DNA of 64,000 nt from a virus, in IMG/VR virus record IMGVR_UViG_3300031703_000003, positions 7,497-71,496 of that record; one strand, 5' to 3'. The translations under genes and the position numbers were made by a program. Below the pieces are notes generated by a model that was not told the DNA's origin, did not search any database, and saw only the letters and a list, made by a program, of their open reading frames with translations. Positions within the stretch are counted from its first letter, which is position 1. Every line of letters begins with the position of its first letter. This document shows, piece after piece, positions 1 to 64,000 of this stretch.

Positions 1-992
1 TGTCTATAGTCCAACGGCAAATTATACGCATTCATCCATGTTGGCATGTATACAAAATTAGTGAATACAATATTTTTAATAGACTTTGATTTAGCATATT
101 CTAATAAATCAACTATGCCTCCCAAGTTTAGCGCACTGATAGTAACATCTAAGTTTATTTTATCTTTGTAATATTTAGATGCAAGTGAAATGTTGTGATC
201 TAATATATCCCATTGTGTACCAGTTCTTACATATTCGCCTCTTGTGCCAACTGCATCAATACTAATACCAGCGTGCCAATTTGTGAATTTATCCCAATAA
301 TCAAAAATGTGTTTACCTTTGTACTCTAGTTTTAATAGGTTAGTGTTGTATACAATTTTTACATCATACCTGCCTATTCTATCTAGTTCTTCTAGTATAT
401 CCCAATGTATTTTATTAAGTATAGGCTCACCGCCTGCAAAATAAAACTCGTTAATGTATGGTATATTTTCCATAATATCATTGCTAATGTAATCTGCATT
501 TACTTCTAGTACGCCGTTGTTTTTTACACTTGTACCTGGTAAGTGTGTAGTAAACTTTGTATCGTGTTTTAGTGATTCGAGATTCCATAAACTACTAAAT
601 CGCGGAGAACAGCTTAAACATTTCATATTGCATATATTACTTTGACGTATGTCAACTATTCCCAGTCTGTCGTTTAATAATTCTGCTCTATCGTTATCTA
701 CAATTTCTTGATAGTAATCCGAATGCATATTATTTGAATGCTGACGCAAACTCATCACACCATCTTTTTCATCATCCCAGCATATTTTGCAACTCTCTGG
801 TTCAACACCATTGAGCATGTCTTGTCTTACTTTATTCCATTCTACACTGTGTCGTATATCGTGTATACTATTATCTGCTGACACTATGTCATTGTGATGT
901 GGCAATTGTCTTTGTTGCTTGCAACACATAGTAACGTCACTGTTAGGAGTTATATGTAATCCTTTCCAAGCGTATGTGCATATCTTATTCAT
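1..992 (-). CDS. Radical SAM protein with N-terminal SPASM/twitch-like Cys cluster (partial, runs off window start; not in ORF track)
   Basis: Manual translation from ATG at 992: MNKICTYAWKGLHITPNSDVTMCCKQ...CKICW...RQSNICNMKCLSCSPRFSS (CxxxCxxC)...FAGGEP. ATGA overlap with the upstream stop. Confidence 0.85.
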   Translation of the reverse strand, partial: MNKICTYAWKGLHITPNSDVTMCCKQQRQLPHHNDIVSADNSIHDIRHSVEWNKVRQDMLNGVEPESCKICWDDEKDGVMSLRQHSNNMHSDYYQEIVDNDRAELLNDRLGIVDIRQSNICNMKCLSCSPRFSSLWNLESLKHDTKFTTHLPGTSVKNNGVLEVNADYISNDIMENIPYINEFYFAGGEPILNKIHWDILEELDRIGRYDVKIVYNTNLLKLEYKGKHIFDYWDKFTNWHAGISIDAVGTRGEYVRTGTQWDILDHNISLASKYYKDKINLDVTISALNLGGIVDLLEYAKSKSIKNIVFTNFVYMPTWMNAYNLPLDYR

Positions 993-1513
993 GTGCTTTT
1001 CCATTTAACGCTACACCCGAAACTTGGATTAGGTTTCCAATTAATTGGCTTACCGACTAATGTTAAGTCTAGTGCATGTCTTAAACTGCTACCAGATGGC
1101 ATTAACTTGTTACTTGTGTGACTTGGATCTAGTTCACCATGGTATACTATAATACCTTCTTCGTTAACAATGTAAAACTCAGGAGTACAGATTGCGCCAT
1201 ACTCGTGTGCTATACTCTGATCTTCATCAAACACATAAGCACATTCTAAATCCCACTTTTCTACAAATGCTGGCATCAGCTCTTCTGCGTCCTCTGGGCT
1301 GCTATCATCTGTTGTCGGGCTTGCGTCATTGCTGTTCACTGCTACAATTCTAACTTGATCTTTGTAGTCCTTGACCAACTGGCTGATTGCTGGCATTCTA
1401 AATAATACATATGGACAATGATTGCAGATGATCATTATGAGATTAACCCTGTTAGGTTTAACTAAAAGTGTTGGAGTTTCTCCGATCATGTTACTGCTTG
1501 TTATTAGTGCCAT
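989..1513 (-). CDS. Thioredoxin-fold redoxin (AhpC/TSA-like)
   Basis: CNHCPYV CxxC motif, AVNSND, A.CTPEF, YHG.LD, GCSVKW C-terminus. Confidence 0.85.
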   Translation of the reverse strand: MALITSSNMIGETPTLLVKPNRVNLIMIICNHCPYVLFRMPAISQLVKDYKDQVRIVAVNSNDASPTTDDSSPEDAEELMPAFVEKWDLECAYVFDEDQSIAHEYGAICTPEFYIVNEEGIIVYHGELDPSHTSNKLMPSGSSLRHALDLTLVGKPINWKPNPSFGCSVKWKST

Positions 1514-1514
1514 G

Positions 1515-2600
1515 TTACGATTCTCCTTGAAGTGAGGTATTGCTTATTAAGTGATGGAAGTTATGCGACACATTTGGATGCGAGTTTATAATTTCCAGTT
1601 GTTCTAAGAATTCATTGTGCTGTGCATGTAACGGATCAAACACACTAATAGCAGTTACATGCTCTTGTGTAAAAGCACCAGTTTCCCAATAAACATGTTG
1701 TCTAAAGTTAATAGTAAAATCTCCCATCATGTTTTTTGTAATACTGTTAATTAATTCTATTGCCTGATTCATTTCTTTGAAGTTGTACTGGCTTACTACA
1801 TAACTAAAAACAAAATGTCGTTTCATATCCGTTAAGCCAACTAAGAATTTAATATTAGCAATCAACGAATCCCATACGCCGCCCAACCGTGTAACATTTT
1901 CATAAGTCTCTTTTGTACCTGCATCTAAACTGATGTCAAGAATTTTAATATATTCTTGACAGTTAAAGCTATTCCACATTTTCTCGTTAAGTAATACACC
2001 GTTGGTAACTAATTGAATTGCATCAATGTTTGGATATTTTAATGCATCAAAGTTAATTAAAAAGTCTCTGTATATTTTACTATAGATAGGATCACCAGAA
2101 CCCGTTAACATGATTTGTTTAATGCTATCACCAAAGGTATCTTCAATCTCATCTTGCACTGATTGTTTGTTCTTGTGTGCTACGCTGTTTACATTGTCAT
2201 TTGGAATGATATCAAATCTACAACTAGGGCACTTCATGTTACAGCTTCTATCCTGTCCGTATAATATAGTTTCTACCATTGGAACTGCTGGCGGCACAAA
2301 GTTTTCTTTTAATTTAAAGTTGTAAGTTTCATTTGTCCTGCCAGCAATAACTTCACTTAGGTCGGGACACAGTGTGTGATCGCAATAACTGTAACTACCG
2401 TCCAACACACTTTCTCGGATCTTTTCTGCTGTTTCTCCAAACCATCCTTTAGTAATAGACACTTCGTCTGGCGAGCCTACATTATTAATACTAGTCGGCA
2501 GCCAACTTGGACAACACATATACGAGCCGAAGTGATTCACATCCAAGTAGTTCCATGGTTTAGTACATACCCATTTTTTTAATGTTTCTTCTTTTGACAT
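1515..2600 (-). CDS. Radical SAM protein
   Basis: CNMKCPSC motif, GSGDP, TNG, N-terminal C..PW...CC cluster. Confidence 0.85.
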   Translation of the reverse strand: MSKEETLKKWVCTKPWNYLDVNHFGSYMCCPSWLPTSINNVGSPDEVSITKGWFGETAEKIRESVLDGSYSYCDHTLCPDLSEVIAGRTNETYNFKLKENFVPPAVPMVETILYGQDRSCNMKCPSCRFDIIPNDNVNSVAHKNKQSVQDEIEDTFGDSIKQIMLTGSGDPIYSKIYRDFLINFDALKYPNIDAIQLVTNGVLLNEKMWNSFNCQEYIKILDISLDAGTKETYENVTRLGGVWDSLIANIKFLVGLTDMKRHFVFSYVVSQYNFKEMNQAIELINSITKNMMGDFTINFRQHVYWETGAFTQEHVTAISVFDPLHAQHNEFLEQLEIINSHPNVSHNFHHLISNTSLQGES

Positions 2601-3811
2601 TATTCCTCCGAAGCTGTTATCTTGAGCAAGACAGGTGATCTGTTCTTACAAGTAAACAAATGTTCTCTGTTGCTAATTAATCTATCTGTAATCTGTGCGT
2701 ATATTTCCAACCAATCAGAATGGCTAAGATTGCACAAGCGAGTAACTTCATGGAATGTTGCATTCATTCGTGCTGCTGGATCAGTAATAATGTCATAACT
2801 ATGATCTATAAAATCATCAAATACATCATATCCAAACTCGCGTAACGCTTGCACACTATATGGCTCTGCAAACATTACAAACGGTTGTAGCCAAGCTATT
2901 GCTTTAAATGTTTTTTCACTATGAAATATTGTATTTTCTGTATAGTTTGTTTCCACGATCATCTCAAAGTACGAATCCAAATGTGCATTTAATAATTCAT
3001 TACTAACAGTTCGTGCTTGATTCTTTGTCAAATCAACCTGCTCGTGGAATAAATGCTTCTCTCCATGTCGTACAACCCATGCTGTAAGTTCTTCTACGTT
3101 ATGTCCCCATATCCTTGCAGTTTTATTAATAGTATTATAAAAGCCATTTATTGTAAAATTTAATCCTGCGCCATGTTGCGTAACTACTCCAAAACTATAG
3201 TTAATGTCGTTTTGCAAATTTAAATCATTTATTTTCTTAACAATCTCTATGCGAGCTGGACGTGTTAATCTGTTCTTACATATTGCTTTAAATTTAGCTG
3301 GGCCTTTTGGAAATAGCTTTGATTTTGTATACTGTTCTTCTATATACGTGTCACAGTCTGCTCGACGATTAGCAACTGTAAGTTCCCAATAATTAGCATA
3401 CTGCGAAGATACAATATGTTTAGTACCTTGTTTGTAGTCACCTGAAAAGTAAATAGTACTATCTGCAAACTCGCCTAAGAATTTTTTAAATCTGTGTGCA
3501 TCAAAGAACACAGCCGGAAATCCTTCAAGTGAATGATCTAATATAATTTTACAACGACCTTGTCGAATGTCAGTTGCTACGTCGTCTGGCACATATAATT
3601 GTTCAGTGTTGCCGCCTCTGGCACACACATCTAGTAACTGAAATGTAGCATTGTCTGTATATATGTAATAGTAATAAAATGTGCTAGGACGCGTATACGT
3701 TATGTTCATTTTTAAAAATGTTGCAATTGCTTGTCCACCGTTGTCTATTAATAATGTATTCTTAATTAATTGATTTGTTGTCTTTGTATGATCAGTGATA
3801 TATAATTGCAT
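2600..3811 (-). CDS. Hypothetical protein, possibly glycosyltransferase-like; paralog of 5681-6964
   Basis: C-terminal VET...SEKTFKAI...PF...LR..G...F...ID.SYD block. Start moved to ATG 3811 because the longer ORF overlaps the divergent epimerase. Confidence 0.55.
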   Translation of the reverse strand: MQLYITDHTKTTNQLIKNTLLIDNGGQAIATFLKMNITYTRPSTFYYYYIYTDNATFQLLDVCARGGNTEQLYVPDDVATDIRQGRCKIILDHSLEGFPAVFFDAHRFKKFLGEFADSTIYFSGDYKQGTKHIVSSQYANYWELTVANRRADCDTYIEEQYTKSKLFPKGPAKFKAICKNRLTRPARIEIVKKINDLNLQNDINYSFGVVTQHGAGLNFTINGFYNTINKTARIWGHNVEELTAWVVRHGEKHLFHEQVDLTKNQARTVSNELLNAHLDSYFEMIVETNYTENTIFHSEKTFKAIAWLQPFVMFAEPYSVQALREFGYDVFDDFIDHSYDIITDPAARMNATFHEVTRLCNLSHSDWLEIYAQITDRLISNREHLFTCKNRSPVLLKITASEE

Positions 3812-3816
3812 ACAAC

Positions 3817-3831
3817 TATTTATGATAAATA
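3817..3831. promoter_or_regulatory. Back-to-back T4-type late promoter boxes (TATTTAT-G-ATAAATA)
   Basis: Perfect 7-bp inverted repeat of ATAAATA in the 46-bp gap between divergent genes. Confidence 0.6.
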
Positions 3832-3857
3832 TATTAGTAGTTAATGAAAGGATTAAT

Positions 3858-4703
3858 ATGATTTTAATAACAGGAGCCAATGGCTTTATTGGAAAACGCT
3901 TACGCGAATACGTAGATTGCATCACAGTTGATTATGATAAATGTGATTACAATGGCGACTTGTCTGACCCAGACTTTATAAAAACTCTGCCAGATGTTGA
4001 TACGGTTATTCATTTAGCTGCGTTTAACAGTACAAAGAACTTTTATAGCACTCCGTTTAGTGTTATTGATAGTATTGTTACTCCCACAATGAATTTACTC
4101 AAACGTTATCCAACTGCACACTTTGTGTATGCTAGTAGCAGCGAAGGATATGCTAGCACAGTTAATCAAGGATGGGCGCCCGTGCCTACGCCAGAGGATG
4201 TAGCACTTACAATAGAAGATATTACTAATCCACGATGGTGTTATGCTAGTGGCAAAATTGCAATGGAGAGTGCTGTTATTAGTAACAGCATTGAACACAA
4301 TAGCACATATACTATCATACGATTCCATAACGTATACGGGCCTGGACAATTGAATCATTTTATTCCCGAGTTTGTGGATCGTTTAAAACAAGGCAACAGT
4401 GTACTATACGGACACAGCGACACAAGAAGTTTCTGTTACATAGACGATGCATGTGAACTTATTAAGAATGTGTATGACACTAAGAACGAAATTATTAACA
4501 TTGGATCTGATGCTGAAACGACTATACTAGATGTAGCACATCTAATAATGGAATTAATGAACATAGACATTACGACACTTAAACTGGAAAATGGACAAGT
4601 AGGAAGTACGCCGCGGAGGGCGCCTGACATTACTAAACTACGTACAATTGTTCCAGACTTTAAATACATGAGCCTTCGAGCAGGATTAATAAAATGCTTA
4701 TAA
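3858..4703 (+). CDS. NAD-dependent nucleotide-sugar epimerase/dehydratase (extended SDR)
   Basis: ILITGANGFIG Rossmann motif, HLAA, YASGK (YxxxK), RFHNVYGP, RSFCYIDD; AAGGA RBS before ATG 3858. Confidence 0.9.
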   Translation: MILITGANGFIGKRLREYVDCITVDYDKCDYNGDLSDPDFIKTLPDVDTVIHLAAFNSTKNFYSTPFSVIDSIVTPTMNLLKRYPTAHFVYASSSEGYASTVNQGWAPVPTPEDVALTIEDITNPRWCYASGKIAMESAVISNSIEHNSTYTIIRFHNVYGPGQLNHFIPEFVDRLKQGNSVLYGHSDTRSFCYIDDACELIKNVYDTKNEIINIGSDAETTILDVAHLIMELMNIDITTLKLENGQVGSTPRRAPDITKLRTIVPDFKYMSLRAGLIKCL

Positions 4704-4712
4704 GTATCTAAC

Positions 4713-5696
4713 ATGAAAATACATTGGAGCAATGGACAAGTAGCTAATATAGAATTAATTAAAAATGATTTTGTAGAATATTGGCACAGCATTGCTGCTC
4801 CGTTGGAAGCAGCTAATAAACGAATCAATACCTGGCACTGGCATGAGATACCTAGCAAGTTAGTACCAGATGAAAGTGATTATATTGTCCGTGCAACACA
4901 GATTAAAAAATTCAATGACAACGTAGATTTACTTGCAAACAAGCATGGCATACATTTCCCAGGCAAGATGTATGCTGATCAACCTCAGATATTTTTAAAC
5001 AAAATACATCATTATATCACACATGGTGCATTTACTCGTAAGTGGTGGGATTTACCCAACGCTAGTATTGCTGATATGGTAAACGCAAAGTACACACACT
5101 GGCGAGAGTACGATTGGGATAAGCATCATGGAACATATGATTTTGATTTAACAAACAAAGACGATATTGAAATTTCTAGGATATTGTTTGAAATGAATTG
5201 TGAGATTCATGAATACGAGGAGACTATTATAACGCCACGTAAAGAAGAATTGTTTGATATGGGATTTAAACAACAAGATGGAGACCATATCATTCAACGG
5301 TGGAGTAACAATGATAATAGTCTAAGAATGTTTGACACATATATAATTGACAACCAGTATAGAAAATATTGCACATTTGACACTGATCCAGACTTATGGT
5401 TACCGTTTAGTGTGTTAGGCAAAGAATATCTTACATGCTGGCTAGACATGGACAACCCATTGCCGTTTGATGTTACTAACATAGATCATCACGCTCACAT
5501 TGGATTCGAATGGCAACCGAATAGTTTTAGTGTACAAGTATTAGGACATGCTAATTTTAAACAATACCTAAACGATCATCACGTACCGCATGATGAATTT
5601 ATTATAGGCAAGATTCCATTAGGGTACTGTACTAATAAAAGTGAATTAGACTTAGATGAAATTAGTCGTAGTAACGTTACTCACGTAGAAATGTAA
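4713..5696 (+). CDS. Hypothetical protein
   Basis: 327-aa ORF 9 bp downstream of the epimerase; no motif recognised. Confidence 0.7.
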   Translation: MKIHWSNGQVANIELIKNDFVEYWHSIAAPLEAANKRINTWHWHEIPSKLVPDESDYIVRATQIKKFNDNVDLLANKHGIHFPGKMYADQPQIFLNKIHHYITHGAFTRKWWDLPNASIADMVNAKYTHWREYDWDKHHGTYDFDLTNKDDIEISRILFEMNCEIHEYEETIITPRKEELFDMGFKQQDGDHIIQRWSNNDNSLRMFDTYIIDNQYRKYCTFDTDPDLWLPFSVLGKEYLTCWLDMDNPLPFDVTNIDHHAHIGFEWQPNSFSVQVLGHANFKQYLNDHHVPHDEFIIGKIPLGYCTNKSELDLDEISRSNVTHVEM

Positions 5697-6964
5697 TTTA
5701 TATATTTTGCAAAAATATTTTCTTCAATTGGTGCAATATCAAACAAGTGCTTTAAATTATAATCCAATGTTTCTTTTAAATGGTCGGTAATAATATGCGA
5801 GTGGTGTATTTTTCCTAAATGTTCAACTTGTGTTAGCACAGCATCCCATCGCTCTGCATCATCTTCAATGTCGTCATAACTTTCATCTATTATATTTCCA
5901 AACGTTTTAAATCCTTTGCTACGTAATAACGATAGGCTACCTCGACATCCTACTATTAAAAATGGGGTGCTGTGTAAGATAGAAGCTAGCACTGCATCGC
6001 TTATAAATAATTTTCTACCTTCTGCCCAAGTTTCGGTTACTAAACAAAACGCGCTGTTATGATAGTGTGAGCGTATACTGCTTATGGAATCTGCACCAGC
6101 GCAATAGTCTGTATTAAAATCAACATCATCTAGTTTACGTGGCAATGTGTCATGTAGTTCATACATGTGCTTTTTAATATCATGCCAGTCGAATGTATTG
6201 TTTCTATCAAAATAATCAGGCCAGTTGTCCTTCCTAGATTTTAATTTACCAAACGCATCAATTATAGTAGACGCTGGAAGGCCAGATATTTCTTTTGGAA
6301 AACTAAAACAAATGTTACTGAATGCGTCTGCACTGTTTTGTTCTTGCATTTTCTTTAAACGCGAGACAGTATATCCTCTATGTGCTTTGGGAAATCTATT
6401 AGGACATATTAAGAAGTTAGATGGCGCGGTATTGTGATTACGTGCAAAGTGTGCAGCGTTATTAATAGAAGTGCTAACAATGTTAACAAAGCTCCACATA
6501 AACATACAAAAACTTTTTACATTTATTTCGCTGTGGTTGCAATACTCTTCAGCGTTCATGTCTCCAGTAAGCCATGTAATTTGCTTACAATCAATTCCAC
6601 GTCGACGAGCATTAGATGCTAATGACAAATGTAAATTTGCACTCTCAACATGATTGATTGTGTTGTCATATACAGGTCCCCAGCTTTCTTCCATTGTATC
6701 TATAACAATGTGTATACGCTTTTGATTTATTAAAGGAACCCAGTCAACTGGTATGCAATCTAAAACAGTTCCGTCATATATAGTACTCACGGGCTTGCGC
6801 AAACAGTCGCCGTGGTGCTTCAGCCATATAATTTGAGTATCGTGATTTGTAATGTCAAACTGAGTCGATGTGTTAACTGACATACGTGTACCGTATAATA
6901 CACCGCCAAGCGCAACATCAAACCAGTCTGTATTGGATATCCTAAGAAGGTTGATTGGCTTCAT
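5681..6964 (-). CDS. Hypothetical protein, possibly glycosyltransferase-like; paralog of 2600-3811
   Basis: C-terminal LVTET...FISD...PF..VG..GSL..LR..GFKTF..IIDESYD block shared with 2600-3811. Confidence 0.55.
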   Translation of the reverse strand: MKPINLLRISNTDWFDVALGGVLYGTRMSVNTSTQFDITNHDTQIIWLKHHGDCLRKPVSTIYDGTVLDCIPVDWVPLINQKRIHIVIDTMEESWGPVYDNTINHVESANLHLSLASNARRRGIDCKQITWLTGDMNAEEYCNHSEINVKSFCMFMWSFVNIVSTSINNAAHFARNHNTAPSNFLICPNRFPKAHRGYTVSRLKKMQEQNSADAFSNICFSFPKEISGLPASTIIDAFGKLKSRKDNWPDYFDRNNTFDWHDIKKHMYELHDTLPRKLDDVDFNTDYCAGADSISSIRSHYHNSAFCLVTETWAEGRKLFISDAVLASILHSTPFLIVGCRGSLSLLRSKGFKTFGNIIDESYDDIEDDAERWDAVLTQVEHLGKIHHSHIITDHLKETLDYNLKHLFDIAPIEENIFAKYINYIST

Positions 6965-8513
6965 GCTTAGTAGTCTCTAGTATACAAATTTCAAAAAACT
7001 CTTTCATTTCAGGAAATGTTTCTAAGAAATTTAGATTCCTACGTTTGTCATACTCTTCTACAAACTTAACAAAATTAATACGCTTCATTGATATTGATTG
7101 ATTAGTTGAGGTATTGTCTGGAGCTGTTTGATCTTTTATTTGCTGTAGTATATCAATTAATATTCTTCGTAGCTTCAGCGACTCGTTAGCTTCGAACCCC
7201 ATTAATTCATCCCAGCCTGGGTTAGTTGTGTTCTTATACATAAACTCTACTGCTGGAAACAAATAGTCTTGCACTAATGCTAACGTAATTATGTTTGCAT
7301 CTAAAAATTCAGGGTGCCTTACATACGGAATATCAATTCCGACACGCGAAGCCTTTCCACTTGGTCTGCCTATATGTAACGGAGATTTGTATCGACCTAG
7401 TTCAGCTGAAACATCAAGTCCGCATTCTTCAAACCACTTAACAAGACCATTTATGTTATAAGATTGTTTTAAGAATAAAACATACTCTAGTAATTTCTTA
7501 AATGATGTTATGCTAAACACGTTGAACGCAGACATAAATGTAATTCTACTATTGTCGGTATTGTCAAGAAAATATTCTACATTTTCTTTAAACAACTCCC
7601 AGTTCATTCCGTGTCTGCTGTATTCGCATTGGGCGTCAGTTGCCTCGGCACTAACAAACAATGTCATGTTCCTAACACTGTTAGTGTCTGTTAATTGTTT
7701 TGATAGCGTTGTAAATTTTGTCCAAAGTTTTTCTGGAACACATGCATTGCTGTTTACTGCAAACTCTAAATTTGGATTTGGATTCTCTAAAAGATATTCC
7801 ATTACTTTAAACGTGTGCTTACTCATTAGAGGCTCGCCGCCTGTTACTCTAAAAGTGTGCATAGACTTTGATGCTTCAGGAAACCATTTCCAAAAAGCCT
7901 CGGTGTATGGATTATCCTCTTTGTCTTTGTATTGTGCTTTACCAAGTGCGTTAAACGTAGAGCCGTTTACTTTATACGGACCGTGTGTTGTTATTTCTTC
8001 TATCCACTTACTACTGAACATTGGTCCACAGTAACTACATTTTAAATTACATACATTACTAAAACTTACTTCTACATACTTAGGCATGACATCTTCGTCA
8101 CCAGTCATTTGTACAATGTCGTCGTGTGAATCTAAACTATAAGAATCTAAACTTTTTAATGTACGGTCACTAAATTCTCCAGTGTTGTCTTCTATTCTCC
8201 AACAAAAGTCACACTCGCTTGGACGCTTGCCTTCTAACATTGTTTTGCGTTGTTGTTTCTTAAATAATGTATTATGTAATGCGCTTGGGTTGTTAGCAAT
8301 TTCTTCTAACGGAATCTTGTGTGCAACTGGATGATGACAACTATGAGTCAGTCCCTGACCTAGGTGCATAGTAACCTGTGTCCATTTTGCTAAACAAAAG
8401 CCCGGGCCTTTGTCGTTTAACAAATCACGCATTGCAATCTTGTTGTCATGATCAGCATAGATGTTACCATCGTTTGCTACAGTCATGTTAGAATCTTTTA
8501 ATTTTTTGCTCAT
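6942..8513 (-). CDS. Radical SAM protein with N-terminal twitch-like domain
   Basis: FCLAKW...SCHHP...ECDFCW, then CNLKCSYC and TGGEP. ATG at 8513 is coupled to the upstream stop. Confidence 0.85.
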   Translation of the reverse strand: MSKKLKDSNMTVANDGNIYADHDNKIAMRDLLNDKGPGFCLAKWTQVTMHLGQGLTHSCHHPVAHKIPLEEIANNPSALHNTLFKKQQRKTMLEGKRPSECDFCWRIEDNTGEFSDRTLKSLDSYSLDSHDDIVQMTGDEDVMPKYVEVSFSNVCNLKCSYCGPMFSSKWIEEITTHGPYKVNGSTFNALGKAQYKDKEDNPYTEAFWKWFPEASKSMHTFRVTGGEPLMSKHTFKVMEYLLENPNPNLEFAVNSNACVPEKLWTKFTTLSKQLTDTNSVRNMTLFVSAEATDAQCEYSRHGMNWELFKENVEYFLDNTDNSRITFMSAFNVFSITSFKKLLEYVLFLKQSYNINGLVKWFEECGLDVSAELGRYKSPLHIGRPSGKASRVGIDIPYVRHPEFLDANIITLALVQDYLFPAVEFMYKNTTNPGWDELMGFEANESLKLRRILIDILQQIKDQTAPDNTSTNQSISMKRINFVKFVEEYDKRRNLNFLETFPEMKEFFEICILETTKHEANQPS

Positions 8514-9256
8514 ACTGTTCGCTCTATGTCCTCTTCGATGCATTTGTCACCTGATTGAATTTCAATAACATGACAGGGCTTGTCTGAATCATTGTATGCC
8601 CTGTGCCAGGCTAGTTTAGGTATCACGTTGATATCACCTACTACGGCAACAGTTGTAATTTCAGTATCATCAAGTTGAATTTTGCATTCACCCTTAATCA
8701 CATGCCACGTCTCGTTGCGAAACGTATGTCGTTGATTACTTAAACTTTTTCCTGGTAAGATAACAAGTTCCTTTACCTTAACAGTTTGTTTGTCATCTAA
8801 TACTCGCCAGTATCCCCATTCTCGTTCAGTCTTCTGTGTTTTCCACTCGTTTAATATCCAACTGCTAGAGTTTTTCTTATTCTCTCCACCAACACCAAAT
8901 ACAAACTCAACATCATCAACTACCATTTCTGGTACATTCTCATTCGTTCTATCTCCGCCATTAGCAAAGACTAATTTATCGTTGGGATAATGCGCTCGTA
9001 CTTGTTTTATGAAGTTTATAGCAGTATCATCATCGTCCATGAATGTGAACACTTCGTCTACCATTGATAGATTATTAACTATACAAAGTCGTTCATTCCA
9101 TGGCATAAAGGCATTACCTTTTTTACGTTCTAACCATTCATCGGAATTTAAGCCAACAATAAGTATATCACCTAATTCTTTGGCTGCTTTAAAATAAGCA
9201 ATATGACCACTATGTAATGGATCAAATCCACCGGTAACTAGTACTATTGTTCTCAT
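8510..9256 (-). CDS. Cytidylyl/adenylyltransferase fused to a mannose-6-phosphate-isomerase-type cupin
   Basis: TGGFDPLHSGH (HxGH), GLNSD, ANGGDR; C-terminal REWG.W...LS.QRH..R.E.W...IEIQ.G...EEDIER. Confidence 0.85.
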   Translation of the reverse strand: MRTIVLVTGGFDPLHSGHIAYFKAAKELGDILIVGLNSDEWLERKKGNAFMPWNERLCIVNNLSMVDEVFTFMDDDDTAINFIKQVRAHYPNDKLVFANGGDRTNENVPEMVVDDVEFVFGVGGENKKNSSSWILNEWKTQKTEREWGYWRVLDDKQTVKVKELVILPGKSLSNQRHTFRNETWHVIKGECKIQLDDTEITTVAVVGDINVIPKLAWHRAYNDSDKPCHVIEIQSGDKCIEEDIERTV

Positions 9257-10242
9257 TCCAGCGTGTCCACTACTTGGTCTTCTCTAATTTGCGCGCCCAT
9301 GCGACTAGGATTGATATATACTTCTTTAAAGAAACGTGAGCCTTCTTTGCCTAAGTCTGCAATTTCAAGATCTAATTCTTTGCGTAAGTCAATGCCTAGT
9401 GCTAGACTTGCTGCTTCAACTGCTTTGTAATCCCATCGTGTGCCTGTGCGCTTGCACATCATGTCATTGGTTTCTGTCTGGAAGTGTGGAAGCACTTCGT
9501 TATTGAAGTAGTCTGTTAGCCATTTAAAGTCTCTGACATTTTTCCAATCCCAGTCAGTGCGAGTGATGTTTGTCATGTGACAGCCAAGCCTTGCGCCGTA
9601 TATTGCCCAGATGCCGTTTTCGCAGTCGTCTCCCACACTCATCCATGTTAGCAAACGTTTGTAGTTCTTAACATGCACTTCTTTCTTTAGGTTAGCAGGA
9701 TTAATGACATCGCCGTCTACTAGTCCCATCTTAACGCCCTCGCGGAACCCAGCGCGCCAGGCTTGCAATGGGCTGCCGTTGTTCATTACATCGCAATACA
9801 CATTGTTCATTTGTACGTAGCTAATGTTCCAACAGAAATCTACCTGAGCACGTTTGTCGCCCGCTGGTGCATTTTCATGTGTCTTCATGTTGTTAACAAC
9901 ATCTTTGGGCCAACACTTAATGCCGCCGTTGCCATACACTAGCCCATTAGTAATATTCTTGCCAGCCCAACTAACAACATCTGTTTCTTTGATTTTGTCC
10001 ATGTCTATCTCAACGCTAAAGAATGCGTCATGTACAATATTATCTGCGTCAATTGTAATAAAGCGATCTGTTTCTGCTAATGCAGCAGCAGCTTTGTGTG
10101 CAGCATCGCTTCCCTCAACTCCGTGGCTACGTTTTGCCCATGGGCATTTGTCTAGTAAGTTTGCGTAGTTTTCATCCGCGTTTGGTTCGTCGTAGCTAAT
10201 ATACACTATGTCAAATTCATTAATGCTAGTCATGTTGCTCAT
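9253..10242 (-). CDS. Putative GT-A-fold glycosyltransferase-like protein
   Basis: ISYDEPNA, IDADN (DxD), YGNGGIK, QAWRAGFREGVK; GGAG RBS before ATG 10242. Confidence 0.6.
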   Translation of the reverse strand: MSNMTSINEFDIVYISYDEPNADENYANLLDKCPWAKRSHGVEGSDAAHKAAAALAETDRFITIDADNIVHDAFFSVEIDMDKIKETDVVSWAGKNITNGLVYGNGGIKCWPKDVVNNMKTHENAPAGDKRAQVDFCWNISYVQMNNVYCDVMNNGSPLQAWRAGFREGVKMGLVDGDVINPANLKKEVHVKNYKRLLTWMSVGDDCENGIWAIYGARLGCHMTNITRTDWDWKNVRDFKWLTDYFNNEVLPHFQTETNDMMCKRTGTRWDYKAVEAASLALGIDLRKELDLEIADLGKEGSRFFKEVYINPSRMGAQIREDQVVDTLE

Positions 10243-11227
10243 TGTTCTCTCCATAATAGTTTACTGTTAGCTTTGTATTCTTAAAAGTAAAAACTGGATT
10301 AGCTGGCCAGTTTGTAGGCAAGTCTAACTTTATTTCATTGTTAAGCAATTTATTTGTACTAACTGTTAGTGTAGTCACATAGTTGTCTACGTATGTATCC
10401 GATATATGCAACTCAAGTCGTTTCTTGTTCTCAAAATAGTATAACATGTCTTTTGATATTTTACTATCGATAATTAACATATCATTTAATATATACATAT
10501 TTATGTGAGATATTTCTGACACGTTTGCAGATTGATATAATCTTTCATTGTCAAGTGATGATTCGTGTGGCACATCAGTAAACTCAATGCCGTAGTTTTT
10601 AAACACAGGCTTTGTGTATACACTAACATCATCCCAACTATTAATGTGCTTCATGATTTTGTGTGGCACATCAAATGTTAATGATGACTCAGTTAATAAC
10701 TCAACAGGGTCAACAGGAACGATCCCAATTAAATAATCAGGATCGTTCTTTTTGCAAATATAAAGATTAAGTAGATTCTGTTCTGCATTCTTAATAGTAT
10801 TAATTTGTCCAAGATTAAGTGCCTGGCGAATATTTGCAAAGTTTATTGTAACGTGTATTTGGTTAAGGTCTCTTGTGATTTTAATATACATATCACACGT
10901 AGAAGGTTCTTGTCCTTGTTTGATTGCATTTAATTGTGTGTTTCTGGATTGTAAAACTAGCGTAGTGCTTTTAACATCAATGTCCCATGATTGAATTGAT
11001 TCATCCCAATGCATTGCATATTTGCTAATATTTTTTGATCCAGTTATTAACTCTTGGCAAACATTGTTTGTAGTAACTGATACAATGTCGTCTGGCGTTG
11101 TTGCTTTAATAACTCGTGGGCTTACACTGATAATACGCCCGTTTTCTTTTTTAGACTTTACCCACCATCGTTGATTGTTGTGCTCGCTACTTTGTAACGT
11201 TTGTGTAATGTTGTTGCTGTTCATCAA
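10226..11227 (-). CDS. Hypothetical protein
   Basis: 333-aa ORF overlapping both neighbours in the operon. Confidence 0.7.
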   Translation of the reverse strand: MMNSNNITQTLQSSEHNNQRWWVKSKKENGRIISVSPRVIKATTPDDIVSVTTNNVCQELITGSKNISKYAMHWDESIQSWDIDVKSTTLVLQSRNTQLNAIKQGQEPSTCDMYIKITRDLNQIHVTINFANIRQALNLGQINTIKNAEQNLLNLYICKKNDPDYLIGIVPVDPVELLTESSLTFDVPHKIMKHINSWDDVSVYTKPVFKNYGIEFTDVPHESSLDNERLYQSANVSEISHINMYILNDMLIIDSKISKDMLYYFENKKRLELHISDTYVDNYVTTLTVSTNKLLNNEIKLDLPTNWPANPVFTFKNTKLTVNYYGENNEQHD

Positions 11228-12029
11228 ATATCTCGTCTGTTAAGAATTCGTTGTCGTAATAGTATATAGTGCCGTTGATTGCATAGTTTTGTATTTTTAT
11301 CTTGCCTGCTGCACTTGACCAAACGTTTAGTCTATCAGTCCAGTTGCTATCAGCACCTACTCTACTTAGCTTCATATCCACATACGTTAGAATGTTATCA
11401 TGATAACATGTAACATCATTTCCTGTATGTGTAGCAACTAACGAATGCATTATATCTGCGTCGAACAAATCTGGAACATGTTGCGGTGCAACATACAATG
11501 CAAATACATCTTTCCAGTGTTGAAAATAAACATCTGCTAGCTTAAAGTGTGCTAATGCAATATCAGATCGTTTAAAGAAAAACATGTTACTATACATTAT
11601 ATTAATGTTGTATTCTTTATTCAGTTGCAATTGATATTTTGGATTCACAACATTTTGTCTGAAGTCATGTATTTGTGTTGGGAATGCAATGTCATGATGA
11701 TCCACTAAGTAATCCCACAAGCTAGTATGATCCACTTTAACCAATGACTTACAATCAATTGCAATTGTGTTGTTATACGGGCTGGCCCAATACAACTGCC
11801 AATCGTTTTGTCTACAAGTTGTGTGCTTCTTAAATGGTAACTCAGTAACTGCATCGAATCCATCTAAGTACTTCTTTGCTACAGTTTTTAAAGTTGGAAC
11901 AATAAGCGTTACACTGGCGCCAGGCATTTTACTTTTAATTGTATATGCGCAGCATTGTGCTTGTCTATATTCGGTTTGGTTTACAGCAATGATTACATAC
12001 CCATTGTCTGCAATGATGTCAGATGTCAT
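11187..12029 (-). CDS. Glycosyltransferase-like protein with degenerate DxD
   Basis: SPYNNTIAIDCK aligns with SPFEQTLLLDTD of the adjacent gene. Confidence 0.55.
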   Translation of the reverse strand: MTSDIIADNGYVIIAVNQTEYRQAQCCAYTIKSKMPGASVTLIVPTLKTVAKKYLDGFDAVTELPFKKHTTCRQNDWQLYWASPYNNTIAIDCKSLVKVDHTSLWDYLVDHHDIAFPTQIHDFRQNVVNPKYQLQLNKEYNINIMYSNMFFFKRSDIALAHFKLADVYFQHWKDVFALYVAPQHVPDLFDADIMHSLVATHTGNDVTCYHDNILTYVDMKLSRVGADSNWTDRLNVWSSAAGKIKIQNYAINGTIYYYDNEFLTDEIFDEQQQHYTNVTK

Positions 12030-12916
12030 TTGAAATGCTCCATTATTTTTGGTCTCATTCTAGCAAGCGCACGTTTGTTCATAACGTGCAAATCTAAATG
12101 ACTGTGGTTGATTAATATATTTTTCCAATTCTCTGTGTGGTCATGTCCAAGACAAACCCAGTCTTGCAGATTATGTACATCTACAATATCATCCTTTTGA
12201 GAAAGGTAATACATCGGAGTATCACTGAAGTTACGCACTACGTTGCTATCTTCCATTCCGTTTAAAATATGAACAGCGATGCTTACACAGTAGTCTGTTC
12301 TAAATAGTTTACCTGGGAAGTTATACAAGAACTGATAGAAGTCGTAGTTATCAGCTACGTGTGCCCATGTATCAAAGAACATTTTACTAAACTCGCCGCG
12401 GTCAAAATACACAACAGTACTCCACCACATTTTAACACCTGCGCCGTACAATACTCTTTCGTTTTGCAGCGGCAGTTCATTTCTTATGCTCCTGGCTTGA
12501 TCAAACATAGACACACCTGCAAATTCAAAACTGCTTAACAAGAACTCATTTTTTACAATATAGTCTGTGTCAAGTAGTAATGTTTGTTCAAATGGGCTGT
12601 ATTCCCAAATCTTATGCTTATTGCCGTTTTGGAACTCTGCCTGAAACTCTGTCCACGGACTGTCAAAGTGTCTGCGTATATTGCTAACAACTTCGTCTTT
12701 TGTAATTTTAATATAATCAAATACGTAGTCGATATCTTCTTCTGTTTGAGACTCTATCATCCAATTGTACGTACCTTGGTCTGTCATTATACAAACAGGC
12801 AAATCAAGATATTTCTTTACGTATCGAGCTGCTATCATTGCCAGTTCTACATAATCAATTTGTTCATTGTTATATACAAAAAAGCATACGCCTTGTTTAT
12901 CTTTGTACTCTATCAT
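12026..12916 (-). CDS. Putative GT-A glycosyltransferase
   Basis: SPFEQTLLLDTDY (DxD), WWSTVVYF, FRTDY, HVMNK. Confidence 0.6.
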   Translation of the reverse strand: MIEYKDKQGVCFFVYNNEQIDYVELAMIAARYVKKYLDLPVCIMTDQGTYNWMIESQTEEDIDYVFDYIKITKDEVVSNIRRHFDSPWTEFQAEFQNGNKHKIWEYSPFEQTLLLDTDYIVKNEFLLSSFEFAGVSMFDQARSIRNELPLQNERVLYGAGVKMWWSTVVYFDRGEFSKMFFDTWAHVADNYDFYQFLYNFPGKLFRTDYCVSIAVHILNGMEDSNVVRNFSDTPMYYLSQKDDIVDVHNLQDWVCLGHDHTENWKNILINHSHLDLHVMNKRALARMRPKIMEHFK

Positions 12917-13270
12917 TTACCAATCCATTATAGATTTAATATTTCTAGCTTTTCGTAGCTTTGCATATTCAACATCGTATTCTTGCATTGCGCTAGTGTG
13001 TGCGTTAACTAATTTATCAAGCAAATCTGCATAGTCTGTTACTTTAACAGGATTGTCTTTTGAATCCATTAACACACCAGCATTGTGCGTTAGGTCAATC
13101 ATTGTTTTCACAAATGCAATTGTTTCTTGGTTTGCAACAAACACACCTGCGTTATGATGCACCAACTGTAGTTGCTGAACACGATTTCTGATGTTTTGTT
13201 TTTGGTTGTTAAGGGTAAGCGTGTAGTTAGAAAAATCTAACGCTTTAGTAAGACGTTCGTCCATATACAT
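12917..13270 (-). CDS. Hypothetical phage protein
   Basis: 117-aa ORF with GGAG RBS; first gene after a sigma70-like promoter. Confidence 0.75.
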   Translation of the reverse strand: MYMDERLTKALDFSNYTLTLNNQKQNIRNRVQQLQLVHHNAGVFVANQETIAFVKTMIDLTHNAGVLMDSKDNPVKVTDYADLLDKLVNAHTSAMQEYDVEYAKLRKARNIKSIMDW

Positions 13271-13290
13271 TTCTCCATATTATAATAACT

Positions 13291-13319
13291 ATAATACTAT
13301 AGATAAGAGAATATGTCAA
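13291..13319 (-). promoter_or_regulatory. Sigma70-type promoter
   Basis: TTGACA-17 bp-TATTAT, intergenic, upstream of 13270. Confidence 0.7.
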
Positions 13320-13331
13320 GTGTTTTTTAAA

Positions 13332-14393
13332 TTAAACTGGGCCCCAGGCTGTGATTTCAGTTATAGTAGGTGCTATTCGTTGAGCAAATACATAGCTTAT
13401 ACTGTCAACTGTAAAGTATGACGAAGCTACACTGTCAGTGACTGTTGGAGTACTCAGTGGTAACCTATATCCTAAGTTACATACAATGTTAGCATTAACT
13501 GGTGATTCATCATCTACATCTTCTATTAAGGTAATTGTTAGAAACACTTGGAATTTTCCACTTACCATTTCTGTTCTCAAAGATAGTTGTAGTCTACGAG
13601 CTGAATATTCACCAGATGAGTAGGCACCGTAGTCGACTGTATCACCTACTAATGAGCCGCCGTCGTTTGCTGCTATATCATATATAATTGTGTCTACTGA
13701 TTCGACTGCATTATAAAATCCACGAAATACAGAACTATTAAATGGAGCATCACCGTCGCCGTCACCATCGTTTGTTGTACTAGTTGCTCCAATTCTAACA
13801 ACACCTAAGTTATCAAAGAACGCATTCCAAACTGCACTAGGCGTGTAGCTGCCGCCATTTGATGTTGACATATCAACTGTAATCTGTCCACCGCTGTTAA
13901 AAAAGTATCTTGCTTCATTGTAATTGCTAAATTCAAACATCTGGGTACACTGTAAGTCGTCTGCCCAGACTAATCCAGCACTGTCAGTAGACGATAATCC
14001 AGTGTCAAGTAATACCGAATCAGCATTAATTAAAAGCTTCATTGTGGTTATTGTAGTACTAATTACATTATATATTGATGTGTACACAGACGCTGATATA
14101 GCAGTGCTTACTGATCGTTTAGGTTGCAACAGTGTTTGATTGCCAGTTATGTGCCAGATGCCAGCGTTAATCTGAGAAAGCAAATGGTTAGTATGGTCTG
14201 CTGTTATGATTGTCTGGGGATCAACTGTGTCTACTTGTGTTTGTCCCCATCCAAATATATGAGTTGTCTTGTCAGTGTCAGATGGCAGTACAGTAGTGTA
14301 ATCATCTGACCACAGTTTATTATAGCTGTCTACTAGTTCGTTGAACTGTGCAGCCGTAATGTTGTTGCCTGTTAGATAATTACCAATTGGCAT
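13332..14393 (-). CDS. Virion structural protein (baseplate/short-fibre associated)
   Basis: GWGQ and ARYFFNSGG motifs; S/T/G-rich; last gene of the baseplate run. Confidence 0.6.
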   Translation of the reverse strand: MPIGNYLTGNNITAAQFNELVDSYNKLWSDDYTTVLPSDTDKTTHIFGWGQTQVDTVDPQTIITADHTNHLLSQINAGIWHITGNQTLLQPKRSVSTAISASVYTSIYNVISTTITTMKLLINADSVLLDTGLSSTDSAGLVWADDLQCTQMFEFSNYNEARYFFNSGGQITVDMSTSNGGSYTPSAVWNAFFDNLGVVRIGATSTTNDGDGDGDAPFNSSVFRGFYNAVESVDTIIYDIAANDGGSLVGDTVDYGAYSSGEYSARRLQLSLRTEMVSGKFQVFLTITLIEDVDDESPVNANIVCNLGYRLPLSTPTVTDSVASSYFTVDSISYVFAQRIAPTITEITAWGPV

Positions 14394-14394
14394 G

Positions 14395-15270
14395 TTACTT
14401 TACCCCAACTACGATTTCCACTAACCCAATACCTAAGGTATCTTTATTTTCCAATGCTCTGCCTACAACACGAAACCAATCAACTCCTACTTCTTTTTCA
14501 TAGTCCGATAATGCTCGTGCTGTTCCTGGTGTATCACTTGCTACTAGGCGCTGTCCTTTTCGAACCTCACCAATGACTGTACATGGTACACGTCCGTCAA
14601 GTGCTACTGCTACTGTTGTGCCTTTGCACATACTGTTCATTAAGTATGCTGGATTTGTAGAAACAACTCCAAACACCTCTGGGCAATATTCAACTGTTGT
14701 TTGTGTTACTTCAGCTGCTCCACCAATTTTAACTACTGTCCCTGGTGCATACTCTGCATCACTTGTGTAAAGTTCTGCTAAGTCAGCATACTCAGCTGTA
14801 GTAGCTGTTCCGTGTAGCTTCATACCTGGAGCTAGTGTGATACCAGTGTTGATAGTATTAGATGTAAATGCACTTGCTATGTACAAATCTTCTGCTGGAT
14901 TAAGTACAAATGCGTCTTTGCTAAACGATGCAATTGCAGTTCCTGCTGATGTAACAACAAAGATGTCATGCATTGCGCCTGTTGTATCTGCGACTAACTT
15001 CTGGTTAAACCCAGTGCCGTTCCATGCTGCGCCGTTCCATACTTTAAGTTGGTTGTTAGCTGAATCAAACCACATCTGGCCTTCAACTCGTTTTGCTAAT
15101 ACAGGTTCTGCTTTTGCAAAATTTTCTAACAAATCAACAAAGTTTTGCGCAATTGCATCACCGTACCCAAAGTAGTCTTTGCCAACTAATGAAAGACTTG
15201 TTTCTGTATTAATAGTCCCGTACTCAACTGTGATGGTAGGGATTGATTTTGAATTAACTGAATAAGACAT
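14395..15270 (-). CDS. Virion structural protein (baseplate/tail-fibre type)
   Basis: LVGKDYFGYG...NFVDLLENFA...GQMWFD N-terminus; YADLAELY...GVVST.PAYLMN...VAL.GRVP C-terminal domain. Confidence 0.65.
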   Translation of the reverse strand: MSYSVNSKSIPTITVEYGTINTETSLSLVGKDYFGYGDAIAQNFVDLLENFAKAEPVLAKRVEGQMWFDSANNQLKVWNGAAWNGTGFNQKLVADTTGAMHDIFVVTSAGTAIASFSKDAFVLNPAEDLYIASAFTSNTINTGITLAPGMKLHGTATTAEYADLAELYTSDAEYAPGTVVKIGGAAEVTQTTVEYCPEVFGVVSTNPAYLMNSMCKGTTVAVALDGRVPCTVIGEVRKGQRLVASDTPGTARALSDYEKEVGVDWFRVVGRALENKDTLGIGLVEIVVGVK

Positions 15271-15273
15271 TTT

Positions 15274-15837
15274 TTATACTCCTGCTCTGATTCTAATTGA
15301 ATACAGAATTTCTATTTTTTTATTTATGTTTTTCAGAATAGGGTGAAAAACTAAATGTGTTAAGTGGTGCCCTGTCTCTGTGACTAGAGCAATTTCATTT
15401 ATTACTACATTATCAGATGCATCCTTGAATGCAGCTAATTCTGTATCTAATATAACTTGCACAGTTATATCTGTGTACGGGTTGCTTTCAGCATCCGTCA
15501 CTGTAATAGATGTAGTTTGTTTTGTAATTGCGTTGTTGTTAACATCTAAAAATGCATTATACAGGCTACCGTTAACGCCGTCTATTTTTGGATTCTTGTA
15601 AGTTACATTACCTGATGCATCAATGATTGTAGCGCCGAATCCAAATGCAATCTTATCAATAAAAAACTGATTATCATTTTCTGTTTTGTTTGCTAATGCA
15701 CTAGCAACAGCAAATGCAAAGTTCTGAAAGTTAATAGCATTATGCTTATCTAACAGAATTTCGTTAGTGGTCATATCTTTAAATTGAACATGCCCATCTA
15801 CAGAAATATTTAATTCTTCGTTGTAATAGTTTTTCAT
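15274..15837 (-). CDS. Putative baseplate/tail structural protein
   Basis: Located in the baseplate operon; EIAL...LTHLVFHPI.K...I.Y.IRI C-terminus. Confidence 0.55.
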   Translation of the reverse strand: MKNYYNEELNISVDGHVQFKDMTTNEILLDKHNAINFQNFAFAVASALANKTENDNQFFIDKIAFGFGATIIDASGNVTYKNPKIDGVNGSLYNAFLDVNNNAITKQTTSITVTDAESNPYTDITVQVILDTELAAFKDASDNVVINEIALVTETGHHLTHLVFHPILKNINKKIEILYSIRIRAGV

Positions 15838-15942
15838 TCTTTAGTCGCCTGCTCCTTGTATACTATTTAGCATAAAAGATATCTTACTTTTATGAGGTGC
15901 CCATTCAGTTAGTTGCTGTCTCAGCAACTAACATCACTCATT

Positions 15943-18900
15943 CTAATTCCACGTAGTAGGTGTAATGTCAGTTGATACCAATGTTGCAATATCTATTTCA
16001 TTTATTACTAACGTTTCTGTTACACCAAGTGTAACTGTGTCTGCTGCTGTAACTGATCGGTTAACTTCGCTAATCTTAACATGAAACGGTTTAATCTCGT
16101 TTACATAGTTTTCAATTTGCTGCACACTGTCCTTCTTGTATTTCTTCTGTTGTGTGACTGAACTCTGAACCTCTAGTCTAATATACGATGTTTTCATTGC
16201 CCAGTCAACCTGTTTATTCCTAGTTAGGGTATAATCTATCATACCAAAGAAGAACTCGTTGAATTTGATTGCATGTCTATCTGCAAACAATAATGTACGC
16301 AATATAACAACTATAGATTTCCACCATGCTGCAATAAACTGGTTGTCCCATGTTACACTATCCCACGGTTCCATATCCCACGTATATGATTTGCCCAAAC
16401 GTTCAATGTTCCATTTAATTGCTGCGTTATTCTTTTTAGCTAATACCCAGCCTCTGTCAAGTGTATGAATATAAAACTCAGTACGATCAATTTTGCCTGA
16501 GTTAAGTATTTCTATTCTTGCAGTTTCGTATTCAGTTATATCAAGTGAGTTAAGCTCTTCTATGCTAGACACTTCTGTTATGTATGTGTCCGCTGTATTG
16601 TAATCAGCTGTAATGTAGTCTGTCCATGACCATGAATTACGTGGAAGCTTATCCTCGAATCCAGGTGCAGTTGCTGCATTATGTAACGCAATTTCGAATC
16701 TAGAATTATAATCATCATATACGTTAACAGATACAAGCAAACGGTTAATAATATTTAGCGCGTTTAATCTTGCACTTGGAATATCATCAAACCAAGCTTG
16801 GCGTTTTGTTCTGTCACCGCCGTAACGTGCATATGCATGCAAGTTAAAATCTGGTATACGATCTTCGTTTTCATCAATTACTGCTAGGTTGTTTGACAAT
16901 CCTGTTACCCAATAGTCTGGAATAACATCTACGTCCTTGCTTAATAACACCCACTGACTATGATTGTTTTCTACTGCTCTATTTAGCTGCACAACAACTG
17001 GCTTCTTTACAAAGTCCCAGATGTCAGATATAATAATACTATCATTGTCAACTACTGAGAACCAGTATATGCCATTGGCACTTGGGTCAGTTATAATATT
17101 TTCAACTTCGGATGTTGTGATACTCTTACTGCTACTTCCAATTGTTGATTTGTTACGTACCCAAAAGTAGTACACATTTTCGTATTTAGTGACAGTAGGA
17201 TTCCATTCACTTTGCAATGTAAAGTAGTATTCGTTTTGATTTTTTATAGCATCAAATTCATAGTATGCTGTGCCAGATGCTATTACTCCAAACATTGCTG
17301 TCTGTGCTTTTACTGCACTTGCATAGTCATCAGGTGCAACTGAACTCTTTGTCCATTCCCAGATAACAACTTCACTGTCTACAAACTGGCGGCCCCAGTT
17401 ACTTGACTTGTCTTTTAGATCGCCTTGGTCATAATCATAATATCTAACCTTGCTAGTATCCCACCAACGCTTGCCAACTTCGCTGTCAGTCCATGCGCTA
17501 TCAACATCCACTTCATATTCTTCTTCAGTTGATGTGTTATATACTGCAACATCATGTACACTCTTAACATCAATTTCTATGTCAGCAACACCAGGTATTA
17601 TGCCTCGCATTGGATCAAACAATTCTAAGTCAAGCACAGGAGTATTAGTATCATAATCATATACAGTTATGTTGTCTATGTCAGTGTTTAATATTCTAGT
17701 GTACTGTTGTCTAACTAATGCTAGTACAGGAGTTAATATTTTAGAAGTTGCATTTGTTGTATAACCTGCACCTGTTATGGCATCTGCACCTGTTGTTGCA
17801 TATGCGACGTTGAATACATTAACCGAATCTACATCAGTAGTATCTTTGTCTGTCCATATAAATGCACCAGGAGGAGTGTTCCATTGCACAAGTAACATCG
17901 CAGCGTCACGGTTAGCTATTGTTTCAAATCTATGTGTGCGCAATGTCATTATACTTGGGCATGATCCACATGTATCTATATATTGATCAATGTAGAATTC
18001 TTTATTGCTACCTAGTTTAGTTACTTTATGTATTCCATCTATGTTAGGAACAGTAGTTGTGTTTAACATCATTACAAAGTCACCAACTGCTAAGTTGTGA
18101 GCAAGCTGTGTTGTAACTTGTGCATCATTGCCGTCCACTGAATGTGTGCCAGCGCATATTCCACATGTTGCATAGTTTACGCCAGATGGATTGTTAGCCA
18201 AGTCTTCTGTGTATAGCTCAGTGTTTTGTACTTGGAATACATTCCATCCGTTAAACTTTGTCTTCAATGCGTTAATTGCAGGCCCTGCGTAATCGGAATC
18301 ATTTGCAACCCACACATTAAATAATGCAGGATCCAAGTGACTTATATTTAACCATTCGCTATTTACAAATGTGTTGTCTAGTGTAGAATCAATCAATGAT
18401 GATACTGTGCCTGTTACAAAACCTGCTTGTTGATTGAATATTGTACTTGTAAGTGCAAGAGTGTCGTTAACAGATGTAATTTCAATTTGGTTACTACTGT
18501 TTAATGCCACAGTGACACCAGCGATATTCGCTGCATTAATTGCAATAATTGCGTCGCTTGCTAGCGTAGGAGCCTGTACTGGATTAGTCACAGCAGCTTT
18601 GCTAGTTGGTAACCCAAAGCTAGTTAATAAACTTCCTGATAATTCTAACAACGATCGCCCTGTGCTTGTAATTCTTAATTTACTACTTGCAGCAGCAGCT
18701 ATTATGTGCGAAGGACTAGCCGAGTTAATTTGGTTAACAATTTGAGCAAGTGATAACGCAATGCCCTGTGTTACAATGGTTGATGGTGTAATAACATTGT
18801 ATCCTGTTGCCTTTAATCCAATTAGTGCATTTGTTGCGCTTGGTGTTACTATCAACAAAGATGTTGTATCAGGTGCCCAATATCGTATACGTAGTCTGTT

Positions 18901-21900
18901 GAAAACTGGATCTAAATCTGCAAGTATTGCATTGTCTACTCCTGCTGTTATACTAATACTAGCAGCAGTTAATGTGTTATTAATAGTAGTCGCAATTTCT
19001 GCAGATGTAATTGCAACTGGTGTGTTTGTAATTGTAATTGTAATTTCCGCGCCTGATAGCGGAGCGGTTGTAAACACAACGTCCTGTCCTGCAATGCTAT
19101 AATCAGTTCCAACTAGATTCAATACATTGTCTACCTTTACATGTTTAATTACACGAGCAGTACTTGTAATATCTTCTACTACAGTGAAGGTATCTTCTAG
19201 GTCATCTGCTGCAGCAACAGATGACAATGTAATTATAATTTCAACACTGGGCTCACTAAATGCAGCCCAACCTAGCTCCGTGAAGTCGAGATCTTGTCCT
19301 GAGATAAAAGCACCATAGAAGCCACCTTTGGTGTATGCATTTGCTCCGTCTACTTCCACTGTTGCAATTGTATACCCTGCTGCACTTATTGTCTGAGCCA
19401 CAGTGTAGACAGACTGACCAGCAACACTGTTCATCGTTTCAACTATATTAGCAGGTGTTACTGCATTGTTTATGCCATTAAATTCTTCAGTTGAATCACC
19501 AGGCGCTGCGTTGCTAAAGTCAATTGATATACCATTAATTGTTATTGCCTTGCCTGCAACATCGCTTATAACTGGGTTAGCAATTGTACCTATTATTTCA
19601 GCAGGTCCTGTAACAACTGCTACTTCTTGCATGTTAATAAATGATATTGTTGCACCATCTATTCCCAATGTTGTACCTGATGCAATAGTTGGATTTACAA
19701 CTGTACCAGTTGCGACTATGTCTGATCGTACATCAACTGATGATTGGAATAATATATCTACTCCGTCAATAGTTGCTATAGTTCCGTAAGAAAATTCAGG
19801 TCGTACGTTACCAGTTTGTTTAATGTCAGTTGACACGGTACTAATAGTTGTGTTAGGAACAATACATTCAAATAGCTGTCCTTGGTACCTGGTTAAGTTT
19901 GTTAACTTGTAACTTACTGCTTTGTTCCATGTACTGATAGTTGAGTAATCAGCAATTGTGTCAAACACATTACTAATTTCTGTAGTTGTATTTACTTTGT
20001 ACTTGGCTTCTATTTCTAGTACCGAACCTGCTGTCAAGTTCTTAACGTTGCCGCTTGTAATTGAACTTGTAGCAAATGCAGTGTTGCCAGGGTTAACAAA
20101 TCTCTTGTCTCCGCTGTTGTACACTAGCACATCATCATACACTGTTTCAGCATCTGCAAATGATGCAAACTTAATAACCTGTGGCGATGTTTCTAGTTTA
20201 TTATTTTGTAATGTAAATTCAACACTGTTCAGTCTGTCAGTGTTACCAAAATAACTTCTTGACAACATATACTGTTCATGTACATTAACATCCAGTTTGT
20301 CTTCTGCAAACTTACGTTCAATTTTATCAATGCTGTTTCTAGAACCGCGTTGCTTAATTAATCCTTGATAGAAATCACGTTTTGTAATTTCATCAAATTC
20401 GTTGCCTGCAATTGTAAGACTGTTGTTTGAGTTACCTATTGTAATATTTTCTAATTTAGTAATTGCTGGATTAAAATCAATGCCATCGGCTCTATAGTAA
20501 TCGTCGATTGCCTGTACACTACTATCAAAGTTCTCAACAATCTTATTGTCAAATACTAAGTAGCCAGGTGCTGACTTACTACCTGTCCATGCATCTGTGA
20601 TTAATCCTCTGAACTTAATTTTGTCTTGTCCTGTATTTGACACACTATCTTTTACAACAACACCAAATTTTGTCTTGTTGTTTAATAATGCAATGTGTTC
20701 ATACTGTACAACAACAAATCCAACTGATCCAATTGTCTCATTTTCTTTTGTGGTAAGTGTCAGTACATTATCTAGACGAGATACGTTAAGTGATTCAGAA
20801 TCTATAATTGATCCATCAAGTCTTGCTACTGTGTTTTCTTTGAACACACCTTTATTTAATTCTTCTACTACACCGTGTGCAGGACTGAACGTAAGTGTTT
20901 TACCTATGTTAAATATCTTTGAGGGATTGCTTGTGTATGCAGGAGCAGTAATTGCCCACTTGACAAATGCAATTGCAACACTATCACCCGAGTATGGAAA
21001 TTTAAAGCCGATAGATTCTAAGTGAGCATAGTATCCTCTTATAAAAGTATATGTGTCTTGTATTTTTCCTAGCACAGTATTGTACTCTACTATACTTGCC
21101 ACTGGCGCAAACTTTTTATATTTCTTAACATCAATTCCGCTTATTGTAACATTTGAATATGATGTTGTGTTTGTGTTGTCTGGTTCAAGGAATAAGAATT
21201 CTTGTTTGCCGTAGCCCTGGCCGCTTACTTCCCAGCCAGTTGCAACTCGTGTAACTACAATAGAACTTGCAATAGATATTGCAATAGGTGAGCTCTTGTA
21301 CATTTCAATGTCAAAGTCATTCTCACCAAGTGTATGTGCAGTATTATCATATGTATCTGTTTTCATATCTATTAAATGTTTGCTACTGAATCCATTTAAT
21401 AAAGTGCCAAGCTGTGTATCAATTCTATTATGTAGGTTATCAATACTATAATCAATATTGTTACGCAATGTGTAGTTATATAATGCCTGAGTGATACCAC
21501 ATGCTACATGTTCAACTTGCTTCATTGTAATTGTAATAGTTGAGTTATTAATCTGTGATGCAGTCATGTTAGTGTACACTGCTGGCTCTGTGGTATGCGA
21601 TCTACCTCTTCGTGAAATGCTTGCGCCAGTTACAAAATATCTACTAACACCATCTGATCCGATAGTTGGAATAGTTTCATCCAGTGATAATGTAGCTAAT
21701 GCTTCTACTGCATTATCATCACCTATTAATTTTATATAAGTTGATTTACTAAACTTATCAGTTGCAGATGTTGTTATTGTTATGCCTGCTACAACTTCAT
21801 TGTAAACCGTGCCTGGTACTGCATACGATGCAGGTGTATGGAAATCTTTATTGTCTCTGTCTAAATAATCAATGTTTGTTTGTTGACTAGTAGTACCTGG

Positions 21901-24900
21901 GTAATAAAAATCAGAGAACGCTCTTGGTGGATTTAGCTTAACTACTACATTTATTAATGCAGCTTGTCCTGCTGCAGATGTTCTCCAGCTATACTCTAAT
22001 CCTGCCCAGTCACCAAACACAAACGGCTTTGATTTGTCTAGTTCTGATATACTGTCAGCACTTAGTACAGTTGCTACGTTTTCTAATTGACCATCTGTTT
22101 TAACTGGACATTTGCTGACCCAATCCCAATGGTAGTTCGCATGTTTAATATTTTGCTGAGTAGTAGATGATTGACCTGTTTGCAATGCGTTAATAAGTGC
22201 AATGCGCTTAGTTGCATCTGTCCAGCTATACGTTGCATCCCACCATGTTGGCTTAAATCCAAACCCTAGCATGTGCCAAGGTGTTAAATGCGGTGTAGAT
22301 GTTCCAAATAATATGTTATAAGCACCTATCCAATGACCTGGTAGTTGTTGTCCACTTAGGTGCCCTTTTAATATTGTACTGCTAAAATTTATTGTGTCTA
22401 TGTTACTTGCATCATATGCAACAGTTGTTTCTGTTAAGTTGCTAATTGACTTCCATGATGTGTACGACTTATATAGCATGTCGTTTACTGTTGCTAACGT
22501 GTACCACGTAGCATACGTCTGACTAGGCATATAAGATATAGCAGATGCATATTGCACAGTTTGATTGTTTTCACGTTCTGTATTAATGCTATCAGTTACA
22601 ACTAAGCCGGCATATATTCTCAACTCAAGTTCAAGTTGCGCTGCGTTAATTGGATCAAATTGTGCAGAGTTCATGTTAGTTAAATCGCTGCCTGGGTTAA
22701 TATCCCATTGGTACCCGTCGTGTCCTATTAAAACATTAGTAGGAGCTGCATGCGGAACCCAACCTGGTGCCATTTTCAGTTTAGTAATACTTGGTGGAAT
22801 ATAAGATGCATCGTCCATTGCGTAATGATATACCGCTATTACTGGAAGCGGTCCTGCTGGCATTGCAACTGGTATATAATCAAATTTTAATGTACTACCT
22901 GCCTGTGTGTAATCAACATCTTTTTGTAACATATGCGTTAACAGAACACCACCTACGTTATCTGTTACGTATACATAAACGTGATCTTGTATGTTATCAT
23001 CACTGTGTATGTTATCATCTAGTGTAAGTGTGGGAGCTACTCCTGCTGCAATTTCAAACTCTTGTACAACTGCTTTTGTGTAGTATGCCATGTTTGATGT
23101 TGAGAATAACTTTCCGCCCTTGCGATTGATAGTTATTGATTTTAGTACATCGTCAACTAAACTTTTCACGGATGCATAGTTCTTCTTTCCATACATTCTA
23201 ACAACTTGGTTTCTAAATCTATTTCTAAAGTTATCCCATTCTACACCTGCAGAGTTTAATGCATCTGTTACACTCACAACACTGCTTGCATACAATGCAT
23301 CACTTATGATACTAATATCTTTGTGGACAAAAATCTCGCCGCCTAAGTAATTGCCTTTAAACAACTGCGAATAATTGTTAGTGCCGTATACATTTCCAGT
23401 AAATCCTGGTGTGTTTTCTAGCATATTCTTCCAATGAGAAAATGTCTCGCTCATTGTGAATGTGGTTAGTAATTTATTTGTTGGGTTACTTTTAATCGTA
23501 TCAGGTGATGTAATGTTCAATGTATTGTTGCTAACATTATTATCATAATATCTCACATCAACTACATCGCCTAGTGCAATGTGTTCTTTAGCGACTACAA
23601 TATTAGCTGCGTTAATTGTATATTTGTCTGTTCCTAGAAACACTCCATTTACGTTAACAGTGTGATATAGGCTATCTTGTTTGTTAGTTGGTATAAGTGT
23701 GTAGGTACCATTGATTGTTGCATCAACTGGTGCGATAACAATCTTTTCATTGTAAGAAGATAAATCTATCACAATAGTATTGTCTGCTTGGTCAGCAGTT
23801 GGTGTAGTACGTGGAACGTCTACTCCGCTTACAGTTTTAATTGTAACTGCTGAATTGAGTAAATTATTATGTATTGTAGTTGATCCTTTATTCACATAAA
23901 CAAAGTTATGGTCAACATTAGTTTTATCAAGATATGTTCCATTTTTTAGTTCTGTTATTACACAAGTCTGATTTTCATTTTTTAATGCTTGGTGTAATAT
24001 AAGTTCGTGATCAGTTGGTAACCATGTGCTAGACCCAACATTTATTGTTAGATCAGTTGTTAGATCAGTTACATCAACTGTTATAAGTGTTTCTGCAGCA
24101 TTGGCTTTTTCGCTTTGCTTGTACACACTACTTAATAAATTATTGTTCTTAAACAAGTATGTGCCATCGATTTTGCGGTACTGATTTACTTTTTTGCTAA
24201 ACTGAGAAGTAACACTTTGGTATTGAGTTTCTGTTAGAATATAATTTTCAAATTGATATTCTGCAATGCCGTTGACGTCTTTGTATGCAAGAGCAAATCC
24301 TAATTCCTTGTCAGTTAGTCCACTGCCAACTTTGTAATTAAATACGCGACTGCCTGCAAATGCAGACCCAGGCAGGTCCTCAAGTGGTGTGCCACTTGTA
24401 TCGTACAACCTAAATAATGGCATTTGATTAATGTTAATGCGTTGCTGACCAGTACTCCACTTCGCGCCTGTCCACCATGCATCTGAATTTGACCAAGCTT
24501 TATCCATTGTGTCTGGTAGTGCTGATCTAATATATGCTGTGTGGTTTGTTTCTAGCACGGCTGTAACTGATTTAGTTATAGTCCAAGTACTAGTAGAGGC
24601 ATCAAATGATTTGCTTGCTATTGTGTAAACGTTTGTATCAGTTGATGTGCCGTCTTCGTTTATGAATATAACAGTTTGACCAACTTGTACTTCTGATAGT
24701 ACAGCAAGACTTGATCCAACTTCAACTGCAAAGTCAACTATGCCCAGCCATTGTTTAGCAAGAGTAGGACTATAAGAAGCCCAATCCCATAAGTTCATGT
24801 TGCCTTCGAACTCGACAATTGGACGTGATGCAATATTCTTCTGTGCTGTTAACTCTTCTATATTAATGCCGCCATACACTAAATCGTTTATTAATTTAAG

Positions 24901-26166
24901 TGTGTCTACGTTTGTCCATTTATTATTTCTGCTCCAGGCAGTATTGAACACACTGCTAGTAGAAGATACAACGTAATCCTTTTCTGTAAATATCACAACT
25001 GACTTATCATAGTGTGAAGTATCCCAGCCTTTTAGTTTATCTTTGTATGTTGCTATTGCAGCCTCTGTTGTGCCTGCTGCCATTGATTGTGTAAATCCGG
25101 TAGCTGTTTCTGTTGCATCAATTAATAATACAAATGCAATATCGCCTGCTTCTGTGCGTGTAGTGTAATATAGCTTATGGTGTTCTACTTCGTTAAGATT
25201 CCATTCTTGACTAAATGCAATAAGGTCGCCAACTACAAACTGTGTTTTGTTTGATTCTGCAGACGTAAATGTAAACCCATCAAACAATGGCAATCTTGTT
25301 GCGTCTGCATTGTAATGTGCAAGCATGTCTGTTGGTGTTGTTAGATTATGTGTTGTCCAAAATGAACTACTTACATTAGGATCAATTAATGTTGCGATTT
25401 TCTCATCCCATAAGCCGCCAACTGTTACTGTTGTTTTTGTTGTTCTTGGTAATATAGTTGTATGTGTTGTCCAATTATAAATTGGAGTAAGCTTAATGCT
25501 TGTCCCTGTCCCTGACACTGCGTATGTGTAGTTTTGTGCATCTGCATGCCAGCCACTGCCAGTAAACTTTATATGCATCTGGTCTCTAAGATTAAATGTA
25601 TTATTGTTATCAGTTAGTATATATGTTAATTGATCAGCTGAAAGGTCGATTGGGTTTATTACATCGCTGAATCCTGCATAGTTACCATTGCGTGAATGTA
25701 ATATGTTTGTTGGATCACTTAATGTTCGTATACTTTCATATGTTGGCATTTGATCAACCCATGCGTAACTTGCGTAGTTAATAAACTTATGAGTGTCAAT
25801 TGGAGGATAATAACCATATTGCTTTGTTGCGTATGCTGCGTTGTAATTATATGCGCTAACGTTTACATTAATAGCGTTTGCAATGTCGTCTACTGTAATT
25901 GCGTCTATTAAGTTTTTATTTTTATCTCTTACTGTAATCGTTGACAGCATGTCAGTGCTTGGCAAATACACATCATTCACTGATCGGTTCTTGCCTGACA
26001 CGTCTCCAATGAAGCCTTCCACATTTTTTAACGTACCTTTTGAAATCATTCTATCAAGTGTACTATCTAGCCAATTCTTGTTTACATCAGTATTGAAAAC
26101 CTGAGGTATTAGACTAGACGCTTTCATCTGTGGAGTATTATAACTTCCTGCTTTTTTCTTAGACAT
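15943..26166 (-). CDS. Very large baseplate wedge/structural protein (gp7-like position), 3407 aa
   Basis: Uninterrupted ORF directly after the gp6-like gene; C-terminal YVNEIKPFHVKI motif; W/D-rich segments. Confidence 0.65.
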   Translation of the reverse strand: MSKKKAGSYNTPQMKASSLIPQVFNTDVNKNWLDSTLDRMISKGTLKNVEGFIGDVSGKNRSVNDVYLPSTDMLSTITVRDKNKNLIDAITVDDIANAINVNVSAYNYNAAYATKQYGYYPPIDTHKFINYASYAWVDQMPTYESIRTLSDPTNILHSRNGNYAGFSDVINPIDLSADQLTYILTDNNNTFNLRDQMHIKFTGSGWHADAQNYTYAVSGTGTSIKLTPIYNWTTHTTILPRTTKTTVTVGGLWDEKIATLIDPNVSSSFWTTHNLTTPTDMLAHYNADATRLPLFDGFTFTSAESNKTQFVVGDLIAFSQEWNLNEVEHHKLYYTTRTEAGDIAFVLLIDATETATGFTQSMAAGTTEAAIATYKDKLKGWDTSHYDKSVVIFTEKDYVVSSTSSVFNTAWSRNNKWTNVDTLKLINDLVYGGINIEELTAQKNIASRPIVEFEGNMNLWDWASYSPTLAKQWLGIVDFAVEVGSSLAVLSEVQVGQTVIFINEDGTSTDTNVYTIASKSFDASTSTWTITKSVTAVLETNHTAYIRSALPDTMDKAWSNSDAWWTGAKWSTGQQRININQMPLFRLYDTSGTPLEDLPGSAFAGSRVFNYKVGSGLTDKELGFALAYKDVNGIAEYQFENYILTETQYQSVTSQFSKKVNQYRKIDGTYLFKNNNLLSSVYKQSEKANAAETLITVDVTDLTTDLTINVGSSTWLPTDHELILHQALKNENQTCVITELKNGTYLDKTNVDHNFVYVNKGSTTIHNNLLNSAVTIKTVSGVDVPRTTPTADQADNTIVIDLSSYNEKIVIAPVDATINGTYTLIPTNKQDSLYHTVNVNGVFLGTDKYTINAANIVVAKEHIALGDVVDVRYYDNNVSNNTLNITSPDTIKSNPTNKLLTTFTMSETFSHWKNMLENTPGFTGNVYGTNNYSQLFKGNYLGGEIFVHKDISIISDALYASSVVSVTDALNSAGVEWDNFRNRFRNQVVRMYGKKNYASVKSLVDDVLKSITINRKGGKLFSTSNMAYYTKAVVQEFEIAAGVAPTLTLDDNIHSDDNIQDHVYVYVTDNVGGVLLTHMLQKDVDYTQAGSTLKFDYIPVAMPAGPLPVIAVYHYAMDDASYIPPSITKLKMAPGWVPHAAPTNVLIGHDGYQWDINPGSDLTNMNSAQFDPINAAQLELELRIYAGLVVTDSINTERENNQTVQYASAISYMPSQTYATWYTLATVNDMLYKSYTSWKSISNLTETTVAYDASNIDTINFSSTILKGHLSGQQLPGHWIGAYNILFGTSTPHLTPWHMLGFGFKPTWWDATYSWTDATKRIALINALQTGQSSTTQQNIKHANYHWDWVSKCPVKTDGQLENVATVLSADSISELDKSKPFVFGDWAGLEYSWRTSAAGQAALINVVVKLNPPRAFSDFYYPGTTSQQTNIDYLDRDNKDFHTPASYAVPGTVYNEVVAGITITTSATDKFSKSTYIKLIGDDNAVEALATLSLDETIPTIGSDGVSRYFVTGASISRRGRSHTTEPAVYTNMTASQINNSTITITMKQVEHVACGITQALYNYTLRNNIDYSIDNLHNRIDTQLGTLLNGFSSKHLIDMKTDTYDNTAHTLGENDFDIEMYKSSPIAISIASSIVVTRVATGWEVSGQGYGKQEFLFLEPDNTNTTSYSNVTISGIDVKKYKKFAPVASIVEYNTVLGKIQDTYTFIRGYYAHLESIGFKFPYSGDSVAIAFVKWAITAPAYTSNPSKIFNIGKTLTFSPAHGVVEELNKGVFKENTVARLDGSIIDSESLNVSRLDNVLTLTTKENETIGSVGFVVVQYEHIALLNNKTKFGVVVKDSVSNTGQDKIKFRGLITDAWTGSKSAPGYLVFDNKIVENFDSSVQAIDDYYRADGIDFNPAITKLENITIGNSNNSLTIAGNEFDEITKRDFYQGLIKQRGSRNSIDKIERKFAEDKLDVNVHEQYMLSRSYFGNTDRLNSVEFTLQNNKLETSPQVIKFASFADAETVYDDVLVYNSGDKRFVNPGNTAFATSSITSGNVKNLTAGSVLEIEAKYKVNTTTEISNVFDTIADYSTISTWNKAVSYKLTNLTRYQGQLFECIVPNTTISTVSTDIKQTGNVRPEFSYGTIATIDGVDILFQSSVDVRSDIVATGTVVNPTIASGTTLGIDGATISFINMQEVAVVTGPAEIIGTIANPVISDVAGKAITINGISIDFSNAAPGDSTEEFNGINNAVTPANIVETMNSVAGQSVYTVAQTISAAGYTIATVEVDGANAYTKGGFYGAFISGQDLDFTELGWAAFSEPSVEIIITLSSVAAADDLEDTFTVVEDITSTARVIKHVKVDNVLNLVGTDYSIAGQDVVFTTAPLSGAEITITITNTPVAITSAEIATTINNTLTAASISITAGVDNAILADLDPVFNRLRIRYWAPDTTSLLIVTPSATNALIGLKATGYNVITPSTIVTQGIALSLAQIVNQINSASPSHIIAAAASSKLRITSTGRSLLELSGSLLTSFGLPTSKAAVTNPVQAPTLASDAIIAINAANIAGVTVALNSSNQIEITSVNDTLALTSTIFNQQAGFVTGTVSSLIDSTLDNTFVNSEWLNISHLDPALFNVWVANDSDYAGPAINALKTKFNGWNVFQVQNTELYTEDLANNPSGVNYATCGICAGTHSVDGNDAQVTTQLAHNLAVGDFVMMLNTTTVPNIDGIHKVTKLGSNKEFYIDQYIDTCGSCPSIMTLRTHRFETIANRDAAMLLVQWNTPPGAFIWTDKDTTDVDSVNVFNVAYATTGADAITGAGYTTNATSKILTPVLALVRQQYTRILNTDIDNITVYDYDTNTPVLDLELFDPMRGIIPGVADIEIDVKSVHDVAVYNTSTEEEYEVDVDSAWTDSEVGKRWWDTSKVRYYDYDQGDLKDKSSNWGRQFVDSEVVIWEWTKSSVAPDDYASAVKAQTAMFGVIASGTAYYEFDAIKNQNEYYFTLQSEWNPTVTKYENVYYFWVRNKSTIGSSSKSITTSEVENIITDPSANGIYWFSVVDNDSIIISDIWDFVKKPVVVQLNRAVENNHSQWVLLSKDVDVIPDYWVTGLSNNLAVIDENEDRIPDFNLHAYARYGGDRTKRQAWFDDIPSARLNALNIINRLLVSVNVYDDYNSRFEIALHNAATAPGFEDKLPRNSWSWTDYITADYNTADTYITEVSSIEELNSLDITEYETARIEILNSGKIDRTEFYIHTLDRGWVLAKKNNAAIKWNIERLGKSYTWDMEPWDSVTWDNQFIAAWWKSIVVILRTLLFADRHAIKFNEFFFGMIDYTLTRNKQVDWAMKTSYIRLEVQSSVTQQKKYKKDSVQQIENYVNEIKPFHVKISEVNRSVTAADTVTLGVTETLVINEIDIATLVSTDITPTTWN

Positions 26167-26189
26167 TAAATATTATCCTAGTTTTTATT

Positions 26190-29100
26190 TCAAATGACGT
26201 TACTAACGATATCAATATCGTCGACGCTAACATCAGGTATAAACATTTCATCAATGCTTGGAGTTATTTCAAATAGCTGACCAAACACGCTAGATGAACC
26301 TTGTGGTACAATAACAAAACTGCTTATTGACATTGCTAACTCTTTGTGTACAAATGCTGCAAGTTCAGTAAAGTAAAAAGTCTCACCAAAGTCCCAGTTT
26401 GTTACATCAAAGAATGTAGCTATTGCTGCTACAACTGCTGATCTTATTTCACTGTCAACTACATTACTGCCTTTGACTTTTACTACATTAAACGTAGCAC
26501 GTAGTGATGAAATTGCAGAAGGTCCAAACAATGTCTTGTATTTAACTGGTTTGTAAATCACTGTATCACTGATTGTTTTTTGTTGTTCAACTCCTACAAA
26601 GTTAGTTGTTAATGCATCACTTGTAGGTGGAGTTGGTTCGTATCCTAAATCTGTTAATAGCCAATTTCTATATTCAGTGTCGTACGTTTTATCAAGTACG
26701 TACACATCAATTATGTTTGTGTAACTTGGATCAACTATCTCCCTGTCTGCCGCATAATGGCGCCATTCAAATCTTAAATCAGTTTGTGATACTCTAGTTG
26801 GGTAAATGTTAGTTGGGTCAACTATCTCCCTGAACACTAGTGGGTTGTCAGGTCTACTATCAGCGTTGTCATCTACAATTGACAAGAATACATGAGATGG
26901 ATCAATTACACCATTTGCGTCTTGTTCTATTCCGCTTACATACATTTTGCCAAGTGAAGCAATTGCTCCATTTAATACGCCAGTAAAGCTAATAGTATCT
27001 TGTGCTTTTTTCTTTGTAAGCGAATCAAGTCCTGCTGTTAAACTAACATTTGTAAATGCAACACTTGCACTTTCTAAGACATATCTAAGTGTGCGTGTGT
27101 ATATATTATATTTCTGGTCAGCGAATTCAAAATACATTAACCAAGAATCATCTGTATTATTAAGTATAGCTGGATACGTTGATGTATATGCGGCAGGGTT
27201 GTTGTCTAGTTCCCAACTTTGATTTTTATAATCATATCTAATTGCAAATGTTTTCTTTGAATCAATGTATGCTTTAATAATATTTGCTTCTCTGGTCTTA
27301 AACAAGCGATTAAAGCTAGGTATAATTATATCAATGATACTACCAGTTGGTACATTCTTATCAAGTGTTATTGCGCCTAATCCGTTTGATCGTAATCCAC
27401 TTGGTTGTCCAAGTTGCGATCCATCAAGATCTACACCCAATCCATATGCAAATACGTTTAGTACTTTAGCCCATGTTACAGTGCCGTCTAGTGCAACAAA
27501 TTTAATTAGAGCGCCAACGTTAAACTGGCGTAAGTAATTAGTCTGTGACTTGCCTACACGTAGTTTTGCACCAGATGTGTTGTCTGACAAGTAACCTGTG
27601 TTTGCATTATAAGAGCTACTACCAGGGGCATTCCATTGGTATCCGCTAACTGTTTCATCATATGCGTATTCTGTTTTTAGATTATCAAATGCTGTTGAGA
27701 ATTTAGTATAATATAAGTTAATAAGATCAAAATCAGCTAACTGAGTTTTTACATATTTCTTATAGATGTAATCTTTGTTTTGTCCTGTGACTGTTGTTTG
27801 TGTTTTAACTACAGTTGACTGATACAACTTTCCATCTGTGCCGTTTAGCAATAAGTTACTATACTCGCCTGTTGGGTCTGTAAAGTCAACATATCTACTA
27901 TGTCCACTGAATGTTCTGTTAACACTTTTTACTTTAACTACATTTGATGATTGCTGAGTAAGCAATGTATTATAATCATTTGCCGTTACTAATCTATTTT
28001 GACTTGCGTATGCAAGCGGTGCATTTTGTTTAATGCTGTCTAATGTTTCTGATGAACTAGCGTTGGTAATACTTGTTTTCAATTGCAAAGTAAACAATGC
28101 TACATATGTATTGCCGTCTAGTCCAGTATAATTTACTGTAACTTTTTTGTTTGTTAAATCATCTGGGCGTACTGTATATGACTCGTTTTTACTTACACGG
28201 AACCATACACGGATAATGCCAATTGGTAAATTACCAAATGCACTGTCTGCAAAATTAATTGATACTTGATTATTCTTTCTAGTTTTTACACTAAAAATGT
28301 TTCTGTTAGTTGCAATAATTGGATTGTACGCTACACTTTTAACACCTGTCCATTCTTTTACAATGGCGCCTTGCGCGTTAATAGTCTGTACCCATACATC
28401 GCTATTATTAATATCGTTTACATTAATATCAATTGTTTGATTGTCAATTGGCTTATCAATCTTAATGTCTTTAAATTGTAATCCACCTTCTTTGACTCCA
28501 AAGAAGAAACCAGTGTCCTTGTCAGACAATCCGCGGCCACTATTTTTATAGTAGACACCAAAGCTTCCATTTGGATTAGGAGATTTTTCATAAACAATAT
28601 TGTCAGCATAATCAACACTTACAATATTGTATTGTGTACTATCGCCATTTGCAAGTCCTGTAATGTCAAACTTGATTTGTTTCGGCTTGTTGTTTAGTTC
28701 GTAAAATTGTTGTGTAATGTTACCAACTGTTGTTTGTTTCTTTGGGCTACCAAATTGATTGCCGTATTGTAGTACGCTGTTCATTACAGCAATAAAATCA
28801 TCTAAGTTGTTTACATTACTAGTTGATTCAAATCTTACTTCTTTGCCGCCTAAACTTGTTCCTGCACTACCAATTACAGGTTCATTTGTTTTTACGCTTA
28901 TAACTTTCATCTCGCCAAACGCTGACACGTTGCGTCGTGGAGTGTATCCAATAAATTCAGCTAACTTAAAAACACTCTCTTGTCGTTCTGCTGTGCTTAA
29001 AAAGTTGTTACGGGAGTTAAGATCAACTCTAAATGCTAAGTTGTGTCCCATTTGTGCAACTACGTCAAGTAGTGCTACAAATTCTGCTGATTCAATCCAG

Positions 29101-29261
29101 TCGTTGTAATTCTCTGGATAAGTGCTTTGCACATAGTCGACCATTGCAGTACGAATAGTGTCATAGTCAAATGCTTGTAAGTTTGCATTAATGTATGATT
29201 CGTAAACTGCTACGTAGTCCTCTGCTGCAAAAAGTTTTGATTGTCTAGTATTTTGTGCCAT
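26190..29261 (-). CDS. Baseplate wedge subunit, T4 gp6-like
   Basis: DYDTIR...YPENYND, FLSTAER.ESV..LA..IGY.P, ETLDSIKQNAP..YASQNRLVTANDY. Confidence 0.8.
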   Translation of the reverse strand: MAQNTRQSKLFAAEDYVAVYESYINANLQAFDYDTIRTAMVDYVQSTYPENYNDWIESAEFVALLDVVAQMGHNLAFRVDLNSRNNFLSTAERQESVFKLAEFIGYTPRRNVSAFGEMKVISVKTNEPVIGSAGTSLGGKEVRFESTSNVNNLDDFIAVMNSVLQYGNQFGSPKKQTTVGNITQQFYELNNKPKQIKFDITGLANGDSTQYNIVSVDYADNIVYEKSPNPNGSFGVYYKNSGRGLSDKDTGFFFGVKEGGLQFKDIKIDKPIDNQTIDINVNDINNSDVWVQTINAQGAIVKEWTGVKSVAYNPIIATNRNIFSVKTRKNNQVSINFADSAFGNLPIGIIRVWFRVSKNESYTVRPDDLTNKKVTVNYTGLDGNTYVALFTLQLKTSITNASSSETLDSIKQNAPLAYASQNRLVTANDYNTLLTQQSSNVVKVKSVNRTFSGHSRYVDFTDPTGEYSNLLLNGTDGKLYQSTVVKTQTTVTGQNKDYIYKKYVKTQLADFDLINLYYTKFSTAFDNLKTEYAYDETVSGYQWNAPGSSSYNANTGYLSDNTSGAKLRVGKSQTNYLRQFNVGALIKFVALDGTVTWAKVLNVFAYGLGVDLDGSQLGQPSGLRSNGLGAITLDKNVPTGSIIDIIIPSFNRLFKTREANIIKAYIDSKKTFAIRYDYKNQSWELDNNPAAYTSTYPAILNNTDDSWLMYFEFADQKYNIYTRTLRYVLESASVAFTNVSLTAGLDSLTKKKAQDTISFTGVLNGAIASLGKMYVSGIEQDANGVIDPSHVFLSIVDDNADSRPDNPLVFREIVDPTNIYPTRVSQTDLRFEWRHYAADREIVDPSYTNIIDVYVLDKTYDTEYRNWLLTDLGYEPTPPTSDALTTNFVGVEQQKTISDTVIYKPVKYKTLFGPSAISSLRATFNVVKVKGSNVVDSEIRSAVVAAIATFFDVTNWDFGETFYFTELAAFVHKELAMSISSFVIVPQGSSSVFGQLFEITPSIDEMFIPDVSVDDIDIVSNVI

Positions 29262-29262
29262 G

Positions 29263-29646
29263 TTAAAACTCTGCCTGTTCAGTAAAATCAGTATCAAATT
29301 TTATCTGCAAATCTGTTGCAGTGGTAGTTGGTAGATATATTAATTTGACTGATACTGTTATTGTATGTGAATCGTGGACCACTGTAACTTCAGTATCTGA
29401 TATTTCAAATCTAGGGTCGTACGAGATAACTTGATAAACATCATCATTGATAAGTTCAATTGTGTTTTCGTCAAGTGGTTGAAAGATATAGTATGGCAAG
29501 TTGCTGCCAAATGTAGGGTCAGTCCATTTTTCACCCTTGCGGATGTTGAAATGATTTATTAAATCTTGTTTAGCAAGCTCCATGTTTTTTAGTCTTAAAC
29601 TTGTGCTTGTCTGATTTATAGTTGTGTAGCCTATTATATTATCCAT
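29263..29646 (-). CDS. Baseplate wedge subunit, gp25-like
   Basis: KQDLINHFNIRKGEK..DP.FGS...IFQPL...YDPR. Confidence 0.85.
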   Translation of the reverse strand: MDNIIGYTTINQTSTSLRLKNMELAKQDLINHFNIRKGEKWTDPTFGSNLPYYIFQPLDENTIELINDDVYQVISYDPRFEISDTEVTVVHDSHTITVSVKLIYLPTTTATDLQIKFDTDFTEQAEF

Positions 29647-29686
29647 ACAAGTATTTATCAATAAAATTCTGTAGGTATTTAACGGG

Positions 29687-30244
29687 CTATCCTAGAGTGA
29701 CAATCTCTGCTAAGTGTAGTTTTTCTTCAGGCCAGTGGAGAAAATCCTGCCATGCCATGTCTGGGATGTACAAATCATAGTGTAATGCAGCGCCGTTAAT
29801 TTGATACCATGTTGGCTTAACTGGCTTAGTTATTGGCCTTACGGGTCTGTCACCTTTTTTAACATTACAAGGTCCGCATGCCGCGACAGTGTTTTCCCAT
29901 ATTAGCTTTCCGCCTTTGGATTTTGGTATTACATGGTCAATAGTTAAGTCAGCGGCTGCGAACATGTTGCTACAGTACTGACAACAGAATTTATCCCGTA
30001 TGTACAGGTTCCTGCGGCAGAACTTTGCTCTTGTTGGGTGCTTGTGAAATCTATTCATCATAACAACACTTGGTAGTGGTATAGTAAGACTACTGCTTCT
30101 TAAAAATCTATTTTCGTAATTTTTAATAACACGAACTTTGTCTCCAAACATTGCTTTTATTGCAGTCTGCCAACTTATAGTACTAAGTGGCAACATACTT
30201 AGTGGTTGTGCATCTGCATTTAAAAGTAGTACACTGGCATGCAT
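29687..30244 (-). CDS. HNH endonuclease
   Basis: RD...CQYC, TIDHVIPKSKGG...WEN.V.AC..CN..K. Confidence 0.9.
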   Translation of the reverse strand: MHASVLLLNADAQPLSMLPLSTISWQTAIKAMFGDKVRVIKNYENRFLRSSSLTIPLPSVVMMNRFHKHPTRAKFCRRNLYIRDKFCCQYCSNMFAAADLTIDHVIPKSKGGKLIWENTVAACGPCNVKKGDRPVRPITKPVKPTWYQINGAALHYDLYIPDMAWQDFLHWPEEKLHLAEIVTLG

Positions 30245-30257
30245 GTTTCTGTTCCTT

Positions 30258-30983
30258 TTACAGGTTTAGCATAGATGATAATATCCGTTTTCTAGATTCT
30301 GCTGTCTTTGGCAAGAACCGTTTTGTTTCTGCATAATAAACATATTCAGCTTGTGCTTTGCTATGGTCATCTAACAATCTATCTGGATATTTATTTGCTA
30401 TCTCTTGTATTCCTTGTTCTTTAATTAATGAACGGTCTTTGGCAATTCCATAATCAGCGAGCATAATAACTTTCGCTTCTAGTTGCCTAGCTACTCTGTT
30501 ATTGCCGCTGTTTGTCATTGCAGTAGCTACGTAATCCCATTGTCTGTTTTTTACGTAGTCATATAGTTCAAATGTTCGCTCTGGCGTGCCGACACGTGTC
30601 CAATCACCTGTGAGGTAATACATACTCAGCATGCCGTCATATTGGCTTTGACTTAGTGACTTTAACACAAACACTTCTTTGAATTTACGTTCTTTGTCTT
30701 TGAACACTTCAATCCATTTATTGTAAGATGCTGCTTCTGTCAGTCCTGCACTATCAATACCGTCTACTAAATTATACCCAATTTTTGTTATTTTGTCAAC
30801 ATCTTTATACGCAAATCCTTTCCATTTTATAGTACGCAACATGAGATTTATCATCTCATTGCTTGCTTCAAGTTTGTTTATTGCAATCAACGTAGTAGCC
30901 GTTATTTTGTTTGCTACTGGAAACAAATCAAACGGCAATAAATCCTTTGATTCAATTACATTTGGTAATACATAGTTTGCCAT
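30258..30983 (-). CDS. GH24 lysozyme-like baseplate protein, probably degenerate
   Basis: AYKD......IGY, LSQSQYDGMLS and R..EA motifs; adjacent to the gp5-like gene. Confidence 0.55.
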   Translation of the reverse strand: MANYVLPNVIESKDLLPFDLFPVANKITATTLIAINKLEASNEMINLMLRTIKWKGFAYKDVDKITKIGYNLVDGIDSAGLTEAASYNKWIEVFKDKERKFKEVFVLKSLSQSQYDGMLSMYYLTGDWTRVGTPERTFELYDYVKNRQWDYVATAMTNSGNNRVARQLEAKVIMLADYGIAKDRSLIKEQGIQEIANKYPDRLLDDHSKAQAEYVYYAETKRFLPKTAESRKRILSSMLNL

Positions 30984-32233
30984 TAGCCTGTGTTTCCTTT
31001 GCCTGTTTCAAATGATTCCTGTACTCCTGTTACACCTTTCCATGGGTGATGCTCTGGTACACGGCTGTTAATGCTTTGTGTAACATTTGAATTTTGTGTT
31101 TGTGCTTGAACTGCTGCTTTGTCGGCTGTTTTTGGAGTAGGACCGTTCATGTCAATTCTACTTCCTTGCATATAAACATTTTGAGAAGCAGTTGCATTGA
31201 TATTGCCGTCAGCATTGCTGTTAAGGTTAAGAGCACTGTACACATCAATTGATCCAACACTGCTTTCTATCTTGACGCCTTCGCTTCCTGAACTTTTAAT
31301 GTTTACGCCTTGCTCTGCTTGCATGTTAATACTTCCCTTAGCATGCACGTTATAATCGCCATCAGTTGCTATGCTTACACCGGCTTGGCTGTATATATCT
31401 ACTTGTCCTTCGCTGTCCATTTCTATCCATCCGCTGCCGCCCTTGTTTGTTATGAAAATAAATCCATTTGAATCATCAAGTAATATCTGGGCGCCGCCAC
31501 GTGTTTTAATTCTAATGTTATCGCTGCCACCTTGTGCGTTGCCGTCGTCTAAGCTTAGTGTGTGTCCTGCTTTTGTTGTAATACCAAATACATTACTTGG
31601 GCTTTCACGTCTAGCACTACTTTCACTATGTCCACGTACATAGTCATTTGCTAACCCAGATTTAACCAGATTGTTATATGCTTCTGGGTTTGATGGGCGG
31701 GTATCTGGATTCTCAGTGTCGTTTGGATTCTTTTCAGCAGTTGGTGAAAGATAAGTAACATCTTTGTCATCATCAACTCCGTCATACGCGTCGCCACTTG
31801 CGTTGCCGCCCATTGTTGCATTTCTATCACGTGGTGGAAGAAATCCAATTAAGAAGCCCTGTTCCATTGATCCAGTAAATGCTACAAGAACATTTGATCC
31901 AGGTGATGGTGGCTGTGGCCACATGCCATAAGTTTTAGGGGCTCCGTTAACACTGCTACTTGTGTCGCCATAATCTTCGACGTTATCAGATGAATCTGAT
32001 ATTCTAGTGCTGCCACCAAATGGTGTGCTTAATAATATAATGCGTTCTGCTGTGGGTCCAAGTTCAGGAATAGTTACAGTTATGCGACCATTGCGCTGGG
32101 CATCTGAATCATTTATAACTTCAGCTACGTATATACCGTTGAGTACGTTGACGTTATATCCCTGGCTAACGTTTGCACGTTTAGCAATATTAACGCCTGT
32201 TGTTTTTATGCCTGAGCCGGCTGCTGATGCCAT
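30983..32233 (-). CDS. Baseplate central spike (gp5/VgrG-like)
   Basis: OB-fold-like N-terminus (D....GRI.V.IP; PP.PGS.VLVAF), T..GH...LDD beta-helix region, C-terminal RVPEHHPW. Confidence 0.75.
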   Translation of the reverse strand: MASAAGSGIKTTGVNIAKRANVSQGYNVNVLNGIYVAEVINDSDAQRNGRITVTIPELGPTAERIILLSTPFGGSTRISDSSDNVEDYGDTSSSVNGAPKTYGMWPQPPSPGSNVLVAFTGSMEQGFLIGFLPPRDRNATMGGNASGDAYDGVDDDKDVTYLSPTAEKNPNDTENPDTRPSNPEAYNNLVKSGLANDYVRGHSESSARRESPSNVFGITTKAGHTLSLDDGNAQGGSDNIRIKTRGGAQILLDDSNGFIFITNKGGSGWIEMDSEGQVDIYSQAGVSIATDGDYNVHAKGSINMQAEQGVNIKSSGSEGVKIESSVGSIDVYSALNLNSNADGNINATASQNVYMQGSRIDMNGPTPKTADKAAVQAQTQNSNVTQSINSRVPEHHPWKGVTGVQESFETGKGNTG

Positions 32234-34062
32234 TATTCTACCTCTAAGTTTATTAGTGTGTCAAGTAACAAAAACGAGCTGCTGTTTGCATCACGTAGCG
32301 AACTTACACGTTGTGTAAAAGATCCTTGCTGGAACTTACTTTCAACTTCTGTAATTTTATATATGCCTGTTGTTATCATGTCAACTGGGCCTCTCATTTG
32401 CCTAAGTAATAAATCATCTGCATTTGGTTGAAAATTAATAAAGGCCATGTATATTGCATGAGATGCAGAGTTAAATAAATTTGTATTGTTGTTGCCCATG
32501 AATACAGGGTCGCCGCGTACTTCAAGTGATAGCATCTGCGCGTCTGCGATTCTACTAGCATGTGCGTCCATTGAAGCAGCTGCTATTTTATCAGTTGATG
32601 TTGTTTCGTTTACTTGCTGGCCAGCTGCTCCAACTGTTTGTTCTCTAAATACTGGGCTTTGATTAATGTTATACTTTTGTAATGTTAGATCGCTTAGATA
32701 CTTCACAGGAGCTGCTGACCTAGCTGACTGTGGGTTTGCTGTATCATCTGTATCATCTGTATTTTCTTTTTCTGGTTCGATATTTGCTTCAAACATATTA
32801 TTATTATCTGCATAATATATTCCACCCATTGGCGAGAGTGCGTTAAAGAATAGATTTTTTAATGTTAAATCTATATCCATTACTTCTAGGTTTTCACCTG
32901 AGTACTGGTAAGAATATTTTTTAATTAATCCTGGCAACACTAGTTCATCAAATCGACGTTCTTGTACAGTTGCCGTATTTCTAAGTTGAGTAATGCTATC
33001 CTTTTTTATTGGTGTGCTGTCGCCATGCAGTTTAGTTCTCACATTAAGTGTTATCATTCTGCGTTCAAGATTATATATTGGACACATTATGCCCAGCATT
33101 TCAACACTAGGTTCTACTTCTATTGCATATGTAACTCCGGCCTCTCTGGCTACTTTTGAGAATTCTGCAAAGGTAGTAGTGTTGGCAGCTATTAGATTTT
33201 TAATAGCTGCGGTTAATTGTGTTTCAGTGTTAATTGTAACTGTTCTTACACCTAGCTTGTCTAGTGTTTCGCCTTGGCCACCAGCTTCGCCACTGTTTGC
33301 TGTGCCGCCCCACGGAGCAGATTTTAAATCAAATGCTGGCAGTAGTAGTGCGTCCTGTGCTGCAATAGACATTGAACTATCAAAATTAACTTTATACAAC
33401 ACTAGTGGACTATCTTGGCGTTCGTCCATTGCTGCCCACGATGCATCATTTAGTGATACTTCCAGACCATTTAAAAATGTTTCTACTGTTGTTACATCTT
33501 CTACTGTTATTGTACTGGTTGTTACTGTTTCTAGTTGCGCCATGATAATGTGCGGAGCAAAATCCACAAAGTACTTTGCGCCTGCATTGCCAAGTGAACC
33601 GGTAATGCCTCTGATTTTGCCTGTGTACAAAAATGGTTCTGGATAATTTTTTGTGGCTCCTGTTATTGGATCTCTGCCTACAAAGTCTAACTTTAGAACA
33701 TACAGCATTGACTCAAAATTAACGCCGCCGTCTGTTGATTTGTTTAAGTAAGACCCAATTGTTAAAATTCTGTCTAGTAAACTAAAGCCTAATGGTTCTA
33801 TTAGATCGAATGTAATTTGTGTTACATTTGCATAACCATTTTGCACTGAGCCGGTATTTGACTTAATCATTACGTTTTGCACTGCATAACCAGCTTCTAC
33901 TCCGTCTTCTGCAATAATAACTGCTTTGCCTGCGTTTAGTGCTGCGTCATCAGATTGGCTAAGCCATGCAAACGGATCATTGAACACTTCACTGTCAACA
34001 ATATAGAATGTAAATTTGTAGGTGCCTGACGAAACGGTATTGAGCCAGTTGTCTTTTAACAT
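32233..34062 (-). CDS. Putative baseplate hub protein (gp27-like position)
   Basis: Lies between gp53-like and gp5-like genes; LEVRGDP and G.Y.IT.VES.F..G.FTQ C-terminus. Confidence 0.55.
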   Translation of the reverse strand: MLKDNWLNTVSSGTYKFTFYIVDSEVFNDPFAWLSQSDDAALNAGKAVIIAEDGVEAGYAVQNVMIKSNTGSVQNGYANVTQITFDLIEPLGFSLLDRILTIGSYLNKSTDGGVNFESMLYVLKLDFVGRDPITGATKNYPEPFLYTGKIRGITGSLGNAGAKYFVDFAPHIIMAQLETVTTSTITVEDVTTVETFLNGLEVSLNDASWAAMDERQDSPLVLYKVNFDSSMSIAAQDALLLPAFDLKSAPWGGTANSGEAGGQGETLDKLGVRTVTINTETQLTAAIKNLIAANTTTFAEFSKVAREAGVTYAIEVEPSVEMLGIMCPIYNLERRMITLNVRTKLHGDSTPIKKDSITQLRNTATVQERRFDELVLPGLIKKYSYQYSGENLEVMDIDLTLKNLFFNALSPMGGIYYADNNNMFEANIEPEKENTDDTDDTANPQSARSAAPVKYLSDLTLQKYNINQSPVFREQTVGAAGQQVNETTSTDKIAAASMDAHASRIADAQMLSLEVRGDPVFMGNNNTNLFNSASHAIYMAFINFQPNADDLLLRQMRGPVDMITTGIYKITEVESKFQQGSFTQRVSSLRDANSSSFLLLDTLINLEVE

Positions 34063-34063
34063 G

Positions 34064-34348
34064 TTATGTAAACCTTGTTGGTACTTTTATCTTTAGTCCT
34101 GCTTCAAAATCAACAATGGGATCATTGAGTTCATCTTGGTTAATTACTGCAAATATCCACCATAATTTAGCATTGCCATATAAATCGTTTGCTAGTACGT
34201 CTGGGCGTTGGTGATATTTATTTTCAATAGTGTATGTATTTGTTGATATATTTTTAATGTCTGCAACAGTTGGTTCCCATATCCCAAGGTATTTCTTATC
34301 TTCGATTACAGTTGATCTATAAAGGCTATCTCTTCTATATTCTGTCAT
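34064..34348 (-). CDS. Baseplate wedge protein, gp53/LysM-like
   Basis: RPDVLANDLYGNAKLWWIFAVIN. Confidence 0.8.
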   Translation of the reverse strand: MTEYRRDSLYRSTVIEDKKYLGIWEPTVADIKNISTNTYTIENKYHQRPDVLANDLYGNAKLWWIFAVINQDELNDPIVDFEAGLKIKVPTRFT

Positions 34349-34971
34349 TATGCAAAGCCTCCAAGTAAATTTCCTTTTGCGAACGTATTAATATTAAATT
34401 GCTTTCTAACTTCACTTGGCGCAAGTTGAACAGACAGTTCCAATGATATAACTAACATCGTTGGGATAATTCCATATTCAGTTTCTACGTAGTTAACATC
34501 TTCTGGTAACGTGTAGTTGAAACTTCTTATAACTACAGGTGTTGCTTTTGCATGTAGTGCGTTTCTGCCATACACTCTAAGATTTAGTATCGGTGGTGGT
34601 GTGCCTGCTGTCGTTCTACGCTGTTCGCCGAAGTCTGGCTTTGTGCATGTTTTAAAGAAGTGAAGCATTGCTGCTGTATGACTTGCTTCTTTGATATCAT
34701 TTGCTGTGAAATTCGCTGTGATACTTATTGATGGATTCTGTGTTGATATAAAGTATTGCGGTTGATACGCTGTATGTGTGACATCATACGAGCCATAGTT
34801 TGCTTGATGTCCAAATTGAATTGTAGGAGTGTATGGAAAAATTAAACCGCCGTCATCCTTTAACGGAGCAAGTATACCTTCTAGATCAAACGGATTACCT
34901 GCTTTCACTTTTAGTGATACGCTGCCGTGATATGAATCTATAAACTCGTTGTTAGATGAATCAACTATCAT
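34348..34971 (-). CDS. Putative tail-tube initiator/baseplate protein (gp48/gp54-like)
   Basis: IFPYTPTI, GTPPPIL, PVVI.SF.Y.LP.DV.Y; gene position. Confidence 0.55.
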   Translation of the reverse strand: MIVDSSNNEFIDSYHGSVSLKVKAGNPFDLEGILAPLKDDGGLIFPYTPTIQFGHQANYGSYDVTHTAYQPQYFISTQNPSISITANFTANDIKEASHTAAMLHFFKTCTKPDFGEQRRTTAGTPPPILNLRVYGRNALHAKATPVVIRSFNYTLPEDVNYVETEYGIIPTMLVISLELSVQLAPSEVRKQFNINTFAKGNLLGGFA

Positions 34972-35597
34972 TGGAAGTTATCTCCGTCCATTGGATTCTG
35001 GCTTAGTATATTTCGTAGTGCATCATACATTGGCTTTGCAATGCCTGAGCTTGCTGCGCCACTTGCAAACGAATTAAAGTCGCCTGCTCTAACAGCTTGT
35101 CGCATTTTACTGGCACTCATTCCTTCTGCGCCATCTGCGTCTGGGTCGCGTTGTCCTGCACTTACTACATTAATACTGTTAAAGTTATATTCTTTGCCGT
35201 TATAATCATTTAGAATTTTATTGAACTCGTTAATTCTGTCGCTTCCTGCTACATATATAATATCTGTGTATCCAAGAAGTTCTAACTTTGCCATTGCTTG
35301 CATTACAGTTTTAACCTGTGAATCTCCTACTTTGACGTTTGGAAAACTTGCTTGCGCAAATTTAACCTTCATTTCAAATGGCAATGGATCTTTGTTTTCG
35401 TATCCCTTTGATCCTGTTGCTTTTGACTTGCTACCAGATGATTGGCTTAAAAATATATAAGCATCACCTTGTTGAGCTGCAACTGCATTAGCTAGTTTCT
35501 TGTGACCTATAGTAGGCGGGTTCATTCTACCAAAAGCAAATGCTGCAACTTTAGCAGGATTGTCTTCTGACATATTTATAATTTCATTTATGATCAT
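34968..35597 (-). CDS. Cytidyltransferase-like nucleotidyltransferase
   Basis: FGRMNPPTIGH, AGSDR, SAG.RDPDA.G..GMSASKMR. Start is uncertain. Confidence 0.8.
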   Translation of the reverse strand: MIINEIINMSEDNPAKVAAFAFGRMNPPTIGHKKLANAVAAQQGDAYIFLSQSSGSKSKATGSKGYENKDPLPFEMKVKFAQASFPNVKVGDSQVKTVMQAMAKLELLGYTDIIYVAGSDRINEFNKILNDYNGKEYNFNSINVVSAGQRDPDADGAEGMSASKMRQAVRAGDFNSFASGAASSGIAKPMYDALRNILSQNPMDGDNFQ

Positions 35598-35646
35598 AAC
35601 GTATTTTTCCAATTCATACAAGTATTTATGCCTTTGAAATCAACGG

Positions 35647-35675
35647 TTGACTTGTGCGGAAAGATAAGCTATAAT
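35647..35675 (+). promoter_or_regulatory. Sigma70-type promoter for the gp55-gp47-gp46 operon
   Basis: TTGACT-17 bp-TATAAT followed by GGAGG RBS. Confidence 0.75.
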
Positions 35676-35696
35676 AGTATCAACGGAGGAATAATT

Positions 35697-36575
35697 ATGG
35701 CAGCAGCACCTAAACAGTTTTATTTAACAAACAAAGAGTTACTCAAAGAGATCCATAAATCAAAGATGACGTATTGCTATGTCAAAGATGACCAGTACGC
35801 AGACTATGACTTGATTGTGGAATCATTTGATGACATTACAACAGAAGCGGTTTCTGAGTCTAAGCAGGCTCGCGCAACACGTATTCAAAAGAAAGCACAT
35901 GATGTAGAAGTAAAACGTTGGGAAAAGGGGTTAACTGGCAAGAAGACAAAGCCACGCGTAGCTGATTTTTATGTAGATCCAGATTCTATTCTTGATACAG
36001 ACATTGTTATTCGTGTAATGACATTTGAACATGTACCACTTGAAGCTCGTAAAAACAAACCAAAATCAGAAGCAGACTTACACAGTAAGTGTAACTTTCC
36101 ACCATTTAAGCATTATGCATACGTTAACAATGAATTAGAAGAAGTAACTCGTAGTCATTGGGAAGGCGGCATGGACAATGGATACTTTAGTGTTACACAC
36201 GGCAAGACTAACAACACACTAGGCGCTATGTACATTAAGTTGTGCGAACGTTATAGTATGCGCGGCAACTGGCGTGGTTACACCTATGTAGACGAAATGC
36301 GTGGTCAAGCACTTGTACAACTAAGCCAAATTGGACTACAGTTTAATGAGTTTAAAAGCCAGAATCCATTTGCTTACTACACAGCAGCAATTAATAATAG
36401 TTTTACACGTGTTCTTAACCTTGAGAAGCGTAGCCAGAACATTCGCGATGACTTACTTGAAGAAGAAGGATTAAATCCAAGCTTCACTAGAACTTTCAAT
36501 GCAGAATGGGAAGCGAAAGAGAAGAAAGAAATTGAATTAATGAGACAAAAGAACTTAGACGCAAAGCTAAAATAA
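35697..36575 (+). CDS. gp55: Late-transcription sigma factor, T4 gp55-like
   Basis: YLTNKELL, NWRGYTY.DEM, F...KSQNPFAYYT; located upstream of gp47/gp46 as in T4-like phages. Confidence 0.8.
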   Translation: MAAAPKQFYLTNKELLKEIHKSKMTYCYVKDDQYADYDLIVESFDDITTEAVSESKQARATRIQKKAHDVEVKRWEKGLTGKKTKPRVADFYVDPDSILDTDIVIRVMTFEHVPLEARKNKPKSEADLHSKCNFPPFKHYAYVNNELEEVTRSHWEGGMDNGYFSVTHGKTNNTLGAMYIKLCERYSMRGNWRGYTYVDEMRGQALVQLSQIGLQFNEFKSQNPFAYYTAAINNSFTRVLNLEKRSQNIRDDLLEEEGLNPSFTRTFNAEWEAKEKKEIELMRQKNLDAKLK

Positions 36576-36589
36576 AGGTTAATTAATAT

Positions 36590-37612
36590 ATGTTATTTGA
36601 AAAAGCAGTAGTTTTTACAGATCTGCACATGGGTAATAAGAACAATTCACGTTTACACAACCAGGACTGTGAAGATTTTATTATATGGATGATTGAGCAA
36701 GCACACGAACGTGGTGTTAAGAAATGTATATTCATGGGCGATTGGCATCACCATCGTGCAACAATTAACGTTAGTACACTTAACTATACTGTAAGTAATT
36801 TACGTAGATTAAATGATTCGTTTGATGAAGTCATTATGATTATGGGAAATCACGATTTATATTATCGTGAGAAACGTGAGATACATAGTATGCCCATGGC
36901 TACTGAATTTCCTAACATACGTATTGTAAACGAAGAGATTTATCAAGAAGGCGACTGTGCGTTTGTGCCGTGGTTAGTTGATGATGAATGGAAGAAAGTT
37001 CGTGAAGTAGAATGCAAATTTATGTTTGGACACTTTGAACTCCCAAGCTTTTACATGAACGCACTTGTTCAAATGCCAGACCATGGTGGACTAAAAGCAG
37101 AAGACTTAAACAAACCACAGAAAGTGTTTAGTGGACATTTTCATAAGCGTCAAGAACGTGGTAATGTAATTTACCCAGGTAACTGTTTCCCTCATAACTT
37201 TAGTGATGCATGGGATGACGAACGTGGTTGTATGTTCCTTGACTGGAGCGGTGATATTGAATACGCAGCTTGGCCCGAGGCACCTAAATACAGAACTGTT
37301 CCTCTTAGTAAGTTAATAGATGATCCAGGTGCATATTTGTCTGATAAGACGTATTGCAGAATTGCATTAGACGTTGGTATTACATATGAAGAAGCAAACT
37401 TCATTAAAGAGACATTTGCAAAGCAATATGACTTGCGTGAAATTAGTTTAATACCAAGCAAGAAAGAAGAACACACAAGTGATTGGAACAAAGGTGTTGA
37501 TATTGAAGTAGAAAGTGTTGATACAATTGTATTAACACAATTAGATTCAGTACAAAGCGACACTATAAAGAAACAAATGTTAATTGACATTTACAATGGA
37601 TTGAGCTACTAA
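36590..37612 (+). CDS. gp47: Recombination endonuclease subunit (Mre11/SbcD-like, gp47)
   Basis: DLH, GDWHH, GNHD, GHF, SGHFH phosphoesterase motifs. Confidence 0.92.
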   Translation: MLFEKAVVFTDLHMGNKNNSRLHNQDCEDFIIWMIEQAHERGVKKCIFMGDWHHHRATINVSTLNYTVSNLRRLNDSFDEVIMIMGNHDLYYREKREIHSMPMATEFPNIRIVNEEIYQEGDCAFVPWLVDDEWKKVREVECKFMFGHFELPSFYMNALVQMPDHGGLKAEDLNKPQKVFSGHFHKRQERGNVIYPGNCFPHNFSDAWDDERGCMFLDWSGDIEYAAWPEAPKYRTVPLSKLIDDPGAYLSDKTYCRIALDVGITYEEANFIKETFAKQYDLREISLIPSKKEEHTSDWNKGVDIEVESVDTIVLTQLDSVQSDTIKKQMLIDIYNGLSY

Positions 37613-39388
37613 ATGCTAAAGATTAAAAATATAACCGTACGTAACTTCATGAGTGTTGGCAATGTGACACAGGCTGTGCATTTTGACAACGCTGGGTTAA
37701 CACTAGTGTTAGGCAATAACATGGACCTTGGCGGTGATGGTTCTCGTAACGGAACAGGCAAAACAACTATCGTTAACGCATTAAGTTATGCAATGTACGG
37801 CGCAGCATTGTACAATATTAAAAAGGATAACTTAGTAAACAAAACAAACAACAAGGGCATGCTTGTAACATGTGACTTCGAAATGAATGGAATTGACTAT
37901 CGTATTGAGCGTGGTCGTAAAGCCAACGTATTTAAATTCCTTGTTAATAACGTAGATGATAATGCTGAGATTACAGATGAAATGCAAGGCGAAGGACGTG
38001 AGAGTCAGCGTGTAATTGAGCGTGTGCTTGGCATGAGTCACACAATGTTTAAACACATTGTTGCATTGAATACATACACAGAACCGTTTCTCAGTATGCG
38101 AGCAAATGATCAGCGCGAGTTAATTGAACAGCTCCTTGGTATTACAAAGCTAAGTGAAAAGGCTGACGTACTTAAAGAACTTGTTAGGACTAGCAAAGAT
38201 AAAATACAACACGAAACATATCGTATTCGCGCGTCCGAGGAAGCAAACGAACACATAGGTAGTACTATCAAAGACCTAGAACGCAGACGTAGCATTTGGG
38301 AACAGAAGCGTACTAAAGATATGCAAAACTTTAAAACCGACTTGTTAAATCTACAACACATTAACGTTGATGATGAACTAGAAGCACACGCAAAGTTTGA
38401 AATATTTCAAAGTAAAAAAACACAAATAGATACTTTAACTGCGGAAATAGCAAGGCTAACTACTAGTAACGAGCGCGAACAGAAACGGTTAGACAAGGCA
38501 CAAAACGACCTTAATGCTACGTTGGAACACACATGCTATGCGTGTGGACAAGACTTACATGACGAACAGCATGAGAAGATTGTTGCAGAGAAAAATGAAA
38601 TACTAACTGAAAGTAAAGAACATGTTACTGAATATGTTACTAAAATAGAAGAGTATACCATTGCATTAAATGAAATTGGTCCACTTGACATTGCACCTAA
38701 TATGCACTATAATAGTATAAAGGAAGCATACGAACACCAGAACAAATTAAGTGCTACTAGTGCAAACATTGATCGTGCCGTAGATGACATAAATCCATAC
38801 GATGATCAAATAATTACATTAAAAAGCACTGGTCTGCAGGTTGTTGACTGGAGTGAGGTAAATAGACTAAACGAACTAAGAGAACATCAGGAGTTTTTAT
38901 TGAAACTACTTACAAACAAAGACAGCTTTGTACGTAAGAAAATCATTGAACAAAACTTACAGTTCCTTAACACACGGCTAGAATATTACATTACACGATT
39001 AGGCCTTCCACATGAAGTACAGTTCCAAAGTGACTTAACTATTACTATTACACAGTTAGGACAGGACTTGGACTTCGACAACTTGTCAAGAGGCGAGCGT
39101 AACAGATTAATACTTGGACTAAGCTGGAGTTTTCGTGATGTGTTTGAAAGTATGAACCATCCTATAAACTTGGTTTGTATCGACGAACTAGTAGACAGCG
39201 GCATGGACACTATTGGTGTCGAGAGTGCATTAGGCGTTCTGAAGAAAATGGAACGTGAACGTCATAAGAACATTTTACTTATTAGTCACAGAGATGAGCT
39301 AGTAGGCAGAGTAGACAATGTATTACAAGTTACAAAAGAGAATGGCTTCACTACATTTAATGTAGAATTGGAAGTCATTGACGCATAG
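37613..39388 (+). CDS. gp46: Recombination ATPase subunit (Rad50/SbcC-like, gp46)
   Basis: NGTGKTT Walker A, CYAC zinc hook, LSRGE signature, IDE Walker B, ISH. Confidence 0.93.
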   Translation: MLKIKNITVRNFMSVGNVTQAVHFDNAGLTLVLGNNMDLGGDGSRNGTGKTTIVNALSYAMYGAALYNIKKDNLVNKTNNKGMLVTCDFEMNGIDYRIERGRKANVFKFLVNNVDDNAEITDEMQGEGRESQRVIERVLGMSHTMFKHIVALNTYTEPFLSMRANDQRELIEQLLGITKLSEKADVLKELVRTSKDKIQHETYRIRASEEANEHIGSTIKDLERRRSIWEQKRTKDMQNFKTDLLNLQHINVDDELEAHAKFEIFQSKKTQIDTLTAEIARLTTSNEREQKRLDKAQNDLNATLEHTCYACGQDLHDEQHEKIVAEKNEILTESKEHVTEYVTKIEEYTIALNEIGPLDIAPNMHYNSIKEAYEHQNKLSATSANIDRAVDDINPYDDQIITLKSTGLQVVDWSEVNRLNELREHQEFLLKLLTNKDSFVRKKIIEQNLQFLNTRLEYYITRLGLPHEVQFQSDLTITITQLGQDLDFDNLSRGERNRLILGLSWSFRDVFESMNHPINLVCIDELVDSGMDTIGVESALGVLKKMERERHKNILLISHRDELVGRVDNVLQVTKENGFTTFNVELEVIDA

Positions 39389-39399
39389 AAGAATATAAT

Positions 39400-39852
39400 T
39401 TGAGCAGTGAAAGCAAAACTAGCAACTGGACTTATAACAATGTAGCAGTTGATGAACTGCCGGTAGATGTTGAAGGGTTTGTATATTTAATTACAAACCT
39501 TACTAACAACCGTAAGTATATAGGTAAGAAGTTAGCAAGGTTTAAAACAACTAAGCCTCCTCTTAAAGGAAGAAAGAATAAGAGACGAGGCACAAAGGAA
39601 AGTGATTGGAGGACCTATTGGGGTTCTTCAGATCATTTGAATGCAGATTTATTAATGTTAGGTGAAGAAAGCTTCACTAGAGAAATTATACATTACTGTC
39701 CTAGCAGAGGAGTATTAAGTTACTTAGAAGCAAAAGAACAGTTTGATCGTAAAGTTTTAGAATCAGATGATTACTACAACGGTATTATTAATGTGAGAGT
39801 TGGAAGTTCTAAGATTCTCACAGAGCATTTAAGAAAGGTCGACAAGCTATAG
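39400..39852 (+). CDS. Small GIY-YIG (Seg-like) nuclease
   Basis: GFVYLITN..N.RKYIGKK, W..YWGSS, F.REI, YLEAKEQ, YYN. Single domain; TTG start. Confidence 0.8.
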   Translation: MSSESKTSNWTYNNVAVDELPVDVEGFVYLITNLTNNRKYIGKKLARFKTTKPPLKGRKNKRRGTKESDWRTYWGSSDHLNADLLMLGEESFTREIIHYCPSRGVLSYLEAKEQFDRKVLESDDYYNGIINVRVGSSKILTEHLRKVDKL

Positions 39853-39881
39853 CATTTATGTTATGCTGCTAACAAGAAATA

Positions 39882-39943
39882 CACAGACACCAAGTCAATT
39901 CAAGCACAGACACCAAGTCAATTCAAGCACAGACACCAAGTCA
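39882..39943 (+). repeat. 23-bp tandem repeat, about 2.7 copies (CACAGACACCAAGTCAATTCAAG)
   Basis: Exact copies at 39882 and 39905, partial copy at 39928; followed by AATACATTTCT x2 at 39961-39982. Confidence 0.95.
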
Positions 39944-39986
39944 CGCTAATACAAACACAAAATACATTTCTAATACATTTCTAATA

Positions 39987-40330
39987 AAGGCACCACATGG
40001 CTCTGTTTGGTCGGGTTTCTCGACTACACCTTGAGGTTACGTGCTAATTCACGTGATCGGATACTGGTGTGCCCTTGGTCAATGCGCTGGTCTGACCAAC
40101 CAAAATGAGTAAGCTCTCCTGACAATTTGGAACTTACGAGTAGCCTTTAGTCGTCGTTATGGCAATAGGTGTTCTTGCGCTGATAAGCAGTAAGTAAAGA
40201 GGTACCGCACAACCGCCTCTTCCGTGTGCTAATACGGTTTTACTATAACGAGTGGGTAACTTTGATGGGAAATGTTCTGACATTTTTATTGAAATTATTT
40301 TGCATTTGGCTTTATAAAGCTAAGTGTGAA
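39987..40330 (+). ncRNA. Putative structured non-coding RNA (unassigned; strand inferred)
   Basis: ORF-free, GC-richer than flanks, at least 8 nested or consecutive helices with many G-T pairs on the + strand. Confidence 0.55.
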
Positions 40331-40509
40331 TAACAAATCAAGGAAATAGTAACTAATATATAATCATAAATATAATTACTATGTTGTATATCACTATTAG
40401 TTAATCTTAAGTATAAGAGTTCTAAAAATAACATTGAAGTAATGCTTTAGCATTACGAAGATGATGATGTCGTAAGACATCGATATACTAAACAATATAT
40501 AATCTTAAT

Positions 40510-40965
40510 ATGAAATGGACAGCTATGACTTTTGAAGAGTTCTGTATAAAATTTGTCGAGTGGACTATAAGAGATGTAGAAGCAAAAAAACTTGATGGCT
40601 TTGCTGTATGTCCATTTGCCCGTAAGGCTAGAATAACTAATGCAATTCAGTTTATGGATTGCAGAGATAATAACTTAGATAGTTATAGAGCATTTGATAG
40701 AACTAAATTTGAAATTGGCATTGCGTGGGTAGATGGTAATAATATAGTAGATGTACAGACTGTACTTGACGTCTTGTCAAGCGAACATCCAGAACTACTA
40801 TACTTTACTAGTACACCAGAATCTGGGCATTTTGTTCAAAACTTTACTAATTGTGTGTTTATACAATCACGAGAGGACATAATGGAAAAGAGAGCAGTAA
40901 TGCAAAAGACCAGCTATTACGACAGCTGGCCTAAAGCTTACTTAGATAGTATTACTTCCGTGTAA
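40510..40965 (+). CDS. Hypothetical protein (CPFA motif, DUF1415-like)
   Basis: VCPFARKA motif; C-terminal YYDSWP. Confidence 0.6.
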   Translation: MKWTAMTFEEFCIKFVEWTIRDVEAKKLDGFAVCPFARKARITNAIQFMDCRDNNLDSYRAFDRTKFEIGIAWVDGNNIVDVQTVLDVLSSEHPELLYFTSTPESGHFVQNFTNCVFIQSREDIMEKRAVMQKTSYYDSWPKAYLDSITSV

Positions 40966-40969
40966 CACA

Positions 40970-41200
40970 TTATCGTGTTTTAGCTGCTTTTGCAGCCGCG
41001 TTAGATTCTTCTTTGTTTTTGTTTAATCGTTCTACAAATAATGCCAACGCATCAACAGGCATTGTCATTATTTCATTGTATGAAACTAAACCTCCCGATT
41101 TGATAACTAAATCAAAATAGCTAGACTCTGTTGCTTTTAAGTCATTGTTGTAACGTTCAACAATTTCATATATTTCACTGGGTTGTCGAGACGCTATCAA
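40970..41200 (-). CDS. Small ORF (gp51-like position), probable -1 frameshift extension of the upstream gene
   Basis: Only a TTG start with no RBS; lies in the -1 frame of 41197-42027; SYNEIMTMP motif. Confidence 0.6.
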   Translation of the reverse strand: MIASRQPSEIYEIVERYNNDLKATESSYFDLVIKSGGLVSYNEIMTMPVDALALFVERLNKNKEESNAAAKAAKTR

Positions 41201-42027
41201 CCCGCGAAAAAATTTGCAAGATCCAAGTCAATGGTAGTTTCCCACTCGTGTCCACAATCTTGGCATTTTGCGTTAAACGATGTATCAATTTGATTGTCGC
41301 TTAGATCTTCTACGCATGTCTTAATTAAATCATAATCAGACTTTGTAATTGACTGTAACCATTCTAGTATAGTAGCATAGTCAACAGTTGCTTCTGACTC
41401 AGGCGCAGTAACACTAGTAATTGAGTTAGCAATCAACTTCACTGTAATGTCTGCAATTTCAATAAACGTTTCACCAAATCTACGTTGGCGTTCTTCGTCA
41501 TCTAATTCAGCGTCACTCAAGTTCTCAATTAACTTTTGTTGCTTAATACGCTGTAGTTGAAGCCTAGTGCGATCGTATAAGTTATACGGCTTGCACGAAA
41601 GGTTAAACCCGTTGTCAAAATTAACCTCGTTTGAGCTCTCATTTAATGTTACAGTACCTAGTAACGCATTGGTACTGATGCTTAATTGGTTCATGTGATC
41701 GCATTTTGGACATTTTATATCAACATCAATTGCTTCACCGTAACTTGCTTGTCTAATAGCAATTAGTACAACCATTAGATCATTCACTGGCATTTCGTGT
41801 GGATCTCCGATACCTGGCGCACAACTTTTAATTAAACTAAAAGTAGCTTCACCGTTGAACAATGCATCTGGTGTCTTAGATACAAGTTCATCTCTTGCTG
41901 TCATACTGTATACAGCAAGTTCACCGTCTACACTTAATGTTGGCTTTGTATTATAATACCTGCCGCCACTTGGCAGTGCAACATATAACGCAGGCTTTCT
42001 ATATGCCTGAATAAGAGGATTTGTCAT
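41197..42027 (-). CDS. Baseplate hub assembly protein/chaperone, T4 gp26-like
   Basis: P.LYV.LPSGG, MTARDE, IR.ASYG, CPKC and CQDC pairs, ends NFFAG; GGAG RBS. Confidence 0.75.
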   Translation of the reverse strand: MTNPLIQAYRKPALYVALPSGGRYYNTKPTLSVDGELAVYSMTARDELVSKTPDALFNGEATFSLIKSCAPGIGDPHEMPVNDLMVVLIAIRQASYGEAIDVDIKCPKCDHMNQLSISTNALLGTVTLNESSNEVNFDNGFNLSCKPYNLYDRTRLQLQRIKQQKLIENLSDAELDDEERQRRFGETFIEIADITVKLIANSITSVTAPESEATVDYATILEWLQSITKSDYDLIKTCVEDLSDNQIDTSFNAKCQDCGHEWETTIDLDLANFFAG

Positions 42028-42037
42028 TTTTTTCTCC

Positions 42038-42068
42038 ATAAATACTGTAGTAGTATAAGTGTATTTAT
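42038..42068. promoter_or_regulatory. Face-to-face late promoter boxes
   Basis: ATAAATA on + (42038-42044) and on - (42062-42068) between divergent genes. Confidence 0.55.
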
Positions 42069-42101
42069 CAAATTAAAATACCAGTTAATTGCAAGGAAAC
42101 C

Positions 42102-45100
42102 ATGGATCAAGAACTAATACAGCAGGCAATACAGCAAATTCACGCACAATATCCGTGGGCCAGCGAAGATACAGTACAACGAATCGCACAATTGAGCAGA
42201 AGCAGCAGCATCAAGACTACTGCATTAGCTGTTGCAATACAGCAAGTAGCAGGCGCCGCTGATGCAAAGCAACTAGAAACCTACATAAAAAATGCAACAC
42301 AAGATTTAAATCGAAGTTTAGCAGATTCTAACAGAACAACTAATGCAATTGACAAGCACACACGTAACTTGGGCAGCAGTTTAATGTCCAAATCAAGCGG
42401 ACTTGAAAATATGACCGAGCTTGCTTCGGCTGGATCAGAGGCAATGAACGCAGCTGCGCATGGATTAACAGACATGTTACCAGGAAGAGCAAAAGCATTT
42501 AAGTGGGCCGCTACGTCTACTACAGGAGCAGCAGTTGCTTTAACAGGCATTGCAGCAGTGTTTGCTAAACTAATTAGTAGCCAAGAAAAACAATTACGAG
42601 CAATGATTGACTTAGGCGTTGTAATGGGAGACGTTGATAATTATACAGAAATGCGTGGACAAGCAGCCGCATTTGGTATGTCTCTTGGTGATTATCAAGC
42701 AATATTACAACAGACAGGTGCAGTTATAACATCAACATCTGGAAGCATGATTGAAGGATCAGGTCGCATGTTTAGATTCTTAACTGATGATAACATGGTA
42801 AAAAGTGTTAAGAACTTTGGATACACACCAAAGGAAACCGCGGCATTGTTAGCAGATGAGACCGCGCAATTGTTTGCTTTAAACGAAATTAACACACTTG
42901 GAGCAGTAGAACAGAAAAAAGTAATTAATAGTTTCGAGGGCGCTAACCAAATGGGTTTATACTTAGCAGACACGCTTGGTGTTCAGCGTTCAGCTATGTT
43001 AGCATCGAGGCAGCTACTGAGAGAAAATCAAGACTATCAGTTAGCATTTGTACAAAATACAAAATATTTAAACGAAACATTCGGTGATGGCGCTGCAGCA
43101 AGAAGCAGAGAAGGCGCAGATTTCCTAATGATGCTAGCGTCTGGCACAATGGGAGACACGTTTGCAGGACAACTAGCTGATGTAATAGCAGGCACTACTG
43201 CTGATATACAGTTTGATCGTAGTGCAGTTAACAACATGCTTGATCCACAATTTACAGAAATGCTACAAGGACTTGGACCTAGTGTATTCCAAGGAGTAGT
43301 AAAATTAATAGAAGACAATGCAATTGGTTCAATAAAAACTCCAGAAGATATGGCAACAAGATACACTGAAATACTTAAACTTATAAAAGGTTCATCTGCA
43401 TTGTTAGGTACAAGCTCATTTGCAGATGATGTAAACATGGCTATTGCTACAGCAACAACAGTGCCTCTTGCGTTTCTAGAAGGAACTGCGGTTGAAATAA
43501 AAGCACGACTCGAAGCCGCACAATCAAAAGTTGATGGCGCAGACGACAGTATAGAAATAGTAGGATCTGTGTCTAAGGCATTCATGCAAGGACTGCACAC
43601 TGTAACGCCAGGATTTAGTTCAATGGGAACTGTAATGACTGTTATGGAAAATTCAGTTGGCACTTTCACAGATTTCTGGTTAGATGTATTTGGATCAGGC
43701 AGCAGCAGTTCAATGACAGACGTCATGACAGACTTTCAACGAGATTCAGCAAACGCTTACCTAGCAGCCCCTGGTTTTAACGTCAATGATAATTTGCCTA
43801 TTCGTACAAACACATCTGTTAGTGGAACACTGACAGTGGAACAAGCAACAACTAGTGTCAGTTCCATTACTGATATAGTAAATAAAGCACAACAAGAACA
43901 TGATTCTCTTGTGGATCAATTGAATAACTTCGAAGACGGCAGAGAAGTAGATCAAGTACAGGTAGAATTACTTAAACAAAATATAATAGATGCCAGAGCA
44001 AAGCTACAAACTATTAGGTTAGACGAATTTGCAAAATCTAAAAGCAGAGAAACATTAATAAAAGACTTAATGGAAACAGGCTATAACATACACAGCGATA
44101 TTAGATCAATTGCGTTAGAAAACAAACGTAACGACTTAGTTGACATTGAGGCTGCAATAGAAAAAGCAAAGATTGAAGGCGAAACAGCTACAGTTACCGC
44201 GCTAGAACAAGAAAGAACACAAGCACAAACTATAGTAAGCGATGCTATACTTAAAGTTACTGAACTAGAAAAGAAAGCAGAAGAAAATCAATTAGAACAA
44301 GATTCAGCAGCTGAAGCTGCAATATTAGCACAACAACGATTCAGAGATCAACACATTGCAATTGATATATTAAAAGAACAACTAACAGCCGCAAATGATC
44401 CAGATAAGTCGGCGTATGTAGCATTGGAAAATGTGCTAATTGCAAATAATGTGCTCTTAACTCAAAAGCAAGCGGCATTAAATGATGCATTAGTAGTGCT
44501 CAATCAGACTAAAAATCAAACACCTGCTACTGTAACAACTAGTAGTAATTTCGAAGCAGGCGCATCATTGCAAGGTGTAATGTTAGCTGAACTTACTAAA
44601 CAAGGAATAACTGATCCAACAGCACAAGCTAATATACTAGCTATGATACAAGGTGAATCAGGTTGGCAAATGCAATCAGAACGCAGTTATAAAAACACAG
44701 ACAACGATAGAATTCGATCAGCAATGGGTAACAGAGTACAACATCTTAATGAGTTTCAGCTTACACAGTTAAAGCAAAACGACCGCGAGTTTTTTGATGT
44801 AGTATACAGCAATATAGGCGGATATGATTACAGAGGACGAGGTTTTATTCAACTTACTGGTGAACAGAATTATAAATTAGTAGGTGAGATGATTGGTCAG
44901 GATTTACTTGGCAATCCAGATTTAATGAATACTCCGGAAATTGCCGCCCAGGCAAGTGCTGCATACTTTAATCTCCCATGGTGGCAAAAATATCAAGATA
45001 ATCTCGATAACATGTATACAGCATACAAAGTTGTATATGGAATAGACCCTAGAGACATGGCGCCAGGCGCAGCACAGGATATGAGATTAACTGATATTGC

Positions 45101-45377
45101 AGAACGCCAGGTATTTGCAGGTGAATATTCACAAGCATTGAATTCAGGAAAGCTATCAGCAGCTAATACAATTGCACCAGCAGCAATCGATGCACAGACA
45201 AAGATTAGATCTCTTCAACATGATATTTCAATGATCATAGACGAAGACGGCGATGGAATAAATACAGCTACAAAGGAATTATCAAATGACCAACTAGGAA
45301 CATTGATAGCACTAGAACGTCAACTGACTGCTGAAATTGAAACCTTAGCTAAGTTAATGGATACAAGCGGAGCATAG
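42102..45377 (+). CDS. Tape-measure-like virion protein with C-terminal GH19 (chitinase/lysozyme-like) domain
   Basis: Long helical/coiled-coil region; ILAMIQGES...E...YRGRGFIQLTG..NY...DLL.NPDL. Confidence 0.7.
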   Translation: MDQELIQQAIQQIHAQYPWASEDTVQRIAQLSRSSSIKTTALAVAIQQVAGAADAKQLETYIKNATQDLNRSLADSNRTTNAIDKHTRNLGSSLMSKSSGLENMTELASAGSEAMNAAAHGLTDMLPGRAKAFKWAATSTTGAAVALTGIAAVFAKLISSQEKQLRAMIDLGVVMGDVDNYTEMRGQAAAFGMSLGDYQAILQQTGAVITSTSGSMIEGSGRMFRFLTDDNMVKSVKNFGYTPKETAALLADETAQLFALNEINTLGAVEQKKVINSFEGANQMGLYLADTLGVQRSAMLASRQLLRENQDYQLAFVQNTKYLNETFGDGAAARSREGADFLMMLASGTMGDTFAGQLADVIAGTTADIQFDRSAVNNMLDPQFTEMLQGLGPSVFQGVVKLIEDNAIGSIKTPEDMATRYTEILKLIKGSSALLGTSSFADDVNMAIATATTVPLAFLEGTAVEIKARLEAAQSKVDGADDSIEIVGSVSKAFMQGLHTVTPGFSSMGTVMTVMENSVGTFTDFWLDVFGSGSSSSMTDVMTDFQRDSANAYLAAPGFNVNDNLPIRTNTSVSGTLTVEQATTSVSSITDIVNKAQQEHDSLVDQLNNFEDGREVDQVQVELLKQNIIDARAKLQTIRLDEFAKSKSRETLIKDLMETGYNIHSDIRSIALENKRNDLVDIEAAIEKAKIEGETATVTALEQERTQAQTIVSDAILKVTELEKKAEENQLEQDSAAEAAILAQQRFRDQHIAIDILKEQLTAANDPDKSAYVALENVLIANNVLLTQKQAALNDALVVLNQTKNQTPATVTTSSNFEAGASLQGVMLAELTKQGITDPTAQANILAMIQGESGWQMQSERSYKNTDNDRIRSAMGNRVQHLNEFQLTQLKQNDREFFDVVYSNIGGYDYRGRGFIQLTGEQNYKLVGEMIGQDLLGNPDLMNTPEIAAQASAAYFNLPWWQKYQDNLDNMYTAYKVVYGIDPRDMAPGAAQDMRLTDIAERQVFAGEYSQALNSGKLSAANTIAPAAIDAQTKIRSLQHDISMIIDEDGDGINTATKELSNDQLGTLIALERQLTAEIETLAKLMDTSGA

Positions 45378-45378
45378 C

Positions 45379-48309
45379 ATGGCAGAAAAAACAAACAACA
45401 TTACATTACCAACTGGCGACACAGTATCTATACCTGCCTGGGCTAGCGAAGAAACAATGAATCGAGTTGCTTCATATATGTCAGCTACTAACAAAACAGA
45501 CCAGCAATTTGTAAAGCTAATGAAGGGAATGGGCAGCGACATGAACTCGTTGCAAAAAACTATTGCAAGCATGGTAGATGCAACTCAGCGCGACAACGCT
45601 CAAGACCAAGTACAACAAGAAAGCAATGAAGAATTTAGTAGCAAAGTAGTAAAAGCATCAAAGGGAATAAACAAAGTAATGGGCTTCTTTGACCAAGCAG
45701 ATAAGCCACTGACTGCATTAACTACAGGCGCTAGCAGCCTTGTGTCAGCTTCACAAAAATCTAAAACTGGAATATTAAATTTTTCTAGCATGATGGATAC
45801 TGGTAGCGCAGGAATGGCAGCACTTGGCACTGCGGGAAATGTTGCAATTGACGCAGTACTTGCATACGCAGGCTGGAATGCTGCAAAACTAGAACAGTTC
45901 GCAGTTGCTCAGTCAAAAATAATAGACGCGGGTGTATTGTACGGTGAAGGCGCATCTGCATTTGACGATATAAGAAAGCGCACAATTGATTCTGGTAATA
46001 CATACACTTCGTTGATAGACAACGTGCATCAGTTTGGAGAAGGGATGCTAGGACTCGGCGACACAATGGGCGCTGGCGTAAGTACATTTACAAAGTTTTA
46101 TGCAGCATTGGACCAGACAGCAGAAGGCTTAGGCGATTTAGGATTAAAATCAGTTGATATGCAAAAAGCATATGCAGAGTATATATCTTATTCGCGTAGA
46201 ACAGGAAGAATTAACAAAGACTTAAACAACAGTGCAAGCCAAGTAAACAAGAGATTCATTGATTTACAAATAGAAGCAGGCGCAGTTGCAAGTCTAACAT
46301 CATTAGAACGATCTGAAGCAATGAATCGTTCACTGCAATCAGTTGATCAGTTCGGTGAAGCCGCACAAATGACTCTAAGGCAACACGGGTTACCAGGTCA
46401 TGCAGATGTATTAGAAGCAATCACAATGCAACTTGGAAGAGTGGCACCTGATATGAAGATGATGCAAACAATACTAGATGCGTACCAGCGCGAAGCATTT
46501 GAAAAAGCAGGTAATGGCAACATGGCAGATTTTGATATATCTGCAAGAATAGAAACAATGATGCCAGGGCTAACAGCCGCAGTAAGCAATGTAATGCCTG
46601 GATTTATTAATGGATTAGAAGAATTAACACGTAGCGGAACAGCAAGTGCAGACGACATATCTGGTTATGTTGCAAAGGCAATAAAAGCTGCAGATGTGGA
46701 AATTCGTTTAGCATCACAAGGCTCATCAGCTGACAGTGTAGCTGGTATGGTATCTGAACTTCAGACAGCAGCAATTACCGTGAATCGACAACAAGGAAAT
46801 TTAGCAGAAGATGGTGCATTAGACCAAGCTATACTAGAACAACGTAATAATTTAAAATCTGCAGGATTAGTTACAACACAAATGAATAACATGACTACAC
46901 GGTTCTTGCAATTACAAGAAACATTAACAATGGATATGGAAACAACCGCAGGCATGTTTGATAAACTAAATACCGTGTTAGCAGGAAGTAAAGAAAAACT
47001 CCAAAAGCTTTTGAAATTCGCTGGCGTTGATAATAATAACGATTTTGGTGGAATCGATGGATCTGATCCAACTGCAAAAACAACATCATTAAACGGCAAT
47101 GTAGTAGACAATGGTACGTATGTTTCGCCTGTATTAAATAACAGTTCAACTGATACAGCAGGGTTTACCGGAGACGCAACTGAATTAACAAGTGGTACTG
47201 GATTGGATATAAACACAGACACTGCTACTAATACAGCATTGGATTCTACTATGGCAACTTTAATTAGTAAAGATATGCTTACAGTTTCTGATTTTACAGA
47301 TTTTACACAAATATATAATGTTGAAAACACTGTTGCACAATTAAATTCACTTACGCCAGAAATGCGAAGACGCGCAACAGGCGCACTTGTTGATTTTGAA
47401 AAACAGTACCAGGGCACTGATATTAAATTAATGATCACAGACGGATTTAGAAGTAACACACGAAGCAACCAGTTAAACAGTAGCGGTATAACAGCAGCAC
47501 CGGGTGGAAGCAGTTGGCACAATTATGGCTTAGCATTTGATGCACTCGGTGTACAAAACAGCGAAATAATTGAAAACAACAACGGCGGATTTTACAAAGG
47601 CCCAAATTCTATCCTTGAAGGAATAATGAATAAGCACGGACTTGATAATGTGCAAGGTGTAAACGACCCAGGCCATTTCCAAGCAATAGAAACATCGGCT
47701 GTTGTACCAAGCAATATCAAAACAGGCGTAGTTACACCAATTGCCGCAGTACCATTGTGGCACAACTTTAGTAATCCAACAAGTGAAACAGCTGACGCAG
47801 GAACAAGAAGCAACTCAACTACAGCTAGTGCTTCAAAATCTGAAATAACAATTGCCAAAGAAGTATGGGTGCCAGGCACCCAATTCACAGAAAATCAATA
47901 TGCTGCTGTTACAACAAGCAAAGACCTAGGAAATGAAATAAGTCCTGAAATACAAGTTGCGTATGATTTAGGTCCTAAACCAAGACGTGCAGGCGGCCAA
48001 GTTGCAAGTGGAGCCCCTTACATAGTTGGAGATCAAAATGGATTAGATAGTGCTGAACTATTTGTTCCAGATGGCGCTGGAAGTGTAATGAATAACACTA
48101 GCTTGATGCAACTAATTAAATCTATTAGCGAAAATAGGTTGACAGATACGTCATCAGGTAATATAATTAAGAATAGTACAGACCTCTCTGAGTTGTTGCA
48201 TAGCAAAGAAGCCGTTGTTCAAACGCTTAAAACATTACAAACTATCGTAAAACGGTTGAATAATACGCAAAATCAAGCGATTGTAACCGACATGACTAAC
48301 TCGAGATAA
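45379..48309 (+). CDS. Tape-measure-like virion protein with M15-family peptidase domain
   Basis: DGFRS...APGGSSWHNYGLAFD...DPGHFQ; C-terminal RAGG.V..G.PYIVG...ELFVP. Confidence 0.7.
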   Translation: MAEKTNNITLPTGDTVSIPAWASEETMNRVASYMSATNKTDQQFVKLMKGMGSDMNSLQKTIASMVDATQRDNAQDQVQQESNEEFSSKVVKASKGINKVMGFFDQADKPLTALTTGASSLVSASQKSKTGILNFSSMMDTGSAGMAALGTAGNVAIDAVLAYAGWNAAKLEQFAVAQSKIIDAGVLYGEGASAFDDIRKRTIDSGNTYTSLIDNVHQFGEGMLGLGDTMGAGVSTFTKFYAALDQTAEGLGDLGLKSVDMQKAYAEYISYSRRTGRINKDLNNSASQVNKRFIDLQIEAGAVASLTSLERSEAMNRSLQSVDQFGEAAQMTLRQHGLPGHADVLEAITMQLGRVAPDMKMMQTILDAYQREAFEKAGNGNMADFDISARIETMMPGLTAAVSNVMPGFINGLEELTRSGTASADDISGYVAKAIKAADVEIRLASQGSSADSVAGMVSELQTAAITVNRQQGNLAEDGALDQAILEQRNNLKSAGLVTTQMNNMTTRFLQLQETLTMDMETTAGMFDKLNTVLAGSKEKLQKLLKFAGVDNNNDFGGIDGSDPTAKTTSLNGNVVDNGTYVSPVLNNSSTDTAGFTGDATELTSGTGLDINTDTATNTALDSTMATLISKDMLTVSDFTDFTQIYNVENTVAQLNSLTPEMRRRATGALVDFEKQYQGTDIKLMITDGFRSNTRSNQLNSSGITAAPGGSSWHNYGLAFDALGVQNSEIIENNNGGFYKGPNSILEGIMNKHGLDNVQGVNDPGHFQAIETSAVVPSNIKTGVVTPIAAVPLWHNFSNPTSETADAGTRSNSTTASASKSEITIAKEVWVPGTQFTENQYAAVTTSKDLGNEISPEIQVAYDLGPKPRRAGGQVASGAPYIVGDQNGLDSAELFVPDGAGSVMNNTSLMQLIKSISENRLTDTSSGNIIKNSTDLSELLHSKEAVVQTLKTLQTIVKRLNNTQNQAIVTDMTNSR
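48139..48167 (+). promoter_or_regulatory. Consensus sigma70 promoter inside a CDS, upstream of the portal gene
   Basis: TTGACA-17 bp-TATAAT, exact match. Confidence 0.55.
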
Positions 48310-48312
48310 ATA
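48306..48312 (+). promoter_or_regulatory. Late promoter box before the portal gene
   Basis: ATAAATA; the same box precedes other structural genes at 50196, 51770, 54211 and 57304. Confidence 0.6.
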
Positions 48313-48339
48313 CACTTACAATAAAGGTACCTTAAGACA

Positions 48340-50004
48340 ATGAGCTGGAAAAAACATTTTACAAAATACGAACCAAACAATGGTAATGCTTTTGGACAAA
48401 AAACAAATCGATGGGCAAGTTGGCTTCCAGAAGTCTACAGCGGTCAACCAAACCGAGTAGAACGATATGGTCAATACGACATCATGGACCAAGACAGCGA
48501 GATAAACTCGGCGCTTGACACCATTGCTGAATTCAGTACACAATTTGCAGCAGATACCAAACTACCATTTAAAGTTAACTACAAAGACGACGCAACTGAA
48601 TCAGAAGTCAATGCATTAGAAACAGCATTACGTCAGTGGGTAAACATCAATGAATTTGATCGTAGAATACATGGATTGTTTCGCAGTTGTATTAAGTATG
48701 GCGACCAGTTCTTTATACGCGATCCGGAAACATATAAGTTATACTGGGTAAACGTACAAGATGTGTCTAAGGTAATTATAAATGAAAGTGCTGGCAAAGA
48801 AGTAGAACAGTACCTTGTAAAAAATATTAGTTTAAATTTACAAAGCCAAGTAGTAGTTGACACTAAGCAAACACAAGATGCTCAGTCTGGTACTGCAATG
48901 CTTTCACCTAACAAAACAAATGCAGGCATTGTTAATACTGGCGGCACAAGCTCTCAAATGACAGAGTTTGCAGTAGACGCATCAAACATGTTACACATTG
49001 CACTTAGTGACGGATTAACAAACGCTTGGCCGTTTGGTAACAGTATACTTGATAGTGTATTTAAAGTGTACAAGCAAAAAGAATTATTAGAAGATAGTAT
49101 TATTATCTATCGTGTACAACGTGCTCCAGAGCGTAGAGTATTTTATGTTGATGTTGGTAACTTACCACCGCATAAAGCTATGGCATTTGTTGAGCGTACT
49201 AAAAACGAAGTACACCAAACACGTATTCCAAATATGAGCGGTGGCGGAACAAAAGTAATGGACGCTGCTTACAATCCATTATCAATAATGGAAGATTATT
49301 TCTTTGCTCAGACAGCAGAGGGTCGTGGATCAAAAGTAGAAGTATTACCAGGCGGTGACAACCTAGGTGAGATTGACGATTTAAAATACTTTAACAACAA
49401 GTTAATGCGCGGCTTGCGCATACCAAGTAGTTACTTACCAACTGGAGCAGACGATGGTTCTGCGTCATACACTGATGGACGTGTAGGCACAGCAATGATA
49501 CAAGAATTCCGTTTTAGTAAGTACTGCGAAAGATTACAAAACACTATACTTCCACCACTGGACAGAGAATTTAAAATGTTCATAAAAAACAGAGGAATTG
49601 AAGTATCAAGTAGTTTGTTCGAATTAAACTTTATTGACCCACAAAGCTTTAGCCAGTATAGAGAACTTGAACTTGACACAGCACGTGCATCTTTGTTCTC
49701 TAACTTAGAAGGCGTTCCTTATCTTTCAAGACGCTTTATATTATCAAAATATCTTGGACTATCAGAAGACGAAGTTATTAATAATGAGCGCATGTGGAAA
49801 GAAGAAAACAACACAGATGAGAATTCGTTTACAAATGATTCAGCCGCAGACTTAGGCGGCCTTGGTGTTAGAAACACTGACATTGATACGTTTGAACCAA
49901 CTGACGTAGATGCAGAAAACGATCTAGGAGATGACATGGAAGTTGATGTAGACAATCCATCTCCAATGGGTAACACAGCACCAGGAGACACTGATGAGAT
50001 TTAA
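48340..50004 (+). CDS. gp20: Portal vertex protein, T4 gp20-like
   Basis: LEDSIIIYRVQRAPERRVFYVDVGNLP, EDYFF...GRGSKVEVLPGG.NLGEIDDLKYF. Confidence 0.95.
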   Translation: MSWKKHFTKYEPNNGNAFGQKTNRWASWLPEVYSGQPNRVERYGQYDIMDQDSEINSALDTIAEFSTQFAADTKLPFKVNYKDDATESEVNALETALRQWVNINEFDRRIHGLFRSCIKYGDQFFIRDPETYKLYWVNVQDVSKVIINESAGKEVEQYLVKNISLNLQSQVVVDTKQTQDAQSGTAMLSPNKTNAGIVNTGGTSSQMTEFAVDASNMLHIALSDGLTNAWPFGNSILDSVFKVYKQKELLEDSIIIYRVQRAPERRVFYVDVGNLPPHKAMAFVERTKNEVHQTRIPNMSGGGTKVMDAAYNPLSIMEDYFFAQTAEGRGSKVEVLPGGDNLGEIDDLKYFNNKLMRGLRIPSSYLPTGADDGSASYTDGRVGTAMIQEFRFSKYCERLQNTILPPLDREFKMFIKNRGIEVSSSLFELNFIDPQSFSQYRELELDTARASLFSNLEGVPYLSRRFILSKYLGLSEDEVINNERMWKEENNTDENSFTNDSAADLGGLGVRNTDIDTFEPTDVDAENDLGDDMEVDVDNPSPMGNTAPGDTDEI

Positions 50005-50194
50005 TGACTTAGCACAGAACGCAGAAGAAGATAACTATAATAAGTGGGAACTCGACGACACTAGACGTCCTAGATTAACCTTGCGTCACTTACACAAAAT
50101 GAGAAACATGAAAGAACTAGCCAAAGCAGAACATGCAGAACAGGTAGCTGATTATAAAGATATCTATGGTGCAAATGACGCTGATGGCGTGTAA
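49994..50194 (+). CDS. Small head-module protein
   Basis: GGAG RBS; overlaps the portal stop; DTRRPRLTL..L.KMR. Confidence 0.7.
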   Translation: MRFNDLAQNAEEDNYNKWELDDTRRPRLTLRHLHKMRNMKELAKAEHAEQVADYKDIYGANDADGV

Positions 50195-50312
50195 GATAAA
50201 TAAAAGAGTAATCGTAGTCAAAACTGCGGTTTTATACGTATAATACATTGGTCTGTACCAAGACTTCTTAAATATATATGTTATAACCTGTTTAATAAAG
50301 GAGACACAAACT

Positions 50313-51146
50313 ATGAGTAATCGAGATCGTTATAAGAAGATCATTGAGAGCCTAGTGAACGGAGACGAAGCATCAGCTTCAGATCTATTACATGAGGCTT
50401 TCGTTGAAAAAGCACGTGAAATCTGGAATGATATCGTTGAAGCAGATGAAATCATTGAAGATGGCGTAGCAGAAGAAGAAATTGAAGAAGCTATCGGCAA
50501 TGAAGAAGCTGATGATTTCCTTGATGACATCGAAACAGACGAAGAAGAAATTGAAGCAGAAGAAGCATTTGGAGAAGCAGAGGAAGACGAATTAGACGAC
50601 CTTGAAGCTACAGATGAACTTGGCGACGAAGCACCAGACTTTGACATGGATGGCGAAACTGATGAACATGAATCAGAACACGGCGACATGGAAGAAAAAT
50701 TAGTTAGTGTGGAAGACGCACTAGCAGACCTTAAAGCAGAATTTGCTAAAATTATGGGCGATGACGAAGGCGAAGAAGAGGAAGGCGAATTTGAACCAGA
50801 AATGGACATTGAACCAGAATTTGAAGAAGCATTTGTTGAGTCTACAGATACTGAAGAAGAATCAGAAGAGCTTGAAGAAGCAGCTGACCTTACTAAAGTA
50901 GGCAAAGACGGCATGCATCCAGCAGATATGCCAGCAGGCGATGACGGAAAATCATCACCAGTTGCAGGCAAAAATGATATGGGTGGAAAGACAGTTCAAA
51001 CAGGCGCTAAAGCATCTGAGGGTTCTAAAAAGGGCTTATCAGACGAAAAAGCAAAAGAAATGGGCGTAGCACATCCAGGCAGTGGCGCAAGTCTCAAACC
51101 TGAAACACGCGGCCACGGCGCAGAAAAGAAAGGTAACACTGAGTAA
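50313..51146 (+). CDS. Acidic prohead core/scaffold-like protein
   Basis: Very E/D-rich; between portal and protease; AGGAG RBS. Confidence 0.65.
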   Translation: MSNRDRYKKIIESLVNGDEASASDLLHEAFVEKAREIWNDIVEADEIIEDGVAEEEIEEAIGNEEADDFLDDIETDEEEIEAEEAFGEAEEDELDDLEATDELGDEAPDFDMDGETDEHESEHGDMEEKLVSVEDALADLKAEFAKIMGDDEGEEEEGEFEPEMDIEPEFEEAFVESTDTEEESEELEEAADLTKVGKDGMHPADMPAGDDGKSSPVAGKNDMGGKTVQTGAKASEGSKKGLSDEKAKEMGVAHPGSGASLKPETRGHGAEKKGNTE

Positions 51147-51790
51147 TGTTAACACTAAAAGAACATCTAACATTTGATCAAGCAAATATCATAACTGAGG
51201 CCAAAGATAACGGCCACGGCGGTAAAAGCTTGTATATGGAAGGTATCTTTGTACAAGGTGACAAACGTAATCAGAACCAAAGAGTTTACCCGGTATCAGA
51301 AATATCTCGAGCTGTTAACTCAGTTCAAGAGAAAATCCAATCCGGTTATACAGTATTAGGCGAAGCTGACCATCCAGAAGACTTGCAAGTCAACTTGGAT
51401 CGTGTAAGCCACATGATTGAAAAAATGTGGATGAACGGTGCAGATGGTTATGGAAGGCTAAAACTATTGCCTACTCCAATGGGGCAAATTTGCATAACCC
51501 TGTTAGAAAACGGCGTAAAGCTAGGTGTATCATCACGCGGTAGTGGTAATGTTACTGAAGGCGGATCAGTGAGTGACTTTGAAATACAAACTGTAGACAT
51601 TGTTGCTAACCCAAGCGCACCAGATGCGTACCCAGATCCACTTTATGAACAAATAATGAACGGTAACAGAGGCAATATTTTGCTAGACGTTGCTGCCGCA
51701 AATTGTCATGATAATACAGCACAAAAATACCTCCAGGAAGAGGTATTAAAGTTCATTAACAACTTAGATATAAATAATAGGAGAAAGTAA
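51146..51790 (+). CDS. gp21: Prohead core protease, T4 gp21-like
   Basis: N.NQRVYP, LGEADHP, LGVSSRGSG, DIVANPSAPDA. Confidence 0.93.
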   Translation: MLTLKEHLTFDQANIITEAKDNGHGGKSLYMEGIFVQGDKRNQNQRVYPVSEISRAVNSVQEKIQSGYTVLGEADHPEDLQVNLDRVSHMIEKMWMNGADGYGRLKLLPTPMGQICITLLENGVKLGVSSRGSGNVTEGGSVSDFEIQTVDIVANPSAPDAYPDPLYEQIMNGNRGNILLDVAAANCHDNTAQKYLQEEVLKFINNLDINNRRK

Positions 51791-52890
51791 TGGCACATGC
51801 AATAGAACAACTCCTAAGTTCAGAAGTCCTATCAGAAGAAGTGCGTTCAACACTATCAGAAGCTTGGAATACAAAATTAAGTGAGGCTCGTGAAGAGATC
51901 ACTGTTGAATTACGCGAAGAATTCGCAGATCGTTATGAAACAGATAAATCACAAATGGTGGAAGCACTAGATGCGATGTTATCAGAAACAATAAAAGGCG
52001 AACTGGTTGAATTTCAAGCAGATAAAAAAGCAGCAGTTGAATCTCAAGTAGAGTACAAGCGTAAAATTGTAGAACATGCAGAATTACTTGATGGTTTTGT
52101 GATGGAAACTTTAAAGAAAGAAATCGCAGAACTACGCAAAGACAGAAAGCTACAAGAAGGCAACTTCGCAAAGCTTGAAGACTTTGTAATGGAACAACTT
52201 ACTTCAGAACTTAACGAATTCCACCAAGACAAGAAAGACCTTATTGAACAGAAGGTAAAACTTGTTTCAGAAGGTAAAAATATGATTGCTAAAGCTAAGG
52301 CAGCATTCATTGATAAATCTTCAACTAAGCTAGCTAGTATTGTAGAAAGTACGCTTTCAACAGAACTAGGTACACTTAAAGAAGACATCAAGAAGGCTAA
52401 AGAGAACATGTTCGGTCGCAAAATATTCGAAACATTTGCAGCTGAGTTTATGGGATCACACCTTGCAGAAGGAACACATATTAATACACTTTCTACAGAA
52501 CTTTTAAACGTGAAGAATCAACTTGATGAATCACAGAAAGAGAACACAAATAAAGAGGCACAAGTCATAAAAGCACACAAGATCGTTGCTAAAATGAATG
52601 AAAGCCGCGCACGTGAATCAGCAATGTCTGAATTGCTTGCACCTTTATCGAAAGACAAGCGTCAGCTAATGACCAATTTACTCGAAACAGTTCAAACAAC
52701 AAAACTGAAAGCATCATTTAATAAATACTTGCCAACAGTGTTAAACGAAACAGTAAAGAAACCACTAGCAGATAATAACAAGCTATTTGAGACTCAGAAG
52801 ACTGAAGTCACAGGTAATAAGCCAGCTACAGCAGATGTTACATCTGAAGCTGAAATTATTAACCTTAAAAAATTAGCAGGTATCAAATAA
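51790..52890 (+). CDS. gp22: Prohead scaffolding protein, T4 gp22-like
   Basis: Coiled-coil protein between protease and major capsid protein. Confidence 0.8.
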   Translation: MAHAIEQLLSSEVLSEEVRSTLSEAWNTKLSEAREEITVELREEFADRYETDKSQMVEALDAMLSETIKGELVEFQADKKAAVESQVEYKRKIVEHAELLDGFVMETLKKEIAELRKDRKLQEGNFAKLEDFVMEQLTSELNEFHQDKKDLIEQKVKLVSEGKNMIAKAKAAFIDKSSTKLASIVESTLSTELGTLKEDIKKAKENMFGRKIFETFAAEFMGSHLAEGTHINTLSTELLNVKNQLDESQKENTNKEAQVIKAHKIVAKMNESRARESAMSELLAPLSKDKRQLMTNLLETVQTTKLKASFNKYLPTVLNETVKKPLADNNKLFETQKTEVTGNKPATADVTSEAEIINLKKLAGIK

Positions 52891-52901
52891 AGGAGTATAC
52901 C

Positions 52902-54065
52902 ATGTCACAGAATTTATTCGAAAATTGGGGCGCAACTAAAGAAGCCCTTACTGACGGTTTAAACGGCAACAAGAAAGTTGTTATGGAATCAGTTCTAGAA
53001 AACACTAGACGTTACATTTCAGAAGCTGCAGATGCCGGAACTACAATGTCAGGCAACGTTGCAACATTAAACAAAGTTATTTTACCAGTAATCCGCCGCG
53101 TAATGCCTACGGTTATTGCTAACGAACTAGTTGGCGTACAGCCAATGACTGGCCCAGTTGGCCAAATCCACACACTACGTATCCGCTACTCACAGTCAGC
53201 TGGTGGCGTTGCAGCTGGTGACGAAGCATTATCACCATTCGCAATTGCTAAAGGCTATTCAGGTGATGCAGCAACTGGTGGACCATCATCAACAGCATCA
53301 TTAGAAGCAGAAGCTGGACGCAAGATGTCTATCCAAGTTCTAAAGCAAACTGTTGAAGCTAAGACACGTAAGTTGTCAGCTCGTTGGACTTTTGAAGCAG
53401 CACAAGATGCTAACTCAATGCACGGTCTAGACGTTGAAGCAGAAATCATGCAAGCACTTGCACAAGAAATTACTGCAGAAATCGACCAAGAAGTTCTTAC
53501 TTCTCTACGTACATTAGCAGGTTCTGCTACTGATACATACGACCAGGCAGCAGTGTCGGGCGTAGCAACTTTCGTTGGTGACCAGCATGCGGCACTAGCA
53601 GTTCTTATTAACAGAGCAGCTAACCTAATTGCAGCACGTACACGTCGTGGCGCAGGTAACTACGTTGTTGTTTCACCAACAATGTTAACAGTACTACAGT
53701 CAGCAACTACATCAGCATTTGCTCGTACTACAGAAGGTCCTTTTGAAGCACCTACTAATACTAAGTTTGTTGGTACACTAAACAACACTATGCGTGTGTT
53801 TGTAGACCAGTATGCATCTGATGCTACACCAATCTTAGTTGGTTATAAAGGCGAAGGCGAAATTGACGCAGCTGCGTTCTATTGCCCATATATCCCTCTA
53901 ATGTCATCTGGTACAGTACTAGATCCATCAACATTCGAACCAACAGTGTCATTCATGACACGTTACGGTTACGTAGAGCTTAACAACCAGGCTTCATCAC
54001 TTGGTAACGCAGCAGACTACTTAGCTAAGATCGATGTTACATCAGCTAACTTGTCTTTCCAGTAA
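52902..54065 (+). CDS. gp23: Major capsid protein, T4 gp23-like
   Basis: GVQPMTGPVG, VEAKTRKLSARWT.E.AQD...HG, EI..EID.E, FYCPYIPL, TRYG. Confidence 0.97.
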   Translation: MSQNLFENWGATKEALTDGLNGNKKVVMESVLENTRRYISEAADAGTTMSGNVATLNKVILPVIRRVMPTVIANELVGVQPMTGPVGQIHTLRIRYSQSAGGVAAGDEALSPFAIAKGYSGDAATGGPSSTASLEAEAGRKMSIQVLKQTVEAKTRKLSARWTFEAAQDANSMHGLDVEAEIMQALAQEITAEIDQEVLTSLRTLAGSATDTYDQAAVSGVATFVGDQHAALAVLINRAANLIAARTRRGAGNYVVVSPTMLTVLQSATTSAFARTTEGPFEAPTNTKFVGTLNNTMRVFVDQYASDATPILVGYKGEGEIDAAAFYCPYIPLMSSGTVLDPSTFEPTVSFMTRYGYVELNNQASSLGNAADYLAKIDVTSANLSFQ

Positions 54066-54090
54066 ATCTTACTAGAAATATAATTTACAC

Positions 54091-54119
54091 AAAACAGGCT
54101 CTAAGGAGCCTGTTTTTTT
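54091..54119 (+). terminator. Rho-independent terminator after the capsid gene
   Basis: AAAACAGGCTC-TAAG-GAGCCTGTTTT followed by a T-run. Confidence 0.9.
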
Positions 54120-54140
54120 ATGACTAAACTACCAATGTCG

Positions 54141-54169
54141 TTGACATTATAAATAATATAATGTATAAT
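54141..54169 (+). promoter_or_regulatory. Sigma70 consensus promoter with TATAAATA in its spacer
   Basis: TTGACA-17 bp-TATAAT; TATAAATA at 54148-54155. Confidence 0.65.
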
Positions 54170-54410
54170 ATACGTAGATATGATTATATGTATACTGAAT
54201 TATATTTTAGATAAATACATAGTGTAAAGGAATGTGTATGTAAGTTATATATTTTGCTATGTGATGTTAGCAAAATATATTGTGATAATAGTAATGAATT
54301 AAAACACATGAAATTTAATGCTTATTGCACATCTTAGTGTCAATTGTGTTGTACATATTGACACATACTAACAAAGCCCAGCATTGGGTAAAGTTAACAA
54401 AGGGAAGTTT

Positions 54411-56219
54411 ATGTCGATTAATGTAAACCACAGTAGTGGAAAGATATCAACAGGTGGCAAAGATCTAGCCCTTGATGCAGAAGGCATTGGATACAATGTT
54501 AGTGTATCAAGCAATAGAGTAGTAGATGTACTCGATCCAATTAATCCACAAGACGCTGTAACTAAAATATTTTTAGAAAATGCAGTTAGTAACATAACAG
54601 GCGGAGTGGGTGTAACATTAAGCGATGTTCAAAACTTAATCAACAGCGCATTAGACACAATAAGTTTATTAACACCGCAATCACCACCTCAGTTTGCAAC
54701 TAAAGTACTATCAGTTACTAGCTTATCAAGTTATAGAATTACAGATTTTACACAAACAAACAATACATTAACATCTATATCAGCATCACCTGGTTCCGTT
54801 GTTAATAACGTCACACGTTCTCAAAATTTTTATACTAACACACTAAGTGAAGCTGGGCCTGGTAATTCTGGAACAATCAATGTATACAAAAATGGTACAA
54901 TTACATCAACTAAACTTCTAGATGCAACTATTAACAACGGCACATACACTGACACTGATAATTTAGTAATTAGTAATAATGTAGATTATGGGTCAATAAC
55001 AGGCAATCCATTGGGATTTGATTATGTTATAAATGCTCAAGTAAGCGGCAATGTTCCTGCAGGATGGAATGATATATATGTTCAGCACGACCTTGTAGGC
55101 GGAACAAATTCTCAAACAAATAAAGTAGAATGGTACAGCGACCAAAGTTCACCAGGCAATCCGTTAGTTACAAACAAAAGCATTACACCTAGTAATGTAA
55201 ACGTTGGTCAGGTATACTCTAGTACAATACCGCACTATACATCACAACAACAATTTGACATTAGCTTTAATGTGTCAAAATTAAGCGGAGATTTTTATCC
55301 TGCTACTGACAATTTTATTACAAGCGCAGGCACCAGCTCTAATAGTGCATTAAATACAATAAGCCCTATATCATATCAAGTAGCAGGCCTGCCTACTCCA
55401 CTACCGAGAAACTATTTAAATGCAACATCGACGCTAATTGCAACATACGTGAATGTTAAAAATTCTACAAATATTGCAAGCGAAACTGAGACGCTAAGTA
55501 TTAGAGTGGACAACAGTTACGCAACAGCAGTAGAAACATTTACAATAGGTTCCAAGATACTATATATGCGAGATGACAACAACATAACAAACATCATAGA
55601 TGAAACGCAAGTTTCAGTTGAGTCAGTTGGTTACGGAAACGGCAACGCTAGACGCATATCAACTGTAAACAATGACACACCACCTGAAACAACGTTTAAT
55701 GATTTTATAGGACAAACAAGTACATTGAATTCATGGGACGCAACAGTAGCAGGCGGCATACTGACACATGATCAAACAGATTACAGTGTTGGTTACTTGC
55801 CACCAGGACCTGATTTAAGCACAGGTAGATCTGCATCTCAGTATGTACAGTTTGCATTAAACAGAACAGCAGTATCTAAATTTGCAATAGAATACACTGG
55901 TAAAATAAGTGGCTGCTGGGTCAGATTACCAGGTGCTACAACAGATACAACTAGTTCGCAAAATGGTTGGTTAGATGCAACAGTACCGTACGAAGGAGTT
56001 GGTGTACCAGGCGACACTACAGCAGCAGGCGGCAATGGGTCAAATGGTTGTGGACTAGCAGGTGTAGTAATAACCGGATCACATCAAGCTAATAAAACTG
56101 TAAACATAACGTTTGGAACAGAATCGAGTTCCAATGCAACAGATGAAATGATTATATTAAGAATAAAGCTAGAGTCATTAGATTCCTTAACAAAGCTGAA
56201 ATTTAAGACAGCAGACTAA
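54411..56219 (+). CDS. Virion structural protein
   Basis: S/T/N/G-rich, beta-type composition; DP..PQDAVTK motif; follows the capsid gene. Confidence 0.6.
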   Translation: MSINVNHSSGKISTGGKDLALDAEGIGYNVSVSSNRVVDVLDPINPQDAVTKIFLENAVSNITGGVGVTLSDVQNLINSALDTISLLTPQSPPQFATKVLSVTSLSSYRITDFTQTNNTLTSISASPGSVVNNVTRSQNFYTNTLSEAGPGNSGTINVYKNGTITSTKLLDATINNGTYTDTDNLVISNNVDYGSITGNPLGFDYVINAQVSGNVPAGWNDIYVQHDLVGGTNSQTNKVEWYSDQSSPGNPLVTNKSITPSNVNVGQVYSSTIPHYTSQQQFDISFNVSKLSGDFYPATDNFITSAGTSSNSALNTISPISYQVAGLPTPLPRNYLNATSTLIATYVNVKNSTNIASETETLSIRVDNSYATAVETFTIGSKILYMRDDNNITNIIDETQVSVESVGYGNGNARRISTVNNDTPPETTFNDFIGQTSTLNSWDATVAGGILTHDQTDYSVGYLPPGPDLSTGRSASQYVQFALNRTAVSKFAIEYTGKISGCWVRLPGATTDTTSSQNGWLDATVPYEGVGVPGDTTAAGGNGSNGCGLAGVVITGSHQANKTVNITFGTESSSNATDEMIILRIKLESLDSLTKLKFKTAD

Positions 56220-56230
56220 GGGGACATTGA

Positions 56231-57271
56231 TTGGCTATTAACGATACTAAAAAATTAGACTATCTTTGGAAGAAGTTAGGATATGGCTCAACTGCCACTG
56301 ATGGACCTAGTAAAAAGAGTGCATCAAACGAAAGCATTCCAAGTCCTTTATTACTAAGAGGCGACAAGATTTGGGTTAACGCACATGAAGTTTCTGCCGT
56401 TATACCCACCACAAGTTCCGAGCATGTTCAGGTTCACAACGATACGCTGAGTACTACAGTAGAGTGTAGTATGGATAATACAGCAGAACCTTTACGTACA
56501 TGGAAAACTGGTCAAGCTGACTGGGTACCACCAGAGTTTGGTCCAACATATCAAATCAAAGTCTATGTAGACTCACCAAGCGCCGGAGAACCTCAAACCA
56601 CTGGAACACGACTATTCCCTGACGGGACTGGAAATGACGAATGGTTTTTTGATTATCAATCCGGCGTTATCCATTTTATCGGAGATTTGCTTCCTACTCC
56701 TGTTATTAATGGAAAAACTCTTTACATCACAGGTGCAAGATATGTTGGCGACACAGGACTGTCTAACTTCTCTACAGGCGGCGGTTCTGGCTCTGTTGGT
56801 GCATACCCTATATCTGACAGCTGGATATCAGACGGCACTGCAACTTCTTATATACTTTCATATTCACCTGCAAATGCAGATGCAATAGATCTTTATGTAC
56901 ATGACGTGTTACAGCGACCAAATGAAGTGTATAGTGTAGCCGGAAATATTTTAACACTAACAGCATCTCCAGCCACAGGCGCAGATATTTATGTTAAATA
57001 CAGAACATCATTTACGACAGCAATTGGCATACCTGATAACAGCATTGAGCCTCGACATCTCAAAATTGTTTATACAAGTGACCAATATGCAGGTGATGGA
57101 ATACAAACATTGTATGATATTAATCCCGGTCACACTGCTGACAGTATTTTCGTTATCGTTAACGGCCAGATTATCCCTCCGTCTATCTACACAGTAGTAG
57201 GCACTCGTCTTACACTTGCAACAGCGTCAGCTATTAATGACATAGTTGACATAAGATACCTACCAGTATAG
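56231..57271 (+). CDS. Virion structural protein with two C-terminal beta-sandwich-like repeats
   Basis: DYLWKKLGYG, WFFDYQSG; two DG....Y...V.V.....P..Y.V.G..LTL..A repeats; TTG start with AGGG RBS. Confidence 0.6.
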   Translation: MAINDTKKLDYLWKKLGYGSTATDGPSKKSASNESIPSPLLLRGDKIWVNAHEVSAVIPTTSSEHVQVHNDTLSTTVECSMDNTAEPLRTWKTGQADWVPPEFGPTYQIKVYVDSPSAGEPQTTGTRLFPDGTGNDEWFFDYQSGVIHFIGDLLPTPVINGKTLYITGARYVGDTGLSNFSTGGGSGSVGAYPISDSWISDGTATSYILSYSPANADAIDLYVHDVLQRPNEVYSVAGNILTLTASPATGADIYVKYRTSFTTAIGIPDNSIEPRHLKIVYTSDQYAGDGIQTLYDINPGHTADSIFVIVNGQIIPPSIYTVVGTRLTLATASAINDIVDIRYLPV

Positions 57272-57402
57272 TTTTCATATACGTTTACTAAAGTCAAATT
57301 GATATAAATACAATACGCACTGTGTGGTTCCCACATAGTGTGAATTCATGCGTATGAAAGAATTGTACGCTTTTATCAATATATTGATTGGAGAAATCTA
57401 AT

Positions 57403-60400
57403 ATGGCTTTTAGACAAATTAAAGCACCCGCACTCGGTACTGGTTCAGTAATCGTAGGCAAACTGGCCCCATCATCAGTTTCTGGCCAAACTGGTGCAGG
57501 TTCAGTCGCATCACTAGATACATTCCTATTGCACAGTGCATCATCGGACGCACTACTTAAAGTAACAGCAGCAGATCTTATCGGTTCATATACAACTGAC
57601 GATCTATTAGAAGGTGCTAACAAGTACTTTACTAATGCCCTTGCTAAAGCAGCAGTAGTAACAGACATCGCAGATGCGGTTTCAGCAGAAGCAGTAATTG
57701 CACGTGCAGCAGAAGTAGCTAACACAAATGCAATCTCAGCAGAAGCAACTCGTGCAACAGCAGCAGAAGGCGTTAACGCAACTGCTACATCTGACGAGGC
57801 AACACGTGCAACAGGACGTGAAAATGCAATTGAAACTGCGTATCAGCTAGCTGATACAAATATACAATCACAAATCGACAATATTCTTACTAACGTCGAT
57901 CCAGCAGCACTAGATTCACTTAGTGAAATTGTTGCTGAATTCCAAACACAAGACAGCGCACTATCTTCATCTATCACAGCTAACGCTAACGCTATTGCAG
58001 CAGAAGTTACAGCACGTGCAACAGCAGACGCTAGTCTAGCAGATGACATTGCAGCAGAAGCAGTAACAGCTAGAGCAGCAGAAGGCGCTAACGCAACAGC
58101 TATTACATCTGAAGCAGCAACACGTTTAGCAGATGATAACGCACTAGCAGCACGTGCAACAGCAGTAGAAGGCGACATTGTTACATTAAATTCAGGTCTA
58201 GCATCTGAAATTGCAACAACTGGTTCTGAAATTGCAACACTACAATCTGACTTAGCAACTGAAGTATCACGCGCAACTGGTTCTGAATCAGCTAACGCAA
58301 CAGCTATTGCTTCAGAAGCAACAGCTCGCGCAAATGCAGATACAAGTGTTCGCACTGACTTTGCAACAGCAGACGCAGCAGTAACTACAGCTATGCAGAC
58401 ATATGCAGACGCAGCAGAAGCAGATGCAATTGCATCAGCAGAAGCAAAAGACGTAACTCGCGCAGCAACAGCAAGTGCAGACGCAACAGCTAAAGCTGAT
58501 TCAGCTCAAGCAGCAGCAGAAGCAACAGCAAGTGCAGACGCAACAGCTAAAGCTGATTCAGCTCAAGCAGCAGCAGAAGCAACAGCAAGTGCAGACGCAA
58601 CAGCTAAAGTATTAGCAGAAACAACACGCGCAGGCCTAGCAGAAGTTGCAAACGCAGACGCTGTTACAGCAGAAGCAACTACTCGTAGTGCAGCAGACGT
58701 TACATTACAAGACAACATTGATACATTGGAAACAACTGTAAACAATGTTATCTCTAACGTTGACGCAGCATCACTTGATTCATTAACTGAAATCGTTTCA
58801 GCATTTGAAACAGCTGATACCGCTCACACAGCAGCAATCAACGCAGCAGCAACAGATCGCGCATTAATCCGCACAGAAGTTGGTATTTCAGAAGGCGCTA
58901 TTACAACAGCATTGAACGCAGAAATTGCAACTACAGGCGGCGAAATCGCAGCATTAGTAGCGGCAGACACAGCAGAATCTGCAAACCGTGTATCAGGCGA
59001 CGCAGCATCAGTTGCAACAGCAGCATTAGATGCAACAGCTAAAGCTGATCAAGCAGTAGTTGACGCAGAAGCAAAAGACGTAACTCGCGCAGCAACAGCA
59101 AGTGCAGATGCAACTACTAAGGCTAACGCGGCGCAAGCAGCAGCAGAAGCAACAGCAAGTGCAGACGCAACTACTAAAGCTGATTCAGCAGAAGCAGATG
59201 CAATTGCATCAGCAGAAGCTAAAGATGTAGCACGTGCAGTAACTTCAGACGCAGCAGATGACGCATTATCTTTACGTGCAACAGCACTTGAAGGCGAAAT
59301 GGATGCAGTTGAAGCAGATATTGCAACTAACGTAGCAGCTATTTCTCAAGAAGTATCTGATCGCGCAGCGGCAGACTTAACTCTTACTAATGGATTATCA
59401 GCAGAAGCAACAACAGCTAGAGCAGCAGAACTTGCAAATGCAAATGATATTTCAGCAGAAACAACACGCGCAACAGCAGCAGAAGGCGTAAATGCAACTA
59501 ACATTGCAAGCGAAGTAACACGTGCAACAGCTAAAGATGGTGTACATGATACAGCAATCGCTACTAACGTAAGTGATATCGCTACTAACGCAGCAGCTAT
59601 TACAGCAGAAACAGGACGAGCAACATCAGCAGAAGGTGTTAACGCAACAGCTATCTCAGATGAAGCATCACGTGCAACAGCAGCAGAAGGTGTTAACGCA
59701 ACAGCTATCTCAGATGAAGCATCACGTGCAACAGCAGCAGAAGGTGTTAACGCAACAGCTATCTCAAGCGAAGCAACTACTGCTAGATCAGCAGAAAGTG
59801 CAAATGCAACAGCTATCTCAAGCGAAGCAACTACTGCTAGAGCAGCAGAAGGTGTTTTAACTACGGATGTGGCAACAAACGCTACAGCTATTTCAAATGA
59901 AGCAGCAACAGCTAGAGCAGCAGAAGGCGTAAATGCAACAGCTATCTCAAGCGAAGCAACTACTGCTAGAGCAGCAGAAAGTGCAAATGCAACAGCTATT
60001 TCAAATGAAGCAACACGTGCAACTGGAATCGAAGCCAGCCTACGTACAGATGTTGACACTAACTTAGCATCAATTAACAACATTATCAGCAACACTGATT
60101 CTGCAGCACTAGATTCACTAACAGAAATTGTTACTGCATTCCAAGGCGCAGATTCAACTATTAATGGTGCAATTACTGCACTAGCAGCTACAGCTTCAAC
60201 AGATCGCGCAGCGATCCGTACAGAGTTTGCAACAGCAGATGGTGTTTTAACTACAGCTATCTCAAGCGAAGCAACTACTGCTAGAGCAGCAGAACTTGCA
60301 AATGCAAATGCTATTACAGCAGAAACAGGCCGAGCGACATCAGCAGAAGGTGTTTTAACTACAGCTATCTCAAGCGAAGCAACTACTGCTAGAGCAGCAG

Positions 60401-62847
60401 AGGGTGTTTTAACTACAGCTATCTCAAGCGAAGCAACTACTGCTAGAGCAGCAGAAGGCGCTAATGCAACAGCTATATCTGATGAAGCAGTAACAGCTAG
60501 AGCAGCAGAAGGTGTTTTAACTACTAACGTAGCAACAAACGCAACAGCTATCTCAAATGAAGCATCACGTGCAACAGCAGCAGAAGGTGTGTTAACTACT
60601 AACGTAGCAACAAACACAACTGATATTGCTACTAACGTAACTGATATTGCTACTAACGTAACTGATATTGCTACTAATGCAACAGCAATTACATCTGAAG
60701 CAACAACAGCACGTGCAGCAGAAGGCGCAAATGCAACAGCTATCTCAAATGAAGCATCACGTGCAACAGCAGCGGAAGGCGTAAATGCAACAGCAATTAC
60801 ATCAGAAGCATCACGTGCAACAGCAGCAGAAGGTGTTTTAACTACTGATGTAGCAACAAACGCTACAGCTATTGCAGACGAAGAGATTCGTGCAACAGCA
60901 GACGCAACTACTAAAGCAGACGCCGCTCAAGTAGCAGCAATTGCATCAGCAGAAGCAAAAGACGTAGCACGTGCAGCGACTTCGGACGCAGCAGACACAG
61001 CAGAAGCTGGCACACGTTTAGCAAATGACACAACACTACAAAGCAACATTGACGCAGAAGCAATTACAGCTCGAGCAGCAGAAGTTGCAAACGCAGACGC
61101 TGTTACAGCAGAAGCAAGCACAGCACGTTCAGCAGAACTAGCTAATGCAAATGCAACGGCAGCTAACTTAGTTGAAATTACAGCTACACAAGCAGGCGCA
61201 GGTTTATCTGCAACTGGTACGTATGTTGCTCCAACTACATCAAACTTCCATAATACAGCATCATCTCTAGCAGACGCTGACATGAAGATTGACGCAGCAG
61301 TTAAAGCAGAAGAAGTTGCACGTATTGCAGCAGACTCAACTCTAACAGCTAATTTAACAGCAGAAGCAACAACAGCACGTGCAGCAGAATCAGCTAACGC
61401 AACTAACATTGCAAGCGAAGCAACACGCGCAGGCGCAGCAGAAGTAGTTAACGCAAATGCAATTAGTGGTGTAGCAGCAGATCTAGTAACAGAAGCGGCA
61501 ACACGCCTAGCAGATGATACTACTCTACAAACTAACATTAACACTTTATCAGCTACAGTAGCTAACGTGATCAGCAACGTTGACGCAGCTTCTTTAGACT
61601 CACTAAGTGAAATTGTTACTGCATTCCAAAACGCAGACGGTACTTTAACTGGAGCAGTTGCAGCTAACGTTACAGCTATTTCAGCAGAAGAAACTCGTGC
61701 ATTAGCAGCAGAAGGCGCATTGTCAAGTGCAATAGCATCTGAAGCAGCTGATAACAATACAGACCACGCTACAGCAACAACAGATCGCGGAGCAATCCGT
61801 AGTGAATTTGCAGCAGCAGACGTAACATTACAAGCAGATATCGACACACGTTTACCACTAGCTGGTGGAACAATGTCAGGTAACGTTGCAATGGGCGGCA
61901 GCATGGTATCAGGCCTAGGCACAGCTTCACTACCAGGTGACGCAGTATCAAAGTCAGTACTAGATGCAGCAATCTCAGCACAAGATATGTCTCTTTATAC
62001 AACAGATGATCTAGCAGAAGGCACGTCACTTTACTTCACAGACGCAAGAGCACGTTCAGCACTAAGTGTTGTTGACACAGCAGGCGCAGGCTTAGCAACA
62101 TACGATTCAGCAACAGGTGTTATCACTATTGACACTAACGAATCAGTTCTAGACTTAACAGATGTATCAGATACTGATTACACTGGCAAAGCAGAATATG
62201 TATTAGCAGTTAAGCAAGACTTATCAGGTATGGAACTTGTTGACCCACTTACAATCTTTGTAACATCAGGTCGTCAAACTATCCCAGGTGATGGAGTAGC
62301 AACAACGTACTCACTAACTATTAATGCTACGCAAACATCAGCTTTGGTATTTGTAGGCGGTGTTATACAAGATCCTGCAACTCACTATACTATCAATGAT
62401 GCAGCAGCAACAATTACTTTCGTATCAGCTGTTCCAGTTGACACACAGATAGTTGTAATTGCTCCAACAGCTGGACTAGATCCAACGTTAATTGATGGTC
62501 AAGTTACTAAAGAGAAGCTAGCAGCAGACATTAAAGCATATGTGCAGAAATCAGCAGTATCAGCTACAGGTTCAACTGTAACAGATACGTTTGACGGAAC
62601 AGCATATCGTTCAGCTAAGTATGTTATCCAAGTGGATGACGGAGCTGGCAATTATGAAACACGTGAAGCACTAGTAGTACATGATGGCACAACAGCTTAT
62701 ATCACTGAATTCGCTATGGTTTATACCGGATCTGATTTAATTGGTGATGCAAGTGTGAATATGAATGGCAACAATGTTGAACTTACATATACACCTACAT
62801 CAGGTACAGCAACAGTGAAGGTTATTGCAACTTACATTGATGTGTAA
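57403..62847 (+). CDS. Long fibre-like protein with Ala/Thr-rich coiled-coil repeats
   Basis: AI..EATRA.AAE repeats, four LDSL.EIV..F nodes, TTDDL.EG..YFT x2, C-terminal YRSAKYVIQV domain; GGAG RBS. Confidence 0.75.
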   Translation: MAFRQIKAPALGTGSVIVGKLAPSSVSGQTGAGSVASLDTFLLHSASSDALLKVTAADLIGSYTTDDLLEGANKYFTNALAKAAVVTDIADAVSAEAVIARAAEVANTNAISAEATRATAAEGVNATATSDEATRATGRENAIETAYQLADTNIQSQIDNILTNVDPAALDSLSEIVAEFQTQDSALSSSITANANAIAAEVTARATADASLADDIAAEAVTARAAEGANATAITSEAATRLADDNALAARATAVEGDIVTLNSGLASEIATTGSEIATLQSDLATEVSRATGSESANATAIASEATARANADTSVRTDFATADAAVTTAMQTYADAAEADAIASAEAKDVTRAATASADATAKADSAQAAAEATASADATAKADSAQAAAEATASADATAKVLAETTRAGLAEVANADAVTAEATTRSAADVTLQDNIDTLETTVNNVISNVDAASLDSLTEIVSAFETADTAHTAAINAAATDRALIRTEVGISEGAITTALNAEIATTGGEIAALVAADTAESANRVSGDAASVATAALDATAKADQAVVDAEAKDVTRAATASADATTKANAAQAAAEATASADATTKADSAEADAIASAEAKDVARAVTSDAADDALSLRATALEGEMDAVEADIATNVAAISQEVSDRAAADLTLTNGLSAEATTARAAELANANDISAETTRATAAEGVNATNIASEVTRATAKDGVHDTAIATNVSDIATNAAAITAETGRATSAEGVNATAISDEASRATAAEGVNATAISDEASRATAAEGVNATAISSEATTARSAESANATAISSEATTARAAEGVLTTDVATNATAISNEAATARAAEGVNATAISSEATTARAAESANATAISNEATRATGIEASLRTDVDTNLASINNIISNTDSAALDSLTEIVTAFQGADSTINGAITALAATASTDRAAIRTEFATADGVLTTAISSEATTARAAELANANAITAETGRATSAEGVLTTAISSEATTARAAEGVLTTAISSEATTARAAEGANATAISDEAVTARAAEGVLTTNVATNATAISNEASRATAAEGVLTTNVATNTTDIATNVTDIATNVTDIATNATAITSEATTARAAEGANATAISNEASRATAAEGVNATAITSEASRATAAEGVLTTDVATNATAIADEEIRATADATTKADAAQVAAIASAEAKDVARAATSDAADTAEAGTRLANDTTLQSNIDAEAITARAAEVANADAVTAEASTARSAELANANATAANLVEITATQAGAGLSATGTYVAPTTSNFHNTASSLADADMKIDAAVKAEEVARIAADSTLTANLTAEATTARAAESANATNIASEATRAGAAEVVNANAISGVAADLVTEAATRLADDTTLQTNINTLSATVANVISNVDAASLDSLSEIVTAFQNADGTLTGAVAANVTAISAEETRALAAEGALSSAIASEAADNNTDHATATTDRGAIRSEFAAADVTLQADIDTRLPLAGGTMSGNVAMGGSMVSGLGTASLPGDAVSKSVLDAAISAQDMSLYTTDDLAEGTSLYFTDARARSALSVVDTAGAGLATYDSATGVITIDTNESVLDLTDVSDTDYTGKAEYVLAVKQDLSGMELVDPLTIFVTSGRQTIPGDGVATTYSLTINATQTSALVFVGGVIQDPATHYTINDAAATITFVSAVPVDTQIVVIAPTAGLDPTLIDGQVTKEKLAADIKAYVQKSAVSATGSTVTDTFDGTAYRSAKYVIQVDDGAGNYETREALVVHDGTTAYITEFAMVYTGSDLIGDASVNMNGNNVELTYTPTSGTATVKVIATYIDV
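58464..58609 (+). repeat. 57-bp exact tandem repeat, about 2.6 copies, in the fibre gene
   Basis: Units start at 58464, 58521 and 58578. Confidence 0.9.
59627..59766 (+). repeat. 54-bp exact tandem repeat, about 2.6 copies, in the fibre gene
   Basis: Units start at 59627, 59681 and 59735. Confidence 0.9.
60619..60677 (+). repeat. 21-bp tandem repeat, about 3 copies (TDIATNV heptad)
   Basis: ACTGATATTGCTACTAACGTA at 60619 and 60640, partial at 60661. Confidence 0.9.
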
Positions 62848-63001
62848 TGTAAACTAAAAAACTAGGGTGTGGCAATGATGCTGCACCCGACATACCTGCT
62901 TTAATATGTAAATATAAAAGCAGTTAATATGGGAAAATTAATGGTAAATACATTACTACTCAATGTAGATTACTTTTTTCGCGAAAAAGGAAAATTAAAT
63001 T

Positions 63002-64000
63002 ATGGCACAGAAAAAATTTATAATCGACGGTGGATTCCAAACTAATGCTGATTCAGTACTAGCTGGCAATCTATCAATGACGGGTTCAATCATCCCGACA
63101 ATTGATTCAAATGGTACAACAGGTTTCGACCTTGGTTCGCCATCAATGAAGTGGCGCGACCTTTATCTGTCGCAAGGTTCACTATACATTGACGGACAAA
63201 AGGTTATCGAATCTGACGCTGGTACGATTGTTGTACAAGCAGATGCAGGTCAGTCATTAACAACTAAAGTTTCAGGACTTGGTGTAATGACACTGTCGTC
63301 AGCTACAACAGTTAATATGGCAGCAACATTACAAATGCAGCCAGGTAAGAAGATTACTGACTCTGCAGGAAATGCAGTAACGTTTGGTGATAAAGTTGAC
63401 ATGGACAACAACCAAATCATCAATGTAGCAGCACCAACAGCAGACGGTCATGCAGCAAACAAAACATATGTTGACTCAGCAGTTAGTGACATACTTGGCG
63501 GAGCACCTGGTGCATTAGATACACTTAATGAACTAGCAGCAGCATTGTCAAATGATGCAAATTATGCAACTACTATAACAACTGCACTAGCTTTAAAAGC
63601 AACTACAGTTTATCTTGATGCGCAGGTTGCATTAACAGAAACATTTGCTACAGACCAAGCAACTACTAAAGCTACAGCAGCACAAAACGCAGCAGCAACA
63701 GATGCAACTACTAAGGCTAACACAGCAGAAGCAGACGCAATTGCAACAGCAGCATCAGATGCAACTATTAAAGCTAACTCAGCTGAATCTAGCGCAGCAA
63801 CAGATGCAACTACTAAAGCTAACGCGGCACAGGCAGCAGCAGCAACAGATGCAACTACTAAAGCAAATGCAGTATTAGCAACAGCAGCAACCGATGCAAC
63901 TACTAAAGCTAACACAGCAATCAGTACAGCAAGTGCAGACGCAACAGCTAAAGCTACAGCAGCAACTAACACAGCAAGTGCAGACGCAACTACTAAAGCT
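63002..64000 (+). CDS. Second fibre-like Ala/Thr-rich protein (partial, runs off window end; not in ORF track)
   Basis: Manual translation MAQKKFIIDGGFQTNADS...DLGSPSMKWRDLYLS...GAPGALDTLNELAAAL...ATDATTKAN repeats; AAGGA RBS. Confidence 0.8.
   Translation, partial: MAQKKFIIDGGFQTNADSVLAGNLSMTGSIIPTIDSNGTTGFDLGSPSMKWRDLYLSQGSLYIDGQKVIESDAGTIVVQADAGQSLTTKVSGLGVMTLSSATTVNMAATLQMQPGKKITDSAGNAVTFGDKVDMDNNQIINVAAPTADGHAANKTYVDSAVSDILGGAPGALDTLNELAAALSNDANYATTITTALALKATTVYLDAQVALTETFATDQATTKATAAQNAAATDATTKANTAEADAIATAASDATIKANSAESSAATDATTKANAAQAAAATDATTKANAVLATAATDATTKANTAISTASADATAKATAATNTASADATTKA

Follow-up and report, generated by a model that had tools for sequence, protein, structure and literature searches.

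The window analyzed here, a continuous stretch of 64,000 nt, comes from an IMG/VR viral contig of 71.5 kb whose completeness was judged to be about 20%. Its T4-type genes include the recombination nuclease gp47/gp46, gp25, gp53, a gp26-like baseplate protein, the portal gp20, the prohead protease, and the capsid gp23. The nearest relatives of its gp46 come from the jumbo phages PA5oct, Phosso, and Atu_ph07 (45–49% identity). The window phage is a jumbo phage, and the RNA family described below belongs to uncultured aquatic phages of the T4 superfamily. The gene order at the locus is gp47, gp46, a 150-aa GIY-YIG protein (39400..39852, + strand), a 657-nt stretch free of open reading frames (ORFs), a 151-aa protein without a Pfam family (40510..40965, + strand), and convergent baseplate genes. 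The initial annotation had singled out this stretch as the longest ORF-free gap, and 39853–40509 is indeed the largest internal gap; two others that are nominally larger are effects of the window edges. GC content is 46–52% at 40000–40250, compared with about 33–37% in the flanks, and drops to 18–27% at 40300–40500. ARAGORN predicted 0 tRNA or tmRNA genes in the window.

The GIY-YIG gene is a neighbor of the RNA gene rather than a part of it. Its product, a stand-alone nuclease with a SegE-type catalytic domain, matches Pfam PF19835 (SegE_GIY-YIG, E = 4e-34) over residues 10–130 and profile positions 1–123 of 123, and it matches the 148-position profile of PHROG 447 from end to end (E = 5e-37). 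It had been described as apparently a catalytic domain without an obvious DNA-binding extension, which agrees with both profiles. Since the protein spans the whole PHROG 447 profile, the absence of such an extension is normal for its family.

Several features precede the folded element. A sigma-70-like promoter match on the + strand (39839..39867; TCGACA-17-TATGCT with TG), recognized purely by its resemblance to the consensus, overlaps the nuclease stop codon, and a similar site is found at the equivalent position in 33 of the 42 distinct upstream regions, versus 13.8 expected from shuffles. A possible start of the primary transcript lies near 39874; with initiation at the sigma-70-like site, the leader would be CA-rich, about 120 nt long, and would contain the 11-nt CTAAYAY repeats. 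A 23-nt direct repeat, CACAGACACCAAGTCAATTCAAG, was read from the sequence in about 2.8 copies at 39882..39945 (+ strand) and was not seen in three aligned relatives. Just 5′ of the fold, CA-rich 11-nt repeats at 39959..39991 (+ strand) end in a conserved CTAAYAYAGG motif, and this segment is a candidate promoter or 5′ leader. The CTA of the motif is invariant in 28 versions, and the region lies outside the nuclease cassette that is swapped between relatives, with identity resuming about 142 nt before 40111. A general role of CTAAYAYAG as a promoter motif was considered and dropped, as its other exact matches in the window fall inside genes or a coding repeat.

The + strand element itself consists of a variable 5′ domain, a conserved 3′ core, and a terminal hairpin. 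Pair counts in relatives define the 5′ domain (39993..40105), which is replaced by different domains in other clades. It comprises a hairpin (40010–15/40019–24), an extended hairpin (40027–30/40066–69 and 40035–43/40050–58), a GTCA/TGAC helix that never varies (40078–81/40093–96), and a hairpin at 40088–93/40097–40102, of which only 40088–91/40099–40102 pairs in the window. The core (40099..40260) was captured as a covariance model of 162 positions, R1, which scores 168.9 bits on the window. Pair counts, together with the covariation scan described below, support its elements: a hairpin (40109–13/40133–37) with an inner stem (40117–19/40129–31); the two stems of an H-type pseudoknot (40138–40/40174–76 and 40143–46/40167–70); and a 9-bp long-range helix (40154–62/40243–51) that closes a multiway junction and encloses 40177–78/40187–88, 40198–203/40215–20, and 40222–25/40234–37. 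The pseudoknot stems enclose the 5′ strand of the long-range helix, so the pseudoknot crosses that helix and interlocks with it; five of its seven pairs show compensatory changes. By eye, and from an alignment alone, one remote member (L215) apparently keeps the same pseudoknot topology with a wholly different sequence. The 11-nt hairpin loop at 40204–14 lies within the near-invariant GGUAYMGSNNAACCGCC. Two further helices, a closing helix (39993–96/40252–55) and 39999–40001/40071–73, are not claimed, with just 51% and 62% of cells paired, respectively, in the given alignment.

Downstream of the core lie a variable hairpin region (40261..40298, + strand) containing GGGAAATG, the earlier of two copies of a lineage-specific box, and a 14-bp terminal hairpin (40299..40330, + strand) that is also present in remote members, has 91.6% of its cells paired, and shows compensatory changes at two pairs. 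No U-tract follows this hairpin as read from the sequence. A second box copy, AAGGAAATAG, and a further hairpin (40347–53/40376–82) occupy 40331..40385 on the same strand. The conserved boxes and hairpins go on to about 40385, and the RNA may reach that far. As side observations, the lineage-specific direct-repeat boxes flanking the terminal hairpin are, taken singly, no better than shuffles in most sequences, and two GNRA-capped hairpins are located at 40439–56 and 40466–81.

Folding energy sets the two strands apart. The + strand has a minimum free energy of −100.5 kcal/mol with a z-score of −1.85, 4 of 100 shuffles being equally good; the − strand has a z-score of +0.80, with 79 of 100 shuffles equally good. 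The + strand thus folds better than most shuffles, by a modest margin. Because this single-sequence score is modest, the case rests on comparative covariation. In a core alignment of 30 versions (A3), whose structure was drawn up from the window, standard pairs fill 97.6% of the 1106 pair cells, compared with 32.5–44.6% when the 3′ partners are slid by one to three columns. Changes on both sides of a pair were found at 21 of 37 pairs, and the covariation score is 0.540 versus 0.046–0.136 for the slid controls. Across the whole RNA, 33 versions of the window clade have 90.3% of cells paired (35.9–46.7% slid), and 31 of 83 pairs are compensatory. A broader set of 68 diverse versions, whose alignment leans toward the structure because it was fitted to the R1 model, has 92.8% of cells paired versus 36–48% slid (36.5–47.5% before rounding), with compensatory changes at 26 of 30 pairs and a covariation score of 0.747 versus 0.044–0.133. 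An unguided all-against-all covariation scan ranks the same core pairs at the top.

The strand of selection is indicated by the frequent G-U pairs, which had already been noted as G-T pairs on the + strand. Examples from A3 include positions with GU in 22 of 30, GU in 23 of 30, and UG in 29 of 30 versions. A G-U pair on the + strand would be a C-A mismatch on the − strand, and selection therefore acts on the + strand RNA. A protein-coding origin of the conservation does not fit the data: 1-nt insertions and deletions between versions leave no reading frame conserved, and the median stop-free stretch in 43 versions is 41 codons on the + strand and 59 on the − strand. A 49-codon − strand ORF (40134–40283) was rejected, its frame being disrupted by 1-nt indels in relatives. 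The element at 39990–40330 is a selected, structured + strand RNA gene and not a product of chance folding.

The initial annotation had proposed a multihelix + strand RNA under selection, and covariation across homologues, the G-U pairs, and the strand-specific folding bear this out. Seven of the eight helices that it listed are kept by compensatory change or are invariant, six of them by covariation. The GGTCGGG/CTCGACT hairpin is retained with both-side changes at two of six pairs, and the GGTTACGTG/CACGTGATC helix is compensatory at six of nine. For the adjoining ACACC/GGTGT helix, three of the four counted pairs are invariant and the fourth changed one-sidedly in 1 of 33 versions, so compensatory evidence speaks neither way. 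Pair counts support GTAAG/CTTAC, the long-range TCGTTATGG/CTATAACGA helix, AAGAGG/CCTCTT, CCGTGT/ATACGG, and the hairpin at 40299–40330. The TTGGTCA/TGACCAA helix (40075–40099) held up in part: its GTCA/TGAC core is invariant, and what covaries in relatives is the overlapping hairpin 40088–40093/40097–40102 (for example, GC in 19 and AU in 14 versions at one pair), with four of its six pairs forming in the window. The pseudoknot was absent from the list.

An anti-Shine-Dalgarno role for the CUCUCCU loop was considered and dropped, as the loop sequence changes in close subclades, where UCC/GGA is replaced by ACG/CGU as a compensatory stem change. In the window, a complement search gave the element itself and, beyond it, just one 9-nt match, at 28188, to a junction sequence.

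A hint of expression came from metatranscriptome data. Runs X19 and X20 each contain one 215-nt contig that matches 39996–40210 (+ strand) over its whole length with one difference, this being the sole stretch of 39400–40965 covered by an RNA-library contig. Neither run covers any of the flanking 1.3 kb (1566 nt compared), while DNA runs cover all of 39400–40965. The two RNA runs may be one data set filed twice, the contig depth is 2.7, RNA libraries can carry DNA, and the ends of the contig do not equal transcript ends; the contig weakly suggests that the RNA is discrete and relatively abundant.

The intricacy of the core raises the possibility of a new ribozyme class, self-cleaving or otherwise catalytic, that processes its own transcript. 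A complex fold with a pseudoknot and a multiway junction would suit such an activity, as would the near-invariant unpaired nucleotides (the 11-nt loop, an AAAUGA junction, and a GCUCU/AAC internal loop) and a location at an operon's end, a sensible place for processing. However, none of the ribozyme families in Rfam 15 matches at E ≤ 10, no cleavage site could be inferred, and the RNA-library contig shows no interruption across the 5′ domain and the greater part of the core. We regard a ribozyme as improbable, although a complex pseudoknotted fold with invariant loop residues would also be expected of a ribozyme or of a ligand sensor.

To define the extent of the family, an invariant 21-base pattern taken from 40111–40135 was used to search viral and metagenome contigs, yielding 43 viral and 42 metagenome loci, three of them chance matches. 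These three metagenome loci (L056, L062, and L096) were left out of all counts because only the pattern part of the model matched and their contexts were unrelated; the remaining loci provide 43 distinct full-length versions. A looser loop signature (GGUAYMGSNNAACCGCC preceded by GUAA) is present in at least 119 viral stretches. Eighty of these were fetched, of which 79 match R1 full-length or nearly so at E ≤ 1 and 70 at E ≤ 0.001, with scores forming a continuum from 184 down to 13 bits. The RNA thus represents a large RNA family, undescribed to date, in which a core of about 160 nt is constant, the 5′ domain varies, and a terminal hairpin follows the core. Literature searches returned no prior description of this RNA.

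Reference phages and species genomes gave no further members. When the gap and three of the remote RNA regions were compared by blastn with 50,697 phage records, nothing matched. At the corresponding loci and across the whole genomes of PA5oct and Phosso, nhmmer and R1 found nothing below E = 5, and Rfam models found nothing at the loci; according to the available part of a report on PA5oct, its four ncRNAs sit elsewhere in the genome than the compared locus (PMC7318152). The single match of the 21-base pattern in 185,579 species genomes lacks an R1 match and is thus attributed to chance.

The absence of a known family from the window, as stated in the initial annotation, was confirmed, yet a link to an Rfam orphan emerged from remote relatives. 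No Rfam family matches anywhere in the window at gathering thresholds, and a search of 39700–40600 with Rfam 15 at E ≤ 10 returned three chance-level matches only (two miRNA models and one CRISPR repeat, E 1–10), with Polynucleobacter-1 (RF01718) not among them. RF01718 does match the 5′ domain of six remote relatives (L129, L131, L146, L147, L152, and L159) at 59–108 bits, well above the gathering score of 37. In four of the six, an R1 core match (12–33 bits) begins 0–22 nt after the end of RF01718; in L152, only the loop signature is found downstream, with nothing from R1 at E ≤ 5. No match to RF01718 was obtained in 40 other family members scanned. The adjacency of RF01718 and R1 matches in these relatives links the two families through the core. 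The block shared between RF01718 and the 5′ domain of the window RNA is short, just the 3′ end CUGAUUUGAC. With RF01718 as the 5′ domain of six relatives, the family can be described as a constant core combined with 5′ domains of three or more kinds, and RF01718 is apparently one form that this variable domain takes in a longer phage RNA. Polynucleobacter-1, an orphan motif, has 16 representatives, which come from Burkholderiales and from fresh-water or estuary sequence (Weinberg et al. 2010, PMC2864571). Like the window RNA, it is thus an orphan structured RNA from aquatic sequence; RF01718 differs in spanning 141 positions without the pseudoknotted core that is the constant part of the family.

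A comparison of gene neighborhoods bears directly on the proposal, made in the initial annotation, that RNA and nuclease form a partnership loosely resembling HEARO/OMEGA systems. Within the window clade, 81 of 83 real loci have a nuclease gene directly upstream of the RNA and in the same orientation; the remaining two lack upstream sequence. The nuclease is the GIY-YIG protein in 59 loci and an unrelated 181-aa PDDEXK_15 protein (PF24608) in 22, and no empty nuclease site was found in the clade. Two close relatives illustrate the exchange: L017 (GIY-YIG) and L013 (PDDEXK_15) share 88% identity to the end of the gp46 region, then differ wholly for about 530 nt, and resume at 86% identity about 25 nt before the RNA fold. 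Such an exchange beside a near-identical RNA gene argues for a slot rather than a partnership. The PDDEXK_15 gene is probably the older resident of the locus; RNA follows it in 25 of 25 loci with enough flank.

The GIY-YIG family, by comparison, comprises at least 593 viral stretches with several gene orders. Among the best 80 of these loci, the nuclease is 71–85% identical to the window protein, and the adjacent gp46, where detected, is 45–73% identical. The RNA was found by R1 in 15 of these 80 loci, or in 19 when loop signatures and truncated matches are included; the other 61 have neither a model match nor the signature, and many of them have less than 110 nt of room. Conversely, the 80 loci drawn by the loop signature include 55 with GIY-YIG upstream (six with an intervening gene), 10 with PDDEXK_15, 8 with neither, and 7 that are too short to judge. 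One of the two nucleases is thus upstream in 65 of the 73 loci with enough flank, and the RNA occurs with neither in 8, for example in L275 (105 bits) and L274 (68 bits). By-eye reading of the genes upstream of the RNA in these eight loci gave peroxiredoxin-, MazG-, and tail-fiber-like examples. The next gene is convergent in at least seven contexts, and in L277 both neighbors are on the opposite strand. The RNA gene is independent of any one fixed neighbor.

These counts weigh on the idea that the small upstream nuclease (GIY-YIG or PDDEXK_15) of the gp47–gp46 recombination operon uses the RNA as a cofactor or guide or is inhibited by it. The constancy of an upstream nuclease in the window clade, the RNA behind every PDDEXK_15 gene with enough flank, and the prevalence of an upstream nuclease in the signature sample speak in favor of it, as does a precedent in which RAGATH-18, an orphan motif encoded after a nuclease gene, was later shown to guide TnpB (PMC11061315, in the part available). 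Against it stand the two unrelated nuclease folds beside near-identical RNA genes, the many GIY-YIG genes without the RNA, the eight RNA loci without either nuclease, and the PDDEXK_15 homologues of PA5oct and Phosso, whose whole genomes have no R1 match. In addition, a variable guide-like segment was not seen, and the proteins, at 150–181 aa, have no extra domain. Both the exchange of cassettes and the loci without a nuclease speak against a dedicated cofactor of the nuclease, and the partnership, including the linkage of the RNA to GIY-YIG that it would entail in relatives, is not supported; we consider it very unlikely. Given the nuclease ahead of the RNA in the window clade and the RNA behind PDDEXK_15 in all 25 loci with enough flank, some functional tie to a nuclease or to the recombination operon may exist. 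The GIY-YIG gene is a mobile, free-standing nuclease cassette settled in the gp46–RNA interval, and we infer that it may spread by homing.

The downstream side was considered in the same manner. If the RNA were a cis-regulatory leader or riboswitch, it would control the 151-aa protein encoded after it, which is the usual neighbor: a same-strand gene for this protein follows in 65 of 86 window-clade loci counted, and RF01718 carries the table entry “cis-reg? y” in the portion of the original publication at hand (Weinberg et al. 2010, PMC2864571). However, the neighbor is not constant, this gene being absent or replaced by a convergent one in deep clades and in several remote contexts. An AT-rich spacer of about 180 nt with its own promoter-like site separates the RNA from the gene in the window, and neither a terminator/anti-terminator arrangement nor a U-tract was found. 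The family thus shows neither a constant same-strand downstream gene nor an expression platform. Varied and often convergent neighbors argue against a leader or riboswitch; we think that the RNA is not the leader of a neighboring gene and give this explanation as small a chance as the nuclease partnership.

A related proposal assigns the fold no role of its own and sees in it a 3′-end module, a stabilizing or processing structure of the gp47–gp46–nuclease messenger. In most loci, the RNA and the genes before it share one strand, and the spacing between ORF and fold is only about 27 nt in the PDDEXK_15 loci, as such a module would predict. Its complexity and conservation are far beyond the needs of a 3′ stabilizer, though, and the conserved upstream motif, the promoter-like sites, and the RNA of L277 between two opposite-strand genes are difficult to reconcile with a messenger tail. 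This reading is accordingly assigned little probability.

The least probable explanation, in our estimate, is a replication origin, with iteron-like repeats ahead of a structured pre-primer RNA and an AT-rich unwinding region behind it. The 11-nt tandem repeats, the low GC content at 40300–40500, and the adjoining recombination genes could all be accommodated by an origin. The cumulative GC-skew minimum, in contrast, lies near 34–36 kb, where transcription diverges, and not at 40 kb; the family occurs in unrelated neighborhoods; and selection on RNA pairs, G-U pairs included, extends over about 300 nt, more than a priming site needs. An origin is therefore highly improbable.

We favor the interpretation that 39990–40330, possibly extended to about 40385, encodes a stand-alone + strand phage non-coding RNA, and consider this reading probable, if far from certain. 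Within it, the version that fits best, with a somewhat less than even chance, is an RNA that acts in trans by binding a protein or a second RNA. This version is favored because of the constant, pseudoknotted, and junction-rich core, the invariant unpaired residues, the portability of the gene, and the exchangeable 5′ domains. The RNA would act in trans as a folded molecule whose invariant loop and junction residues bind the partner, and it could serve as a component of a ribonucleoprotein or as a decoy; we infer the trans action, the binding role, and the transcript ends from the features set out above. The GIY-YIG cassette is an occupant of the gp46–RNA interval, a place taken in close relatives by the PDDEXK_15 nuclease instead. 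A more ambitious version, which we rate as unlikely, sees the core as the active center of a new catalytic RNA or RNA–protein machine that is portable among aquatic T4-superfamily phages, with Polynucleobacter-1 as one of several interchangeable 5′ accessory domains.

Large, intricate RNAs that are conserved across hundreds of genomes are nearly always ribozymes, sensors, or the cores of RNA–protein machines, and to our knowledge few RNAs of this size and intricacy of fold are known from phages. The RNA described here is widely distributed among uncultured phages from marine and other aquatic settings, and its fold is supported by unusually clean evidence. For Polynucleobacter-1, a 16-year-old Rfam orphan, it also provides a first context. 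The locus furthermore offers a clear natural case in which two unrelated small nucleases compete for a single place next to a conserved RNA gene, and it should help in studying the spread of free-standing nucleases among phages.

The closest parallels for the nuclease are the free-standing homing endonucleases of T4. SegB of T4 is encoded in a cluster of tRNAs and small stable RNAs, and the window GIY-YIG gene is similarly a small gene between conserved genes and beside a conserved RNA gene. With the T4 free-standing homing endonucleases it shares conservation far exceeding that of its flanks and exchange as a cassette. It has the GIY-YIG catalytic domain of the Seg-type proteins, and its mobility is indicated by out-of-step conservation, varied contexts, and exchange. 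Unlike Seg proteins, it has no C-terminal DNA-binding part, all 150 aa being accounted for by the catalytic domain and the PHROG profile, and no empty site was found in the window clade.

For the RNA, comparison is invited with the HEARO/omega RNA of IscB and the RAGATH-18-derived RNA of TnpB, each likewise a structured RNA of a few hundred nucleotides beside a nuclease gene. Unlike in the IscB and TnpB systems, the nuclease here is a 150-aa GIY-YIG or a 181-aa PDDEXK_15 protein rather than a RuvC/HNH effector; none of the 43 window proteins scanned belongs to a RuvC or transposase family, and the RNA has no Rfam match. The window RNA, unlike the HEARO and TnpB RNAs, goes with either nuclease or with neither, and a guide segment was not seen. 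The large structured phage-associated RNAs GOLLD and ROOL, which were found by comparative genomics and have no role known to us, offer a different parallel. At about 330 nt, the window RNA is smaller, differs in architecture, and matches neither of the two Rfam families; like GOLLD and ROOL, it is a complex, covariation-supported RNA carried by phages.

Within the conserved core of the RNA, an isolated pair of positions covaries across the alignment of RNA versions (A7 columns 156 and 227, corresponding to window 40192 and 40241), with AU occurring 37 times, GC 11, GU 4, UA 3, and CG 2. The pair joins the junction 5′ of the invariant-loop hairpin (40198-203/40215-20) to the junction 5′ of 40243-51, the 3′ side of the long-range helix (40154-62/40243-51), and may represent a tertiary or junction pair.

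The terminal hairpin of the RNA (40299-40330) is flanked by two short direct-repeat boxes at 40266-40275 and 40337-40347. A box pair is found at the corresponding positions in the related loci L011, L012, L018, L026, and L015, and in the remote member L129. The box sequence varies from lineage to lineage, yet both copies are similar inside any one lineage, the versions across the window and its relatives being GGGAAATAG, GGTGAAG, TGTCAAG, GAGAATRTAG, GGTAAAA, and AGATGATG. Taken singly, the majority of these boxes do not beat shuffles. Two further hairpins with four-base loops, both conserved, follow the RNA ahead of the downstream gene (40439-40456 and 40466-40481); the loop of the former is TTTA in the window versus GATA in relatives, and that of the latter is GTAA. 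Remote RNA members display a similar GAGCGATAGCGAAAA block and hairpin at the corresponding position, and the two window hairpins may constitute a real terminator or a portion of a longer transcript. On the other side of the RNA, a 23-nt direct repeat of ~2.8 copies (39882-39945) separates it from the GIY-YIG nuclease gene and is not kept in the three relatives aligned.

Homologues of PDDEXK_15, the nuclease that replaces GIY-YIG in some relatives, are encoded on the opposite strand in PA5oct (L054, 6020-8031; 42% identity) and Phosso (L055, 6386-7925; 35% identity). Each adjoins a 1-1.5 kb stretch with only tiny annotated ORFs in PA5oct and none in Phosso, in which neither Rfam nor R1, the covariance model of the RNA core, found a match. 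In the remote loci L208, L218, L239, and L263, the GIY-YIG gene is separated from the RNA by a 275-356-aa ORF (approximately -1250 to -180 from the signature of the near-invariant hairpin loop), and some of these ORFs look SGNH/GDSL-like by eye. An HNH endonuclease gene on the - strand within the baseplate gene block (29690-30244) is a second nuclease of the window that is likely mobile.

Elsewhere in the window, a 3407-aa ORF on the - strand of the structural region (15946-26166) returned no Pfam family at E <= 1e-4. The open-ended last ORF contains a coding tandem repeat of ATDATTKANxA-like units (63600-64000), which accounts for the clustered CTAACACAG matches there. Downstream of the RNA, the 151-aa protein (40510-40965) likewise has no Pfam family. 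It possesses a conserved CPFA(R/K)KAR motif that is reminiscent of the active-site motif of omega-class GST/glutaredoxin-like thioredoxin folds.
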